Positions 1-24,000 of a stretch of 24,000 nt of DNA are shown here, in pieces. A program made the translations under genes and the position numbers. This stretch comes from Moraxellaceae bacterium AER2_44_116. Its GTDB lineage: Bacteria; Pseudomonadota; Gammaproteobacteria; Pseudomonadales; Moraxellaceae. The stretch is from assembly GCA_006546595.1 (NCBI GenBank), contig VIAD01000007.1, forward strand, positions 146,853-170,852. The letters run 5' to 3'. The notes below the pieces were generated by a model. The model was not told the origin of the DNA, searched no databases, and worked only from the letters and a program-made list of their open reading frames with translations. Numbering within the stretch: position 1 is the first letter of the stretch; every line of letters starts with the position of its first letter.

Positions 1-442
1 ACACAATCGGCATCATACGTTTTTCAGGAGGGAACAGCATGAACAACGCGGCCATCGTCGTTGGAATCATCCCGCCGCCCAAAAAGCCTTGAATCGTTCT
101 AAACACTAATAACGACGGTAAACTCCATGCAAAGGCACAGGCCAAACTGGCCAACGCAAATCCTGTTGCACTAATGACAAAATAAATGCGCGTTGACATC
201 ATGCGCGATAAATAACTCGATAACGGAATCGCAATCACTTCGGCAATTAAATAACTGGTTTGTACCCATGCTATTTCGCTCGAACTGGCACTCATGCCCG
301 CTTGTAATTCATTTAACGAACTGGCAACGATTTGAATGTCTAAAATCGCCATAAAATTGCCAAAAATCAACGCACAAAAGGCAATCCATGCCCTTTTATA
401 CGCGGCTTTTTGCTCGGGGGTTTCAGCCGAAGTCGTGGTCAT
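1..442 (-). CDS. DHA2-family MFS efflux permease (EmrB/FarB-like), N-terminal part; gene continues beyond window start
   Basis: Reverse-strand reading from ATG 442..440 gives MTTTSAETPEQKAAYKRAWIAFCALIFGNFMAILDIQIVASSLNELQAGMSASSSEIAWVQTSYLIAEVIAIPLS...FRTIQGFLGGGMIP. This is the typical first TM helices of EmrB-type pumps. The ATG overlaps the stop of the upstream adaptor gene (ATGA at 439..442). It is absent from the ORF track because there is no stop in the window. Confidence 0.8.
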   Translation of the reverse strand, partial: MTTTSAETPEQKAAYKRAWIAFCALIFGNFMAILDIQIVASSLNELQAGMSASSSEIAWVQTSYLIAEVIAIPLSSYLSRMMSTRIYFVISATGFALASLACAFAWSLPSLLVFRTIQGFLGGGMIPTTMAALFMLFPPEKRMMPIV

Positions 443-1467
443 TTGAGACTTACCGTCACTTCAGCCGACATTCCCGGCCTTAATACCAACAATTCATTGC
501 CGCTATCTAGTAACACTTTTACCGATAAACGCTGGACAATTTTATTAAAATTACCTGTGGCATTGTCAGGCGGCAACAACGCAAACTCAGCACCCGAGGC
601 AGGCGACACACTTTGAATATGACCCAGAAAATGTTGTTTAGGATAGGCATCGACTTTAATTTCGGCACGTTGACCGACTTGCATTTGGGTTAATTGCGTT
701 TCTTTAAAGTTAGCTTCAACAAAGACATTCGCTAACGGCACAATGGCTAACAAACGACTACCACCAACGACACGACTGCCCAAACGGGCGGCAAAATTGC
801 CAATTACTCCATCAATCGGCGCACGCACTTCGGTGGCCGCCAAATCTAATTCAGCGAGTTTTAGTGTGGCTTTTGCCGCTGCTATTTCCGCTAAGGCTTG
901 TTCACGCCCCGACCCCACACTTTTCTTTTGCGCTTGCGCGGCAGCAATACTGGCCGCAGCACGTTGACTGTTGGCGACGGCTGATTGATAAGCAGCAACC
1001 GCACTTTCTAAACGCTGTTTCGTCGCCACACCTTCCGCGACTAAGGCTTTGGCACGTTGCCATTCTTGTTGCAATCTTAACTCTTCCGCTTTAGCGGCTT
1101 GGAGATTGGCTTGGGCTTCATTAATTAATTCGCCTTGGGTATTTTCTTGTTGGCCGTTGGTGGTTAACGCCGCCTCACGCATGGCAACTATCGCTTTAGC
1201 ATTTGCTACTTTCGCTTGATAATCGGCATCTTCAATTTTTAGCAGTAAATCGCCTGTTTTAACGGCTTGATTGTTTTTGACTAACAAATGCACAATCTCA
1301 CCGCCGACACGCGGCGTAATAAATGTGGTGTCAGCTCGAATATAAGCGTTATCGGTGGTCTCATGAAAACGGCCATAACTATACCAACGTATGCCCAAAC
1401 CAATCGCAGCAATGACTAACAAGCCAATAATAATAAACGGTAACTTTTGCGATGATGCGTTACTCAT
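439..1467 (-). CDS. HlyD/EmrA-family membrane fusion (periplasmic adaptor) protein
   Basis: 342 aa with a single N-terminal TM helix (FIIIGLLVIAAIGLGI). Carries the TDNAYIRADTTFITPRVGGEIV...VKTGDLLLKIEDADYQ lipoyl-like motif and a long Ala/Gln-rich coiled coil. Translationally coupled to the MFS pump gene. Confidence 0.85.
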   Translation of the reverse strand: MSNASSQKLPFIIIGLLVIAAIGLGIRWYSYGRFHETTDNAYIRADTTFITPRVGGEIVHLLVKNNQAVKTGDLLLKIEDADYQAKVANAKAIVAMREAALTTNGQQENTQGELINEAQANLQAAKAEELRLQQEWQRAKALVAEGVATKQRLESAVAAYQSAVANSQRAAASIAAAQAQKKSVGSGREQALAEIAAAKATLKLAELDLAATEVRAPIDGVIGNFAARLGSRVVGGSRLLAIVPLANVFVEANFKETQLTQMQVGQRAEIKVDAYPKQHFLGHIQSVSPASGAEFALLPPDNATGNFNKIVQRLSVKVLLDSGNELLVLRPGMSAEVTVSLK

Positions 1468-1522
1468 AAGTCGGGACTCAAAGGTGAATAGTTGGCTTGT
1501 ATTTTATGATGCTGGCTGATAA

Positions 1523-1538
1523 TGTACTGAACAGTACA
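1523..1538. promoter_or_regulatory. candidate TetR operator in the efflux divergent region
   Basis: Perfect palindrome TGTACTG-AA-CAGTACA, 18 nt upstream of the tetR ATG, inside the 88-bp divergent intergenic region. Confidence 0.4.
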
Positions 1539-1555
1539 GTTCAATTCAAGTTATT

Positions 1556-2197
1556 ATGATGAAAAAAATAAAACTCAGTTTTTCCTGCTGTCCCGCCACT
1601 CCCCGCGGTGAATTACGCCGAGATGCCTTGTTAGACGCAGCACGACAGATTTTTTTAGAAAAGGGCTATTCTGGCACGAGCATTGATGAAGTTGTCCAAC
1701 GAACAGGCGGCTCTAAAGCCAGTGTTTATAAATACTTTGGCAGTAAAGAAGGCTTATTTGCCGAGATGTTTGGCACACATTGTCAGGTTTTTTTAGCGAC
1801 ATTACAGATTCCTAATGAACTCAGCGATAATCTCGAACAAACATTGACCCAATTTGCGGAACGCGTCTTAGTAGCCTTTGTTGACCCTGAACGCATTGCC
1901 ATGATTCGCGCATTAGTTGCCGAAGCGGCACGGTTTCCTGATTTGGCTGAAATGGCCTACAACACAGGGCCTAAATATGGCTTAGGCTTATTGGCTGATT
2001 TTCTACAACGCCACCATCAAGCGGGCGTGATCAACTGCCCTCACCCTGACATTGCCGCTATTCAATTTATGGAGATGATAAAAGGTCATGTTCAATGGCG
2101 TGCGTTATTAGGCTTACCTGCCTTTCCTGACCATCTCAATCGTGAAAATTATATTAAAGAAGCAATACGGGTCTTTTTACGAGGCTATCAGGTATGA
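1556..2197 (+). CDS. TetR/AcrR-family transcriptional regulator
   Basis: 213 aa. N-terminal HTH LLDAARQIFLEKGYSGTSIDEVVQRTGGSKASVYKYFGSKEGLF. Divergent from the efflux operon. Its stop overlaps the tolC-like start (ATGA at 2194..2197). Confidence 0.85.
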   Translation: MMKKIKLSFSCCPATPRGELRRDALLDAARQIFLEKGYSGTSIDEVVQRTGGSKASVYKYFGSKEGLFAEMFGTHCQVFLATLQIPNELSDNLEQTLTQFAERVLVAFVDPERIAMIRALVAEAARFPDLAEMAYNTGPKYGLGLLADFLQRHHQAGVINCPHPDIAAIQFMEMIKGHVQWRALLGLPAFPDHLNRENYIKEAIRVFLRGYQV

Positions 2198-3450
2198 GAA
2201 AGCTGTTGTTGAGTCTGATGTGTTTGCCACTATTGGCACAAGCACAAAACTTACCCGAAACCGTTAAATTAGCTCTCGCTTATCATCCACAGCTTCAAGC
2301 CGCCGAACAAAACATCGTCGCAAAACAAGCGTCTGTCAGCCTCAGTGAAAGCGCATTAAAGCCGCAATTATGGCTATCAGGTGAAATAGGTCGTTCGAGC
2401 TTAGAAACGACCGCACCTTTTCCTGAGTCGGGTGGGCGTTGGCCAAATACGATTAACTTGTTACTGAGTCAGCCGCTTTATACCTCAGGTGCGCTCAATA
2501 CGGCGGTTGATATTGCCAAACTCAATGTTTCCGTCAGTGAGCAACATCGGGAAGCACTACGCGTCAATATCGCCATTCAAGCGATTGCCGCATATGCCGC
2601 AATTGTTCGTGACCAATCTTTATTAGCGTTATATCAACAATCCCTTAAAACGCTACAACAAGCGAAAACGGATGCCGATAAACGCTTTAAAGCAGGCGAA
2701 GTCACTAAAACGGATACGGCACAAGCGGCGGCACGTTTAGCCGAAGGCGAAGCTCAAATTACCCAAGCACAAGCCAACATTGCGGTAAGTGAAGCACAGT
2801 TTTTTCGCGTGACAGGCGCAACAGCACACAATGTCAACTCAGATTTACCTGTATTAGCCATTCCTGCGGACTTAAATGCTGCGCTAGAAAAGTCCTTGCA
2901 ATCTCCTTCTATTAAAGCCGCGCAAGAAGAAACATTAGCCGCACAAAAAACCATTCATTTAGCCGAAGCCGAAAACAAAGTACGCGTGACTGCCGAAGCC
3001 CGCGCAACCACTCAAGATAATACTGACTTTGGCTATGACCGCATGAATGGTTGGGGTGTTTATATCAAAGCACAAGTCCCTCTGTACGAAGGTGGCCGCA
3101 GTGTTGCTAAAGTGAGCGAGGCCAGCGCGTACACCAGTGCCGCACAACGGAACACCGACAATATTACCGCCGACGTTAAACAGCAAATGACGACCGCGTG
3201 GCAACATTGGCAAGCTGCAAGTGCCCGTGTTCCTGCTTATCAAGCACAAGTAAAGGCCGCAGAATTGGCCTTAGACAGCACGCGTAAAGAGCTAAACGTC
3301 GGCACTCGCACGACGCTAGACTTATTAAATGCCGAACGCGAACTGTTATCGGCTAAAATTAATCTATTATTCAGTGAGCAAGATAAAAGCCTCGCCTCTT
3401 ACCAGATTTTAGCGGTGATTGGCGATTTGTCGGTATTAACCCACGAGTAA
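2194..3450 (+). CDS. TolC-family outer membrane efflux channel
   Basis: 418 aa. Signal peptide MRKLLLSLMCLPLLAQAQ. Two OEP-like repeats with Ala/Gln-rich helices. The C-terminal motif GTRTTLDLLNAERELLSAK is typical of TolC. Confidence 0.85.
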   Translation: MRKLLLSLMCLPLLAQAQNLPETVKLALAYHPQLQAAEQNIVAKQASVSLSESALKPQLWLSGEIGRSSLETTAPFPESGGRWPNTINLLLSQPLYTSGALNTAVDIAKLNVSVSEQHREALRVNIAIQAIAAYAAIVRDQSLLALYQQSLKTLQQAKTDADKRFKAGEVTKTDTAQAAARLAEGEAQITQAQANIAVSEAQFFRVTGATAHNVNSDLPVLAIPADLNAALEKSLQSPSIKAAQEETLAAQKTIHLAEAENKVRVTAEARATTQDNTDFGYDRMNGWGVYIKAQVPLYEGGRSVAKVSEASAYTSAAQRNTDNITADVKQQMTTAWQHWQAASARVPAYQAQVKAAELALDSTRKELNVGTRTTLDLLNAERELLSAKINLLFSEQDKSLASYQILAVIGDLSVLTHE

Positions 3451-3456
3451 ACCATC

Positions 3457-3921
3457 ATGAGCCATCAGGGTACGTTATCGGAAGAAGATTTTAAGGTAGA
3501 AGGTCATTGCTGCGCAGTGACTTTTCCTGCCATTAAAACAATGGAAAATGGTATTGATTTTCAAGCAGATGAAGCCGTAAAGGCTTATATGGCGGAGCAT
3601 TATAAAATGACATTAACGACATCAAATACAAAGAAAACTGATAATGAAGCGCTGACCATTATTAAAGATAAAGAAAATGGACATACTCTTGGGGCTCTTC
3701 AATCGCAACTTCGCCTTCATGACTTGGCGGGAAATTACAGTGAGGCTATCAATTTATGCCATCAAATATTAGAAGTCGATGGCTATTTCAATGGTTCTTT
3801 TCATTTTTCACACTCTGTTTATCTAGATAGAATTGCCACATATTACAAACTATCTGGAAATGAACTACTAGCAAACAGTTATAATAAACAAGCTTATGAA
3901 ATGAGAATGGCGTGTCGGTAA
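3457..3921 (+). CDS. hypothetical protein, possible single TPR-like helical repeat at C-terminus
   Basis: 154 aa ORF that starts 6 nt after the tolC-like stop. It looks more AT-rich than its neighbours. AGNYSEAINLCHQILEVDGYF and IATYYKLSGNELLANSYNKQAYEM resemble TPR helices. I recognise no other motif. Confidence 0.45.
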   Translation: MSHQGTLSEEDFKVEGHCCAVTFPAIKTMENGIDFQADEAVKAYMAEHYKMTLTTSNTKKTDNEALTIIKDKENGHTLGALQSQLRLHDLAGNYSEAINLCHQILEVDGYFNGSFHFSHSVYLDRIATYYKLSGNELLANSYNKQAYEMRMACR

Positions 3922-3965
3922 ATACAGGACATATACACGTAGTAGCCATAACCCGACCTACGCAG

Positions 3966-4214
3966 CTAATCACTTACCCGTACCATGCTAATCGCATCAA
4001 AGGGACACACCGCATAACACTTAGCACAGCCTGTACAATCATCCGCATTATGCAACACCGCACTCTTCTTGCCCCAGCCATTTGGCCGTTCTGCTTCCAA
4101 CCACAGCACATGCGGTGGGCAAACTGCAACACAACGACCACAGCCAGTGCAGTCGTCTGTATTGATTAGAGGAAGCGCCAACGGTATTTTTCCTAGCATT
4201 AAGGCACACCCCAA
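3966..4214 (-). CDS. 2x[4Fe-4S] dicluster ferredoxin
   Basis: 82 aa with two canonical CxxCxxCxxxCP motifs (CTGCGRCVAVCP and CTGCAKCYAVCP). Starts 2 nt after the TetR stop, so it is probably co-transcribed. The start could be the internal Met (MLGKIPL). Confidence 0.8.
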   Translation of the reverse strand: MGCALMLGKIPLALPLINTDDCTGCGRCVAVCPPHVLWLEAERPNGWGKKSAVLHNADDCTGCAKCYAVCPFDAISMVRVSD

Positions 4215-4216
4215 AG

Positions 4217-4927
4217 CTACGGTTTAGCCAAATAATCCGCCATCGCCGCAAAGAGCACAAAACAGCTTTCTAATACTTCATCAAACGGTTGGGCAAAACC
4301 ACTATGTACCCAGCGCATGACTATATGGACATTTGCGCCATTTAAGCCTGCGGTGAGCAAATCCACATTCAAGCCTGTTTCGGCAAATCGGGGAAACATC
4401 ACTTGGCCAAATTGCTGTAACAGCGTATCAAAACTACTCATGGTGTCGCGAATCAATACTGCATTTTCAAAACGTACATGCGGCACATCAATAAATAAAA
4501 TACGGGCAATACGAGGATCATTCGACACGTAACGTAAAAACACCGTGAGTCCCAGCCGAATCAAATGTTTTGGCTCTTTGTTTTCTTCCGCTAATATCGT
4601 ACTAATAATGACCTGCTGCATGCCCTTAATCAGTCGCTGATATATCGCCACTAATAATTCTTCGTGATTTTTAAACGACTCATAAAAATAGCGTTCGGTG
4701 AGTTTAGCTTCGGCACAAATTTCACGCACCGTCACGCGATAAAAACCGTGCGTACCAAAACATTGTAAGCCCGCTTCTATTAACTTTTCGTAACGCTCAG
4801 CTTGCCGTTGTTCGGCGCTCACTCCACGAAAACTACGGCGTTTTTTATCTGACAGCTCTTTGTCATCGGTCAATGGTTCAGTCATTTTGAAAAATAACTC
4901 ACTAATTTCGATTTCAGATGTTGACAT
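4217..4927 (-). CDS. TetR/AcrR-family transcriptional regulator
   Basis: 236 aa. HTH LIEAGLQCFGTHGFYRVTVREICAEAKLTERYFYESFKNHEEL. Divergent from the monooxygenase gene. Confidence 0.85.
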   Translation of the reverse strand: MSTSEIEISELFFKMTEPLTDDKELSDKKRRSFRGVSAEQRQAERYEKLIEAGLQCFGTHGFYRVTVREICAEAKLTERYFYESFKNHEELLVAIYQRLIKGMQQVIISTILAEENKEPKHLIRLGLTVFLRYVSNDPRIARILFIDVPHVRFENAVLIRDTMSSFDTLLQQFGQVMFPRFAETGLNVDLLTAGLNGANVHIVMRWVHSGFAQPFDEVLESCFVLFAAMADYLAKP

Positions 4928-4931
4928 CGCT

Positions 4932-4957
4932 TGTTGTCAATTATAAAGTTGACAACA
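4932..4957. promoter_or_regulatory. candidate TetR operator (autoregulation / monooxygenase control)
   Basis: Perfect 9-bp arms TGTTGTCAA-N8-TTGACAACA, starting 5 nt upstream of the TetR start codon (4927). Confidence 0.4.
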
Positions 4958-4967
4958 CACAATGTCC

Positions 4968-5065
4968 ACAACTTACGCATTGCTTGGCAATGATTGTGTT
5001 TTGGGAACAGTAAATGACCAACAGGCATTTACTGTGAGCAAATAAACAATCACCGCGTAGGTTAT
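4968..5065 (+). repeat. 98-nt diverged copy C of the three-stem element, in the tetR/monooxygenase divergent control region
   Basis: Shares with copies A and B: ACTTACGCAT, a hairpin in the 13-nt slot (ATTGC-TTG-GCAAT), GTGTTTTGGGA, a hairpin (ACAGTAAATG-N9-CATTTACTGT), and TGTGAGCAAATAAACAATCACCGCGTAGGTTAT. Confidence 0.65.
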
Positions 5066-5089
5066 AACAACCTAGTTGGTATTAAGTAA

Positions 5090-6556
5090 ATGACAACGAT
5101 TAGTCCTGATTATCAAGTTATTGTCGTCGGCACAGGTTTTTCTGGCCTCGGAATGGGTATTGCCTTGAAAAAAGCAGGCATCAACTCCTTTGCCATTTTA
5201 GAAAAAGCCGATGATGTTGGCGGCACATGGCGCGACAACCATTACCCTGGTTGTGCTTGTGACGTGCAATCACACCTATATTCTTTCTCGTTTGAGCCTA
5301 ATCCAAACTGGACACGGATGTATGCGCCTCAGCCAGAAATCAAAAAATACTTGCAACACTGTGCGCGTAAATACGGTTTAATGCCACAAATTCAGTTTGG
5401 CCAAGAAGTCAAAAAAGCTATTTATGACGAACAAAATAAACTTTGGCGTTTAGAAACAGCCGCAGGTAAAACGATTACCTCGCGTATGGTCGTTTCAGGC
5501 ATGGGCGGTTTAAGTACCGCTGCTTACCCTAATATCAAAGGCTTAAATACCTTTAAAGGCAAAACCTTCCACTCACAGGATTGGGATCACGATTACCCAT
5601 TAACAGGTAAACGTGTTGCCGTGATTGGTACAGGCGCAAGTGCAATTCAATTTGTGCCGCAAATCGTGCCACAAGTCGCGCATTTAGACTTATACCAACG
5701 CACACCACCGTGGATTATGCCGAAGCCTGACCGTGAAATTACTTCAGCCGAACGCACTTTGTTTAAATATGTGCCCAAAAGCCAAGAGGCAATTCGCAAC
5801 GCCATTTACTTGCAATTAGAAAGTCGTGTTTTAGGTTTTGTACTCAATCCACGCGTCATGAAATTACCTGAACTCCAAGCACGTCGTCATATTCGCCAAG
5901 CGATTAAAGACCCTGTTTTACGGAAAAAAGTGACACCCGATTACGCTTTTGGTTGTAAGCGAGTGTTGATTTCTAATGATTATTTACCTTCTTTAGCCAA
6001 ACCGAATGTTGATGTCATTAGTCATGGCATTAAAGAAGTACGAGCGAATAGCATCGTCACCGATGACGGCCAAGAACGCATCGTCGATGCCATTATTTAT
6101 GGCACAGGCTTTAAAGCGCAAGACCCTATTCCGCGTGGCGCAGTGTTTGGCAAAAAAGGCGTTGATTTAATTGATACATGGCAACAAGGCGCACAGGCCT
6201 ATTTAGGCAGTGCGGTGAATGGTTTCCCTAACTTCTTTATGTTGATGGGGCCAAACACAGGCTTAGGTCATAGCTCGATGGTGTTTATGATTGAGTCACA
6301 AATTGCCTATGTCATGGACTGCTTAAAACAAATGCAAAAAAATGGCTGGAAAGAAGTCGATGTTCGTGCTGAAGCACAACAAAGCTTTAATACCGACTTG
6401 CAAGAAAAGCTAGGCAACTCGGTGTGGAGTACGGGCTGTAAGAGTTGGTACGTCAATGCGGATGGCAAAAACACGACGTTATGGCCGGGCTTTACCTTCG
6501 ACTTCCGTCGTCAAACTGCCAATTTTGACGCTAAAAACTATGCGGTTGAGCAGTAA
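5090..6556 (+). CDS. Type I Baeyer-Villiger / flavin-containing monooxygenase (FAD, NADPH)
   Basis: 488 aa. First Rossmann motif VVGTGFSGLG. BVMO fingerprint FxGxxxHxxxW[PD] is present as FKGKTFHSQDWD. Second Rossmann motif VIGTGASAIQ. Also carries the YPGCACDVQSHLYSFSF motif. Confidence 0.85.
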   Translation: MTTISPDYQVIVVGTGFSGLGMGIALKKAGINSFAILEKADDVGGTWRDNHYPGCACDVQSHLYSFSFEPNPNWTRMYAPQPEIKKYLQHCARKYGLMPQIQFGQEVKKAIYDEQNKLWRLETAAGKTITSRMVVSGMGGLSTAAYPNIKGLNTFKGKTFHSQDWDHDYPLTGKRVAVIGTGASAIQFVPQIVPQVAHLDLYQRTPPWIMPKPDREITSAERTLFKYVPKSQEAIRNAIYLQLESRVLGFVLNPRVMKLPELQARRHIRQAIKDPVLRKKVTPDYAFGCKRVLISNDYLPSLAKPNVDVISHGIKEVRANSIVTDDGQERIVDAIIYGTGFKAQDPIPRGAVFGKKGVDLIDTWQQGAQAYLGSAVNGFPNFFMLMGPNTGLGHSSMVFMIESQIAYVMDCLKQMQKNGWKEVDVRAEAQQSFNTDLQEKLGNSVWSTGCKSWYVNADGKNTTLWPGFTFDFRRQTANFDAKNYAVEQ

Positions 6557-6572
6557 AAATCCATCACCCCAA

Positions 6573-6593
6573 CCCTCTCCCAATCGGAGAGGG
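6573..6593. repeat. GC-rich hairpin (8-bp stem) between monooxygenase and SDR genes
   Basis: CCCTCTCC-CAATC-GGAGAGGG. No U-tract follows, so it is REP-like or an mRNA-stabilising hairpin rather than a canonical terminator. Confidence 0.5.
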
Positions 6594-6630
6594 AATAACA
6601 CTCACCATTTTCAGATTTAGGAAAACACTC

Positions 6631-7461
6631 ATGAAATTATTTGCTAACAAAGTCGCGGCGATTACAGGTGCAGGTTCAGGTATTGGTCGGGCGTTGGCTC
6701 TCAATTTAGCCCAACAAGGCTGTCATTTAGCGTTAAGCGATGTCAACGAACAAGGCTTAGCGGAAACAGTTAAACAGGCTCAGTCTTTTGGTGTCAAAGT
6801 CACTAGCCAAAAATTAGATGTTGCCAATAAAGACGGTGTTCATGCGTGGGCAGATAGCGTGGTTCGAGACCACGGCAAAGTAAATCTTATCTTCAATAAT
6901 GCGGGCGTTGCTTTGGGTAGTACCGTCGAAGGCATGAGCTACGACGAATTAGCATGGGTGATGAATATTAACTTTTGGGGCGTTGTTTACGGCACGAAAG
7001 CCTTTTTACCGTACCTAAAAGCATCAGGCGATGGCCATATTGTTAATGTATCGAGTGTATTTGGCCTTTGCGCACAACCGACACAAAGCGCGTACAACGC
7101 CAGTAAATTTGCGGTGCGTGGTTTTACCGAAGCCTTGCGTCAAGAATTAGATTTAGAAAAAGCCCCTGTCAGCGTGACCTGTGTTCACCCCGGTGGTATT
7201 AAAACCAATATTGCCAAAGCAGCAAAGATGAATGACAGCATCAGAAGCGTTGGTTTAGACCCGTCAACCAGCACTAAAAATTTCGAGAAAATGTTCCGCA
7301 CCACACCCGCAGAGGCGGCTAACGTTATTTTGAATGCCGTACAAAAAGACTCTCGCCGCGTGTTAATTGGTGGTGATGCCTATGTCATTGATGCGATGCA
7401 ACGTTTGTTGCCAACGAGCTATCAAAGACTGGTAACAATGGGTACACGGTTTATGAAGTAA
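6631..7461 (+). CDS. classical short-chain dehydrogenase/reductase (SDR)
   Basis: 276 aa. Carries TGAGSGIGRA (TGxxxGxG), NNAG, and the catalytic S...YNASK motif. Confidence 0.9.
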   Translation: MKLFANKVAAITGAGSGIGRALALNLAQQGCHLALSDVNEQGLAETVKQAQSFGVKVTSQKLDVANKDGVHAWADSVVRDHGKVNLIFNNAGVALGSTVEGMSYDELAWVMNINFWGVVYGTKAFLPYLKASGDGHIVNVSSVFGLCAQPTQSAYNASKFAVRGFTEALRQELDLEKAPVSVTCVHPGGIKTNIAKAAKMNDSIRSVGLDPSTSTKNFEKMFRTTPAEAANVILNAVQKDSRRVLIGGDAYVIDAMQRLLPTSYQRLVTMGTRFMK

Positions 7462-7473
7462 CTGTCGTCAAGC

Positions 7474-7496
7474 AGGGTGGATTAATAACCCACCCT
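7474..7496. repeat. hairpin (7-bp stem, 9-nt loop) just after the SDR stop
   Basis: AGGGTGG-ATTAATAAC-CCACCCT. No U-tract follows. Confidence 0.45.
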
Positions 7497-7501
7497 ACAA
7501 C

Positions 7502-7619
7502 TAAGTACATCAACAAAAGTTTATTTGTATTTTCCGTTCGCACTGAGCTTGTCGAAGTGTTTGCTGCCAATGGTTCGACAAGCTCACCATGAGCGGTGAA
7601 ACTTTTGTGTAGGTACTTA
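7502..7619. repeat. nested palindromic element (outer and inner inverted repeats) between convergent SDR and ferredoxin-reductase genes
   Basis: Outer inverted repeat: TAAGTACATCAACAAAAGTTT (7502..7522) with AAACTTTTGTGTAGGTACTTA (7599..7619). Inner inverted repeat: CCGTTCGCACTGAGCTTGTCGAA (7534..7556) with TTCGACAAGCTCACCATGAGCGG (7574..7596). Confidence 0.75.
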
Positions 7620-8834
7620 AACTAGCTCTTTTACAGCAATAGACTCATCGACCAATCGGCTAGGCTCAATCACAATACCCTCTGTGATTATTTTTTTACT
7701 TAGCATAAATTCTTGTGGTCGGTTAATGCAGTCTGCTGCAATTAAACGCCCTTCTTTGAAATAAAAAGCAGCAAAACTACGACTGGCCAGTTTATCGCCA
7801 CGAATGACAACATGGTCATAACCTTGGCTTAAGCCAGCAATTTGTAATTTTAGATCGTATTGATCCGACCAAAACCACGGCAAGCTTTTGTATGCTTTCG
7901 TCAAGCCACACAGCGTAGCCGCCGCTGTTTTACCCTGCTCGCTCGCATTGGGAACGGATTCCAAACGCATTCTACGGCCATAAATCGCATTAAAGTGATT
8001 AGCACAGTCGCCCGCTGCAACAACATTGGAGTCGTTGGTACGGCAAAACTCATCAACAATAATACCATTATCGACTTCAATACCCTCCTCCTGAGCCAAT
8101 TCAACATTGGGTAATACACCTACGCCAATAATCACTAAATCCGCAGGAAACTCTACACCATTAGCACACAGCACTTTTTCTGCACGTCCGTCGCCAGTAA
8201 TTGCCTTAACTGAGATACCTGTATGAATTTTTACACCTTCTTCACGGTGAATACGGGTATAAAACTCAGATAGCTCAGGTGCGGTGACCCGTTGCAAAAT
8301 TCTGTCGGCCATTTCTAGCACTACCACATCCATACCCTGCTTTCTTAGTGCAGCCGCCGTTTCTAAGCCAATATAACCGCCACCAATAATCACCGCTCGT
8401 TTGTCTTTGGCAACATAGGGCTGAATGCCTGTCACATCGGCAATGTTTCGCAAATAATGAACGCCCGCTAGCTCTTCACCGACAATAGCTGCTTTTCTGA
8501 CGCGAGCGCCCATGCACAACGCGAGTTTGTCATAGGCAAGTTGCGTGCCGTCGTCGAGCGTGAGTATTTGTTGCACTCGATTGATAGCCGTCACCCGACC
8601 TTGCTTAAACTGGATGTTATTTTTTTCATAAAATGCCGCAGGACGAATCAGTAAATCATCAACAGTTTTTTCACCCGCCAAAAATGTTTTAGACAAAGGT
8701 GGGCGATGATAAGGCAGATAAGGCTCGTCACCGATGACCAAAATATCACCGTCCCAACCCTCCTGACGCAAGCTGGTTGTCAGTTGCGCCGCCGCATGAC
8801 TTGCACCAATAATAATGGCTATTTTGTTGGTCAT
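7617..8834 (-). CDS. FAD-dependent NAD(P)H:ferredoxin reductase (putidaredoxin-reductase type), redox partner of the P450
   Basis: 405 aa. Two dinucleotide-binding motifs (IAIIIGASHAAAQ and AVIIGGGYIGLETAA). PLSK motif near the N-terminus. AAGDCA motif. Last gene of the P450 operon. Confidence 0.9.
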   Translation of the reverse strand: MTNKIAIIIGASHAAAQLTTSLRQEGWDGDILVIGDEPYLPYHRPPLSKTFLAGEKTVDDLLIRPAAFYEKNNIQFKQGRVTAINRVQQILTLDDGTQLAYDKLALCMGARVRKAAIVGEELAGVHYLRNIADVTGIQPYVAKDKRAVIIGGGYIGLETAAALRKQGMDVVVLEMADRILQRVTAPELSEFYTRIHREEGVKIHTGISVKAITGDGRAEKVLCANGVEFPADLVIIGVGVLPNVELAQEEGIEVDNGIIVDEFCRTNDSNVVAAGDCANHFNAIYGRRMRLESVPNASEQGKTAAATLCGLTKAYKSLPWFWSDQYDLKLQIAGLSQGYDHVVIRGDKLASRSFAAFYFKEGRLIAADCINRPQEFMLSKKIITEGIVIEPSRLVDESIAVKELV

Positions 8835-8930
8835 AGGGAATTATCCTGTATCTTCTGAACTGAGCTGAAACACATTGATTGCATGTAACTCATGTTAAAT
8901 CCTGATGCTTTTTATTGGCTTACCTGACAT

Positions 8931-9710
8931 TCACTTAAATTCAAACTGAATATTATCATCAAGCCCATGAGTTTTAACGTAACGCTCTAGCCCCAGTATT
9001 GAGCTATAGGGTGCATTACGCATCATAAAATTGATAGCCCATGCAGGTAAATCTTCACCAGGGTTTACATAACCTTCTAAGTCAAGCTTGATTGATTCAT
9101 TACTGAGTGGTGTGATTTCAATTTTAAACGTAAATTCCTGCGCACGAATCACACCCCGTACTTTCGGAATATAGTCGGGTAATGCATTAAAACGAAGCAC
9201 CAATTTTCCTGTTTGTTTTGAATATGGCTCAATCACAGCACGCAATACCGTATCTCGATCTGGAAATGGTGTTGGCACATTCACCTTTAGATAAAAAAGA
9301 GACTCTCTTGAAGAAACTTTTTTGAGTAGTTTTGAATCCAAACACTCCCAAAACCATCGCTTCCAACTATCACCACCCACTAGCGCCATTGCTGTTTGTT
9401 CCATAGGCACTTTGATAGTGGCTTCTATCTTGAATGTACGGGTATGCTTGCCTTCTTCTTGTTTATACCATGCCTGAATGCCGCGTCGTTTATCATTTTT
9501 AGATTGTATCCAAATATCTTTTTGCCCTTTTTCTTGAAGATAATCCAGATCATTATCATCAGATGCTGCATTAGCAACTCCTACCCACAAAACAAGCATT
9601 AGCTTTAGAACAAGATGACAATAACGACGTTGGTAATCACCAAAAATGTCATAGAGAGACGTTTGCAGTGAGTGCTTACGTTCAAAACCGAGACACTGAA
9701 TCATGGACAT
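8931..9710 (-). CDS. START/SRPBCC-like lipid-binding domain protein with apparent N-terminal signal peptide
   Basis: The ORF-track start at 9752 is a TTG without an SD, so I prefer the first in-frame ATG at 9710 (or 9704). The stretch QRRYCHLVLKLMLVLWVGVANA|ASDD looks like a Sec signal. START-like signature seen by eye: PFPDRDTVLRAV ... VIRAQEFTFKIEITPL ... YVNPGEDLPAWAINFMM. Confidence 0.55.
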   Translation of the reverse strand: MSMIQCLGFERKHSLQTSLYDIFGDYQRRYCHLVLKLMLVLWVGVANAASDDNDLDYLQEKGQKDIWIQSKNDKRRGIQAWYKQEEGKHTRTFKIEATIKVPMEQTAMALVGGDSWKRWFWECLDSKLLKKVSSRESLFYLKVNVPTPFPDRDTVLRAVIEPYSKQTGKLVLRFNALPDYIPKVRGVIRAQEFTFKIEITPLSNESIKLDLEGYVNPGEDLPAWAINFMMRNAPYSSILGLERYVKTHGLDDNIQFEFK

Positions 9711-9751
9711 ACCCGTTAAATTGATAAAAAATTTCCCACATAAGGAATACA

Positions 9752-9789
9752 ACGCTACGTAACATTCGTTTATTTGGGTTACGCAGCGT
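9752..9789 (-). other. intercistronic hairpin between the P450 stop and the START-like gene
   Basis: ACGCTACGTAAC-N14-GTTACGCAGCGT. 12-nt arms with 1 mismatch. Confidence 0.4.
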
Positions 9790-9795
9790 GTACAT

Positions 9796-11253
9796 TTATG
9801 CTTTAGCGGTAAGTTTTACCATCATCTTGGCATAACCTCTAACAAAGTTAGACTGAACAATTTCAGGCTCGCTCAACACTTCGATGTTGTCAAAACGTGC
9901 TAACAACTCTTCCCACAAGATACGCAATTGCAATTCAGCTAAACGATTACCCATACAACGATGGACACCAAAGCCAAAGGACAAATGATTACGCGCACCT
10001 TTACGGTCAATAATAAAATCGTCAGGGTTTTCAATGGCGCGTTCGTCACGATTACCTGAGACATACCACATCACCACTTTATCGCCTTTTTTAATCAGTT
10101 GACCATTTAGCTCAACATCTTGTTTGGCAATACGGCGCATATAAGCTAACGGGGTTTGCCAACGAATAATCTCTGACACCATATTGGGAATGACACTTGG
10201 GTTCTTTTTAAGTTTAGTAAATTCATTGGGAAACAAATTCAACGCATAAACACCGCCAGACATGGAGTTACGCGTGGTGTCATTACCACCCACAATTAAC
10301 AAAGCCAGATTACCCATAAACTCCATCGGCTTTTTAATTAAGTCTTCGGTATCTTTAGAATAAACCAGCATACTCATCACATCGTAGCCCATTGGTACGC
10401 CTGCGGCTTTTTGCGCGGCTTTTTTATACCAAAGCTCGGAGAATTGTTTGGTCATCTCAAAAGCAGCGTTATAAAACTCATCATTGCTACTACCCGGCCC
10501 ACCTGTCGCTTGTGGACTGCCTGCAATAATGTCCGACCAATAAACCAACTGATGACGTTGTTCGTAAGGAAAATCAAATAATGTGGCTAACATGCGCGTC
10601 GTCAATTCAATAGATACGTTTTCTACCCAATCAAAAGGCTTATTGACAGGCAACGCGTCTAAAACTTCTTGGGTGCGAGAACGAATCAAGCCTTCTAACT
10701 CTTTTAAGTTTTTAGGGGCAACCACATCTTGCACCGCCTGACGCTGTTTATCATGCTTGGGTGGATCCATAGCAATAAACATTTCTGCGGGTAAACCTTC
10801 GGGTGTTTGACCAATAATAATCGCAGGTTCGGCAGAAAATAAGTCATGGTTTTTATCTACAAAAACAATATCTTCGTAACGAGTCACCGACCAAAACGCC
10901 CCAAATGGACTATTTTTTTGATAGTGAACAGGACACTCATCACGTAAGCGCTTAAAGTAGGGATTTACTTGATGTTGTCGATATAAAAACGGATTACTGA
11001 CATCAATGTCTTCTAGTTTTACGGTTGACACATCGGGAATTGGCTGTTCAATAAACTCCTCAAACGGTTTGGTTTGCAATACCTTATGTTTTACCGTTTG
11101 AAAAATCTGCACGCCTTTCACTAGCATAGGAATAGGCACATTCGCCGATACTTTTTCGACCACAAAGTTTGAAGCCTTTTCAATAGCAGGTACTTTTTCT
11201 AGCTCGGTAATAACCGAAGATGCTTTTTCAATAGCAGATGTTAAGAGGCTCAT
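9796..11253 (-). CDS. Cytochrome P450, CYP153 family (alkane omega-hydroxylase type)
   Basis: Heme loop FGFGVHRCMGNRLAE. I-helix LLIVGGNDTTRNS. Long stretches match CYP153A proteins as I recall them (DVSNPFLYRQ, YFKRLRDECPVHYQKNSPFGAFWSVTRYEDI, IPNMVSEIIRWQTPLAYMRRIAKQDVEL). The track start at 11286 is a TTG with no SD. ATG 11253 is preceded by GGTGA. Confidence 0.93.
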   Translation of the reverse strand: MSLLTSAIEKASSVITELEKVPAIEKASNFVVEKVSANVPIPMLVKGVQIFQTVKHKVLQTKPFEEFIEQPIPDVSTVKLEDIDVSNPFLYRQHQVNPYFKRLRDECPVHYQKNSPFGAFWSVTRYEDIVFVDKNHDLFSAEPAIIIGQTPEGLPAEMFIAMDPPKHDKQRQAVQDVVAPKNLKELEGLIRSRTQEVLDALPVNKPFDWVENVSIELTTRMLATLFDFPYEQRHQLVYWSDIIAGSPQATGGPGSSNDEFYNAAFEMTKQFSELWYKKAAQKAAGVPMGYDVMSMLVYSKDTEDLIKKPMEFMGNLALLIVGGNDTTRNSMSGGVYALNLFPNEFTKLKKNPSVIPNMVSEIIRWQTPLAYMRRIAKQDVELNGQLIKKGDKVVMWYVSGNRDERAIENPDDFIIDRKGARNHLSFGFGVHRCMGNRLAELQLRILWEELLARFDNIEVLSEPEIVQSNFVRGYAKMMVKLTAKA

Positions 11254-11330
11254 AATTTTCACCAAATCATCTAGACGTTTTTTCAATTACTTTTATCAAG
11301 TAACTGCTTGTTATATTGATGCTTTTTGCA

Positions 11331-11651
11331 TCACATTTGAAACTCTGGTAAATGCACGATCATGCCATTCATGGCATCTGATGCTTTAATTTGGCAAGAA
11401 AGACGGGATGTTGGTGTTTTTTCGGGGGTCATTTCGAGCATTTGTAACTCATCGGGATTGATGCTGCCCGCCGCTTTTATCCATTGGCTATCAACAATGA
11501 CATGACACGTTCCACAGGCGCACGCACCACCACAATCGGCATCAATACCTGGTACGCCATTATCCATCGCTATCTGCATCAAGGACTTGCCCACTTCAAG
11601 CTCAACCTGATGTTGTTTGCCATCATGCTCTACAAACGTAATATTGCCCAT
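11331..11651 (-). CDS. [2Fe-2S] ferredoxin, adrenodoxin/putidaredoxin type
   Basis: 106 aa. Cluster ligands CGGACACGTCH plus the downstream LSCQI. GGGAGA SD upstream. First gene of the P450 operon. Confidence 0.9.
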   Translation of the reverse strand: MGNITFVEHDGKQHQVELEVGKSLMQIAMDNGVPGIDADCGGACACGTCHVIVDSQWIKAAGSINPDELQMLEMTPEKTPTSRLSCQIKASDAMNGMIVHLPEFQM

Positions 11652-11751
11652 GAATCTATCTCCCGTGTTGAATTGAACACACTAATGACTTTTAGAAATA
11701 TCAGCGTGCAACTTAGTCATCTTAGAATAGGATGATACCAAGCGTTATGAC

Positions 11752-11780
11752 AGGTCATTTCTTGACAAATAGAGGTCATT
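11752..11780. promoter_or_regulatory. direct repeat AGGTCATT x2 at 21-bp spacing, candidate AraC-family binding site
   Basis: AGGTCATT at 11752..11759 and 11773..11780, exactly two helical turns apart. Located in the divergent region between the P450 operon and the AraC gene. Confidence 0.35.
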
Positions 11781-11816
11781 AAAAGACACTGATAGAATTT
11801 ACATGGAGCAATTAAG

Positions 11817-12893
11817 ATGTCTGACGCACATTATTTTGCCGAAGATATTGCCAATATCCCTTCCAATTACTCGCGTATTATTGGTCGTGAGCTAGGTTTA
11901 CAAATTCGAGACTTGCCTAAATTATTAAAATTTACCCAATTAAGCCCTGAGCAGTTTTTGCAAGAAGACATTTTGCTCACTACACGACAGCAAATTCAAA
12001 TCCTTAATAACGCGTTGCAACTGTCACCTCATCAAGATTTTGGTTTACGTTTAGGTCGTCACCTAACACCTGCTACACATGGCGCAATGGGCTTTTTGGT
12101 CAATAGCAGCCCTAATTTGATGATGGCGTTACAAGCATTTCAGAGTTTTGTGCCAACCAGAATGAGCTTTACGCGCTTAAATTTTCAAACTAAGCAAGAT
12201 TGGGTTGAATGTGAGATTAAGTTTGACGCGGTCTTAAATGCGGAAGTTTATCGCAGCCTATTAGAATGTTGTTTAATGGTCTTTGTCGCGTGTGCCGAGT
12301 TTATTATTGGTCGTCCCTTAACTGAGGCTCATATTGATTTTAGCTTCGCGAAGCCCAGCTATAGCCATGTGTATAGCGATTATTTTGCAGGGAGTTACCA
12401 ATTTTCAGCATCACATTCAAGCATCAAAATCCCTTTAGACATTTGTCATATTGTCAATGTCTCAGCAAACCATGAAAACTATGTTTTAGCGATGAAACAA
12501 TGTGAAATCATGTTGTCACAATTAAAATCACACAAATGTAGCACCACCTACCAATTACAAAAAATGATGCTATCGCAACCCTTAGGCACACTCAGCGAAG
12601 AAGATGCTGCGGCCGCACTCTTTATTAGCAAACGCACGCTTGCACGCCGTTTAGAAAAAGAAGGCAGTAGCTATACAGATATTCGTGAAAAATTGCTATC
12701 AGAACAAGCCAGTAGCTATTTGCGTGACAGTCAAATGTCGGTAGAAGCCATTGCCTTGCTACTAAACTACCATGACAGTGCTAATTTTCGCCGCGCTTTT
12801 AAACGTTGGCGAAATCTTTCTCCCACACAATACCGCGAGCAGTTTACCAAAGAGGCTTCGACTCCTCTCAGCCAGCATAAAAATGTACTCTGA
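11817..12893 (+). CDS. AraC/XylS-family transcriptional regulator (CYP153-operon regulator type)
   Basis: 358 aa. C-terminal double HTH (ALFISKRTLARRLEKEGSSYTDI ... LLLNYHDSANFRRAFKRWRNLSPTQYR). Divergent from the P450 operon. GGAG SD at 11805. Confidence 0.9.
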   Translation: MSDAHYFAEDIANIPSNYSRIIGRELGLQIRDLPKLLKFTQLSPEQFLQEDILLTTRQQIQILNNALQLSPHQDFGLRLGRHLTPATHGAMGFLVNSSPNLMMALQAFQSFVPTRMSFTRLNFQTKQDWVECEIKFDAVLNAEVYRSLLECCLMVFVACAEFIIGRPLTEAHIDFSFAKPSYSHVYSDYFAGSYQFSASHSSIKIPLDICHIVNVSANHENYVLAMKQCEIMLSQLKSHKCSTTYQLQKMMLSQPLGTLSEEDAAAALFISKRTLARRLEKEGSSYTDIREKLLSEQASSYLRDSQMSVEAIALLLNYHDSANFRRAFKRWRNLSPTQYREQFTKEASTPLSQHKNVL

Positions 12894-12905
12894 GCGGAGT
12901 CGAAT
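12856..12905. repeat. REP-like palindrome (16-nt arms, 18-nt loop), copy overlapping the 3' end of the AraC gene
   Basis: Arms CTTCGACTCCTCTCAG and CTGAGCGGAGTCGAAT around an 18-nt loop. Same family as the copies at 15295 and 20196. Confidence 0.8.
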
Positions 12906-13001
12906 GGCTAGATAAGTTAATACAACAGAATCTTGATAACGCATCATCATTTTTACCGCCACGCTTGCCATGCACACAAAATAAGCATATTTTAAATAGC
13001 A

Positions 13002-13033
13002 ATATTTCAATAATTGTTGAATAGTTGAAATAT
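13002..13033. promoter_or_regulatory. candidate ArsR operator overlapping the arsR start
   Basis: Perfect 9-bp arms ATATTTCAA-N14-TTGAAATAT. An inner TTCAA-N6-TTGAA lies within it. The right arm overlaps ATG 13032. Confidence 0.4.
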
Positions 13034-13403
13034 GAATTCTATTAACGCAGCCCTGATTTTTGAATGTCTTTCCTATAGCGTCAGACTCGACATATATCGC
13101 TTATTGGTTAAAAAAAGCATAGAAGGCATGGTCGCGGGCGAAATTGCCGCTACCCTCTCCATCCCTGCAAGCAATTTATCGTTTCACTTAAAAACACTGA
13201 CACAAGCAACATTACTTAACGTTGAGCAAGAAGGACGCTTTTTACGTTACAAAGCTAACTTAGCGTTAATGCTAGATGTCATCGCTTATTTAACCGAAGA
13301 ATGTTGTGCTAATCATCCTGAACATTGTGCCAATTTACGTTCGGCTTCAAATTGTCGCCCAGAGGTGCTACCACCGCTTGTTACCGACAGGGAAACACCA
13401 TGA
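13032..13403 (+). CDS. ArsR/SmtB-family metalloregulator
   Basis: 123 aa. Winged HTH RLDIYRLLVKK...VAGEIAATLSIPASNLSFHLKTL. C-terminal Cys triad EECCANHPEHC (C91, C92, C99). The stop overlaps the next start (ATGA 13400..13403). Confidence 0.85.
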   Translation: MNSINAALIFECLSYSVRLDIYRLLVKKSIEGMVAGEIAATLSIPASNLSFHLKTLTQATLLNVEQEGRFLRYKANLALMLDVIAYLTEECCANHPEHCANLRSASNCRPEVLPPLVTDRETP

Positions 13404-14473
13404 ACCACACCAACTCCTCCGACATTCGCCACTCATGGTTTGAAGCCTTGCAAAAGTGGCCAAAACAGCAGCCTCATATTTTTCTTGTTATTGCTGTTTG
13501 TGTTTGGTTTGCTTTATACCAAAGCCTTATACCGCTGGCCGAAATGATAGTGGCGTGGTTGCCTGTTGATAGAGCAAGTCATTTGGGTGGGGCATTGCAG
13601 TTCTTTTTTTTTGATACGCCTAAAGTGTTGTTATTACTGACAGGTATTGTTTTTGTCATGGGCATGGTCAACTCGTGGTTTACGCCTGAGCGGACTCGCG
13701 CTTTATTGGCTGGACGTAGTGAAGGCGTTGCCAATGTCATGGCGGCCTCACTCGGTATTGTCACGCCTTTTTGCTCGTGTTCAGCCGTGCCTTTATTTAT
13801 TGGTTTTGTGCAAGCAGGCGTGCCATTAGGTGTCACTTTTTCCTTTCTTATTTCTGCGCCCATGGTCAATGAAGTCGCATTGACGCTATTGCTGAGTATG
13901 TTTGGTTGGCAAGTCGCCTTGCTGTATTTAGGCTTAGGTTTGGCCGTGGCTATTGTCTCAGGCTGGATAATTGGTCGGTTAAAGATGGAGATGTATTTAG
14001 AAGATTGGGTACGCAATATGCCGCATGTTGACCCGAATTTGACGCTCGATAGTATTCCCCTCAGTGAGCGTATTGCTGCGGGCTTTGCCAGTGTTCGTGA
14101 AATTGTTGGCAAAGTATGGCCTTATATTTTGGCGGGCATTGCCATCGGTGCACTGATACACGGTTATGTACCTGCCGATTTTATGGCCTCAATCATGGGT
14201 AAAGAAGCATGGTGGGCGGTGCCTGCGGCCATTTTGATCGGCATACCAATGTACACCAATGCCGCAGGCGTGATTCCTATTGTTCAAGCATTATTAGCCA
14301 AAGGTGCTGCATTAGGCACAGTGTTGGCATTTATGATGAGTGTGATTGCCTTGTCACTTCCCGAAACTATTATTTTGCGTAAAGTGCTTAAACCACGTTT
14401 GATTATTACCTTTGTTTCGATTGTGGCAACAGGTATTTTAATTGTCGGTTATGTTTTTAACTGGGTGTTATAA
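13400..14473 (+). CDS. UPF0718 / ArsP-like polytopic permease
   Basis: The track ORF starts at 13325 inside arsR. ATG 13400 (MNHTNSS...) is coupled to the arsR stop, so I prefer it. About 8-10 hydrophobic helices. Carries the TPFCSCSAVP motif typical of this permease family. Confidence 0.8.
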   Translation: MNHTNSSDIRHSWFEALQKWPKQQPHIFLVIAVCVWFALYQSLIPLAEMIVAWLPVDRASHLGGALQFFFFDTPKVLLLLTGIVFVMGMVNSWFTPERTRALLAGRSEGVANVMAASLGIVTPFCSCSAVPLFIGFVQAGVPLGVTFSFLISAPMVNEVALTLLLSMFGWQVALLYLGLGLAVAIVSGWIIGRLKMEMYLEDWVRNMPHVDPNLTLDSIPLSERIAAGFASVREIVGKVWPYILAGIAIGALIHGYVPADFMASIMGKEAWWAVPAAILIGIPMYTNAAGVIPIVQALLAKGAALGTVLAFMMSVIALSLPETIILRKVLKPRLIITFVSIVATGILIVGYVFNWVL

Positions 14474-14485
14474 CCTCGGAGAGAG

Positions 14486-14725
14486 ATGATGAAAGAGATA
14501 AAAGTCTTAGGCACAGGTTGTGCTAATTGCAAAGCGACCATTACTTTAATTGAGCAGGTAGCTAGTGTTAAAGCCACTCCCATTAAGTTAGAAAAAGTCC
14601 AAGAAATGCAAGATATTATCAGTTACGGCGTGATGTCTACACCTGCTGTGGTAATTGATGGCAAAGTCGTTCATGCGGGTGGAGTGCCAAGCCGAGACAA
14701 AATTAATAGCTGGTTTAGCGTCTAA
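14486..14725 (+). CDS. small thioredoxin-fold protein (redox-active disulfide protein 2 type)
   Basis: 79 aa. N-terminal KVLGTGCANCK CxxC motif. GGAGAG SD upstream. Commonly paired with the preceding permease family. Confidence 0.8.
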   Translation: MMKEIKVLGTGCANCKATITLIEQVASVKATPIKLEKVQEMQDIISYGVMSTPAVVIDGKVVHAGGVPSRDKINSWFSV

Positions 14726-14736
14726 GTTGAACAAAT

Positions 14737-14835
14737 AGGACTTACGCATTTTGCCAAAATTAGCGCGTTTTGTGAGCATAAAGGCATTGAAAATGCCTGA
14801 AATGTGAACAAATAAGCGATAACCGCGTAAGTCCT
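14737..14835 (+). repeat. 99-nt three-stem palindromic element, copy A
   Basis: Terminal inverted repeat AGGACTTACGC...GCGTAAGTCCT. Inner hairpins ATTTTG-C-CAAAAT and GGCATT-GAA-AATGCC. 84/99 identical to copy B, in the same orientation. Confidence 0.85.
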
Positions 14836-14855
14836 AACAAAAAGAGAGTCCGCAC

Positions 14856-15278
14856 ATGACCAGCGAAAAACCTAAAATGACTTTTCATGTTCACGCTCAT
14901 CGGGTGGATGCCCACGGTAGTCAAGCTCGGTGTAAAGCGGCAAATCTAAGCATTGACACGGATTTAGCAGGCCGTGCCGATGCGTTTAATCCTGCCGAGT
15001 TATTATTGGCGGCCTTAGCGGCTTGCATTATTAAAGGCATAGAGCGCGTAACACCAATATTGCACTTTCAATTAAATGGCGTTGAAGTCAATATCACGGG
15101 CATACGCCAAGATACTCCGCCAAAAATGGAGTCGATTAGCTATGAGATTATTGTTGACACTTCTGAAAATGACCATCGTTTAGCGTTGCTTCATGACAAT
15201 ATCAAAAAGTACGGCACTGTTTTTAATACCATCGTCACGGGAACGGCACTCTCAGGCATTATGCGGAGAGCCAATTAG
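14856..15278 (+). CDS. OsmC/Ohr-family peroxiredoxin-like protein
   Basis: 140 aa. NPAELLLAALAACI motif containing the conserved Cys, in an OsmC-like size and layout. Confidence 0.75.
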   Translation: MTSEKPKMTFHVHAHRVDAHGSQARCKAANLSIDTDLAGRADAFNPAELLLAALAACIIKGIERVTPILHFQLNGVEVNITGIRQDTPPKMESISYEIIVDTSENDHRLALLHDNIKKYGTVFNTIVTGTALSGIMRRAN

Positions 15279-15294
15279 GTTCGCTTAATCAACC

Positions 15295-15363
15295 CTTAGA
15301 CTCCGCTCAGGGAGCGTTTTTGCGCTAACTGAGCGGAGTTGAGGTGGTTGAGCGAAGTCGAAT
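15295..15363. repeat. REP-like palindrome with an extra degenerate right arm, between convergent osmC and cyclase genes
   Basis: Arms CTTAGACTCCGCTCAG and CTGAGCGGAGTTGAGG around an 18-nt loop. A third half-site TTGAGCGAAGTCGAAT lies at 15348..15363. Confidence 0.8.
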
Positions 15364-15413
15364 CCAAGCCTATAAAACCGCTTAACTGACCTGCATTCCC
15401 CCAACCACACGTT

Positions 15414-17690
15414 TTACTTACTCCGATGCTCAAACACGCCCATCCAATCATCAGGCAACAACTCATAACGCAACTCATCAATACGCTCTAAGTACATACT
15501 GTATAACTTACGATTAGGATCTCCTTTATGTAACTCACGAAGGATTTTTTCTGCGGCATCCCATTCACGGCTGTAGTAATGCGCTAAGGCAGCGTTGTAT
15601 TGCTCAACGCGTTTAATTCGACCTTCACTCGCATGTTCTAACCGACAGACAGGCTCATACACACAGACTGGCTCGCGCTTACCTTTGACAATAATTTTAT
15701 CGACAATACGATATAAAAATTGGGGGGCTAAATCATAAGTACCCTCGCCGACTAACAACTTTAAATCATAAAACTTAGTTAAACTTTCTAAGCGTGAACC
15801 TAAATTGACGGCATCACCTAAAACCGTATAAGTCCGACGATACATTGATCCCATGTCACCCACGTTCATAAAACCCGTGTTAATACCCACGCCAACATTC
15901 ACTTCTGGCAAGCCTTTGGCAACAAAAATGGGTTTCAACTCCTCTACTTTTTGCAACATACTCAATGCCGCATCAATCGCATGTTCCGCATGGTCGGCAT
16001 CTAATAGTGGCGCGTTCCAAAAAGCCATGACCATATCGCCCACATATTTATCAATTGTACCGTTATGCTCAAAAATAATGCCTGTAATGGGGGTAAAAAA
16101 CTCATTGAGCAACTGCTTGAGCTTGGTCGCTTTTAAGCCTTCTGAAATCGTCGTAAAGCCCCGAATATCCGAAAACAAAACCGTCATGTGACGCGACTCA
16201 CCATCTAAACCCGCTAAGTGATGATTTTCTAGCATCCGCTCGACATGAGCAGGAGGAACATACTGCCCAAACAACATTTTCAACTCACGTTTTTGGGTAT
16301 TCGTACGCAAAAAGCCTGAGCCAATATTGAGAATCGCAATACAAAATGTTGATAAAATCAGAATCGCTAATGGTAAATCATAATGTGCGGCTTTCCATGC
16401 TGCCAAGTTTGTCAGTATTAATACCGCTAACCAGCCTCCAGCAACCGCCAACATAAACGCGGGTTCAAGCATCGGCAAAATCCATACAAAGGCTAAACCA
16501 CTGAGTAATAAAATCACAAAGGTTAAGCCCGGCTCCCAGTCAGGACGGTAATACATGTGAGTCACAGTATCGGTGCTTTGAATAATGGCATCTAATAAAT
16601 TGGCGTGAACTTCTACCCCTGGATAACCCGTTTCCAGTGGTGTCGTGCGTAAGTCAGTTAAACCTAATGCAGATGTACCGACCAATACAATTGCACCTTT
16701 TAATGAGGGAATCGCATTAGGATTGCTTAAAACATCAGTTGCAGAAATATAGGGATAGCTGTGTGCTCGACCTTTATACGGAATCAAAGCAACACCCGAT
16801 TCATCGGTATGAATAATCGTATTGCCCACCGCGATGGACTCTAATCGTAGTTGATTGCCACTTTTAATCGTTTGTAACTTCACAAATGGAGCGTTGAGAT
16901 AAATTCTTGCCAACTCTAAAGAAAGCGCACTATATAAACCATTTTCATAACGTAATACTAAGGGCGAGCGACGCATCACACCATCCGTATCAGGTAGTGT
17001 GGTGACAAAGCCAGCCCCTAAAACACTTTGGGAAAATATCGCTAAGTTGCCCGTATAATCAGGCATAAAATTAATGCTAAGCTTTTCTTTATCTTTGTTT
17101 TCTATTTTTAGAATCGGTGGCGGCAATGCCCCGACATGAATACCACCCGCACTATGCAGAAAATAGCCCAAAACAGTATTTTGCGAAATCACCTTCGTAA
17201 ATTGGCTATCACCATCCAATTGACTCACTAAAGGCTGCAATTCAGCACTGGCACTCGCCGATAATTGACCACTCGCTAATACTTGGCTGACAGGGTTAAG
17301 CTCTTCTTCCGAAAACACCACGTCAAAGCCAATTAACCGCACTTGCTGTTTTTGTAATGCCTGTACTAACGCGGCCAACTTAGCGCGTGACCACGGCCAC
17401 CGCCCTTCTTTTTTTAGACTTAATTCGTCAACATCAATAATCACAATCGGCACATTTTCCGCACGTTTAGGGGTAAATGCCTGAAAACGCCAATCATAAA
17501 CCAAGGTATCCATGCGCTGTAACAAATGGTCGGCTGTACTATTGGGTTTATTTAAAGCGATTAAATCGAGAAGGATAAAACAACCTAAAATAACCAACCC
17601 CATCCAAATCGGAAAACGCTTTAACTGCTTTTTGAGTATATTCAACATGAAAATTTGCATCCCATCGTTATTTTTCTGTCGCAGTTGCAT
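15414..17690 (-). CDS. CHASE2 sensor domain-containing class III adenylate/guanylate cyclase (class IIIb adenylate cyclase by substrate residues)
   Basis: 758 aa. N-terminal TM helix, then a periplasmic CHASE2-like region (IVIIDVDELSLKKEGRWPWSR), then 3-4 TM helices. Cyclase domain motifs: VLFSDIRGFT, IDKYVGDMVMAFW, YTVLGDAVNLGSRLES. The start codon is uncertain, with alternative Mets at 17660 and 17648. Confidence 0.85.
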   Translation of the reverse strand: MQLRQKNNDGMQIFMLNILKKQLKRFPIWMGLVILGCFILLDLIALNKPNSTADHLLQRMDTLVYDWRFQAFTPKRAENVPIVIIDVDELSLKKEGRWPWSRAKLAALVQALQKQQVRLIGFDVVFSEEELNPVSQVLASGQLSASASAELQPLVSQLDGDSQFTKVISQNTVLGYFLHSAGGIHVGALPPPILKIENKDKEKLSINFMPDYTGNLAIFSQSVLGAGFVTTLPDTDGVMRRSPLVLRYENGLYSALSLELARIYLNAPFVKLQTIKSGNQLRLESIAVGNTIIHTDESGVALIPYKGRAHSYPYISATDVLSNPNAIPSLKGAIVLVGTSALGLTDLRTTPLETGYPGVEVHANLLDAIIQSTDTVTHMYYRPDWEPGLTFVILLLSGLAFVWILPMLEPAFMLAVAGGWLAVLILTNLAAWKAAHYDLPLAILILSTFCIAILNIGSGFLRTNTQKRELKMLFGQYVPPAHVERMLENHHLAGLDGESRHMTVLFSDIRGFTTISEGLKATKLKQLLNEFFTPITGIIFEHNGTIDKYVGDMVMAFWNAPLLDADHAEHAIDAALSMLQKVEELKPIFVAKGLPEVNVGVGINTGFMNVGDMGSMYRRTYTVLGDAVNLGSRLESLTKFYDLKLLVGEGTYDLAPQFLYRIVDKIIVKGKREPVCVYEPVCRLEHASEGRIKRVEQYNAALAHYYSREWDAAEKILRELHKGDPNRKLYSMYLERIDELRYELLPDDWMGVFEHRSK

Positions 17691-17986
17691 GTATTACGTA
17701 CTACGACTACATCTTGCTCGTTAAGATATGTTAGCCTTGCTGAGAATCATAACGCCGATTCGCGTGAAAAGCATAGAACGTTCAATAGTTTCTCGAGGCA
17801 AAATACAAAAGACAAGTGGTAGGACGGATAAATGTGTCTCTTTCTCGCTTCTGATGATTCCCTAAAAACACCACAATATGAGCCTCCTAATTCTTGTAAT
17901 ATGCACACGTTTATCACATACAAAAAAATGCCATTCATTGATGTCAGTCCAAGGGGTTCTAACCCTGACCAAAAGGCTCATTAACT

Positions 17987-20173
17987 ATGCTATTAGAGAA
18001 TGCGTGGGAAACCTTTTTTATTCTAGGATTTATTTTAGCATCTAGTTTATTACCCTCGTTGGCTCGTCAGTCCTTTTCGTTATGGTGGCGCAGTCACACG
18101 GTTGCTCTCACTCAGGCATTGATGATAAGTGCCTATACTTTTCTGCCAGACACTGTTAGCCGCTCAACGCTTCCCGTACTTTGCACTCTCGCATTTGTCA
18201 GTCTGAGTGAGCAAGTTCGCTTCTTATGCGTACCACAAGACCGGCTACGAACAATAGTGCTGGGATATTTAGCCTTTTTGGTTGGCACAACCTGTATTCT
18301 CTATTTTTTACCCGCCTCATTTGCTTTTAGTGTCAGCGGCTGCCTTGCCATTATCAGCTTCGTTTGTTTATTGTTATTGACTCATTATAAAAACACATTT
18401 CATTTTATTCATATTCAACAACTCCTTATATGTACACTGCTGCTCACCATCGCCAGTCTTTTATTATTGACTACTGTTTATTGGCAATTAGAGTCTCTGC
18501 TAATACATCAACTCATTTTAATTTGTATCATGAGTAGTGTTATTAGTAATCAGTGGGCATCCGTTCAATACCGTGCATTTCTACAAAGCAAAGATCATCA
18601 AACCGAAGAATACAGTCATCATCACCACAATCACGATGATGAGCATCAAAAAAATCTACAAAACCTTAGCCATGATATGCGAACGCCATTGAGCGGCATT
18701 TTAGGCATGGCGGAGTTATTATTAGAAACGCCTCTCAGTCCCGCACAACGCGAATATACCCAAACGATTCAATCTTCAGGTAACGCGCTCCTGCATTTAT
18801 TGGATGACCGCCTCGACACGACACGTCAACAAGATCAAGGCTTAACCATTTTAGAGGAAGTCTTTGAAGCCGCAGAGTTGCTTAACTACTGCTTAGATTT
18901 ATTCAAAAATGAAGCTGAAAATAAAAATATTGAACTGGTTGGCTATCTTGACTCTACCCTACCTAAACATTTACTCGGTGATGCGGTTAGGTTACGGCAA
19001 GTCATGTCGCGTTTGATTCATAATGCGATTCGATTTACCGATATTGGTGAAGTGGTTATTAGTATTCGCAGTGTGATTTGGCAAAATGACTTAGGCGTAC
19101 AATTTAGTGTTCAAGACACAGGCATTGGCATGAATGAATCTACGTTAACGACGTTATTCATCCCACAAATGCAAGAAAATACCCATGAAGCGTGGTACAC
19201 AGGGCCGAATATTGCCACTTGCGCCCAACTTGTGACGGCTATGTCAGGTAAATTAACCGTCACGAGCGCATTGTATGAAGGAACAATGGCGGCATTTAGT
19301 TTGCCCTTAAAAACACCCAACAGCGTTTTCACCGACTCAACTACCGAATTTATCGCCTCGTTTGCCAGTAAACGGTTGTTGATTGTCGATGATAATCGCA
19401 CGGTGAGTAAAGTCTTAGCCGAGCAAGCAACACAATGGGGAATGCGTGTCAGCTCCGCCGAAAGTGGTACAGAAGCCTTAGCTGTCGCACGTAATGCCGC
19501 CAATTTAGGTCAGTCTTTTGATGTCATTATCATGGATTACCAAATGCCTGGCATGAGTGGCTTACAACTCGGCGCACGCCTCAAACAAGATGCACTGATT
19601 ACCAATGATGTCATTTTGATTATGTTAACAGGGTTACGGCAGAACAATATTCAAACACTGGCGCGTAATGCTGGTATTCATCGCGTCATCAGTAAACCCA
19701 TCACCAGTAAACAACTACGGCAAGCGATTAGCCAAGAATTGAAACGCCTACAAAGTGTCAATCGCCCTGAGCTCAACAATGAAGACTCACAGCTAGGACG
19801 AATTAAAGTATTGGTTGCCGAAGACAATCAACTCAGCCAAAAAGTCATTCGTGGCATGTTACAAAAGTTAGGGGTTAACCATAGCTTAGTGAATAATGGG
19901 CGCGAAGCGGTACAAGCGGTGATGCGCGAACATTTTGATATTATTCTCATGGATTGTGACATGCCCTTTGTTGATGGCTATACCGCGACACAAGAAATCA
20001 GGCATTGGGAACAACAAGAAGGTCGAGATGCCTTGCCGATCTTGGCGTTGACGGCACATATATTAGAAGAACAAAAACAAAAAGCGATAAACTCAGGCAT
20101 GAATGAACATTTGAGCAAACCTATTGAGCTGGGCGACTTGCAAAATGCACTCTTGCGTTGGTGTCCACACTAA
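17987..20173 (+). CDS. hybrid sensor histidine kinase with polytopic membrane N-terminus and two C-terminal receiver domains
   Basis: 728 aa with about 6 TM helices in residues 1-190. H-box LSHDMRTPLSGILGMAELL. N-box LIHNAIRFT. G1 box QDTGIGM. Receiver 1: LLIVDDN...IIMDYQMPGMSG...SKP. Receiver 2: VLVAEDN...ILMDCDMPFVDG...SKP. Confidence 0.85.
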   Translation: MLLENAWETFFILGFILASSLLPSLARQSFSLWWRSHTVALTQALMISAYTFLPDTVSRSTLPVLCTLAFVSLSEQVRFLCVPQDRLRTIVLGYLAFLVGTTCILYFLPASFAFSVSGCLAIISFVCLLLLTHYKNTFHFIHIQQLLICTLLLTIASLLLLTTVYWQLESLLIHQLILICIMSSVISNQWASVQYRAFLQSKDHQTEEYSHHHHNHDDEHQKNLQNLSHDMRTPLSGILGMAELLLETPLSPAQREYTQTIQSSGNALLHLLDDRLDTTRQQDQGLTILEEVFEAAELLNYCLDLFKNEAENKNIELVGYLDSTLPKHLLGDAVRLRQVMSRLIHNAIRFTDIGEVVISIRSVIWQNDLGVQFSVQDTGIGMNESTLTTLFIPQMQENTHEAWYTGPNIATCAQLVTAMSGKLTVTSALYEGTMAAFSLPLKTPNSVFTDSTTEFIASFASKRLLIVDDNRTVSKVLAEQATQWGMRVSSAESGTEALAVARNAANLGQSFDVIIMDYQMPGMSGLQLGARLKQDALITNDVILIMLTGLRQNNIQTLARNAGIHRVISKPITSKQLRQAISQELKRLQSVNRPELNNEDSQLGRIKVLVAEDNQLSQKVIRGMLQKLGVNHSLVNNGREAVQAVMREHFDIILMDCDMPFVDGYTATQEIRHWEQQEGRDALPILALTAHILEEQKQKAINSGMNEHLSKPIELGDLQNALLRWCPH

Positions 20174-20195
20174 GCTTCCCCCTTGAACTGAGTCC

Positions 20196-20245
20196 CTTCG
20201 ACTCCGCTCAGGGAGCGTTTTTCTGTTGGCTGAGCGGAGTCGAAG
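20196..20245. repeat. REP-like palindrome, perfect 16-bp arms, between convergent kinase and hypothetical genes
   Basis: Arms CTTCGACTCCGCTCAG and CTGAGCGGAGTCGAAG are perfectly complementary. The 18-nt loop is GGAGCGTTTTTCTGTTGG. Its position suits a bidirectional terminator. Confidence 0.85.
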
Positions 20246-20290
20246 CTAACCCAAAAATCTCGTCAACGCCCCAATATTCAACAGAACCTA

Positions 20291-21337
20291 TTACGGTGCA
20301 ATCCAAAAACCGCTACTTTCAGGATGATTTTCTGGTAATAACGTTTTTAATTCCATGTCATGCGTCGTTAACTCCGTGATCAGTTCCATTGAACCACGTC
20401 GATACAAGGTCACTGCGCCAACCGCAAACGGTGTCATTTTAATCACCGAGCGGCCACCCAACGCGCGTTCTGCATGCCACCCTACCCACGCTTGCATACG
20501 CGGATTGCGACCATCAATATCAACGTTCAAACCATAATCGGCATTTAGAAACGTGATGCGCCAGCGATAATTATCTAATGCCTCAACATGATGACGGAAA
20601 CTTTGCCGTACTTGATTAAAGTGATGCCATCGGCCATGTATCTTTAATGAAGCCATACTCAAATAGGGGCTAGTCAACAGTTTGCCCACACTTAAACGCG
20701 CACTAAAACCGTAAAAAAATGCGTCTCTATCTTCTATAAAATGACTACATTGTGCTGCTGCATATTCAACAGGATAACCATCCCCCCAATAGTGATGATT
20801 AGAACCCGAAAACTCACCTGACAATGATAAACCCGCACATTGAATTTTTCCGTAATATCTTAAAAAGCAATCACGGACTTGTATTTTATGACGTGGCCAC
20901 GGCAATTGATAACATAGTGCTTGCGGAAATGGCTGCAATACTTCGTCATGTCGTTGCATATTTAGATGCCAACTCATAGAGCCTTGATGTGTATGTAATT
21001 TACCGCGCAAAACATCACGACTCACCTCAAAGAACGAACCTGTCGCAAAACTAAACGTACATTTTTCCCAATGATCGGCATGGTTTAATTGTGTTTGTTG
21101 AGTCGCAGACAATGCTTCTTGCTCATAAAAAGACTGAGTTTTTGTCGTTTTATGATCAAAACAGATCATAGCAACCGTGATTGAGCCATGCCCTAACCAC
21201 GGTTTAAACACCGTATGTTTGAGCGTAAACGCATAACGGCCATCGGCACTCAAGCCTCTAAAATCGAAGGTTTCATAAATACCCCGCTTGCTTGTTTTTA
21301 CGTGCATTTTGACAGGTGATACCATACAGACGCTCAT
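20291..21337 (-). CDS. hypothetical protein (no signal peptide; Trp/His/Tyr-rich, probably beta-rich)
   Basis: 348 aa ORF with an ATG start. I see no confident motif. There is a weak resemblance by eye to the tocopherol-cyclase/AttH-like fold around HHYWGDGYPVEYAAAQ. This is unverified. Confidence 0.5.
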   Translation of the reverse strand: MSVCMVSPVKMHVKTSKRGIYETFDFRGLSADGRYAFTLKHTVFKPWLGHGSITVAMICFDHKTTKTQSFYEQEALSATQQTQLNHADHWEKCTFSFATGSFFEVSRDVLRGKLHTHQGSMSWHLNMQRHDEVLQPFPQALCYQLPWPRHKIQVRDCFLRYYGKIQCAGLSLSGEFSGSNHHYWGDGYPVEYAAAQCSHFIEDRDAFFYGFSARLSVGKLLTSPYLSMASLKIHGRWHHFNQVRQSFRHHVEALDNYRWRITFLNADYGLNVDIDGRNPRMQAWVGWHAERALGGRSVIKMTPFAVGAVTLYRRGSMELITELTTHDMELKTLLPENHPESSGFWIAP

Positions 21338-21347
21338 TAAAAAACTC

Positions 21348-21446
21348 AGGACTTACGCATCGCGCCGCGATTAGCGCGTTTTGCGAGCATAAAGCCGCCT
21401 AAAGCGGCTGAAATGTGAACAAATAAGCGATAACCGCGTAAGTCCT
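21348..21446 (+). repeat. 99-nt three-stem palindromic element, copy B
   Basis: Same terminal inverted repeat and same joining segments as copy A. Inner hairpins ATCGCG-C-CGCGAT and GCCGC-CTAAA-GCGGC. Confidence 0.85.
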
Positions 21447-21456
21447 AAACTTAGGC

Positions 21457-22560
21457 TTAACCACCTAAATTCGCTTCAATCCTAAAAATCAAGGAGGACT
21501 TTACATCCCAACGTTGCTCTCGATAACGACTCAGATGCGGCTCTATTTCATAATATAACCAAGACCGCCAAAAAGATTGTCGATATAAGACAAATAAGCC
21601 GTCGCTTTGCAGTTGCCACTGAGGCCGCTGCACGCCCTCAAAGACAACACCATAAGAAATCGTTTTTTGCTGACCTAAACGATGCAATACACTCAAGTCT
21701 TGTGACCATCGCATACCAACGGGTTTAGGCTCATTTTGCCAATACTGCAAAGCATTACCAAAGCGAAATACCGTTTTGTCGTTGAGTAATCGTTCAAGTG
21801 CTAACTGCGTTAAGCTTTTTGCTTCTTCTTTAACACCATAACGAAATGTTTCTGTGGCATTAATAATTGTACTGTCACTGACTCGCCAAGAACGCTGTGC
21901 GCGTACACGGCCATAAATGTCGGGGGTCGAATGTAACCCTAAATCAAAGGTATATTTCACACGGGAAATGTAATCAGGAATCCAGCGAATAGCGGCACTG
22001 GTTTTGGGTTCAATATTACCCGCTGCAAGTTGATTACGCTCGGGATGCAGAGCGTCTTCATCATCACTCACCACCAAACGTAACCGTCTTTTGGCATTGG
22101 GTAACACCGCCGATGCGCGAAAACGAATTTTTGAGCTTAAACCCTCCGCCTCATACCAGTTCACATCATTGATTAAACGTAGCTTGAGTTTTGCTTCGTT
22201 AATATCATTAGTATGACCAAATAAACCATCAAACCATTGGGCGGTAGTTGCCGTTCTGTTGGATAAAAGACAGTGTTGCGAGTCTATCCAGCCTAAAAAT
22301 CGGCCTTCGGCATCTCGGCTAATACAATCAGTCATCGGCGGATCGAGATTTTTTTGGGGTTCTGAAGTCACAACAACCGACTTTTCTTCAATAATAGGAA
22401 CAACATTAGCCGTCGGGGTGTTTTCAGGCAGACGCAAATTTAAGTTTAAGGGTTCGTCACTCGCATGTACGGCACTTGTTATCAATATCCCTAAAGCTAA
22501 AGATAGTGCGAATAATCGCTGTTTCAGATAACCACTATTCATAGAAAAAAAATACGTCAC
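21457..22560 (-). CDS. hypothetical secreted protein, putative outer-membrane beta-barrel
   Basis: 367 aa. The GTG start at 22560 is preceded by AAGGGAG at good spacing. Signal peptide ...KQRLFALSLALGILITSAVHA|SDE. The C-terminal 250 aa show alternating hydrophobic/aromatic strands (KYTFDLGLH, VFRFGNALQYW, ISYGVVFEGV, LFVLYRQSF, SLIFRIEANL). Confidence 0.5.
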   Translation of the reverse strand: MTYFFSMNSGYLKQRLFALSLALGILITSAVHASDEPLNLNLRLPENTPTANVVPIIEEKSVVVTSEPQKNLDPPMTDCISRDAEGRFLGWIDSQHCLLSNRTATTAQWFDGLFGHTNDINEAKLKLRLINDVNWYEAEGLSSKIRFRASAVLPNAKRRLRLVVSDDEDALHPERNQLAAGNIEPKTSAAIRWIPDYISRVKYTFDLGLHSTPDIYGRVRAQRSWRVSDSTIINATETFRYGVKEEAKSLTQLALERLLNDKTVFRFGNALQYWQNEPKPVGMRWSQDLSVLHRLGQQKTISYGVVFEGVQRPQWQLQSDGLFVLYRQSFWRSWLYYEIEPHLSRYREQRWDVKSSLIFRIEANLGG

Positions 22561-22673
22561 TCTTTGCTCCCTTAATTGAGAAGATGAGCATAGCGAGTGA
22601 ATGATAGTAAAGGAATAGAAAACACAAAGACTAACGAAAAACTAGCAGTTCAGAATATTTTTCCGACTTCATA

Positions 22674-22726
22674 AGGGTACAACGTGTACCCTATGTCTGT
22701 CATTGGGGCGGATAAATCCGCCCCAA
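22674..22726. repeat. two adjacent hairpins downstream of the acyl-CoA dehydrogenase stop
   Basis: AGGGTAC-AACGT-GTACCCT (22674..22692) and TTGGGGCGG-ATAAAT-CCGCCCCAA (22703..22726). GC-rich and REP-like, with no clear U-tract on the minus strand. Confidence 0.5.
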
Positions 22727-22736
22727 CAGGTACGAC

Positions 22737-24000
22737 TTAGAAATAAGACATCTCAAAGTTCATCACCGCATCCGAACCTGACTTCAATGACGCTAAACGC
22801 GAAGTCAACTCTGGCAACATGCGTGTCGTGAAGAATTGCGCTAAACGCAATTTATCTGCATAGAACACGTCATCTTTACCAACGGCCGCTTTGGACATTT
22901 TTGCCCACATATAGGCATAACACAACAAACCAAACGCATGAAGATAGTCAACCGCTGCGGCATTGATTTCGTCAGGATTACGGTTTGCTTGTTCAATGAC
23001 CCATTGTGTCGCCACTTCAATTTCTTTCGCTGCTTGCTCTAAGGCATTATGAATAAACGCCAAGTTAGCATCGCCCGCCAAGGTTGCATTAAAGTCACGG
23101 ATTTCCGCAATAAACGAAGCCACAAACACACCATTATTTTTGGCAACTTTACGTCCCATTAAATCTTGTGCTTGTACGCCGTTAGTGCCTTCGTAAATTT
23201 GGGCAATACGGGTATCACGGACATATTGTTCCATGCCCCATTCACGAATAAAACCATGACCACCAAATACTTGCTGTGCTTCTACACAAGCATCAAAACC
23301 TTTATCGGTTAAGTAGGCTTTAACAACAGGAGTCAACAAAGCAACACGGTCAGCGGCGGCTTGGCTAACGGCAGGGTCATCGCTATATTTTGTTTGGTCA
23401 AGAATTTGTGCGGCGTACATCGCGAAGCAACGTGCGGCTTCGTTATGAGCGCGTACACGCAACAACATCCGACGCACATCAGGATGAACCAATAAGCTAT
23501 CGGCCATTTTTTCAGGCATTTTTGCGCCAGTTGCCGAACGGCCTTGTAGACGGTCACGGGCATAAGCGGCTGCATTTTGGTAAGCCGCCTCGGACGCGCC
23601 TAAACCTTGAATACCCATCGACAAACGCTCGTAATTCATCATCACAAACATTGCCGCCAAGCCTTGATTCACTTTACCAATCAAAAAACCTTTAGCACTG
23701 TCAAAGTTCATCACACAAGTTGCTGAACCTTTGATACCCATTTTATGTTCGATAGAACCAGCGGCCGCAGGATTACGCGCACCTAAAGAACCATCTTCGT
23801 TCACTAAAAACTTAGGTACGAGGAACAAAGAAATACCGCGTGAACCTGCGGGTGCATCGGGTAATTTAGCTAATACCAAATGAACAATATTCTCGGTTAA
23901 ATCGTGCTCACCACCCGTAATGAAGATTTTTGTGCCACTAATAGCATAACTACCGTCAGCCAATGGCTCAGCTTTAGTCCGAATAATACCCAAGTCTGTA
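22737..24000 (-). CDS. large (FadE/AcdA-type, ~600 aa class) acyl-CoA dehydrogenase, C-terminal two thirds; continues beyond window end
   Basis: The frame stays open to position 24000 (..TDLGIIRTKAEP..). Carries KIFITGGEHDLTENIVHLVLAKLPDAPAGSRGISLFLVPKF and YEGTNGVQAQDL, followed by a long C-terminal helical extension typical of this ACAD class. Confidence 0.9.
   Translation of the reverse strand, partial: TDLGIIRTKAEPLADGSYAISGTKIFITGGEHDLTENIVHLVLAKLPDAPAGSRGISLFLVPKFLVNEDGSLGARNPAAAGSIEHKMGIKGSATCVMNFDSAKGFLIGKVNQGLAAMFVMMNYERLSMGIQGLGASEAAYQNAAAYARDRLQGRSATGAKMPEKMADSLLVHPDVRRMLLRVRAHNEAARCFAMYAAQILDQTKYSDDPAVSQAAADRVALLTPVVKAYLTDKGFDACVEAQQVFGGHGFIREWGMEQYVRDTRIAQIYEGTNGVQAQDLMGRKVAKNNGVFVASFIAEIRDFNATLAGDANLAFIHNALEQAAKEIEVATQWVIEQANRNPDEINAAAVDYLHAFGLLCYAYMWAKMSKAAVGKDDVFYADKLRLAQFFTTRMLPELTSRLASLKSGSDAVMNFEMSYF

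Follow-up and report, generated by a model that had tools for sequence, protein, structure and literature searches.

A predicted exported START-domain protein encoded within the CYP153 operon of an Agitococcus-type bacterium

In a freshwater bacterium of the Agitococcus type, one gene of the CYP153 operon encodes a predicted exported START-domain lipid-binding protein. The operon otherwise follows the canonical plan of the Alcanivorax, Marinobacter, and Acinetobacter types: ferredoxin, CYP153A, and reductase, with a divergent AraC-family regulator. The canonical operons surveyed here (57 loci) lack the START gene, which precedes the reductase gene in the window (the whole stretch of DNA analysed, 24,000 nucleotides) and in six metagenomic versions of the operon. 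The reading toward which we lean, with little more than even confidence, is that the exported protein carries a hydrophobic substrate or product through the periplasm and is co-expressed with the CYP153A P450.

The CYP153 operon

The operon and its regulator comprise the following features.

11817..12893, plus strand: divergent AraC-family regulator, the presumed operon activator (Pfam Arabinose_bd, HTH_18, and HTH_AraC)
11331..11651, minus strand: 2Fe-2S ferredoxin, first operon gene (Pfam Fer2, E=4e-12)
9796..11253, minus strand: CYP153A-type P450, 485 aa from ATG 11253, in a reading frame that reaches TTG 11286 (PDB match, Pfam p450)
9752..9789, minus strand: intercistronic hairpin just past the P450 stop and upstream of the START gene (RNA fold)
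8931..9704, minus strand: START-like gene, 257 codons plus stop (8931-8933), preferred start ATG 9704
7617..8834, minus strand: FAD-dependent ferredoxin reductase, last operon gene (Pyr_redox_2, E=7e-65; Reductase_C, 3e-33)

The closest P450 structures are 5FYF (CYP153A33; E=1.4e-215) and 3RWL (CYP153A7; E=3e-143), so that CYP153A, a 2Fe-2S ferredoxin, and an FAD reductase, the three components of a predicted class I system, are encoded in one operon. All four genes lie on one strand with spacings of 44-96 bp, and neither a consensus terminator nor an above-background promoter was found between them. An earlier sequence-only reading had named the P450 and reductase as flanking genes and placed the START gene in their operon, and both assignments hold. 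The AraC-family regulator occupies the same position in loci L044 and L047.

The hairpin that follows the P450 gene has a stem of ~16 bp (minimum free energy over 101 nt, -24.1 kcal/mol; z-score, -1.9), and no U-tract follows it. Its arms show compensatory changes in L041 and L044, as read from the alignment by eye; L047 and L048 have a different hairpin at this position.

The START gene

The minus-strand open reading frame at 8931-9752 encodes 273 aa from TTG 9752 or 259 aa from ATG 9710. Conservation is seen only at a third, in-frame start: ATG 9704 is invariant in all five orthologous operons aligned, whereas both close orthologs aligned have ATA or ATC in place of ATG 9710. Both upstream starts therefore were rejected, and the product is likely 257 aa long (9704..8934). 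The sequence-only reading had described a protein of about 260 aa, starting at 9710, between the P450 and the reductase; the gene stands, with its start moved to 9704. The peptide strings quoted in that reading are all present in the translation.

Pairwise comparisons with four orthologs yield dN/dS ratios of 0.10-0.21 at dS values up to ~3. The open reading frame thus is a real gene under purifying selection rather than a chance reading frame.

A START fold

The remainder of the protein, past a predicted leader, forms a single domain.

8934..9566, minus strand: predicted mature START domain, 211 aa; helix-grip fold; motifs PFPDRD and NPGxxLPAWAxN

By itself, the sequence matches the Pfam START model (PF01852) with E=2.5e-4 and 20.9 bits, slightly below the gathering score of 22, and NCBIfam returned no informative match. 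Comparison with PDB sequences is more telling: the mature sequence matches 3QSZ (E=1.8e-15) and the phosphatidylcholine transfer protein 1LN1 (E=7.8e-7), and a profile of the family matches 3QSZ (E=1.2e-34), phosphatidylcholine transfer protein (3.4e-13), STARD10 (1.1e-11), and StAR (2.7e-5). The AlphaFold2 model (pLDDT 86.7) comprises 10 strands followed by a helix at residues 223-248. Its best Foldseek match in the PDB again is 3QSZ (E=3.5e-14; TM-score 0.89-0.90, normalised to target; rmsd 2.2 A; 23% identity), and the top 50 PDB matches all are START domains. Folds of the MlaC, LolA, or LptA type are absent both from the Pfam domains and from the top Foldseek matches. As judged from sequence profile and predicted structure, then, the protein is a START protein of the Bet v 1-like/SRPBCC superfamily with a helix-grip fold, as the sequence-only reading had supposed.

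The best match in both sequence and fold, 3QSZ from Xanthomonas axonopodis, is a bacterial single-domain START protein, a structural-genomics entry similar in size and build to the window protein. The crystallised fragment (25-204) lacks the first 24 residues, which is compatible with an N-terminal leader. The window protein, in contrast, comes from a family expanded to 27 copies and is encoded within a P450 operon; we know of no described function or genomic partner for 3QSZ.

Eukaryotic START proteins (PCTP/STARD2, STARD10, StAR/STARD1, and CERT) have the same helix-grip fold and hallmark motifs at 13-20% identity, but are cytosolic or mitochondrial, whereas the window protein is a bacterial protein predicted to be exported by Sec. 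They carry a single lipid molecule through water, their ligands being phospholipids, ceramide, or sterols. START structures among the Foldseek matches were solved with ceramide, phosphatidylcholine, myristic acid, or carotenoid. From the fold, together with these known ligands, we infer that the window protein is a carrier. To our knowledge, solved START ligands (lipids, sterols, fatty acids, and carotenoids) all bear polar head groups; a pure alkane would be new.

Export

The N-terminus of the precursor resembles a Sec signal peptide.

9567..9704, minus strand: predicted signal peptide, residues 1-46; basic n-region of ~30 aa, core LVLKLMLVLWVGV, and a signal-peptidase I site between ANA and AS

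Basic residues precede the hydrophobic core, and the site A-N-A/A-S-D-D follows it. Predicted cleavage after Ala46 would release a mature protein of 211 aa (24.6 kDa, pI 8.5). A hydrophobic stretch followed by a small-x-small (AxA) site aligns in all 17 sequences of the ortholog and paralog alignment. Under a heuristic signal rule, which scores cleaved signals and membrane anchors alike, 99 of 118 START family members (84%) pass, compared with 97 of 660 background open reading frames in the source genome (15%); so do 77% of the top family representatives. These features bear out the exported N-terminus proposed from the sequence, and the precursor presumably leaves the cytoplasm via Sec.

Other export routes fit poorly. 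Where a Tat substrate would have the motif S/T-R-R-x-F-L-K, the window protein has QRRYCHL, but the RR pair is gone in P0003 and in P0006 to P0010; because orthologs do not conserve the twin arginine, Tat export is unlikely and was rejected. The cleavage region contains no Cys that could form a lipobox ([LVI][ASTVI][GAS]C), and a lipobox-like string occurs in just one of the 146 top family representatives, which removes the lipoprotein alternative.

The ~30-aa basic n-region is unusually long and atypical for a Sec signal. This extension evolves under weak constraint (dN/dS ~0.36-0.72 over 33 codons) and is absent from ortholog L155, which has a canonical 26-aa leader; both observations weaken the notion of a conserved functional module. 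The long n-region does obey the positive-inside rule, and the AlphaFold model renders residues 19-43 as a single long helix. Together with the analogy to StAR, which supplies the class I P450scc (served by the 2Fe-2S ferredoxin adrenodoxin and by an FAD reductase), these properties might suggest that the protein stays behind, either as an uncleaved inner-membrane anchor or in the cytoplasm, and hands substrate directly to the P450. The P450scc enzyme architecture indeed is the same as that of the CYP153 system here, and START proteins have been co-expressed with P450scc in Escherichia coli (PMC12279672). We nonetheless consider retention very improbable. A positive-inside n-region still would leave the START domain on the periplasmic side; every ortholog and paralog retains the small-x-small site where the hydrophobic core ends; and nearly all paralogs, like ortholog L155, carry short canonical leaders.

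Linkage to CYP153

The order ferredoxin, P450, START, reductase is found in the window and in the six metagenomic operon versions. The START gene lies between the P450 and reductase genes in all six orthologs with readable flanks, within at least two different outer contexts. This position is held although the START orthologs diverge to as little as 53% identity (dS>2). The P450-linked copies form a clade of their own (monophyletic, SH-aLRT 100) with a private stem of 0.99 substitutions per site, a length that indicates specialisation.

The linkage is narrow, however. A survey of species-representative genomes of the family and order found 58 CYP153 loci, including the window. The order of the CYP153 component genes is conserved in these loci and their P450s are 67-97% identical, yet at none of the other 57 does a START gene lie 1.5 kb or less from the P450. 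A general association of START with CYP153 across the Moraxellaceae and the order thus is rejected (one of 58 loci). Even congeners with P450s 92-97% identical to that of the window are among the loci without it; the CYP153 operons of the closest congeners, G004 (P450 97% identical), G001, G003, and G006, lack the gene. Since the closest congeners do without it, the START gene is dispensable for the P450 system. The conserved linkage required by the sequence-only reading therefore is real for the readable orthologs, but is confined to their narrow clade.

Such patchiness, even among congeners, raises the question of whether a mobile, fast-evolving member of an expanding family simply landed in the P450-reductase spacer and has been retained for some general role that has nothing to do with CYP153. 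START is the fastest-evolving gene in the operon (76% identity in a comparison in which the P450 keeps 99%); its GC3 (0.30) is the lowest among the 27 paralogs in the genome and below that of its operon neighbours (0.38-0.44); and the family is prone to tandem duplication. Hitch-hiking of this sort nevertheless seems improbable, because the slot has been held down to 53% START identity and dS>2 with purifying selection ongoing, and because the long private stem speaks for specialisation.

A family of predicted exported START proteins

The sequence-only reading missed that the source genome encodes 27 exported START paralogs, the operon copy included. The CYP153-linked protein is a specialised offshoot of this family. 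Congeners have 8-29 exported copies and a sister genus (probably Fluviicoccus) has ~40, whereas other Gammaproteobacteria mostly have 0-2; in this survey, the expansion is limited to Agitococcus and Fluviicoccus. Family matches at E<=1e-10 were found in 28 of 401 Gammaproteobacteria genomes. More broadly, the START profile matches 7138 clusters (50% identity) at E<=0.001.

Several paralogs in the source genome adjoin genes for oxidative catabolism: AlkB (PDB 8F6T, E=1e-158); an AlmA-like monooxygenase of the FMO type, accompanied by an AraC regulator; a desaturase-FNR-Fer2 fusion, accompanied by two acyl-CoA dehydrogenases; and, next to another paralog, a further acyl-CoA dehydrogenase. A GMC oxidoreductase and a short-chain dehydrogenase also are found near paralogs. 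Oxygenase or acyl-CoA dehydrogenase-type genes occupy six of 34 neighbour slots, against ~0.3 expected from ~33 such genes in the genome, for classes picked post hoc. The alkB pairing is not deeply conserved, occurring at two of 30 AlkB loci (in the source genome and its nearest relative, G004). With the CYP153 linkage patchy and the alkB linkage limited to these two genomes, the pairings of START with oxygenases are young or unstable.

PMC11495043, citing Franzmann & Skerman 1981, describes Agitococcus as a lipolytic genus. The diversity of neighbours suggests that the paralogs constitute a set of carriers that serve distinct lipid and hydrocarbon pathways of a lipolytic bacterium. In its specific form, this idea casts the 27-40 paralogs of Agitococcus and Fluviicoccus as substrate-specific periplasmic shuttles, each under joint control with its own catabolic entry enzyme (CYP153A, AlkB, AlmA-like monooxygenase, desaturase, or acyl-CoA dehydrogenases); we offer it tentatively, as something that may well prove wrong.

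The family also invites a different explanation, in which the START protein moves phospholipids or other membrane lipids between the two membranes, so that the envelope adapts or is repaired in the presence of hydrocarbons or alkanols; its induction alongside the P450 would then serve stress relief and not the carriage of substrate. Among solved structures, only 3QSZ is closer in sequence than two carriers of phospholipid, phosphatidylcholine transfer protein and STARD10, and many paralogs have neighbours unrelated to hydrocarbon catabolism, such as Mfd, LipB, an SPFH protein, or a clostripain-like peptidase. Envelope lipid homeostasis strikes us as unlikely, given that 27 paralogs far exceed the need for housekeeping transport, that most Gammaproteobacteria surveyed have no family match at E<=1e-10, and that the enrichment near oxygenases and acyl-CoA dehydrogenases suggests catabolism.

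Proposed function

Our preferred model for the periplasmic carrier runs as follows. The AraC-family regulator would switch on the ferredoxin, P450, START, and reductase genes jointly, as a single transcript that yields both the START protein and the three-component CYP153A alkane/fatty-chain omega-hydroxylase. The START precursor, with its visible signal features, would leave the cytoplasm via Sec and lose its leader through a cut behind ANA (residue 46). Once periplasmic, the 24.6-kDa START domain would take up one hydrophobic molecule in its helix-grip pocket, and would ferry this cargo across the gap between the inner membrane and the outer membrane or one of its channels. The cytoplasmic P450 thus could receive its alkane or fatty-chain substrate, or else be relieved of its alcohol product. 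Transport may run inward with substrate or outward with product; the sequence fits either.

A dedicated role in handling product would have the protein pick up what omega-hydroxylation yields (a fatty alcohol, diol, or hydroxy acid) from the inner membrane for further oxidation or expulsion, and so limit alkanol toxicity. START ligands are amphipathic, and an alkanol would fit better than an alkane; moreover, an FMO/BVMO-type enzyme and a short-chain dehydrogenase, whose substrates would be oxidised intermediates, are encoded in the neighbouring module. We judge this, too, to have a low probability. The GMC oxidoreductase, short-chain dehydrogenase, and acyl-CoA dehydrogenases encoded near paralogs are, we presume, cytoplasmic or inner-membrane types, and the operon encodes no efflux component.

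Relation to known accessory proteins

In concept, the nearest described accessories are PraA and PraB, small proteins encoded beside an alkane hydroxylase in the Pseudomonas alkB-praA-praB-ompP1 cluster. We take these to be of a different protein family from the window protein. They partner AlkB, whereas the START protein partners CYP153, and the likeness is a functional analogy drawn from their description. These "activators of alkane oxidation" are reported to solubilise alkanes and to aid growth on hexadecane (PMC4542665).

Other proteins handle hydrophobic molecules in the gram-negative envelope, as proposed here for START: the outer-membrane importers of the AlkL/FadL type, and MlaC, LolA, and LptA. 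AlkL and FadL are β-barrel channels, however, and MlaC and LolA have folds of their own; none is among the top fold matches of the START protein. AlkL routinely is co-expressed with CYP153A or AlkB, where it relieves uptake limitation (PMC5376172, PMC3815936).

The sequence-only reading had considered a START protein to be no described component of CYP153 systems, and in agreement, a literature search for CYP153 and START domain found no paper that combines the two. A search for START domain or SRPBCC with alkane, alkB, or periplasm found no START-fold periplasmic hydrocarbon carrier. Numerous as the family is, no example of a characterised exported bacterial START protein was found.

Significance

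How very hydrophobic substrates cross the periplasm after passing FadL/AlkL-type channels is an unexplained step in gram-negative alkane and lipid catabolism. The crossing also is a practical bottleneck for whole-cell biocatalysis with CYP153A or AlkB, for which AlkL serves as an added uptake aid (PMC5376172, PMC3815936). The START protein encoded in this CYP153 operon, small, soluble, and predicted to be exported, provides a concrete and easily testable candidate for this step.

If the carrier model is correct, the CYP153-embedded START protein would be the first periplasmic carrier feeding an alkane hydroxylase, and a bacterial counterpart of the StAR-P450scc pair. It also would give the widespread exported bacterial START proteins their first assigned function. 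In lipolytic bacteria the family has grown to dozens of genes, with neighbours that include several alkane and lipid oxygenase classes; the CYP153-START operon offers a handle on what these exported proteins do, and a natural bacterial parallel to StAR and its class I P450.

The operon and its START gene

The START gene lies in a four-gene operon that, this gene apart, is a canonical class I CYP153 system. The features, in window coordinates, are:

11817-12893, divergent from the four-gene operon: AraC-family regulator
11331-11651, minus: 2Fe-2S ferredoxin
9796-11253, minus: CYP153A P450 (CYP153A33, PDB 5FYF, E=1.4e-215; CYP153A7, 3e-143)
9752-9789, minus: hairpin directly after the P450 stop codon
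8931-9752, minus: START ORF, longest form
7617-8834, minus: FAD ferredoxin reductase
5090-7461, plus, and 4217-4927, minus: FMO/BVMO-type monooxygenase and short-chain dehydrogenase, with a TetR regulator

The operon genes share one strand with gaps of 44-96 bp, and neither a consensus terminator nor an above-background promoter was found between them, an arrangement that points to co-transcription of the START gene with the P450 gene. The peptide strings quoted in the sequence-only reading all occur in the START ORF translation. Its proposed start, ATG 9710, had to be moved: in an alignment of the P450-START spacer this codon is ATA or ATC in both close relatives aligned, whereas ATG 9704 is invariant in five orthologous operons. 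The gene is therefore taken to start at 9704 and to encode 257 aa. Pairwise comparison with four orthologs gives dN/dS of 0.10-0.21 (dS 0.5 to above 2); the corresponding ranges are 0.01-0.05 (P450) and 0.06-0.13 (reductase). The START ORF is a real gene under constraint.

The hairpin after the P450 shows compensatory substitutions in its arms in two metagenomic loci (L041 and L044); in two others (L047 and L048) a different hairpin occupies the site, and a hairpin also follows the P450 in the START-less operon of the congener G004. Such a structure may make the upstream ferredoxin-P450 message more stable, or lower the expression of genes downstream of it. The monooxygenase-dehydrogenase module meets the P450 operon tail to tail, a pairing kept in L044 and L047.

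An exported START domain

The START-like fold proposed from sequence is borne out. Pfam START just misses its threshold on the single protein (20.9 bits against 22, E=2.5e-4); profile, structure-sequence and Foldseek matches agree. The mature 211-aa part alone matches 3QSZ, an uncharacterised Xanthomonas START structure and the nearest solved relative, at E=1.8e-15, and human phosphatidylcholine transfer protein (PCTP) at 7.8e-7, with PFPDRD and NPGxxLPAWAxN motifs aligned. A profile from a 41-sequence family alignment reaches 3QSZ at 1.2e-34, PCTP at 3.4e-13, STARD10 at 1.1e-11, and StAR at 2.7e-5. The AlphaFold2 model on that alignment (mean pLDDT 86.7, pTM 0.74) runs from a beta-sheet into a long C-terminal helix; all of its first 50 Foldseek matches in the PDB are START domains, the best being 3QSZ (TM-score 0.89 normalised to the target, rmsd 2.2 A). 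By sequence and predicted fold, the protein is established as a START domain.

The N-terminus looks exported, as had been suggested. Residues 1-46 begin with a basic n-region and continue through the hydrophobic core LVLKLMLVLWVGV to the site A-N-A|A-S-D-D. Across orthologs and paralogs, every sequence has this Sec-type hydrophobic stretch and small-x-small site at matching positions, followed by an acidic DDLDxL-type segment. A heuristic signal rule, compared with a background of ORFs of at least 150 aa from the window's genome, passes 99 of 118 family members and 97 of 660 background ORFs (15%), as well as 112 of the 146 top family representatives from a 1.8-billion-protein library; it scores cleaved signals and membrane anchors alike. 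The START protein is thus predicted to be exported and cleaved, and its domain would face the periplasm whether the leader is cleaved or serves as an anchor. Tat export is unlikely, the twin arginine of the window protein not being conserved in orthologs, and there is no lipobox to mark a lipoprotein.

At ~30 residues, the P450-linked clade has an unusually long n-region. It is weakly constrained (dN/dS 0.36-0.72 over 33 codons) and is missing from the ortholog L155, where an in-frame stop lies upstream of a canonical leader of 26 residues; the extension is thus probably dispensable.

By analogy, the eukaryotic StAR/P450scc/adrenodoxin/adrenodoxin-reductase system offers a striking architectural parallel to this operon, and in E. 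coli START proteins have been expressed alongside P450scc for better substrate supply (PMC12279672). With a leader aligned throughout the family, we regard a non-exported, StAR-like partner of the P450 as very improbable.

Linkage to CYP153

A word search of 5.8 billion proteins found 16 relatives, all metagenomic. Ten of them (53-93% identical) form one clade with the window protein (SH-aLRT 100) on a long stem (0.99 substitutions per site). The clade falls within the Agitococcus/Fluviicoccus radiation, as sister to the one that holds the paralog at C11:41273.

The association with CYP153 drawn in the sequence-only reading holds among these orthologs: each one with readable flanks (L041/L042/L043, L044-L046, L047, L048, L153, and L154) lies between P450 and reductase. 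Outer contexts vary; L041, for example, lacks the AraC regulator and has other neighbours. The association does not extend further. Among 58 CYP153 loci (30 in species representatives of the Moraxellaceae and 28 elsewhere in the order, each covering 1.5 kb on both sides of the query gene), a START gene lies within 1.5 kb of the P450 only in the window's own, and in none of the other 57. In four congeners (G004, G001, G003, and G006; P450 92-97% identical) the reductase directly follows the P450 after a spacer of ~100-150 bp, and the best START match anywhere in these genomes is ~45% identical. Reductases ~90% or ~73% identical to the window's define two operon subtypes. Each occurs with and without START, so the START gene is a presence/absence polymorphism in a narrow lineage. 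What speaks most against a dedicated role is the presence of the same operon, minus START, in close relatives. A hitch-hiking paralog with no connection to the P450 seems to us quite unlikely.

START is the fastest-evolving operon gene: it is 76% identical in L044, where the P450 is 99%. Against L044, dS runs from 0.31 in the P450 through 0.68 in the reductase to 0.91 in START, a roughly three-fold spread suggesting that the operon is a recombinational mosaic or that the P450 is under strong codon constraint.

In L056 (G012:C4:350512-354966, probable Fluviicoccus) a convergent START paralog (positions 4237-4455 of the locus), 59% identical to the window genome's C26:17168 copy, lies immediately 3' of the CYP153 operon reductase, a proximity of a different kind.

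A lineage-specific family

The window's genome (3.55 Mb, 43.6% GC) holds 27 START paralogs by search with the window protein, nearly all with short canonical leaders. In the P450-linked gene, GC (0.39) and GC3 (0.30) are lower than in any other of the 27 (medians 0.42 and 0.39), and lower than in its operon neighbours (GC3 0.38-0.44). Some paralogs stand in tandem arrays of two to five genes, with a further pair on C24:

C30:218119-222783 (L090, 218-223 kb): five
C17:291-7471 (L081): four
C26:530921-532476 (L085): two
C35:7994-9531 (L093): two

Other Agitococcus genomes have orthologous arrays, and in the tree every array position makes up a clade of its own, so the arrays are old. The named relatives carrying the exported family are Agitococcus and Fluviicoccus, both Moraxellaceae; Agitococcus is called a lipolytic freshwater genus in a passage of PMC11495043 that cites Franzmann & Skerman 1981.

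START matches by group

Eight congeneric species representatives: 8-29 per genome
Sister genus, probably Fluviicoccus: 39-40 per genome
Other genera of the family: 0-6 per genome
401 Gammaproteobacteria drawn evenly (E<=1e-10): 28 genomes, mostly one or two each

Small START proteins with a 20-30-residue leader form 7138 clusters (50% identity) with a profile match at E<=0.001, 610 of them at 1e-30, and the literature search found no functional study of such bacterial proteins.

Several paralogs adjoin other oxygenase or lipid genes:

C24:13022-16070 (L082:2523-5568): AlkB alkane 1-monooxygenase, full START, 134-aa START fragment
C11:38907-44751 (L080:1608-7451): 745-aa desaturase-type/FNR/2Fe-2S fusion, START, two acyl-CoA dehydrogenases

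The L082 AlkB matches PDB 8F6T at E=1e-158; START adjoins it on the same strand, with a TetR regulator upstream. The fragment, a likely pseudogene remnant without the N-terminal half, is followed by an alpha/beta hydrolase and a GMC (AlkJ-like) oxidoreductase. The L080 fusion joins a fatty-acid-desaturase-type domain to FNR-like FAD/NAD and 2Fe-2S domains, with TetR upstream; its START neighbour, on the fusion gene's strand and ~115 kb from the window gene on the same contig, is of all paralogs the nearest to the P450-linked clade, at 47% identity. Again on one strand, an acyl-CoA dehydrogenase precedes the five-gene array of L090, and in L093 two START genes follow an AlmA-like monooxygenase of the FMO/BVMO type, which has a divergent AraC regulator. 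Hydrocarbon or lipid enzyme genes fill six of the 34 slots flanking 17 START loci (window included) where ~0.3 would be expected from ~33 such genes in the genome (roughly 1% of genes), an enrichment that is post hoc, the enzyme classes having been set after the data were seen, and indicative only. The alkB-START pairing occurs only in this genome and its nearest relative, G004, among 30 AlkB loci; START-oxygenase pairings are young. Other paralogs in the genome have unrelated neighbours. Envelope phospholipid transport is an improbable account of the window gene. Computation shows a lineage-specific START expansion whose members cluster with oxygenases.

A candidate periplasmic carrier

A periplasmic carrier serving the CYP153 pathway, in substrate supply or product removal, is the reading we favour, with modest confidence. 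The START gene would be transcribed together with the P450, and the precursor exported and cleaved; the domain would then take up a hydrophobic molecule and shuttle it across the periplasm, to or from the inner membrane. Substrate supply is slightly more likely than product removal as the direction, and purely product handling appears unlikely.

The closest described concept is PraA/PraB, a pair encoded beside alkB in Pseudomonas and reported to solubilise alkanes (PMC4542665); the outer-membrane importer AlkL has been added to CYP153A/AlkB biocatalysts against uptake limits (PMC5376172, PMC3815936). AlkL belongs to a protein family other than START, as PraA/PraB probably do. The literature search found no paper joining CYP153 with a START domain, in agreement with the initial view that START is not a described component of CYP153 systems. 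What is new is the combination of a known fold with a known operon, together with an undescribed expansion of the START family.

Follow-up and report, generated by a model that had tools for sequence, protein, structure and literature searches.

The repeat that occurs three times in the window (the whole stretch of 24,000 nucleotides that was analysed, from Moraxellaceae bacterium AER2_44_116) belongs to an undescribed family of foldback, MITE-like repeats, of a type already known, and is not a new RNA gene. The family is probably MITE-type, non-autonomous mobile DNA confined to Agitococcus (Moraxellaceae), with a fold that is needed for its propagation; a probability of roughly 0.7 is given to this reading.

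Copies in the window

Two copies, A and B, had been described in an earlier note at 14737-14835 and 21348-21446, both on the + strand and 99 nt each, and these coordinates proved correct. With the covariance model of the family three copies (A, B and C) were found in the window, and the same scan returned no copy beyond these. Their features are as follows.

4968..5066, + strand: copy C, old and diverged; 72 bits with family model R1
14731..14735, no strand: left target-site duplication of copy A (ACAAA); ACAAA is single in the E19 genome (locus L083)
14736..14836, + strand: copy A, full element, T + 99-nt core 14737-14835 + A; 116 bits with family model R1
14737..14747, + strand: left terminal inverted repeat of copy A, the 5' half of the closing stem, AGGACTTACGC
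14748..14760, + strand: hairpin 1 of copy A (ATTTTG-C-CAAAAT); its pairs 14:22, 15:21 and 16:20 covary family-wide
14761..14822, + strand: long imperfect hairpin of copy A, from the minimum-free-energy fold, pair counts and joint conservation
14782-14798, + strand: hairpin 2 of copy A, the variable tip of the long hairpin
14825..14835, + strand: right terminal inverted repeat of copy A, the 3' half of the closing stem, GCGTAAGTCCT
14837..14841, no strand: right target-site duplication of copy A (ACAAA)
21343..21346, no strand: left target-site duplication of copy B (AACT); the empty site reads ..AAAAACT/TAGG..
21347..21447, + strand: copy B, full element, C + core 21348-21446 + A; 115 bits with family model R1
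21359-21371, + strand: hairpin 1 of copy B
21393-21409, + strand: hairpin 2 of copy B
21448..21451, no strand: right target-site duplication of copy B (AACT)

Copies A and B have the same 11-bp closing stem, as had been noted, and differ at 15 of 99 positions (14-16, 20-22, 37, 48, 50-53, 57, 58 and 60). Fourteen of these differences lie in hairpins, six in hairpin 1 (14-16 and 20-22) and eight in hairpin 2 (48, 50-53, 57, 58 and 60), again as claimed. Folded as single strands, both copies are far more stable than shuffled sequences (z = -5.9 for copy A and -4.9 for copy B), with none of 200 shuffles equally stable. Copy C is located between a divergent TetR-family gene (4217-4927, - strand) and a monooxygenase gene (5090-6556, + strand). 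A recognisable target-site duplication is no longer seen around it, and its orthologues are present in E19 and at locus L065.

Copy number and boundaries of the element

One genome per species was scanned with a pattern built from the conserved parts of the element. More than 104 loci were found, all of them in seven genomes of Agitococcus/Moraxellaceae, A. lubricus DSM 5822 among them; the source sequences are mostly metagenome-assembled genomes. In the 0.72 Mb of fetched loci, 143 nhmmer matches and 141 covariance-model matches were obtained, so that about 140 copies could be gathered in the fetched DNA. No account of Agitococcus repeats was found in the literature search, in which the terminal sequence turned up only in unrelated primers, and no Rfam family matched; the earlier statement that this is not a named family is in agreement with both results.

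The core is exactly 99 nt long in 89 of 123 distinct cores, and the same core was found, identical, at loci with unrelated flanks. In 91% of copies the core is preceded by C or T, and in 97% it is followed by A, which indicates that the element proper is 101 nt. The real element is therefore probably two bases longer than the core, including the 5' pyrimidine (T at 14736, C at 21347) and the 3' A (14836 and 21447). Its ends read 5'-Y AGGACTTACGC ... GCGTAAGTCCT A-3' and it has no coding capacity. The terminal inverted repeats are 11-12 bp long; their positions 3-11 are nearly invariant, and at least 97% of copies have them paired with 89-97, a conservation that is partly due to ascertainment, since the collecting pattern fixes positions 4-13, 73-79 and 86-93.

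All structural features by which a MITE is recognised are present, save a known partner. The element is short (99-101 nt) and non-coding, it ends in the terminal inverted repeats AGGACTTACGC/GCGTAAGTCCT, it is flanked by a target-site duplication of variable length (4 or 5 bp), and it occurs as many dispersed copies with both filled and empty orthologous sites.

Consensus fold and covariation

The consensus fold consists of the 11-bp closing stem, a 5-bp side hairpin (12-24) and a long imperfect hairpin (25-85), making nearly the whole element a foldback. In the long hairpin, sequence conservation is seen at the internal loops (G27.A83, G31.A78, T32.T77 and the tandem G38.A71/A39.G70), while the tip of this hairpin (positions 46-62) is variable and may even be exchanged for another palindrome, provided that pairing holds.

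The compensatory stem changes and conserved joints that had been described from the window were upheld on 141 copies from eight genomes. In this alignment 95.0% of the cells form a standard pair, compared with 86.6% after shuffling and 31-40% with the partner slid. Changes on both sides were seen at 30 of 36 pairs (expected 15.1 ± 1.8) and the covariation score was 0.253 (control 0.116), counts in which the copies are related and the events are not independent. On any of these measures the observed value was reached by 0 of 500 shuffles, and covariation is thus supported in the larger alignment.

An ungapped, alignment-free count on the 89 unique 99-nt copies agrees with the model alignment. 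Pair 14:22 is T:A in 50 copies and C:G in 34, 15:21 is T:A in 44 and G:C in 42, 48:60 is C:G in 50, T:A in 27 and G:C in six, and 42:67 is A:T in 68 and T:A in 17. The variants of hairpin 1 in the family are T:A/C:G at 14:22, T:A/G:C at 15:21 and C:G/T:A at 16:20. The single difference between copies A and B that had been assigned to an otherwise invariant joint, T/C at position 37, does lie outside both hairpins, but it is not unpaired: it covaries with position 72, with T:A in 45, C:G in 12 and T:G in 24 of the same 89 copies.

Of 117 copies, 91 had a top strand more stable than the bottom strand when RNA parameters were used, and 101 when DNA parameters were used. At several covarying pairs G:T is commoner than A:C on the top strand. 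This asymmetry, behind which stand few independent lineages, hints at a single-strand-specific fold.

Target-site duplications and empty sites

The two flanks of one copy resemble each other far beyond shuffled pairings (z = 9). With the register fixed as (repeat)-Y-AGGAC...GTCCT-A-(repeat), a perfect direct repeat of at least 4 nt flanks 49 of 126 copies, about five being expected: 29 copies with 4 nt (shuffled control 3.9), 19 with 5 nt (shuffled control 0.8) and one with 6 nt. Other geometries were considered, namely an element without Y and A, duplications of 6-7 bp, and TA, and were fitted less well than this register.

Empty sites were found for copies A and B. The window is about 95% identical to the E19 genome and otherwise collinear with it. 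In E19 the gene pair that flanks copy A is contiguous, the orthologous site is without the element and ACAAA is present once rather than twice; relative to the predicted pre-insertion sequence, this site has one surplus G. The site of copy B is empty in a metagenome contig (L108), where the sequence given in the list above stands against ..AACT-C-(99 nt)-A-AACT-TAGG.. in the window, and it follows that the C at -1 of copy B is not target DNA. The same site is filled in L106 and L107, the latter from one metagenome with L108. Four more candidate empty sites have a flank identity of 67-77%, too diverged for a clean reading. Insertion sites are A/T-rich, intergenic and used in either orientation. 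At locus L013 a 99-nt element is nested in the loop of another palindromic repeat.

Derived forms also occur. In composite copies at four loci the tip hairpin is swapped for a longer, G+C-rich foreign palindrome, and the composite copy at L012 has its own duplication. Sites of the composite-type module are L086 3209-3335, L053 2086-2209, L009 4681-4807 and L012 143-245. In the window, a G+C-rich hairpin (CAACCCTCTCCC..GGAGAGGG) at about 6570-6596, 3' of the monooxygenase gene, is similar to the foreign module at the centre of the composites, which suggests a third small palindromic repeat family able to occupy the tip of the 99-nt element. Mini-derivatives of 25-60 nt retain both ends (L034 1138-1164, L039 7059-7083, L098 4125-4153, L031 1823-1861 and L094 7781-7836). 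The flanking duplication is kept in at least two of them, and their internal junctions are unlike each other, so that each seems to have arisen by its own internal deletion within the palindrome.

For practical purposes, the family can be masked as a repeat in the annotation of Agitococcus genomes and can serve as a marker of insertion polymorphism at the strain level.

Shared and private variants

Variants present in at least three copies were taken as shared, i.e. propagated, and those in one or two copies as rare, i.e. mostly arisen after insertion. Stem cells are still paired in 89.8% of the shared variants and in 19.5% of the rare ones (Fisher p = 6e-36), the latter value being about the expectation for random single substitutions. 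Among the private stem variants 62 are broken and 15 paired. The frequency of rare variants, per site and copy, is 1.6-2.0%, equally in joints, long-hairpin stems and hairpin stems, and private mutations strike loops at the same rate as stems and joints. Shared variants are concentrated in the two hairpins (about 25%) and scarce in the joints (7%), with none in the core of the inverted repeats.

Since shared variants are paired and private ones break pairs, the fold appears to be selected in the propagating lineage. Since the rare variants break pairs and fall at an equal rate on all parts, inserted copies decay neutrally. A lineage has to keep both the fold and the joint sequences if it is to continue producing copies, which speaks for a role in propagation and against a function for the host at single loci. 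The earlier conclusion that the pattern is not that of a repeat in neutral decay is thereby divided. Single copies do decay neutrally, with 80% of private mutations breaking pairs; constraint is seen only in the differences between propagating subfamilies. The contrast between variants that spread and variants that stay private is a clean natural experiment, which sets what propagation needs apart from what the host needs at an insertion site, and here the fold falls on the side of propagation.

The pairing may instead be kept by mutation, if template switching in quasi-palindromes copies one arm onto the other and the fold itself has no function. That template switching both creates hairpins and maintains them has been documented (PMC8794818). 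Adjacent pair blocks swapped jointly make up several of the subfamily differences (e.g. TTC/GAA vs CGC/GCG), the orthologues of copy C differ by adjacent paired swaps, and eight rare double changes with pairing kept were counted among the private variants. Private mutations are nevertheless overwhelmingly single-sided and pair-breaking, and shared variants would be expected to resemble them if propagation took no account of structure, yet they are 90% paired; the mismatches G.A, T.T and tandem G.A/A.G are left uncorrected in 85-92 of 92 copies. The mechanism can supply compensated variants, but a filter against the spread of uncompensated ones is still needed, and as an explanation of the whole pattern it is judged unlikely.

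A few orthologous copies were compared directly. Between the window and L065, copy C shows about five compensated pair changes, an exception to the pattern of decay that could be due to template switching or to local selection; three other orthologous pairs show single changes only. The orthologous copies L056 5871-5969 and L066 4371-4469 differ at 11 of 99 positions, clustered in and around the tip loop, between flanks that are 94-99% identical. From this pair, mutation may be faster within the element than around it.

Proposed mechanism and search for a partner

A DNA hairpin recognised by a protein, which the earlier note had offered as one of two possibilities, is the reading that fits best, and its likely setting, we infer, is mobilisation of the element. 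The fold would be required for propagation and not for a host function at the insertion sites. A mobilising enzyme supplied in trans would most likely recognise the element either as a folded single strand or as a cruciform extruded from the duplex, with sequence-specific contacts at the conserved loops and with the stems as a scaffold. The partner enzyme would be of the DDE type and make staggered cuts, to which the duplication of 4-5 bp points; together with the terminal C, this duplication might hint at a partner from the IS1380 family. The need of the fold for mobilisation is reached by elimination, and no DDE transposase is known to depend on internal hairpins. The variation of the duplication between 4 and 5 bp was likewise counted against this explanation.

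The gene of such a partner transposase would be bounded by YAGGACTTACGC...GCGTAAGTCCTA and by 4-5 bp duplications. A search of 0.73 Mb of Agitococcus loci for an autonomous element that shares these inverted repeats found none, and the plasmids, phages and viral contigs searched gave no match. Solo halves of the inverted repeat and pairs of halves 140-6600 nt apart were considered as candidates and rejected; these sequences are copies of truncated, mini or unrelated kinds, with ordinary genes as the intervening ORFs. If the partner is found, the question of why an element of the cut-and-paste type needs internal hairpins becomes testable; bcr1, ERIC and Correia-type repeats raise this question too.

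A bolder version, to which only a small probability is given, has the enzyme read the folded single strand through its three-way junction, conserved G.A loops and free-sequence stems, yet integrate by a staggered cut with duplication of 4-5 bp. If true, recognition of structure as in attC and REP would be combined with DDE-like integration, a new mode of mobilisation. A retro-mobile variant of this idea, copied through RNA, is less likely, because exactly one A stands between core and duplication, and neither a variable A tail nor a 5' truncation was observed in the copies.

Gene context and comparison with RNA families

A structured non-coding RNA was the other possibility raised at first. 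Either as a family of small RNA genes or as a cis-acting mRNA element (a stabiliser or processing site), it would have its fold kept by the host at each locus. The stable folds and the covariation are what such an RNA would show; the better folding of the top strand with RNA parameters and the excess of G:T over A:C at several covarying pairs agree with it as well, and a related case, bcr1, is reported to be transcribed (PMC3184786). Against this, the orientation of the copies relative to flanking genes is unbiased: between co-directional genes, 34 copies lie in one orientation and 32 in the other, with 19 copies between divergent and 10 between convergent genes. The copies are intergenic, some only tens of bases from a stop codon. 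No promoter-like or terminator-like site was found inside the window copies; neither a promoter and terminator of its own nor a constant orientation and context, by which an independent small RNA gene is known, was observed. Copies are missing from orthologous sites in close relatives, and in-place mutations break pairs at the neutral rate. The claim of a structured RNA is not sustained for what is insertion-polymorphic DNA with target-site duplications, and this reading is regarded as very improbable.

No Rfam family reached its threshold, the window giving 0 matches at the gathering thresholds. The best score below threshold was a full-length alignment of copy A with RF01699 Clostridiales-1 (29.3 bits, threshold 48), with which it has the central-hairpin motif UGAGCAU...AAUGNGAA in common. 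Copy B scored 16.4 bits against the same family, and the copies at L009 and L015 gave no match to it, either in equally small targeted scans or in scans of eight whole loci including both. Membership of RF01699 was rejected as below threshold and not reproduced by other copies; the resemblance is thus ascribed to chance among long hairpins.

At 16 loci (e.g. L047 2062, L103 4817 and L069 2520) an inverted element lies 5' of a gene, with a start codon 56 nt into the element and a frame that reads into the gene. These frames are probably an artefact of the rule by which an ORF begins at its first start codon; they might also extend or alter N-termini.

Neighbouring repeats and a possible island

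A second dispersed palindromic family, of about 50 nt, consists of GACTCCGCTCAG, a variable loop and CTGAGCGGAGTC, and is present in the window at 12854-12907, 15284-15342 and 20194-20246, with a related palindrome at about 7540-7595. Each copy lies just 3' of genes, and the family was also seen in other Agitococcus loci; it is a copy of this family that hosts the 99-nt element in its loop at L013.

The block from about 7462 to 12963 of the window contains genes for a ferredoxin reductase, a hypothetical protein, a CYP153-type P450, a ferredoxin and an AraC regulator. It is flanked on both sides by the palindromic repeats of about 50 nt and is missing from E19, and therefore looks like an indel of an alkane-hydroxylase island. 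In the HK-STAS genome (L086, about 6654-6674), copy C and the adjacent monooxygenase gene (window 4970-6630) are absent. The breakpoint is exactly at the left end of copy C, where the window reads ..GTCCAC/AACTTACGC and L086 reads ..GTCCAC/TTATCACG.

Comparison with known systems

In attC sites and the ends of IS200/IS605 elements the structure is conserved, the stem sequence is free and specific unpaired bases are conserved. The Agitococcus element shows the same combination, and its top strand is systematically the stabler one (DNA parameters). It might on these grounds be mobilised as a single strand by an enzyme already known to recognise hairpins, be it a REP/RAYT or IS200/IS605-like HUH transposase or an integron integrase acting on an attC-like fold. 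Those systems, however, have neither a target-site duplication nor perfect terminal inverted repeats, and the element has both; it lies outside cassette arrays, it is without the GTTRRRY/RYYYAAC ends of attC, and its 99-101 nt and three stems set it apart from REPs, which measure 20-40 nt. This alternative is held to be very improbable. Recognition of a folded strand may still work similarly in the Agitococcus element, while the organisation of attC, IS200/IS605 and REP hairpins, in arrays or in association with a RAYT or TnpA gene, is not that of the element.

Assignment to the individual classes was rejected for the following reasons. A REP or BIME mobilised by RAYT would be a lone G+C-rich imperfect palindrome, 20-40 nt in length, that carries a conserved tetranucleotide and lacks a duplication; the element differs in its length and three stems, its G+C content of about 40-50% and its duplication of 4-5 bp. 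An integron attC site is contradicted by the ends AGGAC/GTCCT and by copies that are single and dispersed among unrelated genes, GTTGAAC 5' of copy A being insufficient. Derivation from IS200/IS605 is contradicted by the inverted repeats and the duplication, and the 5' flank is variable save for A/T richness, without a fixed tetra- or pentanucleotide. The inverted repeats and duplication thus set the family apart from REP, attC and IS200/IS605-type sequences.

Mobile DNA of the MITE type, the reading preferred here, has several described counterparts. Correia/NEMIS in Neisseria, ERIC in enterobacteria, Nezha and Chunjie share inverted repeats, target duplication, intergenic location in both orientations, filled and empty sites and a hairpin formed by the whole element (PMC3184786). 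Their terminal sequences and duplication lengths differ from those of the Agitococcus element, with 9 bp for Chunjie (PMC3184786). Unlike the classical MITEs, the Agitococcus element has an extra side hairpin, internal loops conserved in sequence and a swappable central hairpin, and for it propagated and private variants have been contrasted by measurement. The target duplication of Correia elements is TA.

Compared by description and not by sequence, the nearest described behaviour is that of bcr1 of the Bacillus cereus group. This repeat belongs to a different phylum and measures about 155 bp, compared with 101 bp for the Agitococcus element. Copies of bcr1 are dispersed and intergenic, with 5-bp direct repeats, a non-conserved distribution among close strains and no known transposase; they form a multi-stem, cruciform-like fold that is kept by compensatory changes, with stability lost in individual copies (PMC3184786). 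By this comparison the Agitococcus element resembles bcr1 as a short dispersed intergenic repeat with direct-repeat flanks, a compensated multi-stem fold, decaying copies and no known transposase.
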